Assembly (NCBI GenBank): GCA_026395965.1
Contig: JAPLXS010000007.1
Location: 1-49,653, forward strand
Reading direction: 5' to 3'
Source: Candidatus Nomurabacteria bacterium
GTDB taxonomy: Bacteria; Patescibacteriota; Minisyncoccia; Phycocordibacterales; UBA9973
DNA length: 49,653 nt
In this document: piece after piece, positions 1-49,653 of the stretch
How positions within the stretch are numbered: the stretch's first letter is position 1
Layout: each line of letters begins with the position of its first letter
The notes under the pieces: model-generated
The model's database searches: none
Told to the model about the DNA's origin: nothing
Seen by the model: the letters and a program-made list of their open reading frames with translations, nothing else
Translations under genes and position numbers: made by a program

Positions 1-272
1 GTCGTGCAAGAGAAACTTTCTCAGGCAACGAATTTGGTTTAACATCCTTTGCTCTTGGCTGTATGGCATTGGTTCACCCTGAACGCTATGTCCGCTCCGA
101 AGAACTTGATACCGATTGTGCAGGTGACGAATTTGCTCCTGATGCTGATGGCGTGTTCTCGAAGGCTCCTTTCTTCTACTTCCACGATGACAAGCTTTGG
201 TTCGGCGCGTGCGGTGTGTCCGATGCCTGCGGTGGCTATGGTTCGGCTTCGGCGTTCGTTCCGCAGAATTGA
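1..272 (+). CDS. 3' end of an unidentified protein-coding gene that runs off the left edge
   Basis: Frame 3 is open from the window edge to TGA at 270-272 (...FYFHDDKLWFGACGVSDACGGYGSASAFVPQN*). A hairpin terminator follows. The segment is visibly more G+C-rich than everything downstream. No family recognised. Confidence 0.45.
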   Translation, partial: RARETFSGNEFGLTSFALGCMALVHPERYVRSEELDTDCAGDEFAPDADGVFSKAPFFYFHDDKLWFGACGVSDACGGYGSASAFVPQN

Positions 273-337
273 CGATTGTACTTTGAACGTTTGAGTCTTT
301 TGTTTTTTTTTGATCCTTGCGTTCGAATTTTTTTAAG

Positions 338-368
338 GGATACCACTTGTGGTATCCCTTTTCTTTTT
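338..368 (+). terminator. Rho-independent terminator
   Basis: GGGATACCAC-TTGT-GGTATCCC hairpin (338-359) followed by TTTTCTTTTT. Confidence 0.75.
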
Positions 369-454
369 AATACTAATTAAAACAAGTATTATTTTTGTTG
401 TAGAGGAAGGATAAATATCTTGCAATTTTGTGATTTTATAGGTATTCTTAATAT

Positions 455-668
455 ACGCGTTGAAGAGGTTATCACCTCTGAGCCCTAATCAAAAAAACGG
501 GCAAGCGTTGGGAAGAAAGCCTTTATTGGTAAGTAGAACCCTTTGACCGACATTGAAAAATGTTTAGGTCTTTAAATGAGAAGTAAATGAGGTGGTACCA
601 CGTGTTTCAATAGAAACTCGTCCTTGTATAACAATTGTTATTGTTGTACGTGGACGAGTTTTTTTGTT
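455..668 (+). promoter_or_regulatory. T-box leader (tRNA-sensing riboswitch) of ileS
   Basis: T-box sequence AAATGAGGTGGTACCACG lies at 585-602. It is followed by a terminator hairpin, ACTCGTCC (616-623) / GGACGAGT (652-659), plus a T-run. A candidate Ile specifier ATC at 488-490 sits in the loop closed by GCCC 482-485 / GGGC 499-502. The element lies directly upstream of ileS. Confidence 0.8.
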
Positions 669-798
669 TTTATTATAAAATTAATATTAATAATAAATAA
701 AACTGCACAAATTATATTCTAAAAAAGGTCCTCGGACGAGGGAGGACGAGGAGCCAGACCATTTTTTATAAAATAATTTGTTACGTTTAATGTAATTT

Positions 799-3700
799 AT
801 GGAAGAAAAAGATCAAAAAACAAATAGTGCATTGCGAGAAGAGGCAGTTTTAAAATTTTGGAATGAAAACAAAATATTTAAAAAGAGTTTAGAAAAGAAA
901 TCTCCACTTGGCGATTATGTTTTCTATGAGGGTCCTCCAACTGCAAATGGTAAACCAGGGATTCATCACTTGGAAGCTCGCGCTTTCAAAGATGCTATTC
1001 CTCGTTATAAAACAATGAGAGGGTATCATGTAGGAAGAAAAGGTGGGTGGGACACTCACGGTCTTCCTGTAGAACTTCAAGTTGAAAAAAAGTTGGGATT
1101 ATCTTCCAAGAAAGCCATTGAAGAATACGGAGTTGCTCAATTTAACAAAGAATGCAAAGAAAGTGTTTGGGAATACGTAGATCTATGGGAAAAATTTACA
1201 GAAAGAATCGGTTTTTGGGTAGACCAAGAAAACCCTTATGTGACATATCACAATGATTATATTGAGTCAGTCTGGAATGTTATAAAAGAATCCAAAAAAC
1301 AAGATTTACTTTATAAAGATTACAAAATCGTTCCTTGGTGTCCTAGATGTGGAACAGGTCTTTCTTCTCACGAGCTTGCACAAGGGTACCAGGATGTAAA
1401 AGATTTATCAGTATATGCAAAGTTTAAAATAAAACAGCTTCAAAATATTCCTATTTCTTCACGCTTTACCCCAGAGGGGCCATACACGACTCAGAAATCG
1501 GAAGATTTATCATCTGTTTACATATTAGCTTGGACTACAACTCCATGGACTCTACCCGGGAATGTTGCACTTGCTGTCGGTGAAAATATCGATTATGTAA
1601 AAATTAAAATTGCTAAAAATTCTTCATCAGATTCAGAGTTTTATATATTAGCAAAAGCCCGACTATCTATCATCACAGAAGAATATGAAATAGTAGAAGA
1701 AATGAAAGGCAAAGATTTGGTTGGTTTAGAATACGAACCATTGTATCCATATCTTGAAAATATAATTTCAGAAGTTGAAAAACCTAAACTAGAAAAAGCC
1801 TATAAAATATATAATGCGGACTTTGTAACAACAGAAGATGGTACTGGAGTGGTACACACAGCAGTTATGTATGGACAGGATGACTTTGTATTAGGTAATA
1901 AACTGGGTCTTCCAAAACACCATATAGTAGGACTAGATGGTAAATTTCTCGAGGGCACAGGATTCCTCGAAGGAAGATTTGTGAGAGACGAAGAAGTCGC
2001 CGTAGATATAATAAAAGATTTAGCTCATAGAGGATTTTTATTTAAGAAAGAAAAATACGAGCACTCATACCCACATTGCTGGCGTTGTAAAACAGCACTT
2101 ATCTACTATGCTCGAGATTCTTGGTATATAAGAATGTCTTCTTTAAAAGATAAACTTATTGAAGAAAATAAAAATATAAATTGGGAGCCAGCTCATGTGA
2201 AAGATGGTCGTTTTGGCGAGTGGATAAAAGATATAAAAGATTGGGCAATTTCTCGTGAAAGATATTGGGGAACACCTATGCCAGTCTGGTCTTGTGATTT
2301 ATGTAAAGAAATAGAAGTATTGGGAAGTATAGAAGACATAAAATCAAAAACTAAAAAGTCAGGAAATAAATACATCGTCATGAGACATGGCGAGACTGAA
2401 TGTAATTTGAGAGGCGAAGTAAGTAGTACTGTAAACAATGACGATAATTTAACAAAACTTGGAATAGAACAAGTTATAAAATCTGCAAATGAATTAAAAA
2501 ACCAAAAGATTGATTTGATTATTTCTTCTCCATTTGTGAGAACAAGAGAGACTGCGGAACTGTTGGCAGATAAAATTGGCTTCAACAAAGAAAGTATAAT
2601 CTTTGATGAAAGACTACATGAAATGTCACTTCCAATGTATGAAGGTAAAAAGTGGGATGAATATCACAATGACTATCCAAAGACAGTAGAAAACTTTTCT
2701 AAGGCGCCAGAAGGCAATGAGTCTTATGAAGATGTCAGACGCAGATCTATGAGTTTTTTATATGAAATTGAAAAAACATATTCTGGAAAAAATATATTAA
2801 TCATTACTCATGGAAGCCCTGTTTGGCAGATGTTTTCAGAAGTAAGTGGTTTAAGCACAGAAGAATCTCTAGGTATAATAGTAAATAATAAATTATTTAA
2901 TTATATAAAAAACGGAGAGTTTGTAGAGCTACCATTTGTACCACTTCCTCATGATGAAGATTTCAAGATTGATCTACATAAACCATATATAGATGAAATA
3001 AATCTTGTGTGTGGATGCGGAGGTGTTCTTTCTAGAACAAAAGAAGTTATGGATGTGTGGCTTGATTCAGGGGCTATGCCTTTTGCTCAAAGTCATTATC
3101 CATTTGAAAATAAAGAAATACAATACCCAGCAGATTTTATCAGTGAAGCTGTAGATCAAACAAGAGGATGGTTTTATACACTTCATGCAGTGGGTGTAAT
3201 TATGGGAAGAGGTAATGCATATAAAAATGTGATATGTCTTGGCTTGCTTCTTGATGCAAAAGGAAAGAAAATGTCAAAATCTATAGGAAATATAGTAGAC
3301 CCATGGTTAATGATGGATAAATATGGAGTAGATACACTCAGACTTTGGATGTATTCTGTAAATCAACCAGGAGAATCAAAAAACTTTGATGAAAAAATAA
3401 TTGCAGAATTGCACAATAAAGTATTCAATCTACTTTACAATGTGATAGCATTTTATGAGCTTTATAGAGATAAAGAAGTAGAAAGTACAAATGAGAAAGT
3501 AGAAAGTACAAATATATTGGATAAATGGATTTTAGCTAGACTAGATGAATTGGTTGTTTTGTGTACAGAAAAATTAGATGACTACAAGCTTCTTGAACCT
3601 GTTCGCGGGATTCGTGAGTTTATAGACGACCTTTCAACTTGGTATTTACGCCGTTCACGTGACAGAATAAAAGAAGGAGATATAGAAGCAAAGACAACTA

Positions 3701-4335
3701 TATATTATGTGTTTAAAACATTAGCAAAATTGATGGCTCCATTTGCTCCATTTTCATCAGAAGATATTTGGCAGAAATTAAAAAATGATAAAGACGAAGA
3801 AAGTGTGCATTTGGCAGGTTGGCCAAGTATTCAATTAGGAATTAATAATGAAGAATTAATAATTGAAGGTATGCAAAAAGCGAGAGAAATTGTAACTCTA
3901 GGATTACAAGCAAGACAAAAAGCTGGTATTCCAGTTAGACAACCACTAGGAGAATTACGAATTACGAATTACGAATTACGAAAAGAATATAATGAAATTA
4001 TTAAAGATGAGTTGAATGTAAAAGAAATTACTTTAGAAAAAGGAGAAGAGCAGAATGTTTCAATAGATACTCATATTACTGAAGATCTAAAAAAGGAAGG
4101 CCAGTACCGTGAATTACTTCGTGCAATACAAGATATTCGCAAAAAGAATGGTTTAAATCCTAGCGATGTTATAGTTCTTAATATCGAAACAAATAATGAT
4201 GGACAATCATTGATAAACAAATTCAAATCAGAATTAATTAAGTCTGTTAGTGCAAAAGAAATACAAATAAAAGAAAACGATGGTGTTGAAATAAAGATTG
4301 ATGAATTTGTATTTAGGGTTGTTATTGAAAAATAA
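799..4335 (+). CDS. ileS: Isoleucyl-tRNA synthetase carrying an internal histidine-phosphatase-like insertion (1178 aa)
   Basis: Class I aaRS motifs are present: PPTANGKPGIHH (HIGH region) and KKMSKS. The ORF is collinear with IleRS over the CP1 editing and anticodon-binding regions. An extra ~200 aa at residues ~520-723 carries RHGE and THG motifs. Confidence 0.95.
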   Translation: MEEKDQKTNSALREEAVLKFWNENKIFKKSLEKKSPLGDYVFYEGPPTANGKPGIHHLEARAFKDAIPRYKTMRGYHVGRKGGWDTHGLPVELQVEKKLGLSSKKAIEEYGVAQFNKECKESVWEYVDLWEKFTERIGFWVDQENPYVTYHNDYIESVWNVIKESKKQDLLYKDYKIVPWCPRCGTGLSSHELAQGYQDVKDLSVYAKFKIKQLQNIPISSRFTPEGPYTTQKSEDLSSVYILAWTTTPWTLPGNVALAVGENIDYVKIKIAKNSSSDSEFYILAKARLSIITEEYEIVEEMKGKDLVGLEYEPLYPYLENIISEVEKPKLEKAYKIYNADFVTTEDGTGVVHTAVMYGQDDFVLGNKLGLPKHHIVGLDGKFLEGTGFLEGRFVRDEEVAVDIIKDLAHRGFLFKKEKYEHSYPHCWRCKTALIYYARDSWYIRMSSLKDKLIEENKNINWEPAHVKDGRFGEWIKDIKDWAISRERYWGTPMPVWSCDLCKEIEVLGSIEDIKSKTKKSGNKYIVMRHGETECNLRGEVSSTVNNDDNLTKLGIEQVIKSANELKNQKIDLIISSPFVRTRETAELLADKIGFNKESIIFDERLHEMSLPMYEGKKWDEYHNDYPKTVENFSKAPEGNESYEDVRRRSMSFLYEIEKTYSGKNILIITHGSPVWQMFSEVSGLSTEESLGIIVNNKLFNYIKNGEFVELPFVPLPHDEDFKIDLHKPYIDEINLVCGCGGVLSRTKEVMDVWLDSGAMPFAQSHYPFENKEIQYPADFISEAVDQTRGWFYTLHAVGVIMGRGNAYKNVICLGLLLDAKGKKMSKSIGNIVDPWLMMDKYGVDTLRLWMYSVNQPGESKNFDEKIIAELHNKVFNLLYNVIAFYELYRDKEVESTNEKVESTNILDKWILARLDELVVLCTEKLDDYKLLEPVRGIREFIDDLSTWYLRRSRDRIKEGDIEAKTTIYYVFKTLAKLMAPFAPFSSEDIWQKLKNDKDEESVHLAGWPSIQLGINNEELIIEGMQKAREIVTLGLQARQKAGIPVRQPLGELRITNYELRKEYNEIIKDELNVKEITLEKGEEQNVSIDTHITEDLKKEGQYRELLRAIQDIRKKNGLNPSDVIVLNIETNNDGQSLINKFKSELIKSVSAKEIQIKENDGVEIKIDEFVFRVVIEK

Positions 4336-4394
4336 CTAATACAAAATATATCCTTCAGTAAGGATAACCCGTTTAGAATTAGATAATTATTACA

Positions 4395-4979
4395 ATGCAC
4401 CACATCTACCACACTCATGGATTTATACTTTCGTCTCGTAATACAGGCGAAGCCAATAAGATGCTTACTATCTATACTCGAGAGATGGGTCTTATTCGTG
4501 CTGCAGCTCAGGGAGTGCGATTACATAAATCAAAATTACGATTTACTTTACAAGATTTTTCTTATGTCAAAGTTGATCTAGTTCGAGGTAGGGAATTGTG
4601 GCGAGTTACTTCTGCAAAGCATATTTCATCATTTCCACTAGCGAGAAGCAATGCACTTTCTTTTATCTTGATAACAAGAGTAAATAAATTGATAGAGCGT
4701 CTATGTACCGGAGAAAGTCCAAATGAGAATATATTTGATGATTTTATTCAAGCATTATATCTACTAGATGATGAAAATATATCAGCCCAATCGCGTGAAG
4801 CACTCGAGCTACATCTTGTTTTGCGTATTATGAATAGTTTGGGTTATGTTGGTAATTCTCAAATATTAAACAATTACTTATCTACATCGTTTAATCATAG
4901 TAAAACAGAGTCATTGCTTCGAGATCGTCAGTCTATAATTTCTCATATAAATAAGGCTTTAAATGAGAGTCAATTATAA
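4395..4979 (+). CDS. recO: DNA repair protein RecO
   Basis: N-terminal OB-fold pattern (GFILSSRNTGEANKMLTIYTREMGLIRAAAQGVR...LQDFSYVKVDL) and a size typical of RecO. Confidence 0.7.
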   Translation: MHHIYHTHGFILSSRNTGEANKMLTIYTREMGLIRAAAQGVRLHKSKLRFTLQDFSYVKVDLVRGRELWRVTSAKHISSFPLARSNALSFILITRVNKLIERLCTGESPNENIFDDFIQALYLLDDENISAQSREALELHLVLRIMNSLGYVGNSQILNNYLSTSFNHSKTESLLRDRQSIISHINKALNESQL

Positions 4980-5002
4980 GGTTTTTATGTTATAATATAA
5001 TT

Positions 5003-6901
5003 ATGATTGAAGATAGTAAAAACAAAATTGAAGATATAAAAAGACATCTTTATGACCCCAATGATAAAACTATTGGTCACCAAAGAGAAGGGATTTTGCA
5101 TCAAGTTAATCATCCTGTTAGTGAAGAATGGAAAATAGATGAATCTAATCTGAATGATAAAATGAATAATAAATACAAAAAACCGCCAGTATCAATTTTT
5201 AAAAAGTTTTTTATTATATCAGCTGTTTTTTTTGTAGGGGCAATAGGTTTTGCTGTCTATAAATTTTCAAGTAGTAATATTTCTGTTTCTAACGATAAAA
5301 TAAATATAAATGTTATTGGTAATGCTTTTACAAAAGGAGGGGATGATCTGTCTCTTCAAATTGAAATTTCCAATACAAATAATTCAAACCTTCAACTCGC
5401 AAATTTAATAGTAGAATATCCAAAAGGAGCTGGGGATAATGCTAATGACGTTGTGCGTTTACCAAGAGATTCAATAGGTACAATCAAACCAGGTGAAACT
5501 GTTATTCGTAATATTAAAGTTAAACTTTTTGGTGAGGAAAAATCTATTAAAAATATTAAAATTAGCTTAGAGTATCATCCAGAAGGATCAAATGCTATTT
5601 TTACTAAGGACAAATTGTATCCTGTTACTATAAGCTTGGCCCCAGTTTCCCTAAATATAGAGGCTCCAACAAGTGCAACTTCAAACCAGCCAGTTTCATT
5701 TAAAATTACAACAACACTAAATACTTCTCTTCCTGACGAAAATCCTATTTTGCAGGTAACATATCCAAACAATTTCGTTTTTGATAGTGCTATTCCTTTA
5801 CCAACTTTAGGCAATTCTACTTGGGATATTTCATCTCTTACAACTACAAATCCAGTGGTAATAGAAGTAAAAGGACGCCTGATAGGTCAAGATGGTGAAG
5901 AGCAAGTTTTCCATGCTTATGCAGGTACAACAAATGGAACAAATCAATCCGTCGTGAATGTTATTTATAGTTCTATATTGCAGAAAGTTACAATAGCAAA
6001 ACCATTTCTTAATGCAACTATATTGGTCAATGGTATTGATAAAACAGAGTACTCAGTTTCAGGTGGTGAGAATATAAATGCCGAAATATCTTGGTCCAAT
6101 AATCTAACTACACGCATAACTGATGGTCAAATAATTGTTAGTTTGTCGGGTAATGTCTTCGACAAAAATTCAGTAAATCCATCCAATGGTTTTTATGATT
6201 CTGCAAATAATCAAATTATCTGGGACAAAAATTCAATTGCTGAATTAGGTGAAATAAATCCAGGTAACAAAGGAACTGTTTCATTTAGTTTTAAACCATT
6301 GGCTTTGATCGGACTATCTTCAATAAAAAACCCACAAGTTTCTATAAAAGTAAGTATTCGTGGACGTGAACCACTATTGGGTTCTACTTATAATGCTATT
6401 AATAATTTTTCTGAAAAAATAATAAAAGTATTATCTGATTTTCAAATTGCTTCATCTGCAGCATATTTAGCAGGAAGCTTGCCTCCAAAAGTAGAGACAG
6501 AAACAAAATATACTATTACTTGGACTCTTTCAAATTCAGCCAATACTATAAACCAAGCTCAAGCACGCTCATCTTTACCTATATATGTAAAATGGATAGG
6601 ACTAACTCCCGGAGAAAATGAAAATGTAACTTACAATGATATTACGAGAGAAGTGATATGGAATATCGGGTCTGTTCGTCCAAATACTGGCATAGATTTA
6701 AACCGTGAAGCATCATTTGTTCTTTCATTAAATCCTTCTAGTTCCCAGTTCGATAGTGTCCCTCAACTTATGAAAGATATCTATCTTTCTGGAATAGATT
6801 CATTTTCAAATACTTCAATCAAGAGCACTCGTGGTTCTGTCTCGACTTCACTAGCAGATGATCCAAATTTCCTACCTATCAACGGACGTGTTACTAAATA
6901 A
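5003..6901 (+). CDS. Hypothetical N-terminally membrane-anchored, beta-rich extracytoplasmic protein
   Basis: 632-aa ORF with one TM segment (FFIISAVFFVGAIGFAVYKF). The rest is Ser/Thr/Asn-rich and looks like repeated Ig/CARDB-like beta domains. No motif recognised. Confidence 0.6.
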   Translation: MIEDSKNKIEDIKRHLYDPNDKTIGHQREGILHQVNHPVSEEWKIDESNLNDKMNNKYKKPPVSIFKKFFIISAVFFVGAIGFAVYKFSSSNISVSNDKININVIGNAFTKGGDDLSLQIEISNTNNSNLQLANLIVEYPKGAGDNANDVVRLPRDSIGTIKPGETVIRNIKVKLFGEEKSIKNIKISLEYHPEGSNAIFTKDKLYPVTISLAPVSLNIEAPTSATSNQPVSFKITTTLNTSLPDENPILQVTYPNNFVFDSAIPLPTLGNSTWDISSLTTTNPVVIEVKGRLIGQDGEEQVFHAYAGTTNGTNQSVVNVIYSSILQKVTIAKPFLNATILVNGIDKTEYSVSGGENINAEISWSNNLTTRITDGQIIVSLSGNVFDKNSVNPSNGFYDSANNQIIWDKNSIAELGEINPGNKGTVSFSFKPLALIGLSSIKNPQVSIKVSIRGREPLLGSTYNAINNFSEKIIKVLSDFQIASSAAYLAGSLPPKVETETKYTITWTLSNSANTINQAQARSSLPIYVKWIGLTPGENENVTYNDITREVIWNIGSVRPNTGIDLNREASFVLSLNPSSSQFDSVPQLMKDIYLSGIDSFSNTSIKSTRGSVSTSLADDPNFLPINGRVTK

Positions 6902-6943
6902 TTATAAACCCACCTACCGTTTAGTAGGTTAACAAAAAATAAA

Positions 6944-8323
6944 ATGCAAGAAAAAGATGAAAAATTAATGGACAAAATAATATCACTTTGTAAAAGAAGA
7001 GGATTTATTTATCCAGGTTCAGATATATATGGAGGACTTGCTGGGACTTATGATTTTGGTCCGCTTGGCTCACTTCTCAAGAAAAATATAGAGGATTCAT
7101 GGATAGAATACTTCGTACGTAGTAGAGAAAATATTCATTTAGTAGACACTTCTATTTTGGCACATCCAAGAGTTTGGGATGCTTCAGGTCATACTAGCGA
7201 ATTCATAGACCCATTGGTAGATGATTTAAAAACAAACAAACGTTACCGAGCAGACCATCTGCTTGAAGAAAATGGTGTAAATGCAGAAAAACTTACAATA
7301 GATGAAATGGACAAAAAAATAAAGGAGTTGGGATTGAAAAGTCCAGAAGGTAATCCTTTTTCTGATGTCCGTAGATTCAATCTTATGCTTGAAACAAAGA
7401 TGGGGGCAGTAGAAGAAACAGCTGTGACTACATTTTTAAGACCAGAAGAAGCTCAGAGTATGTTTATTAACTTCAAAAATGTTCTTCAATCTTTATCACC
7501 AAAAGTTCCTTTTGGTATCGCTCAAATAGGCAAAGCATTCCGCAATGAGATAACCCCAAGAGATTATATTTATAGATTACGCGAGTTTGAAATAATGGAA
7601 TTCGAATATTTTATTCACCCAGAATCCCCATGGGAAGCTTACTTTGATAATTTTTTGTTAGAGCAAAAAGAATGGTTAGCAAAGATAGGAGTTGATACTT
7701 CAAAACTTCGCCCACTTGAGCATCCAGAGACAGCAAGGGCTCATTATAGTAGAAAGACTGTTGATTTAGAATTTGAATATCCTTTCGGAACCAAAGAACT
7801 TACTGGTCTTGCTCATAGAGGAGATTTTGATTTAAAAAGACATCAAGAATTTTCTGGTGAATCAATGGAAATGCTCAACGATGCAACAGGAGAGAAATTT
7901 ATTCCACATGTTATAGAACCTACTATAAGTGTAGAGAGAGCAATACTTGCACTTTTATGTTCTTCTTATTGTGAAGAAGGTGAAGGTGATAATGTGCGTG
8001 TATATTTAAAATTTCCACCATCTATTGCTCCTTACAAAGTATGCGTATCACCACTACTCAAAAATAAACCAGAGCTTGTTTCTTTTGCTAGAAGTGTCTT
8101 TGGTGAATTAAAAAAAGAGTTTGGATGGGTTGTATTTGACGACAATGGAAATATCGGTAAACGTTATAGACGTCAGGATGAGATAGGTACACCATGGTGT
8201 GTTGTTGTAGACTTTGATACATTAGAAGATAATTCTGTAACAATTCGTAATCGTGATACAGGAATACAAGAAAGAATAAAAAAAGAAGAAGTCATATCTT
8301 ATATTAAAGAAAGAATGAATTAA
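6944..8323 (+). CDS. glyQS: Glycyl-tRNA synthetase (single-chain, class II)
   Basis: N-terminus RGFIYPGSDIYGGLAGTYDFGPLG plus QIGKAFRNEITPR and a C-terminal anticodon-binding domain (YRRQDEIGTPWCVVVD). Confidence 0.92.
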   Translation: MQEKDEKLMDKIISLCKRRGFIYPGSDIYGGLAGTYDFGPLGSLLKKNIEDSWIEYFVRSRENIHLVDTSILAHPRVWDASGHTSEFIDPLVDDLKTNKRYRADHLLEENGVNAEKLTIDEMDKKIKELGLKSPEGNPFSDVRRFNLMLETKMGAVEETAVTTFLRPEEAQSMFINFKNVLQSLSPKVPFGIAQIGKAFRNEITPRDYIYRLREFEIMEFEYFIHPESPWEAYFDNFLLEQKEWLAKIGVDTSKLRPLEHPETARAHYSRKTVDLEFEYPFGTKELTGLAHRGDFDLKRHQEFSGESMEMLNDATGEKFIPHVIEPTISVERAILALLCSSYCEEGEGDNVRVYLKFPPSIAPYKVCVSPLLKNKPELVSFARSVFGELKKEFGWVVFDDNGNIGKRYRRQDEIGTPWCVVVDFDTLEDNSVTIRNRDTGIQERIKKEEVISYIKERMN

Positions 8324-8337
8324 AATAAGAATAAAAA

Positions 8338-8368
8338 AGAACCGTTCTCTGATTACGGTTCTTTTTTA
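8338..8368 (+). terminator. Rho-independent terminator
   Basis: AGAACCGT-loop-ACGGTTCT followed by TTTTTT. Confidence 0.7.
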
Positions 8369-8397
8369 TTTACAGTAAAATATGCTAAAATCATCGT

Positions 8398-9669
8398 ATG
8401 CAAAAAGCAATAAAAAAAACATATAAAAACGGTTTAAGAGTAGTAACAATACCAATGAAAGAGAATCCAACCGTGACAGTACTTGTACTTGTGGGTACTG
8501 GAAGTAACTATGAAAAAAAAGAAATAAATGGTATTTCACATTTTCTTGAGCATATGTGTTTTAAGGGTACAACAAGACGTTTAACCGCGCAGTCTATATC
8601 TCACGAGCTTGATGGCCTTGGTTGTCAGTATAATGCTTTTACTAGCAATGAAATGACAGGATATTATGCAAAAGGAGATTCAAAAAATTTCAAACAGATT
8701 TTTGATGTTGTCTCTGATATATATTTGAATTCAACTTTTCCAGAATTGGAATTAGAAAAAGAAAAAGGAGTAATAGTTGAAGAGATAAATATGTACGAAG
8801 ATATGCCAGCAAGCCACGTACAAGATCTTTTTGATAATGTGTTGTACGGAGATCAGCCAGCAGGTTGGAGTGTCTTAGGTACAAAAGAAAATATTTATAA
8901 AATGAAACGTGACAATTTTGTAGATTATAAAAATAGTCATTATGTTTCATCTAATACAGTAATAATAGTATCAGGCAATATCACAAATGATGATGTTCAA
9001 AAAGAAGTAAATAAATATTTTAAAGATATAAAATCAACCACAAAAATAAAAAAAGTAAAAACAAAAGACATACAAATCGGTCCAAAAGTTTTAATAAAAC
9101 ACAAAGAAACAGATCAAACTCATTTTGTGATGGGGGTAAGGACTTTTCCTTTAAACGATAAGAGAAATATGACACTATCACTTCTCTCTGGTGTACTAGG
9201 AGCAGGGATGAGTTCAAGGCTTTTTATTAAGCTCCGAGAAGAAATGGGTGTAGCGTACTATGTTCGAGCACACAACAGTGTCTCGCTTGACCATGGAGCT
9301 TTTCAAATATCAGCTGGAGTAAATAACACAAGAACAGAAGAGGTTATAAAAGAGATTCTTAAAGAATGTAATCTTATGATTTCTCAAAAAGTAAGTGAAG
9401 AGGAATTAAATAAGGTTAAGTCATTTATAATAGGGAATATGAAGATGTCCTTAGAGTCTACTGACGATATAGCCAATTTTTATGGAGGTCAGGAACTTAT
9501 GAAAAATGAAATAAAGACCCTAGAAGAGAAAATTAAAGAAATTAAAAAAGTAACTAGAGAGGATATTCAAAAAATGGCCAAATTAATATTCAAGAATAAA
9601 AACCTAAATCTAGCTATAATCGGACCATTTGAAAAATCTGCACAATTCGAGAAAATATTGAAATTCTAA
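8398..9669 (+). CDS. M16 (pitrilysin/insulinase) family zinc peptidase
   Basis: Inverted zinc motif HFLEH (GISHFLEHMCFKGT); the two-domain M16 length fits. Confidence 0.85.
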   Translation: MQKAIKKTYKNGLRVVTIPMKENPTVTVLVLVGTGSNYEKKEINGISHFLEHMCFKGTTRRLTAQSISHELDGLGCQYNAFTSNEMTGYYAKGDSKNFKQIFDVVSDIYLNSTFPELELEKEKGVIVEEINMYEDMPASHVQDLFDNVLYGDQPAGWSVLGTKENIYKMKRDNFVDYKNSHYVSSNTVIIVSGNITNDDVQKEVNKYFKDIKSTTKIKKVKTKDIQIGPKVLIKHKETDQTHFVMGVRTFPLNDKRNMTLSLLSGVLGAGMSSRLFIKLREEMGVAYYVRAHNSVSLDHGAFQISAGVNNTRTEEVIKEILKECNLMISQKVSEEELNKVKSFIIGNMKMSLESTDDIANFYGGQELMKNEIKTLEEKIKEIKKVTREDIQKMAKLIFKNKNLNLAIIGPFEKSAQFEKILKF

Positions 9670-9706
9670 TACACCATTAAATATGTTATTATAGAAGTTT
9701 ATGGAT

Positions 9707-9823
9707 CCCGTTAGAGATGTGCTCGTAATAATCTTCGGGAGAGTTTAATATAATTAGAAAGTTTATATTATTAAATAAAATTAATCAGATACGTCCCACC
9801 CTTGGGGGACTATCTCTAACGGG
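9707..9823. mobile_element. MITE-like non-autonomous insertion (117 bp)
   Basis: Perfect 12-bp terminal inverted repeats, CCCGTTAGAGAT (9707-9718) and ATCTCTAACGGG (9812-9823), are flanked by the direct repeat ATGGAT (9701-9706 and 9824-9829). No ORF inside. Confidence 0.6.
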
Positions 9824-10891
9824 ATGGATGATAAATTTAAAAATGTACATATAAGTATCTCTACAAATACTCTTATAAAGATACTTCTTTTAGGAGTTTT
9901 GGTTATTGCTGTTATTAAATTATCAAATATTATTTTGATACTATTTATTGCCATAGTAGTAGCTTCTTTTGTTGAGTCAGCGGTAAAAAATCTGAAACCT
10001 TACATAAAAAGTAGGTCTCTTTCTGTTTTTCTTGTATATATAACTACTATTGGAATAGTCGTTGGATTGTCTTCTGTTTTCATACCAGTTTTTATCGAAG
10101 AGACTTCTGCTCTGGTTTCATCTCTTAGTCAGTATATTCCGAGTGGTAGTATATTGAATACATTTCAGCCAGATACAATCTCTGGAGCAAAAGATGTAGT
10201 TTCTAGTTTGTCCCACAATGCATCTCTATCTGAAATTATCAACAATACTCAGACTTTGATTTCTAGTATGTCAGGTGGTTTTATGGATATATTTGGTGGA
10301 GCTTTTGGTGGTTTATTTAATTTTTTCCTAATTATTATTATTTCATTTTATCTTTCAGTTACGGAAAGAGGTATTGAAAATTTTCTACGCATCGTTACTC
10401 CAAGTGATAGTGAAGAATACATAATAGGTTTATGGCAGCGTACAGAACATAAGATAGGTCTATGGGTACAAGGTCAGATGTTGCTAGGACTTATAATAGG
10501 TATACTCACATACCTTGGTCTTACTATTTTAGGTGTTAAATATTCACTTGTTTTAGCTATATTTACGGCATTTTGTGAATTGGTACCATTTGGGATATTT
10601 TTAGCAGTTATACCAGCTACTTTATTTGGATTCTTAGATGGTGGAGTTACACTTGCATTGCTCTCTTTTGGTTTATACTTTATACTTCATCAATTTGAAA
10701 ATTATTTAATATATCCTTTAATAATAAAAAAGGTTATAGGTATATCGCCACTAGTAGTAATACTTTCAATAATCATTGGAGCAGAGCTTGCTGGTTTTTT
10801 GGGTATTATACTTGCAATTCCAGCAGCAGTTTGTTTATTAGAGTTTTTAGATGATATTGAAAAGGATAAAATCCTTTCAAAAAATAATTAA
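9824..10891 (+). CDS. AI-2E family transporter (PerM/UPF0118 permease)
   Basis: Polytopic membrane protein with the characteristic C-terminal region (ISPLVVILSIIIGAELAGFLGIILAIPAA). Confidence 0.8.
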   Translation: MDDKFKNVHISISTNTLIKILLLGVLVIAVIKLSNIILILFIAIVVASFVESAVKNLKPYIKSRSLSVFLVYITTIGIVVGLSSVFIPVFIEETSALVSSLSQYIPSGSILNTFQPDTISGAKDVVSSLSHNASLSEIINNTQTLISSMSGGFMDIFGGAFGGLFNFFLIIIISFYLSVTERGIENFLRIVTPSDSEEYIIGLWQRTEHKIGLWVQGQMLLGLIIGILTYLGLTILGVKYSLVLAIFTAFCELVPFGIFLAVIPATLFGFLDGGVTLALLSFGLYFILHQFENYLIYPLIIKKVIGISPLVVILSIIIGAELAGFLGIILAIPAAVCLLEFLDDIEKDKILSKNN

Positions 10892-10892
10892 T

Positions 10893-12362
10893 ATGCAAAA
10901 ACCATTTTACTTAACAACAACTCTTCCTTATGTAAATGCACCTCTTCATATGGGTCATGCTCTTGAGTTTATACGTGCCGATACTATTGCTCGTTATAAA
11001 AAACTCGATGGATATGATGTATATTTCAATACAGGTACAGACGAACATGGTTTAAAAATATTTGAAAAAGCAAAAGAAAACAATCTATCAACTCAACAAT
11101 TTGTAGATAATGGATTTGAAACTTTCAAAGAACAGTTAAAAATGTTTGGAGTATTAAGTGATATAAACTATATCCGTACAACAGATAAAAACCATGAAAA
11201 AGCAGCCCAAGAATTTTGGACTCGTGTATCTGACAATGGTTATATTTACAAAAAAACATATGAAGCCAAGTACTGTGTTGGTTGTGAAAGTGAAAAAACA
11301 GATTCTGAGCTTGTAAATGATGAATGTCCACTACATGCAGGCAATAAATTAAAAATAATAAACGAGGAAAATTATTTCTTTAAATATTCAGAATTTCGAG
11401 ATGAGCTTTTAGATTTGTACGAAAAAAATCCTAAATTTATAATTCCTGAATTTAGATTTAATGAAATGAAGAAATTTGTTGAAAATGGATTGCAAGATTT
11501 CTCTATTTCAAGACTAAAAGAAAAGATGCCGTGGGGTATAGCTGTCCCAAACGACGACTCTCAGGTTATGTATGTGTGGTTTGATGCACTTGTGAACTAT
11601 ATCTCAACTCTAGGTTGGCCAGAAACTTTAGAAAAATTTGATAAATATTGGGTAAATGGAACTCCAACTCAATATTGTGGTAAGGACAATACTCGTTTTC
11701 AGAGTGCTATGTGGCAAGCTATGCTTATGGCTGCTCAGCTGCCCAATTCTCATCAAATAGTAATAAATGGATTTATTACTGGTGAAGGTGGTATTCGCAT
11801 GTCTAAGACACTTGGAAATGTTATTGATCCTAGAGATGTAGTAAAAGAATACGGAACAGATGCACTTAGGTATTTTATGCTCCGTGAAATATCTTCTTTT
11901 GAAGATAGTCCTTTTACTCTTGAAAGATTTAAAGATTCTTACAATTCTGGACTTGCAAATGGTTTAGGAAATTTAGTATCGAGAGTTATGAAGATGGCGA
12001 CATCAAACAATATAACTATAGATAAATTTCCAACATATAAAGATGTTATAGATCTTGAAGTCGAGGAAGGTTTTGCTGATTTGATGAATAGATTTGAGAT
12101 TAAAAATGCTACTGATTTATTGTGGACACGTCTTCAAGTTTTTGATGGAATAATACAACAAGTACAGCCATTTAAGTTGTTAAAAAGTGAAAATTTAGAT
12201 GACAAAAAAATAGGGACAGAATGTATAAAAGATATAATGCTAGGATTGTATCAAATATCTCTACTTTTAGAATCAATAATTCCTGAAACATCCAAGAAAA
12301 TCCAATATTTAATAAAAGAAAACAAAATGCCAGAAATCCCATTGTTTTTGCGCAAAGACTAA
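10893..12362 (+). CDS. metG: Methionyl-tRNA synthetase
   Basis: YVNAPLHMGHALEF (HIGH), a CxxC...C zinc knuckle and IRMSKTLGN (KMSKS). I prefer the ATG at 10893 over the track start at 10851, which overlaps the upstream gene. Confidence 0.92.
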   Translation: MQKPFYLTTTLPYVNAPLHMGHALEFIRADTIARYKKLDGYDVYFNTGTDEHGLKIFEKAKENNLSTQQFVDNGFETFKEQLKMFGVLSDINYIRTTDKNHEKAAQEFWTRVSDNGYIYKKTYEAKYCVGCESEKTDSELVNDECPLHAGNKLKIINEENYFFKYSEFRDELLDLYEKNPKFIIPEFRFNEMKKFVENGLQDFSISRLKEKMPWGIAVPNDDSQVMYVWFDALVNYISTLGWPETLEKFDKYWVNGTPTQYCGKDNTRFQSAMWQAMLMAAQLPNSHQIVINGFITGEGGIRMSKTLGNVIDPRDVVKEYGTDALRYFMLREISSFEDSPFTLERFKDSYNSGLANGLGNLVSRVMKMATSNNITIDKFPTYKDVIDLEVEEGFADLMNRFEIKNATDLLWTRLQVFDGIIQQVQPFKLLKSENLDDKKIGTECIKDIMLGLYQISLLLESIIPETSKKIQYLIKENKMPEIPLFLRKD

Positions 12363-12371
12363 AAATGCAAT

Positions 12372-12404
12372 AAAAAAGCCGGCACTGATTTGTGCCGGTT
12401 TTTA
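12372..12404. terminator. Bidirectional hairpin terminator between convergent genes
   Basis: AAAAAA-GCCGGCAC-TGATT-TGTGCCGG-TTTTT. Confidence 0.75.
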
Positions 12405-12414
12405 GATTTAATTT

Positions 12415-13029
12415 TTAATCAACTACATATACTATTGTCATAATAGTATATCCTTTGATTGCATCAATGTTGTCATCGCTACCGATATCTACACTGATAG
12501 ATCCATTTTTGTATTCTAATACATAAGAAATATTATTTTTATTCGCCAAAGCAATAATTGCATTTTGGGGAATATCAATAATTTTGCAATTACTAAAATC
12601 ACATACAATAGTTTTTAGAAAATCCACACCTTCTCTAGAATCGCCATGAGTTTTAGTTTTAAAAAAACGCAAAGGTTCATTTGTTGGAAAATTTCTACAA
12701 GCTTTGTTCATTATACGTAAAACTTCTTCTGCGTCTTTAATACAAAGAGTATCTGTTTTCTTTTGTTCATTTGGCACATATCTTGCCTGCACTAACTTGT
12801 ATTTTGGTACTCCATCAGTGTTGATGGGTATTAACCATGATACGCGGTCATGCTGTAGATTTTCTCTAGAAAAGGGAATGCTTACTTTTTCGGTGAATCC
12901 AGCTTCTTTTGTAGATATAAATCTTTCACCAAATAGTTCTTTAGCTTCTCTTTCTGTTACACTTTGTGCGAAACAAATCAATGATAAAAGTAATAAAACA
13001 GAAACATAAATACTTTTTTTCATAACCAA
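12415..13029 (-). CDS. Hypothetical secreted protein
   Basis: 204-aa ORF with a signal-peptide-like N-terminus (MKKSIYVSVLLLLSLICFAQS). No recognisable domain. Confidence 0.55.
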   Translation of the reverse strand: MVMKKSIYVSVLLLLSLICFAQSVTEREAKELFGERFISTKEAGFTEKVSIPFSRENLQHDRVSWLIPINTDGVPKYKLVQARYVPNEQKKTDTLCIKDAEEVLRIMNKACRNFPTNEPLRFFKTKTHGDSREGVDFLKTIVCDFSNCKIIDIPQNAIIALANKNNISYVLEYKNGSISVDIGSDDNIDAIKGYTIMTIVYVVD

Positions 13030-13154
13030 TCTTATTTAAATAGCTTTTATATATTATATAACTATTTGACAAATAAGTCAATCTGTATTGCATTTGCGCT
13101 ATTCATAATTTTTATATATAATTAAAGCATATATTTATAAAAATATATTAAACT

Positions 13155-13487
13155 ATGACCAAATTTTTAATTACACCAATTTATTTTCATTATATTTTTT
13201 TAGGTAAACTAGTACAAGATGCTGCTATCTTGTCATCTATCAATTTTAGCGACAGCGATAAATATCAACAATTTAAAATATCTATTTTCTTAAATTTTAA
13301 TCGATATCTAATGAATCATATTTTATCATTAGAAGATATAGAGTCAGACAGATTGATGGAGCTTTTAATCCCAGCGATGGAGAAAGCAAGCGAGGAAGAT
13401 ACACTAATGGTTTTAAAGAGTCACATGGGTTCTTTTGATAAAATAAGGAGCGAATTTTTAGAAATTTTTAATAATCATAATAAATAA
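13155..13487 (+). CDS. Hypothetical small protein (start uncertain; may begin at the internal Met MNHILSLEDIE...)
   Basis: The ORF ends 5 nt before the next gene. The C-terminal half is acidic and helical; the N-terminal half is low-complexity and may be non-coding. Confidence 0.3.
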   Translation: MTKFLITPIYFHYIFLGKLVQDAAILSSINFSDSDKYQQFKISIFLNFNRYLMNHILSLEDIESDRLMELLIPAMEKASEEDTLMVLKSHMGSFDKIRSEFLEIFNNHNK

Positions 13488-13492
13488 ATTAT

Positions 13493-15313
13493 ATGGAAGG
13501 AAAATTTAACATGACGCCAGTAGAAAAACCGATAGCTAAATCTAAAACAGTGGAGAGTGTTCCTTTAGATAATAATTACAAAGAGTTGCTTAATTTTTTT
13601 GAGGAGTCAGATAAAAATGGAGTAGAAGTAACAAATGAAATAATTGAAAGTGAATTAAATAAAATCCTTGGTATGGGTGTTCCAGAATTTCTTAAGAAAG
13701 AGATAAATGACCCTGAGATAAAAGGAATCCATGATCGTATAGCACAAGAGATTGAGAAAAGAAGTTATCAAGAAGTACCTAAGTCAAAAACTGTATTAGA
13801 ACGTCTTCGCAATATGGGTGCCAATAAATACCTTAAAACCTTATTTTTAAGTGCAGCTATGCTTTCCCAAGTAAATCAAGGTTACGCAGCAGAAAAGAAA
13901 ATAGGTAGTGGAGATAAGGATAAAAATAAAATTGAAGCAAGTACTAATACAATAAGTAATAAAAGCACTGATAGTGTTACTTATGATACAACAAAAGATC
14001 TTAATATCGGTAAAAATGATGGCTCAGAAGGACTTAGAAATATCTCAGAGATAAATATGACAAATAGTTTTGATATTGATAAATCTAGTATTTCTGGTGA
14101 AAATATTGGTAAAATCACAAATAATTTGCATTCATTTCTTGATAAAATAAATTCTCAAAATTTTAAAAAGTTTATGGATTCAAAAAAGGTTTTGTATGCC
14201 TCAAGTGATGAAAGAGCTACTAGATATGGGTCAACAGATAAACAATTAGCACCAACTCCTGAAAATAATAAAATTTTATCCAGTGACAGATTAAACGAGT
14301 TAGAAAAGATATTAAAGGAGACCATAGAAAATCATGATTTTTCAAAGTCTGGTTTAAGCGAAAACGAAAAGAATGAGATAAAAAATATTCAATTTTTACA
14401 TGAGATACCTGAATCAGGTTTTACTAAAATCGTTGATTTAAATAAAATAAATCCTTTAACTGGAGAAAACTACACCGATAAAGATGTAGAAGAAATGAAG
14501 AAAAATGACAAAGTGTTGTATGAGAAACTAATGAATGAATGTCGTTATGTAAAAGCAAACTTTATGGTTGAGTCAATTAAGACACCTGAATCAATCAAAA
14601 CACCCGAGTCAATATTTGAATTAGATAAATTTGATGAATGGAGTGCATATTGTGATGATAGTCCTTCAACACAAGCACTAAAGAGATTTCTTTCAAAAAG
14701 TATTGAAAAAGTAAGTAAAGGACCAAATGCAAATAAACCAGGGCAACTTGTCTTTTTTTCAGATGGTATAGATGCAACACAAAACGTATCAAATATGTCT
14801 GAAGCTTCTGAAGTAATAAAAACAATGGAATCAAAAGGAAGTTCATATGAAAAGGTTTTTACATCTCTTATTTCTGGCTTAAATCGTACAATCGAGTCTG
14901 ATAGTAAAACTTATAAAAATGGCGAATCTCTACCAAAGAGAGTTGCTTATGTTATTACCGATGAAGCATTACAAGATGCTAGTAAGTTAGATGAAGCAAT
15001 TAGTGCTGCAGATAAATCAAATACAGAGGTTAAAATTATAATGAGAGGAAAAACTTTAGATATTCATAGTATAAAGAATATGCTAGATAAAGCTATTTTA
15101 GAAATAATTAAAAAACAAAAATTATCAGAAGATCAAAAATCATTGGATATAAACAAAAAAGTATCAAGTACCAATGACTCAGACTTAATAGCTGAATTTA
15201 AAGTTTCTCATCCTCGTATACAAATCACAAGTGTGACAATGGATGGCACAAAAACAAATCTACCAATCGTAGGCGCCGAGAAGGGTGTTTCTCCAACATT
15301 TATCAATCTTTAG
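13493..15313 (+). CDS. Hypothetical membrane-anchored or secreted protein
   Basis: 606-aa ORF. An internal hydrophobic segment (KTLFLSAAMLSQVNQGYAA) lies about 110 aa in, so an alternative start at Met108 (nt 13814) would give a signal peptide. There is an imperfect ESIKTP x3 repeat near 14569-14613 and weak OmpA-like/vWA-like patterns only. Confidence 0.55.
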   Translation: MEGKFNMTPVEKPIAKSKTVESVPLDNNYKELLNFFEESDKNGVEVTNEIIESELNKILGMGVPEFLKKEINDPEIKGIHDRIAQEIEKRSYQEVPKSKTVLERLRNMGANKYLKTLFLSAAMLSQVNQGYAAEKKIGSGDKDKNKIEASTNTISNKSTDSVTYDTTKDLNIGKNDGSEGLRNISEINMTNSFDIDKSSISGENIGKITNNLHSFLDKINSQNFKKFMDSKKVLYASSDERATRYGSTDKQLAPTPENNKILSSDRLNELEKILKETIENHDFSKSGLSENEKNEIKNIQFLHEIPESGFTKIVDLNKINPLTGENYTDKDVEEMKKNDKVLYEKLMNECRYVKANFMVESIKTPESIKTPESIFELDKFDEWSAYCDDSPSTQALKRFLSKSIEKVSKGPNANKPGQLVFFSDGIDATQNVSNMSEASEVIKTMESKGSSYEKVFTSLISGLNRTIESDSKTYKNGESLPKRVAYVITDEALQDASKLDEAISAADKSNTEVKIIMRGKTLDIHSIKNMLDKAILEIIKKQKLSEDQKSLDINKKVSSTNDSDLIAEFKVSHPRIQITSVTMDGTKTNLPIVGAEKGVSPTFINL

Positions 15314-15335
15314 GTTTAATATTTTATAGAAGAAT

Positions 15336-16199
15336 ATGATTCCAAAATATATTGATATACATTCTCACCTAAACTTCAAAGCATTTGAGAGTGATAGAGA
15401 TGCTGTTGTTCGTCGTGCACTTGACTCTAGTACTTGGATTATAAATGTAGGCACTCAATACGATACTTCTAAAAAGGCAGTAAAAATGACAAATGAATAT
15501 GAGGAAGGAGTGTATGCAATCATAGGTCTTCATCCTATTCATACTGGAGCATCTTATCACGATGAATTTGAGCTCGGTGAAGAAGAGAAAGACTTTGCAA
15601 ATCATGGAGAAGTTTTTAATAAAGAAAAATACAGAGAACTTGCAAATTTAGGCAAAGTTGTAGCAATAGGGGAATGTGGTCTCGATTATTTTCGCTGTAC
15701 AGTAGAGTCTATAGAAAAACAAAAAATCGCATTTATATCACAGATAGAACTTGCAAACGAACTAGGTATTCCTCTCATGCTTCATATTCGCAACAACGAT
15801 GAAGACAAAACTCACAATGCTTATGTTGACTCACTCGAGATTCTTAAAAAATATTCAAAAGTAAAAGGTGATGTTCATTTTTTTGCTGGAAGCTTGGAGG
15901 ATGCTATCGCTTTTACGGATTTTGGATTTATGATTTCTTTTACAGGAGTAATAACTTACGCACCGAGGAAGGATGGTAAAGGTTGCAATTATCACGAAAT
16001 AGTAAAAAGCATTCCACTAGATATGATAATGACAGACACAGACAGTCCTTATGTAGCCCCAGTGCCCTACAGAGGGAAGAGAAACGAGCCTGTATATGTA
16101 AATGAAATTGTTAAAAAAATTGCAGAGATAAAGGGGTTGGAAGAGGAAGAAGTCGCTGCTCAAATTGTTATGAATACTAGAAAAATGTTTAAGATTTAG
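15336..16199 (+). CDS. tatD: TatD-family metal-dependent hydrolase/DNase
   Basis: IDIHSHLNF at the N-terminus, GECGLDYF and DTDSPY motifs. Confidence 0.85.
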   Translation: MIPKYIDIHSHLNFKAFESDRDAVVRRALDSSTWIINVGTQYDTSKKAVKMTNEYEEGVYAIIGLHPIHTGASYHDEFELGEEEKDFANHGEVFNKEKYRELANLGKVVAIGECGLDYFRCTVESIEKQKIAFISQIELANELGIPLMLHIRNNDEDKTHNAYVDSLEILKKYSKVKGDVHFFAGSLEDAIAFTDFGFMISFTGVITYAPRKDGKGCNYHEIVKSIPLDMIMTDTDSPYVAPVPYRGKRNEPVYVNEIVKKIAEIKGLEEEEVAAQIVMNTRKMFKI

Positions 16200-16208
16200 A
16201 ATTTATGT

Positions 16209-16252
16209 TTAGACGTCCAACATCTATCTGCTGATAGGTGTTGGACGTCTAA
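16209..16252 (+). terminator. Strong hairpin just after the tatD stop (terminator-like, no clear U-tract)
   Basis: TTAGACGTCCAACA ... TGTTGGACGTCTAA forms a 14-bp stem, with additional inner pairing CTATC/GATAG. Confidence 0.4.
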
Positions 16253-16291
16253 TACAAGATTATAAGGTTTAAAATAGAGTTTGATCCGTTT

Positions 16292-16320
16292 TTGACATAT
16301 CGGCATATATTTGTTAATAT
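16292..16320 (+). promoter_or_regulatory. Sigma70-type promoter of the rpsF-ssb-rpsR operon
   Basis: TTGACA (16292-16297), a 17-nt spacer, then TAATAT (16315-16320). Confidence 0.6.
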
Positions 16321-16324
16321 ATGC

Positions 16325-16380
16325 CTTATCTCGTTTGTCCCGACCCTGAAGTCGGTACACACTGGTCCATAGCGAGATAG
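16325..16380 (+). promoter_or_regulatory. Structured 5' leader of rpsF (candidate S6:S18 autoregulatory motif)
   Basis: The closing helix TATCTCG / CGAGATA encloses the hairpin CCGAC-CCTGAA-GTCGG and an exposed CCG. It starts just downstream of the predicted promoter. Confidence 0.4.
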
Positions 16381-16459
16381 TATTAAAATTAACAATTATT
16401 ACGCATTTGGTGTTGCGCTCTGAAGTATATTGCGCTTCATCAATTTGCAAAAACTAAAA

Positions 16460-16954
16460 ATGGCTAAAAAGACTATAGAAGAAAATATAGGTGAGGAAAA
16501 AGAAGCACGTTTGGAGGTTTATGAAGTAGGTTACATAATGTTGCCTACAATAGCAGAAGAAAATCTAGGTGAGGAAGTAACATCATTTAAGGATACATTA
16601 ACAGAAAAAGGGGCAACTTTTATTTCTGATGAATATCCTAAACTAATAGAACTAGCATACGAAATGGCTCGTTCAATCGCCAACAAGAAACAAAAGTTTT
16701 CTTATGGTTATTTCGGATGGGTTAAATTTGAATGTAGTACTTCTCAAGCTAAAGTTATAAAAGATATGCTTAGTAAGAATGAGAAACTTGTTCGTTTCTT
16801 GATGATTAAAACAGTTCGTGAAAATACTATGTCAGTAAAGCGTGCTTATGGCAAGCAAGATGGAGCAAAGCGTCGTCCTGCTCAAAAGCATGAAGAAGCT
16901 ACTCCAATAAACGAAGAAGTAATAGACAAAGAGATTGAAGCACTAGTGGTATAA
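16460..16954 (+). CDS. rpsF: 30S ribosomal protein S6 (with a C-terminal extension)
   Basis: YEVGYIMLPTIAEENL...GYFGWVKFE...VRFLMIK pattern. The ATG at 16460 is preferred over the track start at 16430. Confidence 0.85.
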   Translation: MAKKTIEENIGEEKEARLEVYEVGYIMLPTIAEENLGEEVTSFKDTLTEKGATFISDEYPKLIELAYEMARSIANKKQKFSYGYFGWVKFECSTSQAKVIKDMLSKNEKLVRFLMIKTVRENTMSVKRAYGKQDGAKRRPAQKHEEATPINEEVIDKEIEALVV

Positions 16955-16959
16955 TTGGA

Positions 16960-16998
16960 TTAGCAGTTAGTATCTAGCAACTAGATACTAAGTTCTAG
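16960..16998. repeat. CTAG heptad array, 6 units
   Basis: TTAG/CTAG/CTAA tetramers occur at 16960, 16967, 16974, 16981, 16988 and 16995 (period 7). The core is palindromic (TTAGTATCTAG-CAA-CTAGATACTAA). Confidence 0.8.
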
Positions 16999-17050
16999 AA
17001 AAATCATTATTATAAAATAATAAATAAAATAGTTCCAAGCGTATTTAAAG

Positions 17051-17068
17051 CTAGAAGCTATCAACTAA
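17051..17068. repeat. CTAG heptad array, 3 units (degenerate)
   Basis: CTAGaagCTATcaaCTAA, ending 4 nt before the ssb ATG. Confidence 0.6.
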
Positions 17069-17072
17069 TTAT

Positions 17073-17522
17073 ATGTATTTAAACAAAGCAATTCTTATCG
17101 GGAACTTAACTCGTGATCCAGAATTAAAAGCAATTCCTTCTGGAAACAAAGTCTGTACTTTTAGTATAGCTACCAATCGTACATATAAAGATGCAAACGG
17201 TGTAAGACAAGAAAAGACTGATTATCACAATATAGTAGTTTGGGGCAAGACAGCCGAAAACGTAGCTACATATATGAAAAAGGGAAGTCAAATACTAGTT
17301 GAAGGAAGAATGGAAACTCGTAGTTGGGATGATGCTGCAACAAATACAAAGAAGTACCGTACTGAAATTATTGCTGATACTGTACAATTTGGATCAAAGA
17401 GCACAGGAACATCTACTCCTTCATCTGCATCATCATCTTCCAAGCCACAAGCCAAAGAAGAAGATATAGGTACAATAGATTACCCAGAAGAACAAATAAA
17501 CGCAGAAGACATTCCATTTTAA
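17073..17522 (+). CDS. ssb: Single-stranded DNA-binding protein
   Basis: OB-fold N-terminus (NKAILIGNLTRDPELK...), a Ser/Pro-rich linker and an acidic C-terminal tip ending DIPF. Confidence 0.9.
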   Translation: MYLNKAILIGNLTRDPELKAIPSGNKVCTFSIATNRTYKDANGVRQEKTDYHNIVVWGKTAENVATYMKKGSQILVEGRMETRSWDDAATNTKKYRTEIIADTVQFGSKSTGTSTPSSASSSSKPQAKEEDIGTIDYPEEQINAEDIPF

Positions 17523-17523
17523 G

Positions 17524-17575
17524 TTAGCAACTAGAAGCTAGAAACCTGCCTACCGACAGTCAGGCTAGTAACTAG
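17524..17575. repeat. CTAG heptad arrays (3 + 2 units) flanking a short GC-rich hairpin
   Basis: Tetramers at 17524, 17531 and 17538, and at 17565 and 17572. Confidence 0.7.
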
Positions 17576-17607
17576 TATAAAAAGAAAATTACAAGAAATA
17601 ATAAAAT

Positions 17608-17639
17608 CTAGAAGCTAGTACCTAGCTCCTAGTAACTAA
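17608..17639. repeat. CTAG heptad array, 5 units
   Basis: CTAGaagCTAGtacCTAGctcCTAGtaaCTAA, ending 3 nt before the rpsR ATG. Confidence 0.8.
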
Positions 17640-17642
17640 TTT

Positions 17643-17843
17643 ATGAAACAAGATTATTTTTCATCAAACAATATAAAACATATTGATTACAAAGATGTAG
17701 AAGTTTTAAAGAAATTTCTAACTCCAAGTGCTCGTATGCTTGCCCGCCGCCGTACAGATGTAACAGCAAAGAATCAAAGAAAGCTTGCTGAAGCAATCAA
17801 ACGCGCTCGCTTTATGGGACTACTTCCATATATAGCTAAATAA
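17643..17843 (+). CDS. rpsR: 30S ribosomal protein S18
   Basis: [50 protein letters not shown]. Confidence 0.9.
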
Positions 17844-17845
17844 AG

Positions 17846-17887
17846 TCAACCAAAACACCCTCAATATATTGAGGGTGTTTTGGTTGA
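17846..17887 (+). terminator. Hairpin terminator after rpsR
   Basis: TCAACCAAAACACCCTCAA-TATAT-TGAGGGTGTTTTGGTTGA. Confidence 0.65.
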
Positions 17888-17969
17888 CAGGGGGGGGGTA
17901 AATGTTAAACTACAATAGTATATATTATAAATTAATTATTGTATTTATCATTTTACCTAAAATACAGGA

Positions 17970-19397
17970 ATGATGATTTTTACTAAAAAATATATGAAAA
18001 AAGTATTATTAAGTTTGTTTATTTTTGGATTTCTTACAATAGGAACTCAAGCACATGCATTTTCATTGAGTGACGCTCAGTTGGAAATACAAAATCTAAA
18101 AAATGATATTTTGCAATTAAAAGGACAATTACTTGGTGCAGCAGCATTTAGTAATGTAAGTGTTTCTAAGGTTGCACCAAAAACAACAGTTGGTGATCAA
18201 ACCCCAAGAATTAAAATTATTAATAAAGTGGGAGGTATTATTAGTAGTAGTGCAGAATTTAATTTACAGTGGTCAACTGTTGGTTTTACTTCAACAGATA
18301 CTGTTCATTTATCTATTTCTGACGCAAATAATAATTATCCGTTTTCAATTTCAACATTAAACGATGGAAATGAGACTATAGTTATACCGCCATTGAATGG
18401 AACATATACATTTATTGCAAAAATCGACGGTACTAATGTTTCTGCATCTGATGAATTTAATGTTGGTTTAATTATAACTACAGGTAAAGTCGCCCCAAAA
18501 ACAGGAGAACTCCAAGAATTTAAAATTAAATCTCTTACACCAGTAAGTGGAGGGACTTATTTTAGTAACTCAGAACTTAATGTAACTTGGTCAACCAATG
18601 GTTTTGCTGCGACAGAGCTAGTTAATATAGCTATCGCGGGTCCAAATGGTACCTATCCATTTTCAATTAGCACAGTAAATGATGGAAATGAAACAATATT
18701 TATACCATCCGTAACAAATGGAACATATGAATTTGTATTAAAAATTAATAGTTATCATGCTGCATCTAATGAATTTAATATTAACTTAGTTGCTCCTACA
18801 ACAACAACACCAAGTATTAAAGTTCTTGCTCCAAACGGAGGGGAAATATATCAAACAGGACAACAGGTTGTTGTAAAATGGGAAACTCACAACTGTACTG
18901 GTAATATTACTGAAATAAATTTAATACCTATTGACATGCAAGGTGGTAGTGGAGTTACTTTTGTTAAAGATATTCCTAATACTGGAAGTTATACAGTAAC
19001 TCTTCCAACAGCTCAAGATGGTATTTCATCTCATTATTCATTTGGAAATAACTTCAAAATGCAAGTAATGATTGGTGGAAGTCAATCTAACAATGAAGTT
19101 ACTGATTCATCTGATAATTTATTTACAATTTCAATACCCATTATTACTCCCGTAGAAACAGAAGCTAAAGTAGCAGTAAAGTCAGTTGATCAATTGTCTC
19201 CAATTTCAAGAACCCTTAAAGTGGGTATAAAAGGAGAAGATGTAAAAAGACTTCAATCATTTCTTAAAATAACACCAGATGGATCATTTGGTCCTATGAC
19301 CGCAATAAAAGTTAAGGAATGGCAAGCAGCAAATGGTTTAAAACAAGACGGACTTTTTGGTATAATGAGTAGTCAAAAAGCAGGATTGGATAAATAA
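17970..19397 (+). CDS. Secreted repeat protein with a C-terminal peptidoglycan-binding domain
   Basis: Signal peptide MKKVLLSLFIFGFLTIGTQAHA (likely true start at 17994). Two ~100-aa internal repeats (…YPFSISTxNDGNETI…) are followed by a third related beta domain. The C-terminal PG_binding_1-like region reads VKRLQSFLKITPDGSFGPMTAIKVKEWQAANGLKQDG. Confidence 0.75.
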   Translation: MMIFTKKYMKKVLLSLFIFGFLTIGTQAHAFSLSDAQLEIQNLKNDILQLKGQLLGAAAFSNVSVSKVAPKTTVGDQTPRIKIINKVGGIISSSAEFNLQWSTVGFTSTDTVHLSISDANNNYPFSISTLNDGNETIVIPPLNGTYTFIAKIDGTNVSASDEFNVGLIITTGKVAPKTGELQEFKIKSLTPVSGGTYFSNSELNVTWSTNGFAATELVNIAIAGPNGTYPFSISTVNDGNETIFIPSVTNGTYEFVLKINSYHAASNEFNINLVAPTTTTPSIKVLAPNGGEIYQTGQQVVVKWETHNCTGNITEINLIPIDMQGGSGVTFVKDIPNTGSYTVTLPTAQDGISSHYSFGNNFKMQVMIGGSQSNNEVTDSSDNLFTISIPIITPVETEAKVAVKSVDQLSPISRTLKVGIKGEDVKRLQSFLKITPDGSFGPMTAIKVKEWQAANGLKQDGLFGIMSSQKAGLDK

Positions 19398-19412
19398 AAA
19401 TATCTAAGACTT

Positions 19413-19444
19413 AAAAAGCCCCCGACCGAAGGTCGGGGGCTTTT
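19413..19444. terminator. Bidirectional hairpin terminator
   Basis: AAAAA-GCCCCCGACC-GAA-GGTCGGGGGC-TTTT. Confidence 0.8.
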
Positions 19445-19447
19445 GTA

Positions 19448-20158
19448 TTATATTAGACTTAATGAAGTTAGGAATGTTTCAAGTTCTTTTCCTTTGATTT
19501 CTCTGAACTCACCTAGGGGTATTTTGTCGAGTTCAATATTCATTACTCTTATGCGTTTTAGATTGATTACATTGTGGTGTAGAGCCTCACACATACGTCT
19601 TATTTGGCGTTTTTTGCCCTCTGTGAGGACTATATGGAAGGTATCCTTGGATTTACCCATTCTCCATACTTTACACTTTTTACTGATAAATTTATCAAAA
19701 TGAACACCATTGCCTAACATTGTAAGAAAAGTATCTGAAAATGGCTTTTCTACTTTGACTGTGTATTCTTTTTCGTGGACGTATTTTGGTGACAATAGAC
19801 GGTCAGTTACACGGCCATCGTTTGTCACTATTATGAGTCCATGAGAATCTTTGTCTAATCTTCCAACAGGAAATACTTTTACAGGGAATCGTGTTACTTG
19901 TAATATATCTTTACTTGCAGGGTCTGGATTTGTAGATACATTTATATCTTTGTTATATGCATAGTATACATATTCTTTTTTTGAACCTTTTGTTTTAACT
20001 ACAACTTCGTCGCTTTCATTTACTTTGTCACCAAGTACAGCAAGCTTGCCATTGATAGTAACAAGACCTTTTTTGATAAGATCGTCTCCGCCTACACGAG
20101 TAGAGAAGTTGTTTAGAGCTAAATATTTATTTATTCTGATTGGGTATTCCATAGTCAT
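19448..20158 (-). CDS. Pseudouridine synthase, RsuA/RluB family (S4 domain plus catalytic domain)
   Basis: An N-terminal S4-like domain and the catalytic motif GRLDKDSHGLIIVTNDG. Confidence 0.85.
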   Translation of the reverse strand: MTMEYPIRINKYLALNNFSTRVGGDDLIKKGLVTINGKLAVLGDKVNESDEVVVKTKGSKKEYVYYAYNKDINVSTNPDPASKDILQVTRFPVKVFPVGRLDKDSHGLIIVTNDGRVTDRLLSPKYVHEKEYTVKVEKPFSDTFLTMLGNGVHFDKFISKKCKVWRMGKSKDTFHIVLTEGKKRQIRRMCEALHHNVINLKRIRVMNIELDKIPLGEFREIKGKELETFLTSLSLI

Positions 20159-21311
20159 GATTATGCATTAATTTGGGAATATAGTATAGACCCGCTAATA
20201 AAATGATACTTAAAATAATAAATAGAGATTTAAATGGCAAATATATAAATATTAGAGTACTGATAAGAGGAGCGATGATATAAGCAACGGGAGTCATATC
20301 TCTAAATACACTTAATAGGTATGTTTCTTCTTCTTTTACGTGAGTAAAGAAATAAATCTCTGATGTAGTTTCTATTATGCTTGCTCCGACACGGGTCATA
20401 AATAATATTGCACTCCATACCAATACACTTTTAATAGTTGTAGTTGAAATCAAAAAAGTTGATGCACTTATGATTATAAATCCTATATATAAAAGTGTTC
20501 TCTTTCTTATATGATATTTATCTACAAGTATTCCTATAGGTAGTCCAAATATAACAAAAGGAGAAAGCATTATTGTAAATATTATTCCTATCTGACTCCA
20601 ACCTAGTCCAATGTGCTGGTATAAATATATAGGTGTATAAACAATCATCCATGAGTAGAAGAATTGTAATATAAAATTTATAGTTGTAATAGCAAGCATG
20701 TGAGGATTTGTTTTTAAGAACCTATAAGTTTCTAGAAAAGGAGTTTTCTGGTATGATTTGTCATCAAACTTTTTAACTGAAAATATCAATCCGAGTGTCA
20801 TGATTACTGTCATTGCAAAAGCCAAAGTATATATAGTTTGATATCCTCCTTCTTTTGTAATCAAGAAAGCTGTTATGAGAGGGGATGTCACCCAAGCCAA
20901 GTTTATGACAGTTAGATAAAGACCACGATTTTTACCAACGGTAGATTTATCTCCAAAATGCTCAATAAAAATATCAATACAAAATAGTATTTGTGTATTT
21001 GTTGAAACAAAAGCTATAAAAGCAGCACTTATAATATAAGGATTATTGGATATAATCATTCCAAACAAAGAAAACATATTGACTAGAAGTAGCCAAAGAG
21101 TGAGTCTTTTGTTTCCAAAATATTTCAAAATATTTGCACTCTTTGAAAGCAATAATAGGGTAGCCAAAGAAGCAAGTGTGTACAATATACCAACCCATTT
21201 CTCTGAAACTATATTTGATAAAAATGTAGAGTTAACATAAGCAGATATAGCAATATGTAGAGTAAAAAGAAATGATAAAATATACATCCTGTTTATTTTC
21301 GTAAGATTCAT
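20127..21311 (-). CDS. MFS-type transporter
   Basis: 394 aa with about 12 hydrophobic segments in a 6+6 arrangement. No substrate is inferable. Confidence 0.6.
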   Translation of the reverse strand: MNLTKINRMYILSFLFTLHIAISAYVNSTFLSNIVSEKWVGILYTLASLATLLLLSKSANILKYFGNKRLTLWLLLVNMFSLFGMIISNNPYIISAAFIAFVSTNTQILFCIDIFIEHFGDKSTVGKNRGLYLTVINLAWVTSPLITAFLITKEGGYQTIYTLAFAMTVIMTLGLIFSVKKFDDKSYQKTPFLETYRFLKTNPHMLAITTINFILQFFYSWMIVYTPIYLYQHIGLGWSQIGIIFTIMLSPFVIFGLPIGILVDKYHIRKRTLLYIGFIIISASTFLISTTTIKSVLVWSAILFMTRVGASIIETTSEIYFFTHVKEEETYLLSVFRDMTPVAYIIAPLISTLIFIYLPFKSLFIILSIILLAGLYYIPKLMHNHDYGIPNQNK

Positions 21312-21351
21312 AGTTTCAATTTTATATTTAATGAAGTAAATAATTAATAAT

Positions 21352-23334
21352 TTAGATACTTAGTAATACTGGGATAACGATAGGTCTCTTTGCTGTTTTT
21401 TGGAATAAAAATTTTGAGATGTTGTCTCCGAGTGCTGATTTTACGGAATCAAAATTTATAGGATTCATTCCAAAAGTTTCATCTTCAACAGTCTTTTTTA
21501 TTATCAAGCGTACTTGGTGTAGTAATTCTTGGTTTTCTTTCAAGTAAATAAATCCACGAGATATTATATCTGGAGATTTTCTAAGTTTTCCTGTTTCAGC
21601 ATCAATAGTTGCGATAAGAACAAACATTCCATCTTGAGCAAGCATGACACGGTCACGAATAACAACTTCTTGTTCGTCTCCTACAGAAAATCCATCTACC
21701 ATCATAGGAGCAGAAGGTGCCTTTTCTTTTCTGACACCAATTTTGGTTCCTTCATCTGTAATCTCTATAAGTGATCCATTGTCAGGAACAATTATATTTT
21801 CTTCTGACATTCCTAACTCCATTGCAAGTTCTTTATGACGAACAAGCATTGAGTGATGTCCATGGATTGGTATAAAGAATTTTGGATGAGTTTTTCTGTG
21901 TAGCCACTTTATATCTTCTTGGTTTCCATGTCCTGTGGCATGGATAAACTCTTCAGAAGTTCTGTAACTGATTATTTTAACTCCTTGTCGAGTTAGATTA
22001 TCTTTTAGTCGTTGAACCGCTATTTCATTGCCTGGGACGATAGATGAAGAAAGTATTATTGTGTCGCCTGGTTTAATGCTAAATTTTTTGTGAGTTTTAT
22101 TTGCGATACGTCCAAGAGATGCAAATTCTTCGCCTTGAGCTCCTGTCATCATTACGATAACTTTGTTTGGAGGATAACTGTTTACATCTTCTATTGGTAT
22201 AATAGTACCTTTTTTAGGCTTAAATAATCCAGCTTGTTCACATATTTCTATGTTTGTTTTCATTGAACGTCCATCAAAAATAACTTTTTTACCTAGGCCT
22301 TCAGCTATTTCTACTATTTTCATTAGGCGAGTAAGGTGAGAAGAAAAGGCAGCAATAATGATACGCCCAGTACCTTTTTTTATAAGCTTTTCAAGTCCAT
22401 CGTGAACACGTGATTCAGGAAGTGAAAAACCTTCATTTTCTATGTTTGTAGAATCTGTCAAAAGAAGAAGAACTTTTTCTTTATCAAAAAATGCATATTC
22501 TTTTTCTTCTTCATCTGAAACAACTCCATCTATCTGGTCTAGCTTGTAGTCTCCAGGAGTTATTATTGATCCGTAAGGTGTCTCTATAACTATACCCATA
22601 GAATCTGGAACTGTGTGAGTCACACCAAAGAACCTAATACGCATTTCACCAGCATATATAACAGAATCTTTTTCAACTATTTCTGGTTTAAGTGCAGGTA
22701 AATGAGGAAATTCTTCTTGACGTTTTTTCATCATAAGAATAGAAAGGTTTCTGGAATATAGTGGGGGGTTGCCTATACGACTCATAACAAGAGGAATACC
22801 ACCAATGTGGTCTAGGTGTCCATGAGTGACTATCATAGCGCGAATCTTGTCTTTTCTTTCTTCGAGGTATGTTGTATTTGGAATTATATAGTCTATGCCT
22901 GGGGTATCTTCTGTTTTAAATTGCATACCGGCATCGATAACTATTATATCGTTACCGATTTCTATTGCTGTCATGTTTTTTCCTATTTCCTCAACTCCAC
23001 CAAGAGGTATTATTCTTATTACACCTTTTTCTGGAGATGGAATAGTTGTTGTTTTATTTTTTGAAAATGCTGGCTTGGTGTGACCTGTTGGAGCTTCAGT
23101 TTTAGGACGTCTGTTGTTTTTTATATTGCTATATTGAAAACTACCACGATTTATTTTCTTATTTGATCCTTGTGTTTTTTCATTTGGGTGAGATGTCTGT
23201 TTTAAAGAGCCAACTGGTTTTGTTGTTGGTTTTTGTGTTTTATGTAAAACACGTATATTTCCTTGTTTATGGTAGCTAAATCTCTGACCACTTTTTGGTT
23301 TAGGGATTGGCGTACTTTTTGCTTCTTCATTCAT
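21352..23334 (-). CDS. rnj: Ribonuclease J with a ~100-aa basic N-terminal extension
   Basis: Metallo-beta-lactamase motif VTHGHLDHIGG, beta-CASP and C-terminal domains. The N-terminus is Lys/Pro/Thr-rich and low-complexity. Confidence 0.85.
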   Translation of the reverse strand: MNEEAKSTPIPKPKSGQRFSYHKQGNIRVLHKTQKPTTKPVGSLKQTSHPNEKTQGSNKKINRGSFQYSNIKNNRRPKTEAPTGHTKPAFSKNKTTTIPSPEKGVIRIIPLGGVEEIGKNMTAIEIGNDIIVIDAGMQFKTEDTPGIDYIIPNTTYLEERKDKIRAMIVTHGHLDHIGGIPLVMSRIGNPPLYSRNLSILMMKKRQEEFPHLPALKPEIVEKDSVIYAGEMRIRFFGVTHTVPDSMGIVIETPYGSIITPGDYKLDQIDGVVSDEEEKEYAFFDKEKVLLLLTDSTNIENEGFSLPESRVHDGLEKLIKKGTGRIIIAAFSSHLTRLMKIVEIAEGLGKKVIFDGRSMKTNIEICEQAGLFKPKKGTIIPIEDVNSYPPNKVIVMMTGAQGEEFASLGRIANKTHKKFSIKPGDTIILSSSIVPGNEIAVQRLKDNLTRQGVKIISYRTSEEFIHATGHGNQEDIKWLHRKTHPKFFIPIHGHHSMLVRHKELAMELGMSEENIIVPDNGSLIEITDEGTKIGVRKEKAPSAPMMVDGFSVGDEQEVVIRDRVMLAQDGMFVLIATIDAETGKLRKSPDIISRGFIYLKENQELLHQVRLIIKKTVEDETFGMNPINFDSVKSALGDNISKFLFQKTAKRPIVIPVLLSI

Positions 23335-23459
23335 TACTTTTTTAAAATGGTTTTATTTTTTAAGCCATTCTATGTTTAATTTTTAATATTTATAATTTTA
23401 TTTTTTACTATTCAATACTTCACTATAAACAATAGCTTAAAGCGGGGTATAGACTTATC

Positions 23460-25271
23460 TTATTTTGCAAAGATTTTCCAAACCTGATCAGTATCAGCAG
23501 ACCATGTGTATATTGATGCAAAACGATCTGAGGGAACTGTTATATTGTCAAATGAAAAATTATTTAGCTTTGGTGATGTAACATATAGATACTTTGGTGA
23601 GTATATTAGCAATGCAGGTATTTGAGCATTGAATTCATTGGCAAGTTCTTCGTATTTACTTTCACGGTCTTCTGCTTTGGATGTTTTTTGTATTGCTTCA
23701 AGGGTGGAATCAACTTTTTTATTGCTATACATAGCAATATTTAAACCAGGGTCAGCTTGTTGAGAAGAGTGCCAAAATGAGTAAAGATCTGATTCATGGT
23801 TTATAACTTGCCCAAAAAATAATGCTTCGTAATCACGAGCTCTTATAAGCTGGTTTAACTGTCCTGCTTCATAAATCTTTTTTATATCTACTTCAACACC
23901 AATTTTAAACAATTGATCTTTTATTAGTAGTGTTGTTTGTTTGAGCTCTTGTGTGTCTCCAGTAGTCAATGAAAAAGAAAGTCTAGTTACAGGTCCGGAA
24001 GTTTTAACTGTCTGAATAATTGTTTTCTTACCTACTTTTTTAGTTATTGTTTTAGTTGTTGTTCCTCCTTTTGTACGTATACCATCAGCTCCTTTTGTCC
24101 AGCCAGCACGGTCAAGCATTGTGTTTGTTTCATCTATTGTATCGTTGTTGTATTTTGTATCTGAATTAATTTGCAATATTTTTCCTGGTATTGGATTGTT
24201 AACAACAGAACCATAACCCCCTAATACATCATCAATAATTTCTTGTTTATACAATGCATTATTAAAAGCTTTAATAACTGTTTCATCTGTAAAAATTTTA
24301 TTTTTGTTTTTATTAAAAAATATACCGAAAATTCTAGGCAGTGTAGATGTATGTATTACATAATTGTCTTTTGTGATATTTACTGTATTTTCTGAGCTTA
24401 TACCACCTGCCTGGTCTATAGAATTGTCGAGTAGTGCTTTTACTAAATCTTTTTCATTTGCATAAGATTTAATATTTAAATACTCAACTCGTGGTTTTCC
24501 AAGAGAAAAATCATTGAAACGTTCAAGTTTGTATTCCTCGGAAATCCCGTCACTATTTTTGGATACAGATTTAATTTTAAATGGTCCTGATCCCACGGCT
24601 TTTATATTTAAAGTAGACAAGTTGAATTCACTTGGATTTACTCCTTTCCATAAATTAGAAGGAAGTATTCCTATTGTTGTATTGTCAATAAAAGATATAT
24701 AAGGTTGAGCAAGGGTAAATACGATAGTATTGTCATCTTTCTTTGTTGCAGTGATCCCATCCCATCCCATTTTTCTAGGACTTTTTATAATAGGGTCTTT
24801 TATTTTTTCGATTGTAAAAATAACATCGTCGGCTGTAACTTTTGTATTGTTATGAAATTTTGCATCATTTCTTATTTTGAAAGTATAGTTCATTCCATCA
24901 GGGGATACTGTAAATGACTCTGCTAGGTCAGGGATAAATTTACCATCAGAAGTTTTTCTCATTAATCCAGAATATACGATTGATGTTAGATCTTTATCTG
25001 CGTCTGAAATCGCAATTACTGGGTTGATTAATGTAGGTACACCTATTATTCCTTCTGTGATAGTACCTCCGCTTACAGGAACTTCTACTAAAAACATAGA
25101 ATTAATTTTCCCCAATAGAATTATGAGAGAAACTATAGAAATAAATAAAAATCCTATAAAAATTAGGAATTGTTTTTTAGAAAAAGATGCAACTGCATCT
25201 AAAAGTTCTTGTTTCTTGTAAATATGAAATTCTTTAATAAATAGAATGAATTTATGCATAAAAGCACTCAA
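23460..25271 (-). CDS. ABC transporter substrate-binding protein, family 5 (peptide/nickel type), membrane-anchored
   Basis: N-terminal TM segment. The layout is SBP_bac_5-like (…FTLAQPYISFIDNTTIGILP…, …LERFNDFSLGKPRVEYLNIK…). Confidence 0.7.
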   Translation of the reverse strand: MSAFMHKFILFIKEFHIYKKQELLDAVASFSKKQFLIFIGFLFISIVSLIILLGKINSMFLVEVPVSGGTITEGIIGVPTLINPVIAISDADKDLTSIVYSGLMRKTSDGKFIPDLAESFTVSPDGMNYTFKIRNDAKFHNNTKVTADDVIFTIEKIKDPIIKSPRKMGWDGITATKKDDNTIVFTLAQPYISFIDNTTIGILPSNLWKGVNPSEFNLSTLNIKAVGSGPFKIKSVSKNSDGISEEYKLERFNDFSLGKPRVEYLNIKSYANEKDLVKALLDNSIDQAGGISSENTVNITKDNYVIHTSTLPRIFGIFFNKNKNKIFTDETVIKAFNNALYKQEIIDDVLGGYGSVVNNPIPGKILQINSDTKYNNDTIDETNTMLDRAGWTKGADGIRTKGGTTTKTITKKVGKKTIIQTVKTSGPVTRLSFSLTTGDTQELKQTTLLIKDQLFKIGVEVDIKKIYEAGQLNQLIRARDYEALFFGQVINHESDLYSFWHSSQQADPGLNIAMYSNKKVDSTLEAIQKTSKAEDRESKYEELANEFNAQIPALLIYSPKYLYVTSPKLNNFSFDNITVPSDRFASIYTWSADTDQVWKIFAK

Positions 25272-25305
25272 TCAAATATAGTTAGCTAGAGGTAAAAACC
25301 TGTAA

Positions 25306-25539
25306 TTATTTGACGAATATAGCTATGAATGATGATGCGACAAAAACGATACCAACAACTATTGTTAAAATAAATAGAAATTTCTCAAAACCACGGCGTG
25401 TATTGTATAGTCCACCTCCATCTCCTCCTCCTAATGCACCTCCAACTCCAGCACTAGATTGCTGTAGTAATATAGCAGCAATTAAAATAAACGATAGTAT
25501 AATTTGTATATAAGGCAATATGTTAGCAATAATTATCAT
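25306..25539 (-). CDS. secG: Preprotein translocase subunit SecG
   Basis: Two TM segments separated by a Gly-rich loop (LLQQSSAGVGGALGGGDGGG). The internal Met start (MIIIANIL) is preferred over the track start at 25575. Confidence 0.7.
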   Translation of the reverse strand: MIIIANILPYIQIILSFILIAAILLQQSSAGVGGALGGGDGGGLYNTRRGFEKFLFILTIVVGIVFVASSFIAIFVK

Positions 25540-25604
25540 AGGTTCAATAGTACTATATTTAAATAGAATAAGCAAGCGTAATAAGGGTCAAAGCAAAAGG
25601 TCTC

Positions 25605-26474
25605 TTATTCATTTGGCTCAATATGTATAAGGACATTTGATATTTCAGGCATCTCTTCTACGAGCTTGTTTTTTAGTACATGAGAGATAGTATGACCTTC
25701 TTTAACAGTTATTTTTGAATCAACTGTTATGTGTAAATCTACATGGTATTTCATACCAGTTTTTCTAATAAAACATTTTTCAGTATCTATAATACCAGGA
25801 GTTTTTTTAGATATTTCTCGGATTTTAAATATAATATCATCATGGGTATGTTCATCCATTATTTCACCTAGTGCTGGTCTAAAAATAAGATAACAATTAT
25901 AAAGAATGAAACCAGACGCAAATAGAGCTGCCCAATCATCGGCAGATTCAAAACCTTTGCCCATGATTAATGCAAAAGTAATTCCAATAAATGCAGCTAC
26001 TGAAGTTATGGCGTCGCTTCTATGGTGCCATGCGTCTGCTTTGAGTGAGGAACTTTTTGTCTCTTTACTTTTCTTTAATACTAATCTGTATGAAGTTTCT
26101 TTCCATATTATTATCCCCCCTAGGATTATGAGAGTATAAGCTTTTGGTAATTCATGGGGAGTTTTTATATTGTGTATTGCTTGGAATGCGATAATCGTTG
26201 CAGAAGCTATCAGAAAACCAACAACCAAAAATGTTATGAGTGGTTCTATTCTCCCGTGACCATATGGGTGATTTTTATCAGCTGGACGGTTCGAATATTT
26301 AAGACCAAACAAAACTAAAGTCGAGGAAAATATATCTGTAGTGGATTCTATCGCGTCAGCTATCAAAGCATATGAATTACCAAAATAACCAGCTATCCAT
26401 TTGATAGCCGCGAGTAGGGCATTACTAAAAATACTAAAATAAATTGTTTTAACAGCAGTTTTTTGATGTGACAT
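25605..26474 (-). CDS. Cation diffusion facilitator (CDF) family metal efflux transporter
   Basis: ALIADAIESTTD, HPYGHGRIEPL, six TM segments and a C-terminal cytoplasmic domain. Confidence 0.85.
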   Translation of the reverse strand: MSHQKTAVKTIYFSIFSNALLAAIKWIAGYFGNSYALIADAIESTTDIFSSTLVLFGLKYSNRPADKNHPYGHGRIEPLITFLVVGFLIASATIIAFQAIHNIKTPHELPKAYTLIILGGIIIWKETSYRLVLKKSKETKSSSLKADAWHHRSDAITSVAAFIGITFALIMGKGFESADDWAALFASGFILYNCYLIFRPALGEIMDEHTHDDIIFKIREISKKTPGIIDTEKCFIRKTGMKYHVDLHITVDSKITVKEGHTISHVLKNKLVEEMPEISNVLIHIEPNE

Positions 26475-26593
26475 TGTCGTAGTTTAACATGAAAATAATA
26501 AAATAAGAATTATAAATGAAAGGGGATTTAAAGAATTAGTATTTTTTTTGACATTAATATTAAATATGTTATATTAAAATAAATAATTTAAAA

Positions 26594-26926
26594 TTGAGTA
26601 AAATGAAAAAAATATTGTTTTTTGCGTTTATTATTGTGTTCGTAATTTCTTGGATTGTGGTAATTTTAAATACATTTAAAAATATCTCTCCTGTAAAAGA
26701 AAATCGTAATAAATGGTTACAGTTTAAAGTAGAGCAGTGGTTTTTATTGTTTATATTTCCAAGTATTTATATTGTTTGGTTTACTATCCCAAAAATAAAA
26801 CTATTAAACTTTGATTATTATGAAGATAATATGAAGTTCTTACTTTATATTTTATCTTTTTGTCTTTGTTCTGCTATTTTTGTTTTAGGATTGAGAGCAT
26901 TTATAGGACTGCGTAAAAGTAAATAA
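26594..26926 (+). CDS. Hypothetical small membrane protein (TTG start in the track; ATG 9 nt downstream)
   Basis: 110 aa with three hydrophobic segments, followed by a terminator. Confidence 0.45.
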   Translation: MSKMKKILFFAFIIVFVISWIVVILNTFKNISPVKENRNKWLQFKVEQWFLLFIFPSIYIVWFTIPKIKLLNFDYYEDNMKFLLYILSFCLCSAIFVLGLRAFIGLRKSK

Positions 26927-26948
26927 AAGTATAAGTATTGAAATTATT

Positions 26949-26977
26949 AAACCACTTCAAAAGAAGTGGTTTTTTTT
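26949..26977 (+). terminator. Rho-independent terminator
   Basis: ACCACTTC-AAAA-GAAGTGGT followed by TTTTTTT. Confidence 0.75.
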
Positions 26978-27030
26978 ATTACATAAATAATGGTTATATT
27001 TTTAATTAAATATTTCAGAATACGGTCGAA

Positions 27031-27062
27031 TTAGGGGTCCAACCCCTAATATTATTTTTTTT
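27031..27062 (+). terminator. GC-rich palindromic hairpin plus T-run (second terminator-like element)
   Basis: TTAGGGGT-CCA-ACCCCTAA then TATTATTTTTTTT. A related 15-mer recurs at 37895-37909 on the other strand. Confidence 0.45.
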
Positions 27063-27131
27063 ATTTAAATATATACTAGAAAAAAATAATAATTGGTAAT
27101 TTGTTTAAATTTTTGCTAGTATAAAAACTAT

Positions 27132-27216
27132 GCCCAGGTGGCGGAATTGGTATACGCGCTAGTCTTAGGAACTAGTGGAGCAATCCTTGGAGGTTCAAGT
27201 CCTCTCCTGGGCACCA
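27132..27216 (+). tRNA. tRNA-Leu (anticodon UAG), class II, CCA encoded
   Basis: Acceptor GCCCAGG/CCTGGGC, anticodon arm CTAGT-cTTAGga-ACTAG, a long variable arm, T-arm GGAGG-TTCAAGT-CCTCT, and discriminator A plus CCA. Confidence 0.9.
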
Positions 27217-27260
27217 TAATAAAAAAACACTATTTAAAATAGTGTTTTTTTATTATGGTG
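27212..27260 (+). terminator. 24-bp perfect palindrome that includes the tRNA-Leu 3' end
   Basis: CACCATAATAAAAAAACACTATTT (27212-27235) pairs with AAATAGTGTTTTTTTATTATGGTG (27237-27260). Confidence 0.6.
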
Positions 27261-27423
27261 CAGAGAGCAATCCGTTGGTACGGCTTGCTCAAGAGGACTC
27301 AAAAAGACTGAGTATATATTTTTTAAATTACTATTTCGAAAACATACGAAGCCTATACCGAACCTACGAATGAGTACATTCGCCTACTAGGTAAGATTCA
27401 AGACTCCTCTCCTCTGTGCACCA
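27261..27423. repeat. tRNA-3'-end-derived repeat (family A copy), ending in a degenerate direct copy of the tRNA-Leu 3' end
   Basis: Hairpin GAGCAATCC...GGCTTGCTC lies at 27265-27290. The core GAACCTACGAATGAGTACATTCGCCTACTAGGTAAGATTCAAG (27360-27402) is the reverse complement of the 39090-39135 units. TTCAAGACTCCTCTCCTCTGTGCACCA (27397-27423) resembles the tRNA-Leu T-loop-to-CCA segment. Confidence 0.7.
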
Positions 27424-27474
27424 CAACAAGATATTTATTACACTTAGCATAAATATTCAAAAATTATTATTTTG

Positions 27475-27546
27475 AGGCCTGGGGCGGAATTGAACCGCCG
27501 CATAGAGATTTTGCAGATCTCTGCCTTACCACTTGGCTACCAGGCC
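27475..27546 (-). tRNA. tRNA-Cys (anticodon GCA), CCA not encoded
   Basis: On the minus strand: GGCCTGG-TA-GCC..GGC-A-GAGAT-cTGCAaa-ATCTC-..-GGCGG-TTCAATT-CCGCC-CCAGGCC-T. The U73 discriminator is typical of tRNA-Cys. Confidence 0.9.
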
Positions 27547-27591
27547 TTATTTAAAACTATAAACTATTTTTACTAAAAACTTAAACATACA

Positions 27592-27652
27592 ATTTTGCAG
27601 AGGTCTCTGACTATATTCATCTCGCTCCGCTCCTGCCACTTGCTACCAGGCC
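27592..27652 (-). pseudogene. Truncated tRNA-Cys 5'-half copy (acceptor to anticodon loop) with a ~23-nt insertion
   Basis: It is part of a ~106-bp tandem duplication that also repeats the 40-nt upstream region (27541-27580 vs 27647-27690). There is no T-arm or 3' acceptor. Confidence 0.7.
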
Positions 27653-27721
27653 TTATCTAAAACTATAAACTATTTTTACTAAAAACTGAAATATATGATT
27701 ACCGAGTCATATTTCAAAATT

Positions 27722-27816
27722 AAATAGTATTTGAGAAATGCATTGCGCAGGCTGGCGAGCCGAGCATAATAAATTTTCAATAGAAAATTATGTGCGCATT
27801 TCGAGAAGAGCTATTT
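27722..27816 (+). repeat. Family B structured interspersed repeat, copy B1
   Basis: 95 nt running AAATAGTATTTGAGAAATGCATTGCGCAGGCTGGCGAGCCGAGCAT...ATGTGCGCATTTCGAGAAGAGCTATTT. Homologous to 45565-45659, 45741-45835, 48048-48142 and 48195-48289. Confidence 0.85.
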
Positions 27817-27837
27817 ATTTTAAAATTATCATTTTAA

Positions 27838-28188
27838 TTAATTGACCCCATCTTCCTTACTTGAACCATGTAATAACAAATCATCAATCTTCTGTCTGTT
27901 TTTTTCTCCTTCATCTATCTCTACATCTAAAAATGGAATTGGATTTATGCGAAGATTTTTTGTTATGTGTTTTCTTAACTCTCCAAGATTTCTTTTTACA
28001 AAGCCATAGGCAGCTTGTTCTTTTTCTCTTGGGAGAACACTTATCATTATTGTTGCTTTTCTTCCATCAGGAGCCATTAGAACTCTTGTGACTGTAATCA
28101 AAGAGGTGATACCAGCTTCACGCTCTATAAATAGAGCAGCAAGTTCTTTTATATTATTCGATATTTTTTCTCCTCGGAATTCTGACAT
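27838..28188 (-). CDS. rbfA: Ribosome-binding factor A
   Basis: Its size, its position downstream of infB and the pattern ITSLITVTRVLMAPDGRKATIMISVL. Confidence 0.8.
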   Translation of the reverse strand: MSEFRGEKISNNIKELAALFIEREAGITSLITVTRVLMAPDGRKATIMISVLPREKEQAAYGFVKRNLGELRKHITKNLRINPIPFLDVEIDEGEKNRQKIDDLLLHGSSKEDGVN

Positions 28189-28191
28189 ATA

Positions 28192-29709
28192 TTATTTGAT
28201 TGAAATTTCAAAAGCTTCTAAAACGTCACCACCTGCAATATCAAGCTTTGTTTCAACTTGAAGACCACATTCATTACCTTCAAGAACCTCTTTAGCCCTT
28301 ATTTTATTTGTCTGTAATTCAACAACCTTTCCAGTTCCTATTTCAAAATCACGACGAATTATGCGTATATTACTACCTAAAGTTATCTTTCCTGTAGTAA
28401 CTTTACCTCCAACTACATGTTTGCCTTTTGTTGATCCAAAAGTTTTTAGAACTTTCAAAGTACCTATCACTTCTATTGTTTCAACTCTTGGACGACGTTC
28501 TTCTACTAGTTCTTTTAACCAGTCAATAAGTTTATATATGATAGTAAATGTTTCAATCTTTATATGTAGAGATTCATTTAGGTCACGGGCACTATTGTCT
28601 ATCTTGGTATTGAAACCAACAATGATAGTATCTTTGTTTACATTACCCATCTTAAGGTCAGATTCATTTATAGCTCCTACTCCTTTACCGATTATTTTAA
28701 ATGAAATTTCTTCGGTATTTAACTTACCGATTTCTTTTTCGATTGCTTCGATAGTTCCCATAACATCGGTCTTGATTATTATAGGAATTATTTTACCAGT
28801 AGGTGCTTCATATCTTTTTGAAATTACTTCAGTTTGATTTGCATTTTTAATTTCATTTACATAATTTTCAGCTTCTTTCTTTGTATTAAATGAATGAAAA
28901 ATACTACCAACATCTGGCATTGATTCAAATCCAACAAGACGAATAGGGGATGAGAAAGTAGCTTCTTTTATAGGCTTACCTAGAAAACTTTCTAAGATAC
29001 GGGTAGTTACTATTGCTTCTCCGCAAGCAACAAACATCCCAGACTTGAGAGTTCCGTCTTTTATGATACAAGTAGCAGATATGCCACGTTGTGGGTCACG
29101 CTTTGCTTCTATTATTACTCCAGTAGCATTTATGGATGGATTTCCTGTAAATCCTTGAAGATCAGCCACAAGTATAATCATACCCAAAAGCTCATCTATT
29201 CCTGTTCCTTCCTTTGCAGATATAGGTACAAATGGAATATCACCACCTAAACCTTCTAGGTATATGCCTTTTTCAACTAAATCCATCTTAGTTTTTTCGA
29301 TATTGGCATTTGGTCTATCTATCTTATTTATAGCTACTATATAAGGTATTTTACTTTCTAGAATAGTATTGTATGCTTCAAGAGTTTGAGCTTTTACACT
29401 GTCTTCGGCAGATACGAGTAAGATAGCGATATCGGCTGCATCGGCTCCACGTGTACGCATCTTTGAAAATGCTTCATGCCCAGGAGTGTCTAAAAATGTA
29501 ATAAGTCTGTTTTCACCCTTCTCGTCTTTACTCACAACTTCATATGCACTTATATGCTGAGTGATTCCACCAGCTTCAGAATCCACAATATTGGACTTTC
29601 TAATATAATCAAGCAAAGTCGATTTACCGTGATCCACATGCCCCATAATAACAACTACGGGTGGGCGTATTTTTTCATTTGAAATTGTTTTTGTATTATC
29701 AGTTGTCAT
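28192..29709 (-). CDS. infB: Translation initiation factor IF-2 (short form lacking the long N-terminal region)
   Basis: G-domain GHVDHGKSTLLD, DTPGHEAF and NKID, plus C-terminal IF-2 domains. Confidence 0.92.
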   Translation of the reverse strand: MTTDNTKTISNEKIRPPVVVIMGHVDHGKSTLLDYIRKSNIVDSEAGGITQHISAYEVVSKDEKGENRLITFLDTPGHEAFSKMRTRGADAADIAILLVSAEDSVKAQTLEAYNTILESKIPYIVAINKIDRPNANIEKTKMDLVEKGIYLEGLGGDIPFVPISAKEGTGIDELLGMIILVADLQGFTGNPSINATGVIIEAKRDPQRGISATCIIKDGTLKSGMFVACGEAIVTTRILESFLGKPIKEATFSSPIRLVGFESMPDVGSIFHSFNTKKEAENYVNEIKNANQTEVISKRYEAPTGKIIPIIIKTDVMGTIEAIEKEIGKLNTEEISFKIIGKGVGAINESDLKMGNVNKDTIIVGFNTKIDNSARDLNESLHIKIETFTIIYKLIDWLKELVEERRPRVETIEVIGTLKVLKTFGSTKGKHVVGGKVTTGKITLGSNIRIIRRDFEIGTGKVVELQTNKIRAKEVLEGNECGLQVETKLDIAGGDVLEAFEISIK

Positions 29710-29723
29710 ATATTTTTTAAAAT

Positions 29724-30170
29724 CTATTTTGTTGCTTTTCCTAGAACATCTTTTTCTTCATCGGTTAATTCAAATTCTGATTTACCATTTATTATTGGCT
29801 TTGCAAATATACTCATACGATCACGAGCATAAAGGCTCGAAATAACTACTCCATTACTTTCATCATTTATAAGAGCTATTGCAAAACTTTGATTTCCTCC
29901 ACCATCTACAAAAGGGTTAAAACGAATTGTTTCGATTCCTCTTATAGACTTACTTAGTCTACTATCGATTACTACTAGATTTTTGTCTATTTTGTTTTGA
30001 GTTTCTTCTATTTTATTTAATTTCTTACCAACAAAGCCTATCATTTCTTCTAAATCACGTGCTTTTGTTCCAGCAAATAATTTTCTAAATCTAAGCTCTA
30101 TAGTTATGATCCATACTAAGTTGATAACAACTGTTAGGGAAATTATATAAATTAAAATAGTAGTATTCAT
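29724..30170 (-). CDS. DUF4446-like membrane-anchored protein
   Basis: One N-terminal TM segment, then ...IRFNPFVDGGGNQSFAIALINDESNGVVISSLYARD. The internal Met (MNTTILIY) is preferred because the track start at 30254 overlaps the divergent gene. Confidence 0.5.
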   Translation of the reverse strand: MNTTILIYIISLTVVINLVWIITIELRFRKLFAGTKARDLEEMIGFVGKKLNKIEETQNKIDKNLVVIDSRLSKSIRGIETIRFNPFVDGGGNQSFAIALINDESNGVVISSLYARDRMSIFAKPIINGKSEFELTDEEKDVLGKATK

Positions 30171-30235
30171 AATCTTGTATGAGTATATACCAATAAGGCT
30201 TTTTTTACAATGCTGTGATATAGTGTAAGCATACA

Positions 30236-31531
30236 ATGATAAAATTTTTACCAAAGAAAAAAATATATTTTGATAATTCTGGCTCGACTCAAGTAGACAA
30301 GAAAGTCTTAAAAATAATGACTACTTGTGAAAAGAAGTATTTTGCTAATCCTAGCGCTATATTTTCTGATGGAGTAAAGGTTCGTAGTCTTATAGATGAA
30401 TCACGAAAAAAGATTGCAAAACTTATAAATGCCCATAATGATGAGATTATATTTACTGGAAGCGGTACAGAAAGTGATGCTCTTGCTCTTTTAGGAGTAG
30501 TAAGAGGTTGGAGAATAAAAAACAAAGGATTACTGCCCCATGTAATAACTAGTAAAATAGAACATCCTGCTATTCTTGAAAATTGTAGACTTCTAGAGAG
30601 TTTAGGTGAGGCCGAGGTTACTTATGTTTCTGTCGATAAAGATGGAATCATAAAACTAGATGAATTAGAAGGTTCATTAAAAGAAAATACTGTTTTAGTA
30701 TCAGTTATGTATGCAAATAATGAAATAGGCACAATACAACCCATACAAGAAATAGCTAAAATAATAAGACGTTTCAGAAAATCAGAAAATGAAAAACAGA
30801 AGCATTTTATAGAGTCCTCGATTGATGCAGGACAAGGTGCTAGACCTTTAAAAAATATTTCTGTTTTTCCTCTTTTTCACACAGATGCATGCCAAGCAGT
30901 AAATTATTTGTTTACAGAAAATATTGAAAAACTTGGTGTAGATCTTATGACCTTTAATAGTTCTAAAATATATGGACCAAAAGGTTTAGGTATTTTATTT
31001 AAAAAAAGAGATATAGAGTTATGCCCTTTATATGGTGGCGGAGGTCAAGAGTTTGGTTTGCGTCCAGGAACTGAAAGTGTTGCACTGATAGCAGGTCTTG
31101 CAGAAGCATTTGATGTTACAAATAAAATTAAACAAAAAGAATCAGACAGACTTACAAAAATTCGAGATTATGGAATTGAAAAATTATTAGCACTTTCTGC
31201 TGTGTCTGGATACAGAATAATTTTAAATGGAGATAAAAATAAACGACTTCCAAATAATATAAATATTTCTATTTTTGGTATTTCTAGTGAGCTTTTAGTT
31301 ATAGAATTATCAGCACTTTCTATTTTTGTTTCAGAAAAAAGTGCTTGCAAGAGTGATGATAGCAATAAATCTTATGTCATAAATGCTATTAGAAAAGTTT
31401 GTCCTAAGGATGGAAGCAAGATAGATGGTTCGCTCAGGGTATCGTTAGGAAGAAATTCAAAAAAGGGTGATATAGATGTATTGGTAAGTGCTATTCAAAA
31501 GATTTTAGATAAATATAGCAAGTGGAAATAG
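30236..31531 (+). CDS. Cysteine desulfurase (class V aminotransferase, NifS/IscS-like)
   Basis: PLP-lysine region FNSSKIYGPKG and the active-site Cys loop SEKSACKS. A ~40-aa insertion precedes HTDACQ. Confidence 0.8.
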   Translation: MIKFLPKKKIYFDNSGSTQVDKKVLKIMTTCEKKYFANPSAIFSDGVKVRSLIDESRKKIAKLINAHNDEIIFTGSGTESDALALLGVVRGWRIKNKGLLPHVITSKIEHPAILENCRLLESLGEAEVTYVSVDKDGIIKLDELEGSLKENTVLVSVMYANNEIGTIQPIQEIAKIIRRFRKSENEKQKHFIESSIDAGQGARPLKNISVFPLFHTDACQAVNYLFTENIEKLGVDLMTFNSSKIYGPKGLGILFKKRDIELCPLYGGGGQEFGLRPGTESVALIAGLAEAFDVTNKIKQKESDRLTKIRDYGIEKLLALSAVSGYRIILNGDKNKRLPNNINISIFGISSELLVIELSALSIFVSEKSACKSDDSNKSYVINAIRKVCPKDGSKIDGSLRVSLGRNSKKGDIDVLVSAIQKILDKYSKWK

Positions 31532-31558
31532 GCTTGAGTATTGTGGTACAATAGTACT

Positions 31559-32122
31559 ATGGATATAAAAGAATTAGACAAAAAACAGCTTATATTACTG
31601 ACATTACTTATCACTTTTGTTGTCTCTATAGCAACAGGTATTGTGACTGTTTCACTTATGAATCAAATGCCAAAGAGTGTTCCTCAAACCATAAATAATG
31701 TTATTCAAAAAACAATAGAGAAAATCACAACAGTGCAAGTGCCCTCAAGTACAACTTCAGAAAATATTACAAATAATCAAGTTGCTACAAAAGAAAATAA
31801 CGGATTGATTTTGGGGAGTAGTGATACTCTTGTAAATATTTATTTAAATAATATAAAAACTCCCAACACTGTCTCTACCGAAGCGGTGAGTACTCCTACT
31901 GAGGTATCTTTAGGTCAAGGTATTATTATTTCTGAAGAGGGGTTGGTTTTAGTTGATTCAAGTTTAGTTAACGATAAAGATCTATATAAAGTTATCTTAA
32001 ATAAAAAAGATTTTAATGTATCTATATTGAAAAAGTTCAACAATGGATTTACAATTTTAAAGATTTCACCAATTTTAGAAAAATCTACAAGTACTCTAGA
32101 TCCTTCCGTTAAAAAACAGTAA
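31559..32122 (+). CDS. Hypothetical membrane-anchored protein resembling only the N-terminal lobe of an HtrA/trypsin-like protease
   Basis: A TM segment, then LGQGIIISEEGLVLVDSSLV...YKVILNKKDFNVSILKKFNNGFTILKI. This parallels GSGFIIs.dGyilTNaHVv...DlAlLKI, but the catalytic His and Asp positions appear substituted and there is no Ser lobe. Confidence 0.45.
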   Translation: MDIKELDKKQLILLTLLITFVVSIATGIVTVSLMNQMPKSVPQTINNVIQKTIEKITTVQVPSSTTSENITNNQVATKENNGLILGSSDTLVNIYLNNIKTPNTVSTEAVSTPTEVSLGQGIIISEEGLVLVDSSLVNDKDLYKVILNKKDFNVSILKKFNNGFTILKISPILEKSTSTLDPSVKKQ

Positions 32123-32168
32123 AGTATTTATGTTTAATTCCTGATTATTAATTCTTAATATATTATAT

Positions 32169-34868
32169 ATGCCCCCATTCAATAATTTTACAACAAAAGC
32201 AAAAGAGGTAATTCGTAAAGCACATGAGCTTGCTATTGAGCGTGGTCAAAATCATGTAAATGCTCTGCATCTTTTAACAGCACTCTTGATACAAGAAGAT
32301 TCAATTGTTATTTCCATATTAGACAAAATGGAAATAGATACTCTTCTTCTCACCGACAATCTTATAGAAATGACAGAATCTCCAGAGAGTCGTACTACAC
32401 TTTCTCCTTCATACCAGATTTATCTTACTCCAGACCTAGCTCAAATTATTGAAAATTCAAGCAAAGTTGCTCAAACTCTTAAAGATGAGTTTGTTTCTAC
32501 GGAACATTTATTTGTTTCTATCCTTGAAATTGCGGGTGAAGCTCGTGAACTTTTGGGCCGTTTTAAAATAAACAAAGAAAAAGTTTTAAATGTTTTAAAT
32601 TTACTTCGTAGTGAAAATGTATCCGAATCAAATTCATCTAAAAAATCAAAACTTCTAGTTAAATTTACACGCAATCTTACTTCTCTTGCCCGTGAAGACA
32701 AACTAGACCCAGTTATTGGTCGTGATACAGAGATAATGCGTATGATGCAGATACTCTCACGACGTACAAAGAATAATCCAATACTGATAGGGGAAGCTGG
32801 CACAGGTAAGACTGCGATAGCAGAAGCTCTAGCTATTCGTATTGCTAAAAATGATGTTCCGGAAAGTTTAAAAGACAAAGAAGTTGTATCTCTTGATTTA
32901 GGTTTATTACTATCTGGGACTAAATACAGAGGAGAGTTTGAAGAAAGATTGCGTGGTATCATGAAAGAAATAGAAAAATCCAATGGAAAGATAATACTTT
33001 TTATAGATGAGATACATACAATAGTAGGGGCTGGATCTTCAGAAGGTTCACTCGATGCTTCAAATATGCTAAAGCCAGCTCTTGCTCGTGGAGAGCTTCG
33101 TGCTATAGGAGCAACCACTCTAAAAGAGTATCAGAAGCATATAGAAAAAGATCCAGCTCTTGCTCGTAGATTTCAGCCTATATATGTAGATGAACCAAAT
33201 ATAGATGATACTATTGCTATTTTGAGAGGATTAAAAGAAAAATATGAATTATTTCATGGTATTAGAATCACAGATGATGCTATCGTTTCAGCTGTAACTC
33301 TAAGTGCAAGATATATAACAAATAGATATTTACCAGATAAAGCGGTAGATCTTATTGATGAGGCTTCTTCTTCTTTACGTTTGGCTCTGGAAAATAAACC
33401 ACAAGTACTAGAAGAAACAGACAGAAAGATTATGCGTTTTGAAGTTGAAAAAGAAGCATTAACAAAAGAAATAGATAGAAACAAAACTATTCAAAATAAA
33501 GTAGCAAAAGCTAGACTAAAGGATATTGAAAAAGAGATAGGAAATTTAAAAGAGAAAACACACGAGTTGGAGCTTAAATGGAAAAATGAAAAAGAAACTG
33601 TTCTTGAAATACGTGAAATAAAAAAAGAATTAGAATCATTTAGATTAGAAGCTGAAAATGCCGAAGCTCGTTCTGAGCTCGGTCATGCAGCAGAGATTCG
33701 CTATGGTCAGATACCAAATTTACAAAATAAATTAGAAACAAAAATATTAAGATTAAAGAAGCTTCAAAAATCACGTCGTATTCTAAAAGAAGAAATTACA
33801 ACCGATGATATAGCCGCAGTTATTTCTCGTTGGACAGGGGTTCCTCTTGAAAAAATGTTAGAAGAAGAGTTGGCAAAATTGGCCAAAATCGAAGACGAAT
33901 TACGTTTGCGTGTAGTTGGTCAAGACATTGCTATAAAGAAGATTTCTGATGTTGTTCGTCGTAGTCGTGCCGGTATCTCAGATCCAAACAAACCAATGGG
34001 TTCATTTATTTTTCTTGGCCCGACAGGTGTAGGTAAAACTGAGCTAACAAAAGCACTTGCTCAATTCATGTTTGACGATGATAAAGCTCTTATTCGTGTT
34101 GATATGAGTGAATACACCGAACGTCATAGTATATCTAAACTTATAGGTTCACCTCCTGGATATGTTGGATATGATGAATCAGGTAACCTAACCGAGGCTG
34201 TTCGTCATCGTCCTTACTCGGTAGTGTTGTTCGATGAAATAGAAAAAGCCCATCCAGAAGTTTTCAATGTATTACTCCAAGTTTTAGATGAAGGTCGTCT
34301 TACTGATTCTAAAGGACGTATAGTTAATTTTAAAAATACTATTATTATACTTACTTCAAATTTGGGTTCAAGTTATATTGAAAAAATGGAGTCACTAGGG
34401 TTTAGTAATAATACGAAAATAGATGAATATTCTCAAACCAAAGACAAGGTTCTAAATGCATTGAAAGATCATTTCAGACCAGAATTTTTGAATAGATTAG
34501 ATGATATAATCGTCTTCGATATTTTGTCACCAGAAGTTATTCGTCATATTGTAGATATTAAAATAAAAATTATAAAAGAGAGAATATACGGAAAGGGTAT
34601 TGTGTTAAATATCTCAGAAGAAGTTTTGTCTTATTTAGCGAAAGAAGGATATAATCCACATTATGGTGCACGGCCATTAGTAAGATTGATACAAGAAAAG
34701 ATTCTAAATCCTGTAGCTATGTTTATGATAGGTAAAGGGGTTAAAAAGGGTGATATAGTAAATGCAACCATGAAAGATGATAATATTGCAATCGAAATGA
34801 AAAAATCTACAACAAGCAAAATATCTTTTAAAGTAGGGATAAATAAAAAAACTGTAAAAATTAAATAA
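32169..34868 (+). CDS. clpB: ATP-dependent chaperone ClpB
   Basis: Clp N-domain, two AAA+ modules (GEAGTGKTA and GPTGVGKTE) and a long coiled-coil M-domain between them. Confidence 0.92.
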   Translation: MPPFNNFTTKAKEVIRKAHELAIERGQNHVNALHLLTALLIQEDSIVISILDKMEIDTLLLTDNLIEMTESPESRTTLSPSYQIYLTPDLAQIIENSSKVAQTLKDEFVSTEHLFVSILEIAGEARELLGRFKINKEKVLNVLNLLRSENVSESNSSKKSKLLVKFTRNLTSLAREDKLDPVIGRDTEIMRMMQILSRRTKNNPILIGEAGTGKTAIAEALAIRIAKNDVPESLKDKEVVSLDLGLLLSGTKYRGEFEERLRGIMKEIEKSNGKIILFIDEIHTIVGAGSSEGSLDASNMLKPALARGELRAIGATTLKEYQKHIEKDPALARRFQPIYVDEPNIDDTIAILRGLKEKYELFHGIRITDDAIVSAVTLSARYITNRYLPDKAVDLIDEASSSLRLALENKPQVLEETDRKIMRFEVEKEALTKEIDRNKTIQNKVAKARLKDIEKEIGNLKEKTHELELKWKNEKETVLEIREIKKELESFRLEAENAEARSELGHAAEIRYGQIPNLQNKLETKILRLKKLQKSRRILKEEITTDDIAAVISRWTGVPLEKMLEEELAKLAKIEDELRLRVVGQDIAIKKISDVVRRSRAGISDPNKPMGSFIFLGPTGVGKTELTKALAQFMFDDDKALIRVDMSEYTERHSISKLIGSPPGYVGYDESGNLTEAVRHRPYSVVLFDEIEKAHPEVFNVLLQVLDEGRLTDSKGRIVNFKNTIIILTSNLGSSYIEKMESLGFSNNTKIDEYSQTKDKVLNALKDHFRPEFLNRLDDIIVFDILSPEVIRHIVDIKIKIIKERIYGKGIVLNISEEVLSYLAKEGYNPHYGARPLVRLIQEKILNPVAMFMIGKGVKKGDIVNATMKDDNIAIEMKKSTTSKISFKVGINKKTVKIK

Positions 34869-34885
34869 CCTGTAAATACTATTAA

Positions 34886-34916
34886 AAAACCCTAGAGAAA
34901 AAATCTAAGGTTTTTT
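34886..34916 (+). terminator. Rho-independent terminator
   Basis: AACCCTAGA-loop-TCTAAGGTT followed by TTTT. Confidence 0.6.
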
Positions 34917-35011
34917 AATATTGGATATAATATGTTGCTGGTTGACAATATACTAGATTATAGTAATGTTTAATTAAATAAATACATTGTTTCACTTTAA
35001 AATTTAATACA

Positions 35012-35527
35012 ATGAAAAATGATTTCAAAAAAGGAGAAACATCTCCTGGTTTAGTTGAGTTTATTGAAAAAATTAAAAAATATAATCATGAATTTTTCAC
35101 AAAAGTTTTAGTAGATACTAAAACTAAAAAAGTTACTTTATTTTCAGGTAAATTCTACTCTTCTATTGATTGTGAAATTGGTAGAAATGGATCTGTCTTA
35201 CTTAAAGATAGTAAAGAAGGAGATGGTAAAACTCCAATTTGTTCTACCCGAGTAAGGCATATAGATATGCCTACATTACGAATAAATAATCATAAATCTG
35301 CTGTTTTTACAAAAACATTAGATTTAAAGATTAATCTTGGTCCTTGTTTTATTTGTTTGTATATTCCAAACATTAAAACAGATAAAATCCGTGGAATAGG
35401 ATTTCATGGTTATTGTGACGATAGAGATGGGTTAGTTCCTACTGATGGTTGTATTAGACTTTCCAATGCAGATTTACTTCTCATAAGAAAATTCTTTTTT
35501 AAAAATCTTAAAATTTTCATTGTATGA
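35012..35527 (+). CDS. L,D-transpeptidase (YkuD) catalytic-domain protein with no evident signal peptide
   Basis: GIGFHGYCDDRDGLVPTDGCIRLSNADL matches the YkuD H-G...(S/T)xGC(I/V)R(L/M) active-site motif. Confidence 0.6.
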   Translation: MKNDFKKGETSPGLVEFIEKIKKYNHEFFTKVLVDTKTKKVTLFSGKFYSSIDCEIGRNGSVLLKDSKEGDGKTPICSTRVRHIDMPTLRINNHKSAVFTKTLDLKINLGPCFICLYIPNIKTDKIRGIGFHGYCDDRDGLVPTDGCIRLSNADLLLIRKFFFKNLKIFIV

Positions 35528-36033
35528 AAGAAATTCCGAGAGACGGAGCATTTGTTGTCATATTTTCTGGTTCACTAGAAAAATGGGAAGAAATGGAATT
35601 TTTACTTGGAAGTAATATTCACGATAATTTATTTGAATTATTGGGTGGAGGTTTCGATATCTCCGATGTTACTCCAAATGAAGCTGCTTGTAGGGAAGTT
35701 TATGAAGAGACAAAAGGTATGTTATCTGTTGAAAAAGACAGAATACACTATTTTTGTCACATGATTCAAAAACTTCCTAGATTAGGAGATGATGAAAAGG
35801 GTCATGTTTTTTATTTTTATAAAAAATGCGATTTGATCAAAGGTTTGGAACCAAGTTCTGAACATCATTTACTTAGTTGGCACAAACTCAGCGATATTTT
35901 GATTGATGGTGAAAAATCATACAGAACATCGACACTGAGAATTATAGTTCTTTTCCTAAAATATATTTCTAATAGAGAATTTCATTTTGGAATTCTCGGA
36001 GAAAAAGTAATTTTTAGAGACTATAAATTTTAA
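35524..36033 (+). CDS. NUDIX hydrolase
   Basis: Nudix box GGGFDISDVTPNEAACREVYEETKG. Its ATGA start/stop overlap with the upstream gene shows that TGA is a stop. Confidence 0.75.
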   Translation: MKEIPRDGAFVVIFSGSLEKWEEMEFLLGSNIHDNLFELLGGGFDISDVTPNEAACREVYEETKGMLSVEKDRIHYFCHMIQKLPRLGDDEKGHVFYFYKKCDLIKGLEPSSEHHLLSWHKLSDILIDGEKSYRTSTLRIIVLFLKYISNREFHFGILGEKVIFRDYKF

Positions 36034-36082
36034 AAAACACCCATTGTAGATTTATTTCTCAATGGGTGTTATTATTTTATTC

Positions 36083-36784
36083 ATGAAACTTATTGTACTT
36101 GCTGCAGGAAAGGGGACACGTTTTCTTCCTATAACAGAAAAAACACCAAAAGCCCTAATACCTATACTTTCAAAACCTCTTGTAGAGTATACTCTTGATT
36201 TAGCTACTCCTCATGTTGATGGAATAATATTTGTTATAAATGATAATCTAGGTTTTAAAATACGTGAACATTTTGGTGGTCAATATAAAAATATTCCTAT
36301 TACCTATGTTGTTCAGAGCGATAAAAATCCCAAAGGTACTTTTTCAGCACTACTAACTGCTTTGCCGTTTATAGACACTGAAATTTTTGCTGTTTGTAAT
36401 AGTGATGATTTATATATTAAAGATGATATAGATAAAGCTTTCAAAAATAAAGAATACGGAATTGGTTTAACTGTGTCACAAATGCCATATATATATCATG
36501 GAATAGATACCGAAAATGGTTATATAAAAGGCTTCCGTCGTCACGTGAAAACAGAAGACCTTGTTAAAGATAAATTTGTAAATGGTTTTTATATTTTATC
36601 TAAAAAGATATTTACTTTTTCTCCTGTTTTTTTAGTAAATGGAGAGATGGGTTTACCTCATACTCTTTTTAATAATTTATCAGAATTTCCCTTAAAAGAA
36701 TTACAATTTTCAGAATGGGTTGCTGTAGATAGTCCTATGAATATAGCTACTGCCGAAAATTTTATACGTAAGTATTATATTTAA
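36083..36784 (+). CDS. Sugar-phosphate nucleotidyltransferase
   Basis: N-terminal LAAGKGTRFLPITEKTPKALIPI signature. The ATG at 36083 is preferred because the track start at 36062 lies inside the upstream terminator hairpin. Confidence 0.75.
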   Translation: MKLIVLAAGKGTRFLPITEKTPKALIPILSKPLVEYTLDLATPHVDGIIFVINDNLGFKIREHFGGQYKNIPITYVVQSDKNPKGTFSALLTALPFIDTEIFAVCNSDDLYIKDDIDKAFKNKEYGIGLTVSQMPYIYHGIDTENGYIKGFRRHVKTEDLVKDKFVNGFYILSKKIFTFSPVFLVNGEMGLPHTLFNNLSEFPLKELQFSEWVAVDSPMNIATAENFIRKYYI

Positions 36785-36790
36785 AATTAT

Positions 36791-37816
36791 TTATTCTTGA
36801 ATAGAAGAATAAATTTCAAGTAGAACAAAAAGTAAATCTAATATCGATGGACCTATCAATAAACCTAGTGGTCCAAAAAATATAATACCACCAAGAACAG
36901 ATAAGAGTATCAATAAAGGGTGAATCATTATCGCTCTTTGTATTATTTTTGGTTTTAGAATATTGTCTATAATGCTAACAACCGTAAAACCCCAAATAGC
37001 AAAACCAATAGTTATCGATGCATTTCCTTTAAAAAATAGAAAAATAATTGCTGGAACTACAATGAGTGATGTTCCTATTCCTGGAATCAGAGCGGCAAAC
37101 ATCGCAATACTTCCCCATAGTACAGCATTTGGAATTCCAAATAATATGAATCCTATTGCTATAAATATGCCTTGGAGAATAGCAATCAACAAACTTCCTA
37201 TTATTACTGAATTAATATCTAGGCTTAGTTTTGTAAAAATAGTTTGATCATGAGTGTATTTGAGAGGGCTTAGTTTTATTATGTATTCTTTTAATTCTTT
37301 TCCATCTTTAAATAAATAATAAAGTGTAATAATAAAAATTAATGAGCTACCAGCAATAGAAATTATATTAGAAAATAAAGACCCAGTATTGTTTATAAAC
37401 CAATTTAGTACACTCTTTAAGTATTCGTCAAAACTAAATGAGATGTCGACTGGTATAGGAATATTTTTTTCTAGTATGTGTAGTTTTGATGTGATAAATA
37501 CAGACAAGTTAGATAAACCTCCGTTGTTTACAATTGAGGAATAAAGGATTGTTGCTTCTTTAAAAATTTGATTACTAAATAAGACAAAGGGAGTAATAAC
37601 CGTGATAATAACAATAAGCGTAGTTATAAATGCAGATAGACCTTTGTTTTGTTTAGTTATATATAAAACTTTATTATGAATCGATCCAAAAACAGTAGTA
37701 AAAACTACAGCTAAAATAATAGGGTATATAAATGGTTTAAAAACAAAAAATACAAGGATGAAAACTATTAGCAATAGAGTGAATAAAAAATAAAATTCTG
37801 ATTTTTGGTTGTTCAT
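36791..37816 (-). CDS. AI-2E family transporter (second paralog)
   Basis: A polytopic protein with C-terminal ...HPLLILLSVLGGIIFFGPLGLLIGP, typical of UPF0118/PerM. Confidence 0.8.
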   Translation of the reverse strand: MNNQKSEFYFLFTLLLIVFILVFFVFKPFIYPIILAVVFTTVFGSIHNKVLYITKQNKGLSAFITTLIVIITVITPFVLFSNQIFKEATILYSSIVNNGGLSNLSVFITSKLHILEKNIPIPVDISFSFDEYLKSVLNWFINNTGSLFSNIISIAGSSLIFIITLYYLFKDGKELKEYIIKLSPLKYTHDQTIFTKLSLDINSVIIGSLLIAILQGIFIAIGFILFGIPNAVLWGSIAMFAALIPGIGTSLIVVPAIIFLFFKGNASITIGFAIWGFTVVSIIDNILKPKIIQRAIMIHPLLILLSVLGGIIFFGPLGLLIGPSILDLLFVLLEIYSSIQE

Positions 37817-37980
37817 TTTAGTTTTCTTATATAAATTATTATAGTATTTATTGTAGCATTTATTTTTATATTACGAGTGTATCAAGAGTGCGTTAGGGGT
37901 TGGGCCCCTGATTTATACATATATTTATTTGATATATGTTATAATGAAAAAGTTAAATAATAAATAATTTATATTAATTT

Positions 37981-38643
37981 ATGATAAAAATGAATTCAAA
38001 AAACCAAGGCTTCACCCTCATAGAACTCCTAGTGGTCATAGCCATCATTGGTATACTATCCTCCGTAGTACTAGCAGCTCTCAACTCTGCTCGTCAAAAG
38101 GGTCAAATAGCTGGTATTAAAGCTACTCTTAAAAACATGATACCTCAAGCAGAACTAGCATATGATGGTCCTGGTAACTACTCCACTGTATGTAGTGATG
38201 CAAAGATAGTTAGCATGATGGACTCAATTAATAACTCAGGAGGTACAGCAGAGTGTTATAGTTACAATAATCCAAGTTTAGGTGATATTTATGCAAGATG
38301 GGCTGTATCTGTAACACTTAACTCTGACAAAACAAAAAACTATTCTGTGAATGGGATGGGGGTAGTGACTTGGGATACAGCAGATGCAGGCACATTAGAT
38401 TGGGATACTGCAATTACTACTTGTGGAACTGCGAAAGGGAGATTGCCTTCACTTGAGGAATTGATGGCTTTGCATCGTGCTCATGGAGCAACAACACCTG
38501 CTGGGTTTGCGGCTAGTTGGTATTGGTCCGATACTCCAGACCCTAGTAAACCAACAATTGCTGCTTACGAAGTAGATGTTTCAACTAATAATTGGAGTAA
38601 CAATTCTAAATCTGGTTATCATATTGTACGGTGTGTTCGTTAG
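37981..38643 (+). CDS. Type IV pilin-like protein with a C-terminal DUF1566 (Lcl-C-like) domain
   Basis: Prepilin leader and methylation motif KNQG/FTLIELLVVIAIIGIL. The C-terminus GRLPSLEELMAL...WYWSDT...GYHIVRCVR fits the DUF1566 pattern. Confidence 0.75.
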   Translation: MIKMNSKNQGFTLIELLVVIAIIGILSSVVLAALNSARQKGQIAGIKATLKNMIPQAELAYDGPGNYSTVCSDAKIVSMMDSINNSGGTAECYSYNNPSLGDIYARWAVSVTLNSDKTKNYSVNGMGVVTWDTADAGTLDWDTAITTCGTAKGRLPSLEELMALHRAHGATTPAGFAASWYWSDTPDPSKPTIAAYEVDVSTNNWSNNSKSGYHIVRCVR

Positions 38644-38660
38644 TAAATATTTTATTTTAA

Positions 38661-38691
38661 AAACTAGGAAATATAATTTCCTAGTTTTTTT
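38661..38691 (+). terminator. Rho-independent terminator
   Basis: AAACTAGGAAAT-ATA-ATTTCCTAGTTT followed by TTTT. Confidence 0.75.
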
Positions 38692-38762
38692 ATTAAAAAT
38701 TTTAAATTGACAAAAAAATCGTATTGGAGTAGTTTTATATTAAATCTCTAAAAAATAAAATT

Positions 38763-39005
38763 ATGGCTAGAACCTTTTTACCTAAAGATGTAGTCCTTTC
38801 CAAAGAAGTTATTGGAAGACTTAAAAAAGATTATAGATTATCTGATGATGATACATTAAATATTGAATACTGGAATCATATTCACTCACCTTACACAGGA
38901 GTAATTATTGTTACTGATGAAGAAATAGAATTTAATTGTTACCCTTATGAAAAAATGTTTTCAGACTTTATTTCTGAATGTCCTGAGGGTTTGATTTGGA
39001 AATAA
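38763..39005 (+). CDS. Hypothetical small protein
   Basis: 80-aa ORF followed by a terminator. No motif recognised. Confidence 0.4.
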   Translation: MARTFLPKDVVLSKEVIGRLKKDYRLSDDDTLNIEYWNHIHSPYTGVIIVTDEEIEFNCYPYEKMFSDFISECPEGLIWK

Positions 39006-39030
39006 ATTATTATTTAATTTCTTATTAAAC

Positions 39031-39065
39031 AAAAAGCCACATTTAATGTGGCTTTTATTTTTTTT
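39031..39065 (+). terminator. Rho-independent terminator
   Basis: AAGCCACAT-TTA-ATGTGGCTT followed by TTATTTTTTTT. Confidence 0.7.
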
Positions 39066-39215
39066 GGGTAGGACCGCGAGTACGCTTTTTGATTCTTACC
39101 CAGTAGGCGAATGTACTCATTCGCAGGTTCAGTACACCTATTTGGTAGGACCGCGAGTACGCTTTTTGAATCTTGCCCAGTAGGCGAATGTGCTCATTCG
39201 CAGATTCTGTACACC
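39066..39215 (+). repeat. Family A repeat, two tandem ~78-nt units
   Basis: Unit 1 is 39066-39138 and unit 2 is 39144-39215. Each reads GGTAGGACCGCGAGTACGCTTTTTGAWTCTTRCCCAGTAGGCGAATGTRCTCATTCGCAGRTTCWGTACACC. The core matches the reverse complement of 27360-27402. Confidence 0.8.
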
Positions 39216-39249
39216 TTTTCCGTTCGTGAGTACACTCACACGGAAAAGG
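39214..39249. other. Long nested hairpin
   Basis: CCTTTTCCG ... CGGAAAAGG encloses GTGAGT-AC-ACTCAC. Confidence 0.6.
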
Positions 39250-39289
39250 TTTTCAAATCCTACACGCAAGCCAAGCAGTTGGCTTGCTC

Positions 39290-39343
39290 CGACGCACAAA
39301 TGAAAAAACCTTCTTGAAAGAAGGTTTTTTCATTTGTGCGTCG
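39290..39343 (-). terminator. 25-bp perfect palindrome that includes the tRNA-Tyr 3' end
   Basis: CGACGCACAAATGAAAAAACCTTCT (39290-39314) pairs with AGAAGGTTTTTTCATTTGTGCGTCG (39319-39343). Confidence 0.6.
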
Positions 39344-39419
39344 GGTAGGATTTGAACCTACGTAGCCCGAAGGCGACAGATTTACAGTCTGTTGTAATTG
39401 ACCGCTCTACCACCGACGC
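39337..39419 (-). tRNA. tRNA-Tyr (anticodon GUA), class II, CCA not encoded
   Basis: On the minus strand: GCGTCGG...ACAGA-cTGTAaa-TCTGT-long variable arm-GTAGG-TTCAAAT-CCTAC-CCGACGC-A. Confidence 0.88.
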
Positions 39420-39425
39420 ATGTAA

Positions 39426-39464
39426 TTAGGTGCTAGTATCTAGCTTCTAGTGGCTAGTACCTAT
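39426..39464. repeat. CTAG heptad array, 6 units
   Basis: TTAGgtgCTAGtatCTAGcttCTAGtggCTAGtacCTAT (period 7). Confidence 0.8.
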
Positions 39465-39527
39465 CAAACAATTATACACAAATCTCTAAATTTTTCAACA
39501 TGACAAAAGTATGATAAAATACGACGT

Positions 39528-40556
39528 ATGTCTCAACTTTATAGTAATTCAATATTTTGGGTAGATATTGAAAAAATTAAACCAAACCCATTTCAACCAC
39601 GTCGCGAGTTTGACGAAGATCGTTTGCGTGATTTAGCAGATTCTATTCGTCAGTATGGAGTTCTTCAGCCTCTTGTTGTTTCTAGAGAAGAAATAATAAA
39701 AGAAGATGGGGGTATTTCTGTTGAGTACGAGCTCATAGCAGGAGAGCGTAGATTGCGTGCTTCAAAATTAGCAGGATTACAACAAATACCTGTGATTATT
39801 CGAGTTGGTGATGATAGTATGGCCAAGCTTGAATTAGCAATTATAGAAAATCTACAACGCGAAGATTTAAATGCAGTTGAAAGAGCTAGAGCTTTTATGA
39901 GACTTGTAGATGAGTTTAAATTTACCCATACTCAAATAGGAGCCAAGGTAGGAAAGAGTCGTGAATATGTATCAAATACTCTTAGACTTCTTGTTTTGCC
40001 TCAAGAAATACTAGATGCACTTTCAGCTAGAAAGATAAGTGAAGGTCATACACGTCCTATTTTGATGCTTACAGATAGACCTCAGGAGCAAATGGTTCTG
40101 TTTAAAGAAATAGTATTCAAAAAAATGACTGTTCGTGATGCTGAAAAAGCTGCGCGTAAGATAGCATTTGATCGTGTCCGTAAAAAGGAATATTTATTAG
40201 ATCCTGAAATTGCGGAAATGGAAGAAAAGCTACAAGAATCCCTCGGAACACGTGTTCATATAGAAAAGAAACAAAATGGTGGTTACATAACTATAGATTT
40301 CTTTACAAATGATGACCTTCATACAATACTAGGTTTGATTAAATCTACAGAAGGTAGTAATCCAAATGCAATGTTAGAAAAATTTGCAGCAAGTCAGGAG
40401 TTACAACCCGCAGTTTTAATTTCAACTGAAAGTAATATTGGTGAAGAATCAAAAACTTTTGAAGATGATCATCTTGTAGATGATAGAACAAAAGAGGAGA
40501 TAGCAAAAGCTGAAGAGGATATTGATTTATATAATATCAAAAATTTCTCAATATAA
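39528..40556 (+). CDS. parB: Chromosome partitioning protein ParB/Spo0J
   Basis: IEKIKPNPFQPRREFDEDRLRDLADSIRQYGVLQPLVV, IAGERRLRAS and an HTH region. Confidence 0.9.
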   Translation: MSQLYSNSIFWVDIEKIKPNPFQPRREFDEDRLRDLADSIRQYGVLQPLVVSREEIIKEDGGISVEYELIAGERRLRASKLAGLQQIPVIIRVGDDSMAKLELAIIENLQREDLNAVERARAFMRLVDEFKFTHTQIGAKVGKSREYVSNTLRLLVLPQEILDALSARKISEGHTRPILMLTDRPQEQMVLFKEIVFKKMTVRDAEKAARKIAFDRVRKKEYLLDPEIAEMEEKLQESLGTRVHIEKKQNGGYITIDFFTNDDLHTILGLIKSTEGSNPNAMLEKFAASQELQPAVLISTESNIGEESKTFEDDHLVDDRTKEEIAKAEEDIDLYNIKNFSI

Positions 40557-40558
40557 TA

Positions 40559-40592
40559 AAAATCCCATAGGTCTGACCTATGGGATTTTTAT
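40559..40592. terminator. Bidirectional hairpin terminator
   Basis: AAAAATCCCATAGGT-CTG-ACCTATGGGATTTTT. Confidence 0.8.
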
Positions 40593-40596
40593 TATA

Positions 40597-42057
40597 TTAA
40601 TTATTACCAAATGAAAGAAATTTTGAAAGTAGGCTGTTTGATTTCATGTGGGCATGTATACGTTTTCGAGCAAGGCTTGTTTTTGCATAATCTAACCATT
40701 TTGCAGAGGGTTTAGAATTTTTGTTTGTATGAATTTCTACGATATCATTGTTTTTTAGTTTTGTACTAAGAGCAGAATTTTTTCCATTTATTTTGGATCC
40801 TTGAGCATGATCTCCTACATCTGTATGGATTGCATATGCAAAATCAATAACAGAAGAATCTTCTGGTAAGTCTATGATATCTCCTTTTGGTGTAAATACA
40901 AAAACTCTATTATTAAAGAAATCCATTTTTATTGATTTTAAAAATTTTTCTGGATCTTCTTTATTTTGATTTAATTCATGAAGTTGTTGCACCCATTCAA
41001 GATGTCTTGGTACACTTTTTTCATTTTTTTCTTTATATAAGAAGTGAGCAGCAATACCATTTTCAGCTTTTTCATGCATTTCATATGTACGAATTTGTAT
41101 TTCTGCTATTCCACCTGTTCCTGTAAATATGGTTGTATGCAAACTCTGGTATCCGTTTGCTTTTGGTGTGGCTATATAGTCTTTTATACGGTTTGGTACA
41201 GGTGTCCATTCTCCATGAATAAGTCCAAGTATATGATAACAATCAACAACAGATTCAACCATGACACGGAGGGCTATAATGTCGTATATCTTGGTTATAT
41301 CCATATCATTTTTCTGGAGTTTTTTCCAAAGAGAATATAGATGCTTTTGTCTGTAGTCTATCGTTGCATTTTTTATATTTGATTCTTTAACCTTTTCTTC
41401 AATTTTGTTTTTAATTTCAATTAAATATTTTATTCGAGCATCTTTTTTATCAGAAAGTAATTTTTTAACTTCTTCATATTCTTTTGGATATGCAAATTTA
41501 AATGCACCATCTTCAAGTTTGCCCTTGAGTCTACCCATAGAAAGACGGTTGGCTAGGGGAACATATATCTCAAGAGTTTCAAGTGCTATACGTTTTTGTT
41601 TATCTGGCCGAACATTTTCTAGAGTTTCTATATTGTGTAATCTATCTGCAAGTTTAATAACAAGAACACGTAAATCTTTTGCAACTGAAATAAAAAACTT
41701 TCTTAAATTTTCTACATTTCTTTCTATGCCTTTATATCTAACCATACCAAGCTTTGTAACTCCTTCTACTAAGTTTGCTATTTCTTCACCAAATTCTTTT
41801 TTTAATTCATCTTCTGTTATATTTGTGTCTTCTATAACATCATGAAGTAACCCAGCTGCTATAACAGTAGGACTCATTCCAAGGTCTGCTAGGTTTTGAG
41901 CAGTGCTTACAACGTGAATAAAGTATGGGTCACCATTTTTGCGAAGTTGTCCTTCGTGAGCTTTTTTTGCAAAATTATATGCCTTTTCTATAAGTGCTTT
42001 ATCTTTTTCTGTAATATTGGGTATAAAAGACAGTATTTTATCTATTGTTGGTATCAT
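40597..42057 (-). CDS. rsh: RelA/SpoT homolog, (p)ppGpp hydrolase/synthetase with a TGS domain and no ACT domain
   Basis: HD hydrolase motif (LLHDVIEDT), synthetase region (YQSLHTTI...EIQIRT) and a TGS domain (VFTPKGDIIDLPEDSSVIDFAYAIH). Confidence 0.85.
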   Translation of the reverse strand: MIPTIDKILSFIPNITEKDKALIEKAYNFAKKAHEGQLRKNGDPYFIHVVSTAQNLADLGMSPTVIAAGLLHDVIEDTNITEDELKKEFGEEIANLVEGVTKLGMVRYKGIERNVENLRKFFISVAKDLRVLVIKLADRLHNIETLENVRPDKQKRIALETLEIYVPLANRLSMGRLKGKLEDGAFKFAYPKEYEEVKKLLSDKKDARIKYLIEIKNKIEEKVKESNIKNATIDYRQKHLYSLWKKLQKNDMDITKIYDIIALRVMVESVVDCYHILGLIHGEWTPVPNRIKDYIATPKANGYQSLHTTIFTGTGGIAEIQIRTYEMHEKAENGIAAHFLYKEKNEKSVPRHLEWVQQLHELNQNKEDPEKFLKSIKMDFFNNRVFVFTPKGDIIDLPEDSSVIDFAYAIHTDVGDHAQGSKINGKNSALSTKLKNNDIVEIHTNKNSKPSAKWLDYAKTSLARKRIHAHMKSNSLLSKFLSFGNN

Positions 42058-42081
42058 AGATATTATTATAACTTATTCAGA

Positions 42082-42183
42082 TTATTTTGAAAGTTTTTTG
42101 TTGTTCTTTATATTTTCTCCAAGTTTATGTGGATTATGATTCTTGCACATTTTGTTACTGCATCTCTCTGGTATAGTTTTTGG
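42082..42183 (-). pseudogene. Displaced duplicate of the topA 3' end (last ~28 codons, preceded by an in-frame stop)
   Basis: 42097-42180 matches topA 42338-42421 over 84 nt with 4 differences, all synonymous third-codon positions in the topA frame. TAA lies immediately upstream in that frame. Confidence 0.75.
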
Positions 42184-42302
42184 TTACAAGTTTTTTCTCG
42201 TCGCCACTCGAAAAACTCATAACCTTGACTCGTGGTTTTGCGCGCTCGCAAGTCGCGTTTCAATGGACACTACGCGACACGATTCTGCGGAATCGCCGTC
42301 TC

Positions 42303-42339
42303 ACAAAAACTAAAACATTTAGCGAAGGCTAAATGTTTT
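42303..42339 (-). terminator. Rho-independent terminator of topA
   Basis: On the minus strand: AAAACATTTAGC-CTTC-GCTAAATGTTTT followed by AGTTTTT. It overlaps the topA stop codon region. Confidence 0.7.
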
Positions 42340-44560
42340 TATTATTCTTTATGTTTTCACCAAGTTTATGTGGATTATGATTCTTGCACATTTTGTTACT
42401 GCATCTCTCTGGTATAGTTTTTGTGCCTTCCATCATTAGTGACTGACACATATCACAAATATTTCCAGTAGGTTTTGCTTTGATAGCATTTTTACAAGCA
42501 GGATAATCGCTACATGAATAGAATATTCCAAATCTTCCTTTACGCTCCATCATTTTTCCTTTTTGACAAGTAGGGCAAGTTATATCTGTCATTTTTCTTT
42601 TAACTTCTTCCTCATCTTGTTTTATAAATTTACATTTAGGATAACGAGAACAAGATATAAATGTACCTGTTCCATCGCGTCTTACTCTTATAACGAGTTT
42701 TCCTCCGCCAGATTTACCTTTTTTCTCTCCACAAGTTGGGCACATTTCACCAGTTTCTTTTGGTCCTTCAAGTTCAATTCCATCAATAGTTTTTGCACCA
42801 TCACAATCTGGATAGTTTGCACATGAATAAAACTTACCTCCGCGTGAAAGTTTTACAATCATATTTCCTCCACATTTTGGACAGAGCATATCACTAGGAG
42901 CTTCTCCCATATTTGTAGCTTTAGCAAGTTTATCTTTTTCTTTTACATCTTTCTGAAATGGAATATAGAAATCACTCAATGTTTTAGTATATTCTCTTTT
43001 ACCATTTGAAATATCATCTAGCTTATCTTCCATTTCTGCTGTGAAAGTATCACTTATATATTCTCCAAAATTATTTTCAAGAAAAGATGACACTACATCT
43101 CCGGTATCAGTAGGGAATAAAGTTTTACCTTCTTTTCTAACATAACCTCTATCTTCGATAGTTTTCATTATGGAAGCATAAGTAGAAGGGCGTCCTATGT
43201 CGCGAGATTCTAGTTCTTTGACAAGACCAGCTTCAGTATAGCGATTTGGTGGCTCAGTAGCTTTTTCAGTACTGTTTAATTCTAATAGTTTAAGTTCTTC
43301 TCCTATTGTAACTTCGGGAAGTTCTACATCTTCACCCCGAGCTCCTGTCTCACAAGCAAGCCACCCAGGAAACAATACTCGTGATCCATTTGCTGTAAAA
43401 TCAGGAATAGAATCACCTTTAATGTTTGCAGTAATTTTTGTTTTTAGTAATTTTGCATCCGACATTTGTGATGATACAACTCTTTCCCAAATTAATTTGT
43501 AGAGTTTATTTTGTTCCTCATTTGCGCCAGCATTTATTTGTTCTACATGTGTAGGACGTATAGCTTCGTGAGCTTCTTGTACGTTTTTAGATTTTGCTTT
43601 ATATATATGAGATTCTACATATTCCTTTCCATATTTTTTTTCAATAAGGGCAAGGATTTGATTCTGAGCAACTAAGCTTAGATTTGTACTATCAGTACGC
43701 ATATATGTAATAAAACCCTGCTCATAGAGCTTCTGGGCTATTTGCATGGTACGTGAAGGAGAAAATCCTAGTCTTGTACTAGCTGTTTGCTGGAGAGTAG
43801 AAGTTGTAAATGGAGCACGGGGTTGTCTCTTTTGTTCACTAGTTTTCAAATCTTTTACAAACCATTTTTCTTTTGTACCTAATTCTAAAATTTTATTTAC
43901 TTGTTTTTCATCTCTAGGTTCATCTACACAAGATAAAATAAGTTTATCTTTTTTATTTGTTTCCCAAAGTCCTTCAAGGGTCCAATATTGTTCAGGAATA
44001 AAAGCACGGATTTCTCTTTCTCTTTCCATTATTATACGAAGTGCAGGGGACTGAACACGTCCAGCAGAAAGTCCATATCGAACTTTCTTCCAAATTATTC
44101 CTGATAGATCATACCCGACGAGTCTATCGAGCACACGACGTGCTTCTTGAGCTTTTACTAGATCTAGATCTATATCACGAGGATTTTTGAGAGCTTCCTT
44201 TACTGCTTCTTTTGTAATTTCATTGAAAGTAACTCTTTTAATAGGAGCTTTGATTTTCTTGTCTTCATCTAGAAGTTCCTTTAAATGCCAAGAAATAGCT
44301 TCTCCTTCACGGTCCGGGTCGGTTGCGAGCATTATTTCTGTAGCTTTTTGAGAAAGAGATTTTAATTCGGATACTACTTTTTCTTTGCCTTTTGATATTT
44401 CGTATCGAGGTACAAATCCAGCGGGTATATCTAGCGCATCCTTGTTGGATTTTGGTAAATCTCTAATATGCCCAACAGAAGCGCGTACAGTATATGCGCC
44501 ATCTAAATATTTTTCTATTGTCTTTGCCTTTGATGGGGATTCAACTATAAGTAATTTCAT
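42329..44560 (-). CDS. topA: DNA topoisomerase I with four C-terminal zinc ribbons
   Basis: Toprim domain (LLIVESPSKAKTI), the active-site Tyr region (GFITYMRTDS) and C-terminal CxxC...CxxC repeats. Confidence 0.93.
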   Translation of the reverse strand: MKLLIVESPSKAKTIEKYLDGAYTVRASVGHIRDLPKSNKDALDIPAGFVPRYEISKGKEKVVSELKSLSQKATEIMLATDPDREGEAISWHLKELLDEDKKIKAPIKRVTFNEITKEAVKEALKNPRDIDLDLVKAQEARRVLDRLVGYDLSGIIWKKVRYGLSAGRVQSPALRIIMEREREIRAFIPEQYWTLEGLWETNKKDKLILSCVDEPRDEKQVNKILELGTKEKWFVKDLKTSEQKRQPRAPFTTSTLQQTASTRLGFSPSRTMQIAQKLYEQGFITYMRTDSTNLSLVAQNQILALIEKKYGKEYVESHIYKAKSKNVQEAHEAIRPTHVEQINAGANEEQNKLYKLIWERVVSSQMSDAKLLKTKITANIKGDSIPDFTANGSRVLFPGWLACETGARGEDVELPEVTIGEELKLLELNSTEKATEPPNRYTEAGLVKELESRDIGRPSTYASIMKTIEDRGYVRKEGKTLFPTDTGDVVSSFLENNFGEYISDTFTAEMEDKLDDISNGKREYTKTLSDFYIPFQKDVKEKDKLAKATNMGEAPSDMLCPKCGGNMIVKLSRGGKFYSCANYPDCDGAKTIDGIELEGPKETGEMCPTCGEKKGKSGGGKLVIRVRRDGTGTFISCSRYPKCKFIKQDEEEVKRKMTDITCPTCQKGKMMERKGRFGIFYSCSDYPACKNAIKAKPTGNICDMCQSLMMEGTKTIPERCSNKMCKNHNPHKLGENIKNNKNI

Positions 44561-44579
44561 AGATTTATTATTTAACTTA

Positions 44580-44611
44580 CTAGTTACTAGTATCTAGTTG
44601 CTAATAGCTAA
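44580..44611. repeat. CTAG heptad array, 5 units
   Basis: CTAGttaCTAGtatCTAGttgCTAAtagCTAA, starting 20 nt upstream of the topA start codon (minus-strand gene). Confidence 0.8.
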
Positions 44612-44673
44612 CTCCCAGTATTACATGAAAACATATTTTTTAGCAAATTATTTATTAATATACTAATTTGTTT

Positions 44674-45537
44674 TTAATTTTTTCTAATCTCTCCTAACTC
44701 TTCTTTAATAAAATCTTTTAGCTCCATAATAGAAAGTAGAGCATTGGCTTCTGCTGTTTTCATTCCTGACTCTCGAATCAAATCGTCTCGTTCCATAGGC
44801 TCACGAAGCAACTCAATAATTTTCAATTCCTCTTTTGAACAGTCGGCGTATTTTTCTTCATCGCTTTGTTCCTCTTTATCTATTTCAAAACCTAATGCTT
44901 CTAAAATATCTTCACTACTAGTTATAGGAGTAGCTCCTTGTTTTATAAGCCAGTTTGTTCCAGTTGAGTTCGATGAAAATGCAGAGCCTGGTACTGCAAG
45001 TACATCGCGATTGTAGTCTAGTGCCATGCGTGCTGTTATGAGTGTGCCAGATTTTTCTTCAGCTTCTATTATAAGTACAGCCTTTGAAATCCCTGCCATA
45101 AGTCTATTGCGTTGGGGGAATGAATAAAGAGTCGATCTAAAATTTGGTTCAAATTCTGACAACAAACAACCTCCGCTTCTTACTATTTCATCTGCAAGTC
45201 TGACATTTGCTCTTGGGTATAAAACATTATTATCGAGACCTGAGCCAGGAAAAGAAATAGTAGTTAATCCTACTTCTATTGCAGTTCTATGAGCAATACT
45301 ATCTATACCTAGAGCAAGACCTGAAACTATAACAATAGGACATCCTTTTAATCCACGGATAAGTTTTTCACAAATATCTCTTCCGTACGAAGTGTATTTA
45401 CGAGAGCCAACAACAGCTAAATATATTAATTCTGTGTCTGGTAATTTGCCTCTAATAAAAAGAGTTTTTGGTGGCTGAGGAATCTCAAGTAGTGGTAAAG
45501 GGAATTGTTCTAGTTTAAGTTTGTAAATGTCTTCCAT
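44674..45537 (-). CDS. dprA: DNA processing protein DprA (Smf)
   Basis: Rossmann-like DprA core (VVGSRKYTSYGR...IVSGLALGIDSIAHR...GTLITARMALDYNRDVLAVPG). Confidence 0.85.
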   Translation of the reverse strand: MEDIYKLKLEQFPLPLLEIPQPPKTLFIRGKLPDTELIYLAVVGSRKYTSYGRDICEKLIRGLKGCPIVIVSGLALGIDSIAHRTAIEVGLTTISFPGSGLDNNVLYPRANVRLADEIVRSGGCLLSEFEPNFRSTLYSFPQRNRLMAGISKAVLIIEAEEKSGTLITARMALDYNRDVLAVPGSAFSSNSTGTNWLIKQGATPITSSEDILEALGFEIDKEEQSDEEKYADCSKEELKIIELLREPMERDDLIRESGMKTAEANALLSIMELKDFIKEELGEIRKN

Positions 45538-45564
45538 GTAATATTGTTTTTATTAAAGAATTTT

Positions 45565-45659
45565 AAATAGCTCTTTTCAAAATACGCGCATAAAATTTTA
45601 CTAAATTTTTGCTATGCTCGGCTCGACAGCCTGCGCAATGTATTTTTCAAAGACTATTT
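45565..45659 (-). repeat. Family B structured interspersed repeat, copy B4
   Basis: 95 nt. The sense strand ends 27 nt before the dprA ATG. Confidence 0.85.
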
Positions 45660-45740
45660 AAAATTCTTTTGAATTCGATTGTAAAAATTCTGCATAATAT
45701 TTAATTATTATACACTATGTTATTAATATATATAATACGA

Positions 45741-45835
45741 GAATAGTCTTATCAGAGGGACTTGGGAGGCTGTCGAGCCGAGCACGAGGAATTTTTTAGT
45801 AGAAAAATATCCGTGCCCTTTGAGAAGAGCTATTC
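45741..45835 (+). repeat. Family B structured interspersed repeat, copy B2
   Basis: 95 nt running GAATAGTCTTATCAGAGGGAC...GTGCCCTTTGAGAAGAGCTATTC, ending 56 nt before the serS ATG. Confidence 0.85.
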
Positions 45836-45891
45836 TTGTATTATATGGATACTTATTTGTATATTATAATATTTTTTTATATACTGTAAGA

Positions 45892-47154
45892 ATGTTAGAT
45901 ATTAAATTCATTCGTGAAAACAAAGATATAATTAAAGAGGGTGCAAAAAAGAAGCATATTGAAGTAGACATAGACGGTCTTCTTGCTATCGATGAAAAAA
46001 GATTAGAGATTCTTTCTCGTGTAGAATTTCTTCGTGGTGAGCAAAATAAAGTTAGTGTTTCAATGGGTGGAACATTGAGCCATGAAGCTCGAGGTCAGCT
46101 CATAGAAGAGATGCGACTTGTTAAAGACGAGTTAAAAGAAAAAGAAGAAGAACTTCGTGCAGCAATGCTTACATGGCAATCTTTTATGCTTCAAGTTCCA
46201 AATGTCCCAGATATGTCAGTTCCAGAAGGAGAGAGTGATGAAGATAATCAAGAAGTTAAAGCATGGGGCGATAAACCAAATTTTGATTTTGAAGCAAAAG
46301 ATCATATAGAACTCATGACCAACTTAAAGATGGTTGATTTTGAACGAGGTACAAAAGTTCATGGTTTTAGAGGATATTTTCTTATGGGTGACGGAGCTAG
46401 ACTTTCTATGGCTATTTGGAATTATGCTATGGAATTTTTTGCAAATAAAGGATTTATTCCAATACTCCCACCTATTATAGTTCGCAAAGAAACTTTTATG
46501 GGTACAGGATATCTTCCACAAGGTGAAGATGATCTTTACAAAACTCAAGATGGTGATTTTCTAGCAGGTACCGCAGAAGTTCCAATCATGGGTTTCCATT
46601 CAGATGAAATTCTAAAAGCAGACGAGTTACCTAAAAAATATTTAGGTTTTTCTCCTTGCTATAGACGTGAAGCAGGAAGTCATTCTAAGGATGTTAAAGG
46701 TTTAATAAGAGTTCATGAATTTTATAAATTAGAACAAGTTGTTCTTTGTGCTGCTTCTCACGCAGAGAGTGTAAAATACCACGAAGAAGTAAACCGTAAC
46801 ACTGAAGAATTTATAGAATCATTGGGTATTCCTTATCATACAGTAGTAAACTGTGGTGGAGATTTAGGTATGGGTCAGGTCAAAAAATACGACGTAGAAC
46901 TTTGGGTTCCCAAAGAGGGTAAATACCGTGAGATTTCTTCTGCTTCATATTTTCACGATTTCCAAACTCGTCGTTTAAATATTCGTTATAGAGATGAAGA
47001 TGGAAAGATTAGATATGCACACTCTCTAAATTGTACTGCTATTCCAACACCTCGAATCCTAGTTTCTCTTGTTGAAAATTTTCAAAAATCAGATGGAAGT
47101 ATTAAAGTACCAGAAGTATTACAGAAGTATTTTGGTAAAGATATTATTTCATAA
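45892..47154 (+). CDS. serS: Seryl-tRNA synthetase
   Basis: N-terminal coiled-coil arm (MLDIKFIRENKD...) and class II motifs (FSPCYRREAGS, GDLGMGQVKKYDVELW...). The track's TTG start at 45820 lies inside repeat B2, so the ATG at 45892 is used. Confidence 0.93.
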   Translation: MLDIKFIRENKDIIKEGAKKKHIEVDIDGLLAIDEKRLEILSRVEFLRGEQNKVSVSMGGTLSHEARGQLIEEMRLVKDELKEKEEELRAAMLTWQSFMLQVPNVPDMSVPEGESDEDNQEVKAWGDKPNFDFEAKDHIELMTNLKMVDFERGTKVHGFRGYFLMGDGARLSMAIWNYAMEFFANKGFIPILPPIIVRKETFMGTGYLPQGEDDLYKTQDGDFLAGTAEVPIMGFHSDEILKADELPKKYLGFSPCYRREAGSHSKDVKGLIRVHEFYKLEQVVLCAASHAESVKYHEEVNRNTEEFIESLGIPYHTVVNCGGDLGMGQVKKYDVELWVPKEGKYREISSASYFHDFQTRRLNIRYRDEDGKIRYAHSLNCTAIPTPRILVSLVENFQKSDGSIKVPEVLQKYFGKDIIS

Positions 47155-47161
47155 ATAAAAC

Positions 47162-48028
47162 ATGAGAGATATACCTACATCTCCTCGCATAATAGAAATA
47201 AAGCATAATCTTCGTGTTCGTAGATTGAAGTTTTCTATTCTTTTTTTTGCATTATTTATTTTTTTGATTGGAGGTTTTTCTTATTTTTCTCAAGATAAAC
47301 ACGTAACCTTAGAAAAATTAGAAATAACAGGAACTCATATTATAAATCAATCAGATATAGAGGATGAAGTTTTAAAAGATATTTCTGGTAAATATTTACA
47401 TCTGTTTTCTCGTAGTAATAGTTTTATATATCCACATAGGCAAATATACAATAACCTACTTTTAAATTTTCCAAGAATTGAAAAACTTTCAGTTTATCGT
47501 GATAATTTAAAAACCTTACATATTAGTTTGGTTGAGAGAACAGGCTCATCTTTATATTGCGGTAATGATATTCCAACAAATAAAGAAGATATAGGAGAAA
47601 ATTGTTATTTCATAAATAACGATGGATTTATTTTTGATAAAGCCCCATATTTTTCTGGTAATGTATATTTTAAATATTATATGACGTTAGAAAATAATCC
47701 AGTTAACCCATTGGCTAAGCAGATGATGAATATAGATAGTTTTCATAAACTTTCACGTTTTATTGATGGTATTTCGAGTATAGGATTTAAACCCGTATAT
47801 ATGACAGTAGGGTCAAATGGGACTAATTCTCTCTATCTTAATCATGGTGAAAATTACACAACACCCAGGATTATCTTCAATAAAGATAATGATTTAGATA
47901 TTATAAAAGATAATTTGGCACTATCTATGGGAAAGAAAGAATTTGCTGATGAGATAAATTCCAAGTATAATACGCTTCTGTATATAGATCTGACGTTTAA
48001 AAATAAGGTTTTATATAAGTTTCAATAA
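47162..48028 (+). CDS. FtsQ/DivIB-like cell-division protein (N-terminal TM plus POTRA)
   Basis: A single TM segment (FSILFFALFIFLIGGFSYF) followed by a POTRA-like segment (LEITGTHIINQSDIEDEV...LKTLHISLVER). Confidence 0.5.
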   Translation: MRDIPTSPRIIEIKHNLRVRRLKFSILFFALFIFLIGGFSYFSQDKHVTLEKLEITGTHIINQSDIEDEVLKDISGKYLHLFSRSNSFIYPHRQIYNNLLLNFPRIEKLSVYRDNLKTLHISLVERTGSSLYCGNDIPTNKEDIGENCYFINNDGFIFDKAPYFSGNVYFKYYMTLENNPVNPLAKQMMNIDSFHKLSRFIDGISSIGFKPVYMTVGSNGTNSLYLNHGENYTTPRIIFNKDNDLDIIKDNLALSMGKKEFADEINSKYNTLLYIDLTFKNKVLYKFQ

Positions 48029-48047
48029 GAGGTACGGGCCTACTTTG

Positions 48048-48142
48048 AAATATCTATTCTAAAAGGGTACATAAATTTTTTGCTAAAAATTTATTCAGTT
48101 TTCGTGTCGACACACTCAAAAGCCCGTTTTATAAGACTATTT
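48048..48142 (-). repeat. Family B structured interspersed repeat, copy B5 (most diverged)
   Basis: 95 nt with the same architecture. The central hairpin is GTGTCGACAC instead of GGCTGTCGAGCC. Confidence 0.7.
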
Positions 48143-48194
48143 CAAATTCGGTCCTTAAATTAGTATAATAAGTTGTGGAATAATAAAATTAATA

Positions 48195-48289
48195 AAATAA
48201 TCTTTGAAAAATACATTGCGGAAGGCGTCGGACTGAGCATAGCAAATTTTCAACAGAAAATTATGTGCGTATTTTGAGAAGAGCTATTT
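48195..48289 (+). repeat. Family B structured interspersed repeat, copy B3
   Basis: 95 nt, ending 35 nt before the dus ATG. Confidence 0.85.
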
Positions 48290-48324
48290 TGTTAATTTTA
48301 TGATATAAATCAAATCACAAACCA

Positions 48325-49287
48325 ATGAAAAATTTCTTGGAAAAATTACCAAAACCGTTTTTTTGCTTAGCACCAATGGCAGATGTCACTGATGCGGCTT
48401 TTCGAAGTATTATTACTAAATATGGTAAACCAGATGTAACCTGGACAGAATTTGTTTCTGCCGATGGACTTGCGAGTGAAGGTAGAGAAGTACTAAAAAA
48501 TAGTTTAATTTTTACAAAAAAAGAAAAGCCGATTGTTGCTCAATTGTTTTCATCTAATCCAGAAAAGATGAGAATATCTTCAAAATATGTAGCTTCACTT
48601 GGTTTTGATGGTATAGATATAAATATGGGTTGCCCTGATAAAACTATTGAAAAACAGGGAGCAGGTGCAGCTATGATGAAAGATTTTAAAAAAGCTGGTG
48701 AAATTATTCAGGCTGTTAAAGACGGAATAAAAGATGCCAATAAAAAAATACCTGTTTCAGTTAAAACACGTATCGGATACAATAAAATAGAAATAGAAGA
48801 ATGGATTCCATTTATTTTATCTTGTGATATTGATGCTCTTACTGTTCATGCTCGTACTCGTAAAGAAATGTCTTTAGTTCCAGCAAATTGGCAACACATA
48901 AAAAGAGTAGTAGAGATTCGCGATAAAATGAACATCAAAACAAAAATTATTGGTAATGGAGATGTTGTAGGTATTAAACAAGGGAAAAAATTAGCAAAGG
49001 AAATCGGATGCGATGGAATAATGATAGGACGAGGAATTTTTGGAAACCCATGGTTATTTTCAGGCAAGATTCCTACTTATAAAGAAAAACTAAAAGTAAT
49101 GGTAGAACATACAAAATTATTTGAGAATCTTCTCGGCGGTCACAAAAATTTTGCTGTCATGCGAAAACATTACAAAGCATATGTAAATGGTTTTGACGGA
49201 GCAAAAGAACTACGAGTCGAACTCATGGAAACAAAGAGTGCCAAAGAAGTGGAATCTATAATTAATAAATTCCTCAAAAATCATTAA
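48325..49287 (+). CDS. dus: tRNA-dihydrouridine synthase
   Basis: LAPMADVTDAAFR, GFDGIDINMGCP and the TIM-barrel Dus pattern with HARTR. Confidence 0.85.
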   Translation: MKNFLEKLPKPFFCLAPMADVTDAAFRSIITKYGKPDVTWTEFVSADGLASEGREVLKNSLIFTKKEKPIVAQLFSSNPEKMRISSKYVASLGFDGIDINMGCPDKTIEKQGAGAAMMKDFKKAGEIIQAVKDGIKDANKKIPVSVKTRIGYNKIEIEEWIPFILSCDIDALTVHARTRKEMSLVPANWQHIKRVVEIRDKMNIKTKIIGNGDVVGIKQGKKLAKEIGCDGIMIGRGIFGNPWLFSGKIPTYKEKLKVMVEHTKLFENLLGGHKNFAVMRKHYKAYVNGFDGAKELRVELMETKSAKEVESIINKFLKNH

Positions 49288-49305
49288 TTTGCTATAATAT
49301 TGATT

Positions 49306-49653
49306 ATGAATGATTCTAATATTGCACTTTATAGAAAATACCGACCAGAGAGCTTTTCAGAAGTAGTGGGTCAAGACCATATAGTTAAGGCTATTTCGGG
49401 TAGTTTAGCAACTGGAAAGGTGGCTCACGCGTATCTTTTGTGTGGCCCTCGTGGTACTGGAAAAACTACAATAGCTCGTATAATAGCTCATGAGTTAGGA
49501 ACATCAGTAAATGATATAAACGAAATGGATGCCGCCAGTAATAGAGGTATCGATGATGTAAGAGATATAAATGAAAATGTCCGAACCCTGCCTTTTGATT
49601 CAAAATACAAAATCTATATTTTGGATGAAGTACATATGTTTACAAGGGATGCA
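49306..49653 (+). CDS. dnaX: DNA polymerase III subunit gamma/tau, 5' part (runs off the right edge)
   Basis: My own translation from the ATG at 49306: MNDSNIALYRKYRPESFSEVVGQDHIVKAISGSLATGKVAHAYLLCGPRGTGKTTIARIIA...YILDEVHM. It has the Walker A and DExx box. It is not in the ORF track because it is open-ended. Confidence 0.85.
   Translation, partial: MNDSNIALYRKYRPESFSEVVGQDHIVKAISGSLATGKVAHAYLLCGPRGTGKTTIARIIAHELGTSVNDINEMDAASNRGIDDVRDINENVRTLPFDSKYKIYILDEVHMFTRDA

What the first reader, a model, noticed from the sequence alone, without database searches (positions are those of the whole stretch)
2356..2967. Complete histidine-phosphatase (PGAM-like) domain inserted inside isoleucyl-tRNA synthetase
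The ileS ORF is 1178 aa, well above the usual IleRS length. It is collinear with IleRS on both sides of residues ~520-723. The insertion falls between ...YWGTPMPVWSCDLCKEIEVLGSIEDIK and DLHKPYIDE...VMDVWLDSGAMPF, where IleRSs normally have only a short linker.

The ~200 extra residues carry the hallmark residues of histidine phosphatase superfamily branch 1 (phosphoglycerate mutase/CobC/SixA-like). These are YIVMRHGETECN (RHG catalytic His, nt 2383-2391), SSPFVRTRETA (second Arg) and ILIITHGSPV (distal His, nt 2809-2811). The reading frame is continuous, and there are no intein-like termini.

I do not know of a described aaRS with an intact-looking phosphatase domain spliced into the catalytic body. 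Possible roles are acting on a phosphorylated nucleotide by-product such as Ap4A-type compounds, on a tRNA 2',3'-cyclic or 3'-phosphate end, or serving as a regulatory module. All of these are speculation.
Basis: partly seen in the sequence, partly recalled or inferred. Interest (0 to 1): 0.75.

Follow-up and report, generated by a model that had tools for sequence, protein, structure and literature searches.

The report
Phosphatase domain nested inside isoleucyl-tRNA synthetase
An essential protein-synthesis enzyme of a tiny-genome (CPR/Paceibacteria) bacterium has a complete, apparently working phosphatase spliced into one of its surface loops; the feature is real, shared by hundreds of related species and has arisen repeatedly, but apart from one sentence in a 2013 paper it has not been studied, so what the phosphatase does is unknown.

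Summary
ORF 799-4335 (1178 aa) is a type-2 IleRS. About 203 residues (aa 515-717, nt 2341-2949) form a histidine-phosphatase branch-1 domain (Pfam E=3e-35). It is nested in the zinc-knuckle CP3 connective peptide, where solved IleRSs have about 5 residues.

It is not an assembly artefact. All 120 closest homologues carry it, at least 444 GTDB species genomes carry it, and 80 of 80 fetched loci have it in frame. The catalytic set Arg-His...Arg...Glu...His is intact in 227 of 230 IleRS-embedded copies.

New findings:
- The closest free-standing relatives are separate genes abutting the 5' end of insert-less ileS in syntenic loci.
- The same domain family sits at three or more other IleRS loops, and in CP3 of ValRS, in Gracilibacteria/Peregrinibacteria. 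It occurs in 1-4 copies, sometimes alongside GNAT, P-loop kinase, HAD, hydrolase or DUF559 modules.
- One sentence in Kantor et al. 2013 noted an SR1 IleRS split by a Nudix and two PGAM domains; I found no follow-up.

Best reading: an active PhoE/PspA-like phosphomonoesterase, not a mutase, that is a dedicated partner of the synthetase. Its substrate is unknown.

The parts
799..4335 (+). ileS ORF, 1178 aa: type-2 isoleucyl-tRNA synthetase with a nested phosphatase domain
   Evidence: TIGR00392 867.7 bits; closest PDB entries are 8C8W and 1ILE.
958..969 (+). Class I signature motif in its non-canonical form, G54-I55-H56-H57 (GXHH instead of HXGH)
   Evidence: Sequence. Conserved across 120 homologues. 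The motif is described for IleRS2 in PMC10485003.
2293..2304 (+). First Cys pair of the CP3 zinc knuckle (C499-x-x-C502)
   Evidence: Conserved in 119 of 120 homologues. The T. thermophilus IleRS CP3 has a zinc-binding motif (PMC7191050).
2341..2949 (+). Inserted segment, aa 515-717: Lys-rich linker (KSKTKKSGNKY), histidine-phosphatase domain and return strand
   Evidence: Gap in the alignment to 8C8W. Insert length 194-205 aa in 120 homologues. AF2 pLDDT 93.2.
2374..2889 (+). Pfam His_Phos_1 core, aa 526-697
   Evidence: E=3.3e-35. Foldseek top hits are PhoE 1H2E, GpgP and PspA.
2383..2391 (+). R529-H530-G531: RHG motif. H530 is the predicted phospho-accepting nucleophile.
   Evidence: Invariant in 120 of 120 homologues. 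R and H present in 228 of 230 IleRS-embedded copies.
2404..2406 (+). N536, a conserved residue of the phosphate pocket
   Evidence: 119 of 120.
2539..2541 (+). R581, the second catalytic Arg (SSPxxR)
   Evidence: 120 of 120; 230 of 230.
2620..2622 (+). E608, the predicted general acid/base
   Evidence: 120 of 120. E or D in 230 of 230.
2809..2811 (+). H671, the distal catalytic His
   Evidence: 120 of 120; 228 of 230.
3010..3018 (+). Second Cys pair of the CP3 zinc knuckle (C738-G-C740)
   Evidence: 119 of 120.
3052..3072 (+). DVWLDSG motif, where the second half of the catalytic fold resumes
3268..3282 (+). KMSKS signature motif (aa 824-828)
3520..4332 (+). Anticodon-binding domain (aa 908-1050) and type-2 C-terminal domain DUF5915 (aa 1085-1178)
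451..672 (+). T-box-like leader with a terminator hairpin upstream of ileS. This is the likely regulator of the whole fusion gene.
   Evidence: RF00230 at 40.2 bits, E=1.6e-7, below the gathering score. Hairpin 608-666, -32.5 kcal/mol, z=-6.4.

Best explanation
SHOWN.
- The gene encodes a type-2 IleRS in which an autonomous histidine-phosphatase (branch 1) domain of about 203 aa is nested at the tip of the zinc-knuckle CP3 connective peptide, outside the Rossmann/HUP core.
- The domain has the complete catalytic apparatus of a phosphomonoesterase: His530 as nucleophile (forming a phospho-histidine intermediate), Arg529, Arg581, His671 and Asn536 as the phosphate pocket, and Glu608 as acid/base.
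- Its fold is that of the small phosphatases PhoE, PspA and GpgP, not of a true phosphoglycerate mutase.
- It is the fixed state of ileS throughout Paceibacteria.
- In related lineages whose ileS lacks the insert, the closest homologue of the domain is a separate gene that abuts or overlaps the start of ileS.
- The same domain family has been nested at three or more other loops of IleRS, and in CP3 of ValRS, in other CPR classes. It occurs in up to four copies, and in IleRS the catalytic residues are almost always kept (some ValRS copies vary at the Glu and distal-His columns).

INFERRED.
- The phosphatase is a dedicated partner activity of the synthetase. It is made 1:1 with it, here under the same T-box-like leader.
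- It acts beside the synthetase rather than taking part in aminoacylation chemistry.
- My favoured but unproven substrate class is a phosphorylated nucleotide or ribose end that the synthetase encounters. Examples are a blocking 2'/3'-phosphate on the tRNA acceptor end, or a nucleotide by-product or adenylate-mimic inhibitor. I do not favour a glycolytic intermediate.
For: - Domain identity and intact chemistry.
- Confident autonomous fold (pLDDT 93.2, pTM 0.91), closest to PhoE 1H2E, GpgP and PspA at rmsd 2.4-3.0 A, against 6-7 A for dPGMs.
- Position in CP3.
- Lineage-wide and in frame: 120 of 120; at least 444 species genomes; 80 of 80.
- Deep vertical inheritance: the flanks and the insert have diverged about equally, to about 40%, in distant IleRSs.
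- Split-gene state: free-standing P0163, P0176, P0179 and P0197 lie directly upstream of insert-less ileS (10-nt overlap, or 1- or 9-nt gap). The loci are syntenic with the window (ileS-recO-DUF7619-glyS) but have different upstream genes.
- No second phosphatase gene lies near any of the 80 insert-bearing ileS loci.
- Recurrent independent nesting: the domain occurs at sites S1a, S1b, S2 and S3 in IleRS.
- It occurs in CP3 of ValRS in 70 of 119 homologues. The ValRS inserts are only about 31% identical to the IleRS inserts, against 40-44% for the free-standing proteins.
- One 744-kb contig carries the domain in both IleRS and ValRS. This is redundant for a mere housekeeping enzyme in a genome of about 1 Mb.
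- A non-homologous HAD phosphatase is nested in one IleRS that lacks His_Phos_1.
Against: - There is no biochemical evidence, and the substrate is a guess.
- Characterised members of this family act on small metabolites or phosphoproteins. I know of no precedent for RNA ends.
- The variety of insertion sites and copy numbers argues against a precise geometric relation to the synthetic or editing site.
- Three of three insert-less valS loci have no phosphatase neighbour.
- Unrelated modules, including endonuclease-like DUF559, share the same loops. The loops may therefore simply be permissive.
- Some ValRS copies vary at the Glu and distal-His columns.
- CP3 is not reported as a tRNA-contacting element in the yeast IleRS-tRNA structure paper.
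- I could not obtain model coordinates to measure the distance from His530 to A76 or to the KMSKS motif.
Confidence: 0.55

Rival explanations
1. Hitch-hiker. The domain is an ordinary small-molecule (metabolite) phosphatase with no functional link to IleRS. It landed in a solvent-exposed, insertion-tolerant loop of a neighbouring essential gene, and it persists because this guarantees expression.
For: - The closest structures are metabolite phosphatases: PhoE, PspA, GpgP, CobC and HFP.
- Several different loops accept it, and unrelated modules (DUF559, hydrolase, GNAT) use the same loops.
- Adjacency to ileS could explain why ileS became the host without any functional link.
- A free-standing DUF559 gene lies next to an ileS with a nested DUF559.
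Against: - The hisphos-ileS pairing is conserved while the upstream genes differ.
- The same family was nested independently in ValRS and at three or more IleRS sites.
- A single genome of about 1 Mb or less keeps several intact copies, each in a class Ia synthetase.
- A HAD phosphatase is nested in an IleRS that lacks His_Phos_1.
Confidence: 0.25
2. Missing glycolytic enzyme. The insert is the cell's cofactor-dependent phosphoglycerate mutase, which would explain why PGM seems absent from some Parcubacteria.
For: - The best NCBIfam hit is the short archaeal dPGM model NF038349.
- Jaffe et al. [quoted passage not shown]
Against: - It scores far below every mutase cutoff: NF038349 96-101 bits against 225, and TIGR01258 22.7 against 81.7.
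- Foldseek aligns dPGMs at rmsd 6-7 A, against 2.4-3.0 A for phosphatases.
- The domain is about 45 aa shorter than dPGMs.
- Two to four copies per protein, and copies in both IleRS and ValRS, are not expected for a glycolytic enzyme.
Confidence: 0.06
3. Sensor or regulatory module. The domain binds or is phosphorylated by a metabolite, with phospho-His530 as a state variable, and allosterically tunes IleRS activity to energy status rather than turning over a substrate.
For: - The catalytic residues needed for phospho-histidine formation are conserved.
- The domain is attached next to the second half of the catalytic fold.
- These organisms have few regulators. This last point is my own background knowledge and was not tested here.
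Against: - The free-standing gene form and the variable sites and copy numbers fit poorly with a defined allosteric path.
- There is no evidence of co-varying interface residues.
Confidence: 0.07
4. Selfish mobile insertion: a domain cassette that spreads into conserved genes by a homing-like process, with no benefit to the host.
For: - It is patchily present or absent in syntenic valS loci.
- Tandem multiplication occurs.
- It co-occurs with endonuclease-like DUF559 modules.
Against: - There are no intein or Hint features.
- It is fixed and vertically inherited across Paceibacteria, and its divergence matches that of the host.
- The catalytic pentad is kept in 227 of 230 copies, which a passenger with no function would not maintain.
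Confidence: 0.05
5. Assembly or annotation artefact: a chimeric contig, or two genes read as one.
For: None found. Metagenomic origin alone raises the prior.
Against: - The same in-frame architecture appears on hundreds of independent contigs from NCBI, JGI, ENA and Logan.
- Composition is uniform across the junctions.
Confidence: 0.01

Closest known systems
Small branch-1 histidine phosphatases: B. stearothermophilus PhoE/YhfR (1H2E, 1EBB), H. thermophilus PspA phosphoserine phosphatase (4IJ5), M. tuberculosis GpgP Rv2419c (4QIH, 6S2Q)
   Same: Same fold (Foldseek prob 1.0, TM 0.71-0.76, rmsd 2.4-3.0 A). Same catalytic residues. Similar size of about 200 aa.
   Different: Only 22-28% identical. 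These are free-standing proteins, whereas this domain is nested inside a synthetase. It is below every NCBIfam equivalog cutoff, so substrate specificity cannot be transferred.
[quoted passage not shown] 2013, PMC3812714)
   Same: A CPR IleRS interrupted by PGAM-family domains. This is the only literature mention I found.
   Different: It is from a different phylum and has a different arrangement: three inserts including a Nudix. It is a one-sentence remark with no analysis. The OD1 genome in the same paper (RAAC4_OD1_1) carries the single CP3 insert (L014), but the paper does not mention it. I did not retrieve the SR1 protein itself.
Type-2 IleRS: P. megaterium IleRS2 (8C8U/8C8W) and T. thermophilus IleRS (1ILE)
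   Same: Collinear over the whole synthetase (E=4e-236). Same CP3 zinc knuckle as T. thermophilus IleRS, same type-2 C-terminal domains, and the GXHH motif variant described for IleRS2.
   Different: About 203 extra residues in CP3.
NCBIfam NF040702 'isoleucine--tRNA ligase, N-acetyltransferase domain-containing' (ileS_w_GNAT), and the GNAT-bearing IleRSs of Gracilibacteria/Peregrinibacteria
   Same: A curated precedent for an IleRS that carries an extra enzymatic domain. Many of the GNAT-bearing IleRSs I found also carry His_Phos_1.
   Different: The window protein has no GNAT and scores 336 bits against a cutoff of 1999. Where I mapped it (P0396), the GNAT sits at another site, between DxWxDSG and KMSKS.
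Rv2228c-type bifunctional RNase H/acid phosphatase (NCBIfam PRK07238)
   Same: A CobC-like histidine phosphatase domain covalently joined to a nucleic-acid enzyme. It is the second-best NCBIfam hit for the insert.
   Different: That is an end-to-end fusion, not a nested one. The score is 90-94 bits against a cutoff of 326. The partner enzyme is different.
T4-type polynucleotide kinase-phosphatase (a works-like comparison only; recalled from memory, not tested)
   Same: Some relatives carry a phosphatase together with a P-loop AAA_33-type kinase on the same synthetase (P0457, P0472). This resembles the kinase plus phosphatase pairing that heals RNA ends.
   Different: The window protein has no kinase. 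The T4 phosphatase is HAD-type, not histidine-phosphatase. No ligase partner was identified. No activity on RNA is known for this family.

Membership tests
Histidine phosphatase superfamily, branch 1 (Pfam PF00300) | Profile match above the curated gathering score | tested here: met
   122 bits in the whole protein and 126.6 bits for the insert alone, against a cutoff of 21.7; profile positions 2-173 of 194.
Histidine phosphatase superfamily, branch 1 (Pfam PF00300) | RHG motif with the nucleophilic His, a second Arg, a Glu acid/base and a distal His | tested here: met
   R529, H530, G531, R581, E608 and H671 are invariant in 120 of 120 homologues. The pentad is intact in 227 of 230 IleRS-embedded copies.
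Histidine phosphatase superfamily, branch 1 (Pfam PF00300) | Alpha/beta fold of the superfamily | tested here: met
   AF2 pLDDT 93.2. Foldseek prob 1.0 and TM 0.71-0.76 to PhoE, GpgP and PspA.
Histidine phosphatase superfamily, branch 1 (Pfam PF00300) | Phosphomonoesterase or mutase activity through a phospho-histidine intermediate | not testable with these tools
   Needs an enzyme assay of the wild type and an H530A variant.
Cofactor-dependent phosphoglycerate mutase (dPGM) | Score above the equivalog or subfamily cutoff of a dPGM model | tested here: not met
   NF038349 95.8-101.2 bits against 225; TIGR01258 22.7 against 81.7; NF002901 52-57 against 261.
Cofactor-dependent phosphoglycerate mutase (dPGM) | Close structural superposition, including the mutase-specific elements | tested here: not met
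   dPGM and BPGM chains align at rmsd 5.3-8.5 A and are 30-50 residues longer. Phosphatases align at 2.4-3.0 A.
Named phosphatase equivalogs (CobC alpha-ribazole phosphatase TIGR03162; PspA NF045917; SixA TIGR00249) | Score above the curated cutoff | tested here: not met
   83-88 bits against 162.9; 61-65 against 350; 37 against 74.5.
Isoleucyl-tRNA synthetase, type 2 | ileS equivalog score; collinearity with solved IleRS2; CP1 editing domain; KMSKS motif; Anticodon_1 plus type-2 C-terminal domain | tested here: met
   TIGR00392 867.7 bits against 621.4. 8C8W E=4e-236, and the editing-domain chain 1WK8 matches aa 228-426. KMSKS at aa 824. PF08264 and PF19302 are present.
Isoleucyl-tRNA synthetase, type 2 | Class I HXGH signature motif | tested here: met
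   Present as the non-canonical GXHH variant (G54-I55-H56-H57). PMC10485003 shows this variant is functional in IleRS2.
Intein / Hint-domain insertion | Hint domain; Cys, Ser or Thr at both splice junctions; C-terminal His-Asn | tested here: not met
   No Hint or intein family in the Pfam scan. The junction residues are ...EDIK|SKTKK... and ...PFVPLP|HDEDF....
IleRS with GNAT domain (NCBIfam NF040702) | Score above cutoff; GNAT domain present | tested here: not met
   335.9 bits against 1999. No acetyltransferase family was hit.
RNA-end healing enzymes (PNKP-like), as a works-like hypothesis | 3'- or 2'-phosphatase activity on RNA or tRNA ends; partner 5'-kinase | not testable with these tools
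   The window protein has no kinase. Kinase modules occur only in some Gracilibacteria-type relatives.

The most novel reading that the evidence does not exclude
Class Ia synthetases of CPR bacteria serve as platforms for a resident repair or defence toolkit. In this reading the nested phosphatase keeps the synthetase or its tRNA serviceable under attack. In relatives it would work together with the nested P-loop kinase, GNAT, HAD, serine hydrolase and Nudix modules.

Possible actions:
- stripping a blocking 2'/3'-(pyro)phosphate from the tRNA CCA end;
- removing a phosphate placed on the KMSKS region by a HipA-like toxin kinase;
- destroying a phosphorylated adenylate-mimic antibiotic at its target.

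The co-occurring GXHH hyper-resistance motif would fit a history of selection by IleRS inhibitors.
Probability: 0.2. Interest if true: 0.9.

Novelty: new variant of a known kind. Interest (0 to 1): 0.68.

Why it matters
Aminoacyl-tRNA synthetases are among the best-studied enzymes. Extra catalytic domains in bacterial ones are essentially limited to editing modules.

Here a second, unrelated catalytic centre is nested in an essential synthetase across a whole bacterial class. It has been re-invented at several loops and in a second synthetase, and in sister lineages it is accompanied by acetyltransferase, kinase, HAD, hydrolase and (by report) Nudix modules.

If the phosphatase is coupled to the synthetase, it defines a new accessory function in translation, such as tRNA-end or enzyme repair, inhibitor defence or nucleotide clean-up, in organisms with minimal genomes.

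There is also a practical point. KEGG/COG-style metabolic reconstructions of CPR genomes can score this ileS as gpmB/COG0406. One fragment in the databases is labelled exactly that way. This could give false 'PGAM present' calls.

The split-gene versus nested states give a ready-made experimental pair.

Tried and rejected
- Rfam gathering-threshold scan of the window: only three tRNAs.
- The listing of cluster members for taxonomy of divergent hits: no names returned. It did show that the 'free-standing' P0143 clusters with a 723-aa protein, so it is probably a fragment.
I repeated it with a closer alignment.
- Literature searches for IleRS with histidine phosphatase, and for aaRS with CPR and phosphatase domain: nothing. 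A 2026 survey of 96,219 IleRS architectures does not mention it.
- Regex search for a Nudix box in all fetched IleRS and ValRS sequences: none. The SR1-type Nudix-bearing IleRS was not recovered by the last homology search either.
- Neighbourhoods of insert-less valS: no phosphatase gene in any of 3 loci.
- NJ tree of IleRS, to polarise the split and nested states: too poorly resolved to decide.
- My first reading that the HAD, hydrolase and GNAT modules occupy 'the same CP3 site' was wrong. Motif landmarks show they sit between DxWxDSG and KMSKS.
I therefore could not measure the distance or orientation of His530 relative to the synthetic site, the editing site or tRNA.
- I considered and rejected intein, assembly chimera and PGAM. 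See the rival explanations.
Full report
**1. What is in the window**

ORF 799-4335 (+) encodes 1178 aa. It is an isoleucyl-tRNA synthetase: TIGR00392 scores 867.7 bits against a cutoff of 621.4. Pfam finds tRNA-synt_1 in two stretches, Anticodon_1 and DUF5915. Between the two tRNA-synt_1 stretches it finds His_Phos_1 (PF00300) at aa 526-697, E=3.3e-35.

The closest solved proteins are type-2 IleRSs: P. megaterium IleRS2 8C8W (E=4e-236) and T. thermophilus 1ILE. Query 2-514 aligns to chain 2-474 and query 718-1119 to chain 480-892, so about 203 residues stand where the solved enzyme has about 5.

I place the insert at aa 515-717 (nt 2341-2949). GC content is uniform across the junctions, and no intein/Hint family is hit.

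**2. Where in the synthetase**

The insert lies between C499-x-x-C502 and DLHKPYIDE...C738-G-C740. In P. megaterium IleRS2 the HUP catalytic core is residues 40-168 and 513-632 (PMC10485003), so chain positions 474-480 fall in the connective-peptide region.

In the finer nomenclature this is CP3. [quoted passage not shown] The host loop is therefore a peripheral zinc knuckle, not the Rossmann core.

The full-length AF2 model has pLDDT 81.8 and pTM 0.70, with the insert at about 87-95. It superposes on IleRS2 structures.

**3. The domain looks like a working phosphatase**

Across 120 homologues that are 64-100% identical, R529, H530, G531, R581, E608 and H671 are invariant, and N536 is present in 119 of 120. 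Insert length stays within 194-205 aa.

The insert evolves faster than the synthetase core (about 0.52 identity to the query, against 0.75-0.82). Its rate is similar to that of the C-terminal domain (0.59).

Over all 230 IleRS-embedded copies I collected, the Arg-His-Arg-Glu/Asp-His pentad is intact in 227.

The insert alone folds with pLDDT 93.2 and pTM 0.91. Its nearest structures are small phosphatases: PhoE 1H2E, GpgP Rv2419c and PspA 4IJ5, at TM 0.71-0.76 and rmsd 2.4-3.0 A. True dPGM and BPGM mutases align at rmsd about 5-8 A and are longer.

It is below the cutoff of every named NCBIfam model, including dPGM_arch, CobC, PspA, SixA and GpmB. So it is a member of the superfamily, but no substrate can be transferred to it.

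**4. Not an artefact, and lineage-wide**

All 120 best full-length homologues (1138-1270 aa) carry PF00300. They come from NCBI, JGI, ENA and Logan and are named Paceibacterota, Pacebacteria or Nomurabacteria.

They include Paceibacteria, Nomura-, Yonath-, Adler- and Campbellbacteria, Minisyncoccia and the 2013 genome RAAC4_OD1_1. In 80 of 80 fetched loci the insert is in the same frame as both IleRS halves and contiguous with them.

An exhaustive search with the insert alone found embedded copies in IleRSs whose flanks are only 35-45% identical to the query, with the insert equally diverged. A 25-sequence alignment shows the same site throughout. Some lineages have lost all four knuckle cysteines but keep the insert.

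The other synthetase genes in the window (glyS, metG, serS) have no insert.

**5. The split-gene state**

The closest truly free-standing relatives are about 190-195 aa and 35-40% identical to the insert. They are not scattered around genomes.
- P0163 overlaps the start of an insert-less 938-aa ileS by 10 nt.
- P0176 ends 1 nt before a 972-aa ileS.
- P0197 ends 9 nt before a 949-aa ileS.
- P0179, and a second P0197 contig, are followed by ORFs that match the IleRS N-terminus.

Three further contigs were too short to tell.

Downstream, these loci are syntenic with the window (ileS-recO-large DUF7619-like protein-glyS), but their upstream genes differ. So it is the phosphatase-ileS pair that is conserved.

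The insert-less IleRSs keep a short CP3 knuckle: 82-86 residues, against 281 over the same region in the window protein. Conversely, none of the 80 insert-bearing loci has a second phosphatase region within 4 kb on either side.

A rough NJ tree places one operon-type IleRS basal and two among the insert-bearing lineages. The direction of change is unresolved.

**6. Recurrence elsewhere**

Some IleRSs carry two intact copies, and one ValRS fragment carries four.

A search with that ValRS fragment showed that 70 of 119 best ValRS homologues carry 1-3 copies. They are labelled Gracilibacteria or Peregrinibacteria, on contigs up to 1.4 Mb. The copies sit between WCISRQIWWGHRIPVWY and DTLDTWFSS, which is the homologous CP3 loop. 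Close relatives of 880-980 aa have about 25 residues there.

The ValRS inserts are only about 31% identical to the IleRS inserts, whereas the free-standing, ileS-adjacent proteins are 40-44% identical to them. This points to separate acquisitions. Some ValRS copies vary at the Glu and distal-His columns. Three insert-less valS loci have no phosphatase neighbour.

A search with a two-copy IleRS showed that 108 of 120 Gracilibacteria-, Peregrinibacteria- or Peribacteria-type IleRSs carry His_Phos_1. Among the 120:
- 16 carry GNAT domains;
- 5 carry P-loop AAA_33/AAA_18 (Zeta-like) kinases;
- 5 carry DUF559;
- one carries an alpha/beta serine hydrolase;
- one carries a HAD phosphatase and no His_Phos_1.

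Landmark motifs define at least four sites:
- S1a: CP3 before DLHxPYID. This is the site in the window protein and in all 118 Paceibacteria-type sequences I could parse.
- S1b: CP3 after DLHxPYID.
- S2: between DxWxDSG and KMSKS.
- S3: after KMSKS and the stem-contact fold, before the anticodon domain.

One 743,733-bp contig encodes both a ValRS with His_Phos_1 and an IleRS with DUF559 and His_Phos_1.

**7. Interpretation**

Four things are shown: the domain identity, the intact catalytic residues, lineage-wide vertical inheritance and recurrent nesting.

One thing is inferred. The phosphatase is likely a dedicated partner of the synthetase. This rests on the fusion together with the conserved adjacency, on independent re-nesting in two paralogous synthetases, on multiple intact copies in genomes of about 1 Mb, and on a non-homologous phosphatase nested in one IleRS.

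In this window it would be co-regulated with IleRS by the upstream T-box-like leader.

The substrate is unknown. I favour a nucleotide- or ribose-linked phosphomonoester met at the synthetase, such as a blocked tRNA end, a nucleotide by-product or an inhibitor. The main rival is a hitch-hiking metabolite phosphatase in a permissive loop.

The PGAM idea is disfavoured, even though PGM is reported missing in some Parcubacteria clades (PMC7304191).

**8. Novelty**

The only literature mention I found is one sentence in Kantor et al. 2013 (PMC3812714). [quoted passage not shown]

Databases detect the domain automatically, and NCBI curates an 'ileS_w_GNAT' model. I found no systematic or functional study.

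The finding is therefore real and under-explored, but it was not wholly unseen. I rate it a new variant of a known kind, with fairly high interest.

Noticed in passing
window 451-672 (+): T-box-like leader upstream of ileS. RF00230 scores 40.2 bits (E=1.6e-7), below the gathering score of 93, and the conserved GGUGGUACCACG lies at 589-601. Stem I is reduced to a tiny hairpin whose loop, UAUC, contains the Ile codon AUC. A strong terminator hairpin at 608-666 (-32.5 kcal/mol, z=-6.4) is followed by a T-run.
   Followed up: partly
window 958-969 (aa 54-57): The class I HIGH motif is the non-canonical GIHH (GXHH), conserved across the family. PMC10485003 links this swap in IleRS2 to mupirocin hyper-resistance.
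   Followed up: partly
window 1-300: GC is 0.50 here, against about 0.33 elsewhere. An ORF fragment in frame +3 runs off the left end, ends near nt 272 and has no Pfam hit. A terminator-like hairpin follows at 335-360. The unusual composition is unexplained.
   Followed up: partly
P0277-P0395; loci L092-L095: ValRS of Gracilibacteria/Peregrinibacteria carries 1-3 His_Phos_1 copies in the homologous CP3 loop in 70 of 119 homologues. The insert is present or absent between syntenic loci (UvrD-DUF192-valS).
   Followed up: partly
P0396-P0511 (IleRS of Gracilibacteria, Peregrinibacteria and Peribacteria): These IleRSs carry further nested enzymes: GNAT (16 of 120), P-loop AAA_33/AAA_18/Zeta-like kinase (5), DUF559 (5), HAD phosphatase (1) and alpha/beta serine hydrolase (1). 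Protein lengths reach 1859 aa. The modules sit at two or three recurrent loops.
   Followed up: partly
L096 1501-5634 and 6569-6925: An ileS with a nested DUF559 (Vsr/endonuclease-like) domain has a free-standing 118-aa DUF559 gene about 1 kb downstream. This parallels the phosphatase-next-to-ileS pattern and hints at local capture of neighbouring small genes.
   Followed up: no
P0152, P0128, P0134, P0144, P0187 (alignment): Some insert-bearing IleRS lineages have lost all four CP3 zinc-knuckle cysteines but keep the phosphatase insert at the same position.
   Followed up: no
window 5003-6901 (+): A 632-aa protein with no Pfam hit. It occupies the same syntenic slot (ileS-recO-X-glyS) as the 550-553-aa proteins with faint DUF7619 hits in L081 and L084.
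   Followed up: no
window 40597-42057 (-): A short Rel/SpoT homologue of 486 aa (HD_4, RelA_SpoT and TGS). The organism therefore probably retains (p)ppGpp metabolism. A small NUDIX protein lies at 35524-36033.
   Followed up: no
P0143: A 212-aa fragment of this domain from a TARA metagenome is labelled 'COG0406 K15634' (gpmB) and clusters with a 723-aa protein. Orthology-based metabolic reconstructions may count this ileS insert as a phosphoglycerate mutase.
   Followed up: no

Follow-up and report, generated by a model that had tools for sequence, protein, structure and literature searches.

Integrase islands and their cis-mobilisable derivatives are integrative elements found at the 3′ ends of tRNA, tmRNA, and protein genes. 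They bring a replacement 3′ end for the gene they enter and leave the displaced native end behind as a direct repeat (attL/attR). Empty sites occur in relatives, and tRNA genes are favoured targets, with the T-loop as the classical integrase sublocation. The unit described here lies at the end of topA in a 49,653-nt contig of a Candidatus Nomurabacteria bacterium (JAPLXS010000007.1; the whole stretch is referred to as the window), and its family shares the replacement end, the direct repeat, the empty sites, and the use of tRNA genes. Unlike integrase islands, the units measure only 159–241 nt, are protein-less, and have no linked integrase; they instead combine a conserved fold, strand-specific and covarying, with a guide that is complementary to their target.

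Integron attC sites and CTX-type phages use a strand-specific fold closed by pairing between the interior of a unit and the first bases of the next, as is seen here. Integron cassettes also resemble these units in forming tandem arrays at one site and encoding no recombinase of their own. However, the units lack the RYYYAAC/GTTRRRY boxes of attC, no IntI or dif-like site is seen, and the closing helix varies with the target (for example, AGUUUUUG/CAAAAACU). As payload they carry a piece of the target gene instead of the free-standing gene of a cassette.

Group I introns carry an internal guide that pairs with the end of the upstream exon and the start of the insert. Its alternative partner is the beginning of the downstream exon, so that both junctions are brought into register. 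The likeness to the present unit is an analogy of layout only. The GUG guide of the Azoarcus intron reads CAU, and the guide here ends in GUG and reads CAC. Group I cores span at least ~200 nt, whereas the core here is ~90 nt and does not match the Rfam group I model; the group I catalytic core (P3–P9 and the G-binding site) is unmatched in Rfam even at E values up to 10. The unit also differs from group I introns in having no U-G pair at the 5′ junction, where the pair is C-G in all 50 topA-linked elements, and no terminal G, since its 3′ end is ACC. Splicing is dispensable as well, because the unit brings a duplicate of the downstream exon that ends in a stop of its own.

In fungal mitochondria, the C-terminus of host genes such as atp6 of Allomyces can be replaced by mobile endonuclease elements, and host gene fragments are exchanged through intron mobility (PMC7315562). 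These elements resemble the present unit in supplying a foreign in-frame C-terminal piece and leaving the resident piece downstream as a fragment, but they encode a homing endonuclease and have neither a guide nor a conserved small fold. IS110-family bridge (seek) RNAs and guide-RNA-directed transposons are similar in that the target is set by base pairing with a structured non-coding segment. Bridge RNAs contain two internal loops (target and donor) and act with their own DEDD recombinase, whereas the unit here folds differently, has only one guide, and lacks such a linked gene. In contrast to the constant terminal inverted repeats of MITEs, the inverted repeat formed by guide and target changes with the target, and the “duplication” is ~90 nt long and derived from different alleles, not a short target-site duplication of fixed length.

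The topA-rsh locus

The segment at 42182–42422 is probably a copy from an apparently new family of mobile elements in Patescibacteria (Paceibacteria/Nomurabacteria) that are miniature, protein-less, site-specific, and guide-directed; neither the motif nor any such element is described in the literature searched. Each unit consists of a payload, a 9–10-nt guide, a ~90-nt core (P2 and P3), and a fixed 3′ end, GU(G/A)ACC, in that order. The payload in the window comprises the last 30 codons of topA with their stop, followed by a terminator-like hairpin (Table 1).

A repeat search of the window returns a 93-nt direct repeat (42090–42182 and 42331–42423, 94% identical, spacing 241 nt), which confirms the original prediction that the last ~28 codons of topA are present twice, 241 nt apart. 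A repeat of this length at the topA end is far beyond chance. The upstream in-frame copy (copy A) and the downstream copy (copy B) both encode KTIPERCSNKMCKNHNPHKLGENIKNNK in the topA frame on the minus strand. Their common coding part differs at four positions (copy A/copy B: GGT/GGA at 42359/42118, AAC/AAT at 42353/42112, and AAT/AAC at 42344/42103 and 42341/42100), and 4/4 are synonymous third-position changes, as had been predicted. The divergent tails after the repeat (NI* in copy A, KLSK* in copy B) were likewise correctly read. An in-frame TAA lies at 42186–42184, two codons ahead of copy B. This stop is created by the end of P3, GU(A/G)ACC, and the element 3′ end makes a TAA or TGA in every occupied locus.

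The repeat starts with the C at 42423/42182, the insertion junction is at 42423|42422, and the last 94 nt of topA (42422–42329) come from the insert. Between the copies are the topA stop, the terminator-like hairpin, and a segment that reaches 54–57% GC in a window of 32% GC. The segment had been regarded as GC-rich foreign DNA; its composition is as described, but it is a conserved ~90-nt folded module rather than anonymous sequence. A tRNA/tmRNA scan does not find the insert tRNA-like, and the TopA of the window has no exact-protein match on record. The minimum-free-energy fold predicted for the entire unit includes helix P1, formed by the target and the guide. A promoter-like match for rsh lies directly 3′ of copy B, and the topA-rsh gene order is the same in relatives.

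Table 1. Positions of the unit, its parts, and the flanking genes in the window
Feature	Positions	Strand	Basis
topA coding sequence as now read	42329–44560	-	ORF list; Pfam Toprim, Topoisom_bac, Zn_ribbon_Top1
Inserted unit, 241 nt: replacement gene end, hairpin, guide, folded core	42182–42422	-	Absent from empty-site relatives
Target site T, CAC/AAAAACTAT, junction after CAC	42414–42425	-	Inverted repeat; 11/12 bases complementary to guide
Payload (copy A): replacement topA 3′ end, tail NI, stop TAG 42331–42329	42329–42422	-	
Payload terminator-like hairpin, 12 pairs then U-rich run, enclosed by P1	42312–42339	-	Predicted folds
Guide (internal guide sequence) UUAGUUUUUGUG	42302–42313	-	Last three bases GUG pair with host CAC left of junction
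Core domain P2: GAC/GUC helix, GGA/GA internal loop, long hairpin	42227–42300	-	Alignments, covariation, covariance-model alignment
Core domain P3 (GGUUAU.../...GUAACC), ending exactly at 3′ junction	42182–42224	-	Covariation, covariance-model alignment
Copy B: displaced native topA 3′ end (KTIPERC...NNKKLSK), stop TAA 42084–42082	42082–42181	-	No longer joined to topA
rsh (RelA/SpoT homologue), native downstream neighbour	40597–42057	-	Pfam HD_4, RelA_SpoT, TGS

Diversity-generating retroelements, which are common in this bacterial radiation, also place a non-coding copy of a gene 3′ end just downstream of that gene; copy B would then be the template repeat, and the topA end the variable one. 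This reading was rejected and is given practically no credence: the differences are all synonymous and just 1/4 involves an adenine in copy B, no reverse transcriptase is found nearby, and topA encodes a housekeeping enzyme rather than a ligand-binding target.

Empty sites and the native gene end

The topA end is occupied in 13 of ~80 species and empty in the rest, and 12 of the occupied species besides that of the window carry units of the same make-up (159–209 nt). The original prediction proposed a search for empty sites, and in ~67/80 species-level relatives a single topA end does run straight into rsh. Empty sites also exist within the clade of the window, in L206/P0006 and P0002, where TopA is 93–94% identical and 42 nt separate topA from rsh. 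Copy B, its tail, and the rsh promoter region align with the native topA end and intergenic region of L206, in agreement with the earlier view of the downstream copy as the displaced original end. In L063 and L079, the nearest empty-site neighbour is resembled by the downstream copy and not by the in-frame copy (0.81 for copy B versus 0.60 for copy A in L063); judged by sequence, the in-frame copy is foreign in both. These comparisons support the reading that the upstream in-frame copy came with the insert and that the downstream copy is the native end.

In the 42 copy pairs compared, third positions account for most differences, which begin right at the junction. Because of this pattern, and because most copies B are frame-intact, both copies must derive from functional alleles, as originally proposed. 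Copy B is decayed in L093, L121, L183, L191, and L202 and in the third copy of L070; the native end persists as an untranslated copy that is decaying in some lineages. A long target-site duplication was suggested by the identical 64-nt prefix of the two copies in the window, and was rejected as not general, since divergence in most pairs sets in with the first codon past the junction. The prefix in this clade more likely reflects gene conversion or a closely related donor.

The payload tail and hairpin are common to L002, L004, and L005, while the silent sites of the hosts differ. Between L002 and L004, the elements are 2.2% different and the third codon positions of topA 34% different. Element copies are therefore far more alike than the silent sites of the host gene, a contrast in divergence that indicates recent horizontal spread. 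The mostly synonymous differences among orthologous copies B in this clade had also suggested that copy B is translated or under selection, as in an intron or ribosomal bypass. Recent independent insertions fit better, given 2% divergence among the elements against 34% at host silent sites, and translation of or selection on copy B was rejected.

The folded core

The core is a conserved ~90-nt fold of two helical domains with 30 base pairs, 23 of which show compensatory changes. Paired cells make up 96.2% of the core alignment versus 77.7% in shuffles, double-change cells number 305 versus 79, and slid controls reach at most 48%. Conserved G-U pairs are present in 51/56 and 41/56 sequences, which makes the fold specific to the sense strand of the gene. 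The P2 and P3 loops show no variation with the target. Immediately upstream of the core, most copies have a terminator-like hairpin with a U-run.

The core matches no described RNA family in Rfam 15 at the gathering threshold; searches of the window at that threshold, and of the insert and a clean copy at E values up to 10, return only tRNAs and noise. The self-cleaving ribozymes (hammerhead, twister, pistol, hatchet, HDV-like, hairpin) give no Rfam match. Judged by eye, GUGAG and GGGG, the junction strands, are unlike the CUGANGA and GAA of the hammerhead, and hammerhead, hairpin, and HDV-like folds, the kink-turn, and a tRNA-like minihelix were rejected as not fitting in visual comparison.

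Family size and targets

At least 120 metagenome stretches match the core pattern. Of 102 distinct copies classified, 56 are linked to the end of topA, 35 directly follow tRNA genes, and 9 adjoin the ends of other genes, proportions that are biased because the metagenome sample was drawn with a pattern from topA-linked copies, in counts that are not phylogenetically independent. The copies are compact and protein-less with precise ends, and they come from NCBI, JGI, and ENA assemblies. The same core is found behind many different tRNA genes and other genes, whatever adjoins it downstream, and units form tandem arrays in L079, L070, L122, and L168. Longer autonomous relatives, with a target match more than 320 nt upstream of the guide, were not found, and the core pattern is unmatched in viral contigs.

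The 102 compact copies bear out one half of an earlier alternative, a tiny non-autonomous element, and not the other, a decayed remnant. A remnant of a larger prophage or island, a simple tandem duplication, or an assembly artefact is scarcely tenable for the unit. It is indeed too small to encode anything, and slippage can make repeats, but more than 100 compact copies with precise ends share a conserved, covarying core. Tandem duplication should also repeat the hairpin and core after copy B, and was rejected as neither is seen there. A Logan contig with the same rsh gene ends inside the repeat, which may point to an artefact but is as expected for a true repeat. The duplication structure recurs in the independent assemblies L002–L005 and, more broadly, in independent assemblies from all three archives; it is therefore not an assembly artefact, a possibility that the original prediction had named against itself.

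A further reading holds that the core is a resident regulatory or processing RNA (a 3′ UTR stabiliser, terminator module, rsh leader, or topA antisense regulator) that is inherited vertically, with the duplication as a by-product of local rearrangement. The well-supported, conserved fold, its position between topA and rsh, and the resemblance of the hairpin at 42312–42339 to a bidirectional terminator are all compatible with this. It is nonetheless highly improbable in view of the patchy distribution, with precise empty sites even inside one clade, the tandem arrays, the same core behind many different tRNA and other genes, the low divergence of elements relative to host silent sites, and the foreign in-frame copy of L063 and L079.

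Guide and target

The guide precedes the core and pairs with the target CAC/N7 across the insertion junction, contacting the unit’s first bases and three host bases. Targets have the form CAC/N7–9, with the unit inserted exactly 3′ of CAC. The beginning of the displaced native end, after the core, is another possible partner of the guide. Complementarity of at least 10/12 to an upstream site occurs in 54/82 elements versus 5–7/82 in controls.

Covariation in P1 was tested in 50 topA-linked elements in which T was set by the TopA reading frame alone. The third base of the Thr codon and the guide form A-U (17), C-G (14), G-C (8), and U-A (4) pairs, and that of the Lys codon forms A-U (30), G-C (16), and G-U (3) pairs; the junction pair is C-G in 50/50 elements. 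Mismatches between guide and target are of the G-U type 21 times and of the A-C type four times. Changes in the guide go together with changes at synonymous topA positions and at the host base left of the junction. At this host-side base, C is found in 10/12 occupied species versus 32/67 empty ones; in the other two, L070 (GUA/UAC) and L079 (GUC/GAC), the element carries the compensating change. Seven of the ~10 guide-target pairs are formed with the unit’s own 5′ end and only three, CAC/GUG, with host bases; part of the guide covariation is thus internal to the element and need not reflect target choice.

These pairings bear on the proposal that the unit is a classical miniature non-autonomous integrative element, moved by a trans-acting integrase on double-stranded attP/attB, with the core as an arm or accessory binding region and the guide complementarity incidental or structural. 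As in tRNA-gene islands, the gene is followed by a replacement end, the element, and the displaced end; some tRNA-linked copies have their junction in the T-loop, and empty sites exist. The proposal is still improbable: covariation in the core is RNA-like and strand-specific, with G-U pairs for which a protein binding site in double-stranded DNA has no need, guide and target covary, host-side bases included, and no inverted core-type sites are evident around a 6–8-bp overlap. The unit contains no ORF; no recombinase domain, transposase, or reverse transcriptase is encoded by the 34 ORFs of the window or beside the copies inspected, and no integrase is found in the window or beside any of the 102 copies. 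Of the integration event originally predicted, the layout stands, with its empty sites and displaced native end, but the integrase named as its agent was not found in these places and may be wrong. A gene elsewhere in the genome might supply such an activity in trans.

Proposed mechanism

In the favoured reading, that of a guide-directed mobile element, the payload replaces the 3′ end of the entered gene and the guide would select the target. The folded module would be the active part in insertion and perhaps in precise excision. Pairing of the guide with the host CAC and with the start of the native end would line up both junctions, by analogy with P1/P10 of group I introns. Insertion is expected to be harmless because the payload keeps topA intact whether or not the unit is ever removed.

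The module most likely acts at the RNA level, a reading given about an even chance; it would then be a small ribozyme or would partner, as RNA, with an enzyme encoded elsewhere. The main alternative, plausible but short of even, is that the module acts as folded single-stranded DNA that is cut and joined by a host enzyme, as in integron attC or the CTX phage.

It is unlikely, though conceivable, that the ~90-nt core and guide form a new class of catalytic RNA and that the unit is a minimal mobile intron. Such a unit would leave the transcript through a P1/P10-type alignment of both junctions and would spread into CAC/N7 sites by reverse splicing or target-primed copying. Its in-frame mimic of the downstream exon would allow spliced and unspliced messages alike to give a working protein or tRNA. 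The hairpin and U-run upstream of the core would limit co-transcription with the host gene, which argues against a purely RNA-level life cycle.

If the reading as a mobile family holds, ultra-small, gene-poor bacteria host abundant gene-less mobile DNA that finds its target by base pairing and avoids harm by supplying the split gene with a spare end. This would be a new principle of mobile elements, intermediate among guide-RNA transposons, self-splicing introns, and integrative islands. Several oddities of Patescibacteria genomes would then be accounted for as well: unusual duplications of gene ends, fragments of tRNA genes, contigs that break at these repeats, and mis-called topA C-termini. 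The putative targeting module is compact (~100 nt) and apparently programmable. A catalytic module would represent a new small ribozyme class, and one that recruits a host enzyme would point to an unrecognised nucleic-acid-guided recombination activity in bacteria.

The copy in the window

BLAST and nhmmer find no second element copy in the window, and the covariance model with filters off gives one weak hit at 45752–45830. P2 of the window copy contains a 35-nt expansion (42262–42296) that removed the otherwise invariant GGAG. Owing to this expansion and the missing GGAG, the copy at the topA end of the window may be inactive.

Origin of the topA duplication

The 3′ end of topA in the window is duplicated as a 93-nt direct repeat with 94% identity and a spacing of 241 nt, and the upstream copy (copy A) forms the end of the gene. 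Both copies encode KTIPERCSNKMCKNHNPHKLGENIKNNK in the topA frame. At each of the four sites where the shared coding part differs, the change is synonymous and in the third codon position, as the original prediction stated. The tails are unlike (NI* vs KLSK*), and a TAA stands in frame two codons ahead of the downstream copy (copy B). The stretch between the copies contains the topA stop, a terminator-like hairpin, and a segment with GC up to 54–57%, compared with a window mean of 32%. Logan contig SRR20698642_121403 (L001:1), an independent assembly with the same RelA/SpoT homologue gene (rsh), stops within the identical stretch of the repeat at a point 91 nt upstream of rsh, which is the break expected for a true repeat.

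Features of the window
Feature	Position	Strand	Description
topA ORF	42329–44560	−	743 codons; Toprim, Topoisom_bac, and three Zn_ribbon_Top1 domains
rsh	40597–42057		gene downstream of topA
Repeat copy A	42331–42423		
Repeat copy B	42090–42182		
Terminator-like hairpin	42312–42339		between the copies
P2 expansion	42262–42296	−	35 nt
tRNA-Leu gene	27132–27216		
tRNA-Leu-linked element	27214–27422	+	downstream of tRNA-Leu
tRNA-Tyr gene	39336–39419		
tRNA-Tyr-linked element	39150–39335	−	downstream of tRNA-Tyr
Weak element-model match	45752–45830	+	between dprA and serS
Isoleucyl-tRNA synthetase-like ORF	799–4335	+	1178 aa; His_Phos_1 (histidine phosphatase) at residues 526–697
ORF end opening the window	1–271	+	GC up to 64% vs 32% for the genome

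Many close TopA relatives occur within Paceibacteria/Nomurabacteria. The same duplication, with a conserved insert, is present in the four closest genomes; two more relatives, as near to the window as the occupied genomes (TopA 93–94% identical), are empty, with a topA-rsh spacing of 42 nt. A species-level scan with one genome per species gave 80 loci: 13 species, the window counted, have a second TIPERC-encoding copy 159–241 nt downstream, and in the rest topA is followed by a short spacer and then directly by rsh. Copy B of the window aligns, together with its tail and the promoter region of rsh, with the native arrangement of the empty relatives; copy B is therefore the displaced original end, and 42422 to 42182 is the insertion. 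The topA duplication was correctly read as an insertion scar, and the proposed layout of gene, replacement end, element, and displaced end is right, in agreement with the single-copy sites found among the species relatives and the two close relatives.

Among 42 topA copy pairs, the differences are chiefly third-position and usually start right at the junction. Most downstream copies retain an intact frame and natural stop, and a minority are frameshifted or truncated. Wherever a close empty neighbor exists, the native-like copy is the downstream one: relative to its empty neighbor L064 (gene body identity 0.86), locus L063 scores 0.81 in copy B and 0.60 in copy A, and locus L079 behaves likewise. 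The window's two copies are identical over their first 64 nt; as this is not the rule among the copy pairs, we take it to reflect a closely related donor or gene conversion. The elements of occupied loci L002 and L004 show 3 differences in 137 positions, whereas their topA third codon positions differ by 34%. Taken with the patchy distribution and the foreign copy A, this low divergence indicates that a unit carrying its own gene end has recently spread horizontally.

A conserved folded core

All occupied loci share a core with the consensus GUGAGRCGGAG - hairpin - CGAGYCGGGGUCGCG - hairpin - AUUAUYUGUGACC, whose 3′ end coincides exactly with the start of the downstream copy. The GC-rich segment, first noted as foreign, is indeed part of the insertion, and it is more than that description allowed, namely this conserved folded core. 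No Rfam family matched it. An exact-pattern scan recovered it in at least 120 stretches of metagenome contigs, and the viral contigs scanned gave no match.

For 56 diverse copies, aligned with one another, RNAalifold predicts a two-domain fold of 30 pairs, with compensatory changes in 23. Domain P2 comprises a GAC/GUC helix, a GGA/GA internal loop, and a long hairpin; P3 pairs GGUCGCG... with ...UGUGACC. Standard pairs form in 96.2% of cells (77.7% in shuffles) and both sides change in 305 cells (79 in shuffles), while sliding the 3′ partner by 1–3 columns leaves 35–48% paired. Two G-U pairs are conserved, in 51/56 and 41/56 sequences, and would be A-C mismatches on the opposite strand, which identifies the modeled fold as specific to the sense strand of the host gene.

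In the window's element, P2 is remodeled and the invariant GGAG is absent, so this copy may no longer be active. Its P2 expansion, not present in L002–L005, adds two hairpins, one with GTTTCAATGGAC, which resembles a CRISPR repeat start; the expansion could be a nested insertion. Some short-form cores (metagenome loci L122, L168, L171, and L172) have an extra insertion of ~35 nt, GTCTTCTGACTCTGAGAGTCATCAGACTCGATGAG, between GAGGCGG and GTCGCG, which would make the modeled junction four-way and may reflect nesting of another small element.

A target-complementary guide

The 12 nt ending in the core GUG form a guide complementary to an upstream site. The guide-target distance is ~100–110 nt in topA copies, where the in-frame copy has its 5′ boundary at the target, and ~36–42 nt in tRNA-linked copies. 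Complementarity reaches at least 10/12 in 54 of 82 elements, compared with 5–7 of 82 for reversed or shuffled targets. Mismatches fall at the three distal positions, giving a guide-target helix (P1) of 9–10 bp, and include G-U 21 times and A-C 4 times. When the target is defined solely by the TopA reading frame (Gly-Thr-Lys-Thr), guide bases follow the synonymous positions: pairs at the Thr codon's third base are A-U 17, C-G 14, G-C 8, and U-A 4 times, and those at the third base of the Lys codon are A-U 30, G-C 16, and G-U 3 times.

The first three P1 pairs, CAC with GUG, involve the host bases left of the junction. In 10 of 12 occupied species the host-side base is C, vs 32 of 67 empty ones, and both exceptions are compensated in the otherwise invariant GUG (UAC with GUA in L070; GAC with GUC in L079). 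P1 is present in the whole-unit minimum-free-energy folds of the window and L010. A second possible partner for the guide is the start of the displaced end; pairing there would place the two junctions side by side. Confidence in guide-directed targeting, as suggested by these complementarities, is moderate.

Other targets and a second core family

The 102 distinct copies classified, which include metagenome copies among the matches listed, lie at the topA end (56), immediately downstream of same-strand tRNA genes (35), at other gene ends or in arrays (9), and at contig edges (2). tRNA-linked targets are either the last tRNA bases plus trailer (CAC|AAAAGCG) or the T-arm, in which case the tRNA 3′ part is duplicated, as the topA end is. 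L079 has two elements and three topA ends; in L070, two elements are accompanied by the stump of a third. Family-1 cores also sit at the 3′ ends of other protein genes (L200:3100-3410, L120:1600-1760, L107:4900-5100), where the guides match the final codons and the stop (e.g., CACACAGTGTAA, 12/12, in L120), which extends the targets beyond topA and tRNA genes.

The tRNA-Leu and tRNA-Tyr genes of the window each precede an element of the same architecture with a different core. Behind tRNA-Leu, a long hairpin from the tRNA end (CACCATAATAAA...TTTATTATGGTG) is followed by a T-arm-complementary segment (GAGGACTC); next come a core of ~110 nt ending ...GAATGAGTACATTCGCCTACTAGGTAAGATTC and a degenerate second copy of the 3′ end of tRNA-Leu (AAGACTCCTCTCCTCTGTGCA). 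Behind tRNA-Tyr, a perfect hairpin (CACAAATGAAAAAACCTTCTT...GAAGGTTTTTTCATTTGTG) precedes sequences complementary to the tRNA-Tyr acceptor and T-arm, and the core ends ...GCGAATGAGCACATTCGCCTACTGGGCAAGATTC. Both belong to a second core family, also seen in L099, L150, and L160. The weak match near serS (16.6 bits, E about 0.002) resembles a degenerate short-form core, GGAGGCUGUCGAGCC...CACGAGGAAUUUUUUAGUAGAAAAAUAUCCGUG, with no tRNA gene or duplicated gene end evident.

Autonomy and mechanism

The unit contains no ORF, and the 34 window ORFs include no recombinase, transposase, or reverse transcriptase domains. A search for far-upstream target matches found no longer relative with a coding payload, and a literature search found neither the core motif nor any description of such elements. 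Of the options first offered, a tiny non-autonomous element is the correct one: the element belongs to a large family of compact, structured units whose guide is complementary to the target, and the insertion seems to represent a small mobile element of a new kind.

The element's anatomy and mobility can be stated with high confidence, any particular chemistry with low confidence. Three features favor an RNA-level activity of the folded core, or a role as RNA partner of an enzyme that would act in trans: the fold is strand-specific, the conserved junction strands are rich in purines, and the geometry resembles P1/P10 (by analogy with the group I intron helices). Folded single-stranded DNA as the substrate of a host enzyme fits about as well with a terminator-like hairpin immediately before the core, a payload that is self-sufficient, and arrays that resemble cassettes. 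A classical integrase might also act in trans, but it would account for neither the fold nor the guide.

Additional observations in the window

In the isoleucyl-tRNA synthetase-like ORF, the His_Phos_1 domain is inserted within the class I synthetase core. The GC-rich ORF end that opens the window may belong to a recently acquired gene.

Follow-up and report, generated by a model that had tools for sequence, protein, structure and literature searches.

Parcubacteria have genomes of less than 1 Mb that are usually called streamlined and poor in mobile DNA. Among the hairpin repeats of other bacteria, the Y and Z REPs of BIMEs form inverted doublets of unlike types, and the conservation of ERIC sequences between species greatly exceeds what neutrality would predict. 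The Rickettsia palindromic elements (RPE) are palindromic repeats of 100-150 bp that occur as several families in a reduced genome and have no known transposase; they lie between genes and also in frame within unrelated housekeeping genes, to which they add a conserved peptide (PMC10969869). ERIC is an imperfect palindrome of ~127 bp, intergenic and occasionally intragenic, with a very variable copy number and no known mobilising enzyme, and Correia elements show inversion, RNase III cleavage of transcripts at the paired ends and nesting of repeats (PMC10969869).

The repeat described here, family B, is an element of the RPE/ERIC/REP kind and forms a new family with an unusual conserved branched apex. 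It was recognised in a window of 49,653 nt (the whole stretch of DNA that was analysed) from a Candidatus Nomurabacteria contig. It is a previously undescribed hairpin-repeat family of about 100-130 bases; the literature on CPR repeats, MITEs and ncRNA motifs yielded no description of it, and the RAAC4_OD1 genome paper mentions unresolved short repeats only. Like RPE, family B is palindromic and is found both between genes and in frame within them (in Dus and cysteine desulfurase), the likeness being one of described properties. Homology is unlikely given the host phylum, which is a different one, and family B is distinguished by its branched conserved apex, invariant loops and copy-specific stalk. 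Moreover, its canonical copies are stop-rich at the ends and mostly intergenic, and the copies within genes have altered ends. ERIC is, by description, a simple long hairpin, whereas family B has two unlike apical hairpins and ~15 invariant unpaired bases. With REP/BIME it shares extragenic hairpin repeats in inverted doublets of unlike types. The likeness to REPIN-RAYT systems lies in a hairpin that a Y1 HUH enzyme is believed to read in single-stranded form, as DNA, and in RAYT-like Y1_Tnp genes flanked by small palindromes in element-bearing genomes. In contrast to REPs, which are simple palindromes of 20-40 nt, family B is branched and 95-130 nt long, and the short simple palindrome with a conserved 5' tetranucleotide that marks a REP is absent from it. 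Like Correia/NEMIS elements and MITEs, family B is short, non-coding and multi-copy with inverted-repeat ends, its terminal inverted repeats being the arms of the closing helix (AAATAGTCTT ... AAGAGCTATTT) plus the stalk. Unlike in MITEs, no parent IS was found, and the most conserved part is the internal apex, not the termini.

Family B alone may make up roughly 40-80 copies per genome, its hot spots are common to at least three other hairpin families, and family B has repeatedly added peptides of about 27 aa to essential enzymes, Dus and cysteine desulfurase among them. This is a second, independent case of Rickettsia-type palindromic elements in genes, and the lineage, though also reduced, is a very different one. 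In practice, the element is a hazard, as it breaks MAG assemblies and inflates ORF calls upstream of genes, and its cleanly co-varying stems let it mimic a structured-RNA discovery. As a tool, it is a good substrate for asking how hairpin repeats get mobilised.

Copies in the window, relatives and shared fold

An earlier note on this DNA had described five copies, two of them head to head between dprA and serS. All are recovered, both by a repeat search of the window, which returns family B at 27720, 48047 and 48193 besides that pair, and by a covariance model (CM) from relatives, which matches five of five (79-107 bits, E 1e-17 to 1e-24). The note was also right on the 81-nt spacer of the pair and on how far copies lie from dprA (27 nt), serS (56 nt) and dus (35 nt). 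All five copies are intergenic, and their features are listed below.

27718-27818, plus strand: third copy, core 27720-27817, CM 98.4 bits; 3' of rbfA and antisense to it, with a tRNA nearby
45555-45669, minus strand: left copy of the dprA-serS pair, core 45564-45661, CM 104.2 bits; copy-specific outer stalk aaagaatttt / aaaattcttt
45620-45631, minus strand: P2 of the left copy, GGCU-GUCG-AGCC; its stem has 4 bp and its loop is the invariant G-W-C-G
45670-45728, no strand: AT-rich spacer between the two stalks of the dprA-serS pair
45729-45847, plus strand: right copy of the dprA-serS pair, core 45739-45836, CM 106.9 bits; outer stalk atatataatacga / ttgtattatat, with one G-U pair
45768-45779, plus strand: P2 of the right copy, GGCTGTCGAGCC
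45782-45816, plus strand: P3 of the right copy, an A/T-rich helix that has a bulged A and the loop AGUA
48036-48154, minus strand: fourth copy, core 48047-48144, CM 79.4 bits; left member of a second head-to-head pair
48183-48300, plus strand: fifth copy, core 48193-48290, CM 93.8 bits; right-hand member of that second pair, with dus 35 nt downstream

The right copy of the dprA-serS pair belongs to another subfamily than the left. Folding z-scores, stalks included, are -5 to -6 in three window units: the left copy with its flanks (-39.9 kcal/mol, z -5.9), the right copy (-49.8 kcal/mol, z -6.3) and the fifth copy (-34.2 kcal/mol, z -5.1). The third copy has a weak outer stalk, and the fourth, which lies 18 nt after an FtsQ-like ORF, is the most diverged in the window, with P2 GUGU/ACAC. 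Pfam supports dprA, serS, dus, rbfA and infB as neighbours; the 'FtsQ-like' ORF has no Pfam match in the window, and a homologue has only a faint one, to POTRA_1.

Relatives were collected by an exact-pattern scan of one genome per species, which gave 30 loci in ~25 MAGs (referred to, with later additions, by L numbers). Nearly all these MAGs are labelled Parcubacteria, Paceibacteria or Nomurabacteria, and the few that bear a Saccharibacteria label probably bear it in error. From 35 sequences, a covariance model was built that detected 13 further copies in the pattern-found loci, outside the pattern selection, and a metagenome scan keyed on the basal box alone, hence unbiased for the apex, added 49 more. 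The merged alignment holds 93 copies, 89 of them distinct, from ~65 Parcubacteria/Paceibacteria contigs, so that the covariance search proposed for this element has indeed yielded further copies. Family B is known from Parcubacteria-type MAGs and metagenome contigs only, and no copy was found in viral contigs, phage records or plasmids. Its density is roughly one copy per 10-20 kb, and its subfamilies are common to several genomes rather than genome-specific. No known Rfam family accounts for the element, a point on which the note had asked for a search: at gathering thresholds the whole window gives three tRNAs only, and the pair, at E up to 10, gives chance miRNA-like matches only.

The consensus fold is a three-way junction formed by a long closing helix (P1), a 4-bp hairpin (P2) and a 10-bp A/T hairpin (P3), so the shared fold proposed from the window copies, with its long closing helix, GC hairpin and AT hairpin, extends to all 93 copies. 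In P1, the box AAUAG-UCUU / AAGA-G-CUAUU, in which one G is bulged, is usually present and is followed by a variable 3x3 region and a 6-bp stem of free sequence; the closing helices are 20-40 bp long. P2 is also free in sequence, with at least a dozen Watson-Crick combinations, and carries an invariant G-W-C-G loop. The A/T-rich P3 has a bulged A and an A-N-Y-A loop. In addition, ~15 unpaired positions are 94-100% conserved. Across the 89 distinct sequences, 97.5% of cells are paired, vs. 78.2% in column shuffles; changes occur on both sides in 30 of 31 pairs, and the covariation score is 0.54, whereas controls with the partners shifted by 1-3 columns reach 0.13 at most. The compensatory differences that had been listed among the window copies are real, and P3 has covariation support over its 10 bp. 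The proposed GCGCA/TGYGC helix lacks family-wide support: it is paired in 57.5%, the same as in shuffles. A lower extension of P3, present in the right copy of the dprA-serS pair as GCACG/CGUGC, was dropped for absence of covariation support. A pseudoknot of the P3 loop with UGC/UGG of J1/2 was rejected because the variants do not co-vary in a by-eye check of the alignment, and a K-turn in P1 because there are subfamilies in which all of the 3x3 loop is paired, so that it is not a conserved motif.

The apex recalls a type I hammerhead, in that it is a three-way junction whose first junction strand, of 7-8 nt, starts with CU and ends with GA, and whose second stem, of 4 bp, has a closing G-C pair with GA after it. 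The two are alike in topology only. Family B departs from the hammerhead at the core positions G5, A6 and A14 and at the cleavage-site nucleotide H17, and Rfam returns no hammerhead match at E up to 10.

The size of ~95 nt first assigned to the element holds for the core but overlooks an outer stalk. Past the 95-nt core, the closing helix extends for another 8-17 bp of copy-specific sequence: each copy has flanks of its own immediately beyond the core, yet its two flanks are complementary, and cognate flanks pair at -7.75 kcal/mol vs. -3.69 kcal/mol for non-cognate ones (p about 1e-15). Because this locus-specific stalk belongs to each copy, the unit is about 115-130 nt, not 95. Stalks take in stop codons and coding ends. 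The window also holds perfect palindromes of 22-27 bp with loops of 0-2 nt, some of which reach into tRNA 3' ends (e.g., 27211-27261 and 39289-39344). Template switching at quasi-palindromes is established in E. coli, and these palindromes, together with the stalks that take in coding ends, suggest that hairpin arms may be kept up at the DNA level by this process, which can yield 'compensatory' double changes without selection. Template switching is a reasonable explanation of the stalks and perhaps of P1 and P3, but an unlikely one of the 4-bp P2.

Genomic setting, turnover and copies inside genes

A count of positions relative to genes, suggested as a check on the element, shows that orientation is neutral. 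Gene 5' ends are faced in sense by 23 and in antisense by 34 of the 93 copies; between co-directional genes, 28 copies are antisense and 16 sense. All four gene-end/orientation classes are populated, with 5' and 3' ends faced both ways at similar rates, and the early rejection of both a pure 5'-leader and a pure terminator model was correct. The gap between core and ORF has a median of 37 nt and is 30 nt or less in 43%. The neighbours are unrelated housekeeping genes (143 ORFs, seven of them RbfA). Ten doublets were found, all inverted (8 divergent, 2 convergent, 0 direct), with spacers of 17-48 nt filled by the two stalks, and doublet partners are less alike than random pairs (0.61 vs. 0.68, p 0.016).

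A search for terminator-like sites at either window pair found none, and elsewhere separate terminators adjoin the elements; an intrinsic terminator is thus rejected. Insertion into terminator loops is rejected as well, since classical A-tract/stem/T-tract terminators stand intact beside elements in L005, L007 and L009. The neighbours dprA, recA and comEC brought a DNA-uptake sequence to mind, for which the element is too long, too structured and too sparse. As for promoters, the 45670-45728 spacer contains four promoter-like hexamers on both strands vs. 2.8 expected, i.e., no excess over chance. In relatives, a conserved TTTTTTTATATACTGTA stretch adjoins the serS ATG, downstream of whatever fills the spacer. 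Judged by its conservation, this stretch looks like a serS promoter, and since it is placed between element and ATG, the dprA-serS pair is probably outside the serS mRNA.

The genomes compared are deeply diverged (four-fold sites 0.26-0.66 identical). In relatives with SerS ~88-92% identical, the contents of the dprA-serS spacer differ:

Divergent family B doublet: window
Convergent family B doublet: L152-154
'Family C' hairpin: L157
CTAG-rich hairpin only: L155, L160, L161

The exact window SerS protein occurs on one other contig only, and there the arrangement is identical. Likewise, the spacer between the FtsQ-like ORF and dus holds a family B doublet, a single copy, a 'family A' hairpin or nothing, and orthologous spacers in general contain no copy, one copy or two, a doublet in flipped orientation, or hairpins of other families. 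In the comparison of L009 with L008, and in L005, L007 and L006, the indel is the element plus its stalk. The 3' end of rbfA, site of the third window copy, is also filled in L012, L018, L024 and L029, and orientation and subfamily may differ at such sites. The one near-identical intragenomic pair found in all is in L107 (4571-4700 and 10560-10689), where 130 nt are 98% identical, stalks included, between unrelated flanks; the L037 orthologue of one of these units has the same stalk with a core of another subfamily. Direct repeats that would mark a target-site duplication were unseen at L009/L008, the L107 pair and the Dus insertion, where flanks are AT-rich and the divergence of the genomes compared is too great to resolve single bases. 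At orthologous sites, the cores have 85-95% identity despite saturated four-fold sites. Such conservation, together with the filling of the same sites in many genomes, could reflect host-level purifying selection rather than turnover, and the dozen or more Watson-Crick variants of P2 around an invariant loop look more like a functional RNA than a typical MITE.

Two model matches lie inside long ORFs, both of them real genes. In L088 (926-1019), a copy antisense in dus provides a 27-aa in-frame insert relative to the window Dus, which is 70% identical; in L012 (487-584), a copy antisense in a cysteine desulfurase gene provides a 24-aa insert relative to solved structures, including PDB 9wep_A. 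Both lack the stop-rich AAATAG box and keep the full fold, the L012 copy reaching -42.8 kcal/mol (z -9.75) with DNA parameters. The same cysteine desulfurase gene has a second, unrelated hairpin insert. The model also matches at the DNA level inside dus of L163 and L164. About half of 120 Paceibacteria Dus homologues have an insert at one linker site, where the family B peptide SKSTNISLLGNFSARASRPAQVFSQYVP or a close variant is present in about 18 and at least five other insert types are found. For the Dus insertion, the nearest homologue shares 79% identity and, among the matches listed, the nearest one that lacks an insert shares 76%, which is too distant to resolve a target-site duplication at the nucleotide level. 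Such in-gene insertions are what has been described for Rickettsia palindromic elements (PMC10969869).

Competing explanations

Family B is probably a non-autonomous palindromic DNA repeat of Parcubacteria, mobile or recently mobile, and akin to RPE, ERIC and REP. Its fold, copy number, neutral orientation and turnover have been demonstrated, as have a recent whole-unit duplicate and in-frame insertions, and mobility is supported by filled vs. empty orthologous sites, by the 98%-identical pair and by the insertions in conserved genes. Of the two options left standing by the earlier note, that of a REP/BIME- or MITE-like palindromic element is therefore backed by orientation, inverted doublets of unlike partners, turnover, the near-identical pair and the in-frame insertions. 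The other, a new structured RNA family, is not favoured as the primary explanation, given the lack of orientation bias and of a sense-promoter excess, the place of the promoter-like stretch between element and serS ATG, and the in-gene copies antisense to mRNA. In its fullest form, the RNA reading holds that the sense strand gives rise to stable structured small RNAs that are protein-binding or catalytic once released; the outer stalk could resemble an rRNA processing stalk, RNase III excising the junction from read-through transcripts. It can draw on the excellent covariation, which includes a 4-bp hairpin with an invariant loop, on the ~15 invariant unpaired bases, on closing helices of 20-40 bp and on cores conserved across genomes with saturated synonymous sites. 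It can also draw on a modest strand asymmetry: folding of the sense strand is 3-9 kcal/mol more favourable than that of the antisense strand, and mismatches in the core are more often G-U than A-C (46 vs. 11) and more often purine-purine than pyrimidine-pyrimidine (44 vs. 15). The need for G-U pairs had been taken as a hint of structure at the RNA level; the excess is there, but the argument is weak, as 20 of the G-U pairs fall at one position and 26 vs. 11 are left without this hot pair. In the stalks, G-T and A-C are equal (16 and 15), and purine-purine mismatches dominate, tracking element orientation and not the mRNA strand. Small RNAs as the explanation are nevertheless unlikely. Orientation is random or slightly antisense to the flanking genes, doublet spacers of 17-48 nt and gene gaps of 6-30 nt leave no room for dedicated promoters, and sense-directed promoter-like hexamers (129) are not in excess over antisense-directed ones (132). 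Furthermore, copies in coding sequence are antisense to the mRNA, and other hairpin families take over the same sites.

That other hairpins do so is expected if the host maintains hairpins of either orientation, in transcripts or in DNA, the apex being a frozen accident of descent; the same spacers always hold some hairpin, whichever the family. Possible roles are protection of mRNA 3' ends, RNase III separation of cistrons and insulation of promoters, and copies do lie between the genes of an operon, or after a stop codon and ahead of a separate classical terminator. Giant hairpins are also in keeping with host upkeep, as in L008, where the entire 205-nt spacer is one hairpin (-76.5 kcal/mol, z -8.7), and REP, ERIC and Correia are known analogues (PMC10969869). 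Yet this account, which is rather improbable, leaves unexplained the invariance of loops, junction bases and bulges across deeply diverged genomes as well as the in-frame copies within genes, and the dprA-serS pair lies upstream of the promoter-like stretch and so probably outside the serS mRNA. A purely mutational origin, by which template switching would create palindromes in place that are neither mobile nor functional, fits the perfect palindromes of 22-27 bp, which have loops of 0-2 nt and overlap tRNA 3' ends, the stalks that take in stop codons and coding ends, and the equal frequency of G-T and A-C mismatches in stalks. It could not, however, produce one and the same asymmetric apex of 65 nt at ~100 unrelated loci and within genes, nor does it explain the near-identical 130-nt pair. 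As a complete explanation, template switching in place is contradicted and very improbable, although it is a likely contributor to stalk upkeep. Least probable by far, to the point of being negligible, is control of dprA, serS and dus in cis by a 5' leader, riboswitch or attenuator. In the window, three copies are directed into a downstream gene 27-56 nt away, but over the 93 copies gene 5' ends are faced more often in antisense (34) than in sense (23), relatives with SerS ~88-92% identical have the element absent upstream of serS or flipped, no Rfam family matches, and the neighbouring genes are unrelated housekeeping genes.

Proposed mobilisation and candidate enzymes

If family B is a mobile palindromic repeat, the mobile unit would be the whole hairpin of ~115-130 nt, comprising the variable stalk, the usual box and the conserved three-way-junction apex. 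A trans-acting enzyme is proposed to recognise the sense strand folded as a branched hairpin and so give rise to new copies; the recognised strand would most simply be single-stranded DNA at the replication fork, as for HUH/Y1 enzymes of the RAYT and IS200 type. Recognition of the folded strand would explain why loops, junction bases and bulges are invariant amid co-varying stems. The stalks and part of the stem covariation may be kept at the DNA level by template switching between the arms, and effects on the host (mRNA 3'-end protection, RNase III sites, promoter spacing) would be secondary. A bolder and more doubtful proposal, tentative at best, is that family B is a structure-guided replicator of CPR bacteria with the three-way junction as its recognition module, or else that the sense RNA forms a catalytic or protein-recruiting motif riding on the element. 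As a replicator, its folded single strand would be copied by a dedicated enzyme, putatively of HUH/RAYT or another type, landing would be preferred in or beside existing hairpins and in permissive protein loops, and the apex could be swapped as a cassette between fixed stalks.

No transposase is among the recurrent families of the 143 immediate neighbours, no autonomous IS with family B ends was found in the sampled loci, and no family B ends split around an ORF occur in ~0.25 Mb of loci, a small fraction of each genome. The search for a RAYT/IS200-like gene that had been recommended did find Y1_Tnp genes in four element-bearing loci, but none of the four is flanked by family B. One, of 237 aa (L163:11487-12200; IS200/RAYT-type, HUH motif HYH), lies 600 nt from the in-gene dus copy of L163, and homologues are present in three other loci. 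Since REP-RAYT-type systems exist in the clade, a single-strand, hairpin-reading enzyme is plausible as the mobiliser, the link of RAYT-like enzymes to family B being one that we infer. The Y1_Tnp genes are instead flanked by 27-nt palindromes, namely ATATTCGGAAGTCGGACTTCCGAATAT in L163 and L004, and ATATCAAGGGCTACCCTTGATAT around the more distant homologue of L002. In L004 there are 8 occurrences of the palindrome ATATTCGGAAGTCGGACTTCCGAATAT, which is also present once within a Y1_Tnp gene and once within an RNase H-like coding sequence.

Hairpins sharing spacers with family B

In relatives (Parcubacteria-type loci, L-numbers), the spacers that carry the branched family B repeat in the window can hold hairpins of other families; the repeats concerned are listed here with two family B variants.

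Window 39064-39217 (two tandem 77-nt units) and 27356-27401: family A repeat, containing GAATGTACTCATTCGCAGGT, near tRNAs
L155:5744-5870 and L158:3781-3886: hairpin related to family A, FtsQ-like-dus spacer
L001:2454-2542, L009:529-616 and L157:3338-3500: family C hairpin, apex ...CCGGCGCGCCCACACCTA
Window 16961-16990, 17609-17638, 39427-39456 and 44581-44610, and L161:3399-3460: CTAG/TAG-rich repeats, ~30 nt
L095:9277-9408 and L062:2623-2726: expanded family B variants

Family A is a second repeat family of the window besides family B, and a related hairpin replaces family B in the FtsQ-like-dus spacer of related genomes. The dprA-serS spacer is filled in L157 by a hairpin of a third family, C, some copies of which have the basal box AATAGTCTT in common with family B; in other relatives, the CTAG/TAG-rich repeats are the sole hairpin of this spacer. 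These short repeats lie at gene ends, where they put stop codons into several reading frames. Family B itself has variants that tolerate expansions: an extra 34-nt hairpin in the P3 loop in one, an enlarged P2 loop together with a GC-rich P3 in another.

Palindromes and direct repeats of the window

Window 27211-27261, 39289-39344, 40550-40598, 17845-17888 and 8330-8370: perfect palindromes at gene and tRNA ends
Window 27536-27594 and 27642-27700: 59-nt direct repeat, 92% identical
Window 42090-42182 and 42331-42423: 93-nt direct repeat, 94% identical, 241 nt apart, relA/spoT-topA junction

The perfect palindromes have arms of 16-27 bp and loops of 0-9 nt; that at 27211-27261 is centered on CTATTT-A-AAATAG. 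All five lie where genes or tRNAs end, and two run into a tRNA 3' end by 6-8 nt. Such palindromes suggest that hairpin arms in this lineage are maintained at the DNA level. The 59-nt direct repeat, located between a minus-strand tRNA and the family B copy at 27720, duplicates the 5' end of this tRNA together with its upstream region. The second copy of the 93-nt repeat overlaps the topA 3' end.

Transposase genes and in-frame insertions

L163:11487-12200, L004:3237-3914, L002:5040-5579 and L062:8197-8550: RAYT-like Y1_Tnp (HUH) genes in loci with family B
L012:150-245: second long hairpin, 17-bp perfect arms, in frame in a cysteine desulfurase gene

Perfect 27-nt palindromes flank the Y1_Tnp genes in the three loci inspected, ATATTCGGAAGTCGGACTTCCGAATAT in L163 and L004 and the different ATATCAAGGGCTACCCTTGATAT in L002. 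ATATTCGGAAGTCGGACTTCCGAATAT occurs eight times within 8 kb of L004, and also in frame within the Y1_Tnp gene itself and, from translation, within an RNase H-like coding sequence (L006:3600). The cysteine desulfurase gene harbors two in-frame hairpins, a family B copy and the unrelated L012:150-245, which adds ~25 residues (roughly ORF residues 182-213) relative to solved structures. In Dus, a single linker site (after GNPWLF) holds an insert in about half of 120 Paceibacteria homologues (P0024-P0142), with at least six unrelated sequence types (e.g., NSKFSQVLGRGRTRGQTSSKILIN and PSLRPPLSKGRVGEG); this linker resembles a hot spot at which palindromic elements insert in frame. Hairpin elements may also inflate ORF calls: Dus is called as 348-350 aa, not ~320 aa, in some contigs (dus start, L157 vs. 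L158 and L161), apparently because the reading frame stays open through the spacer or element upstream.
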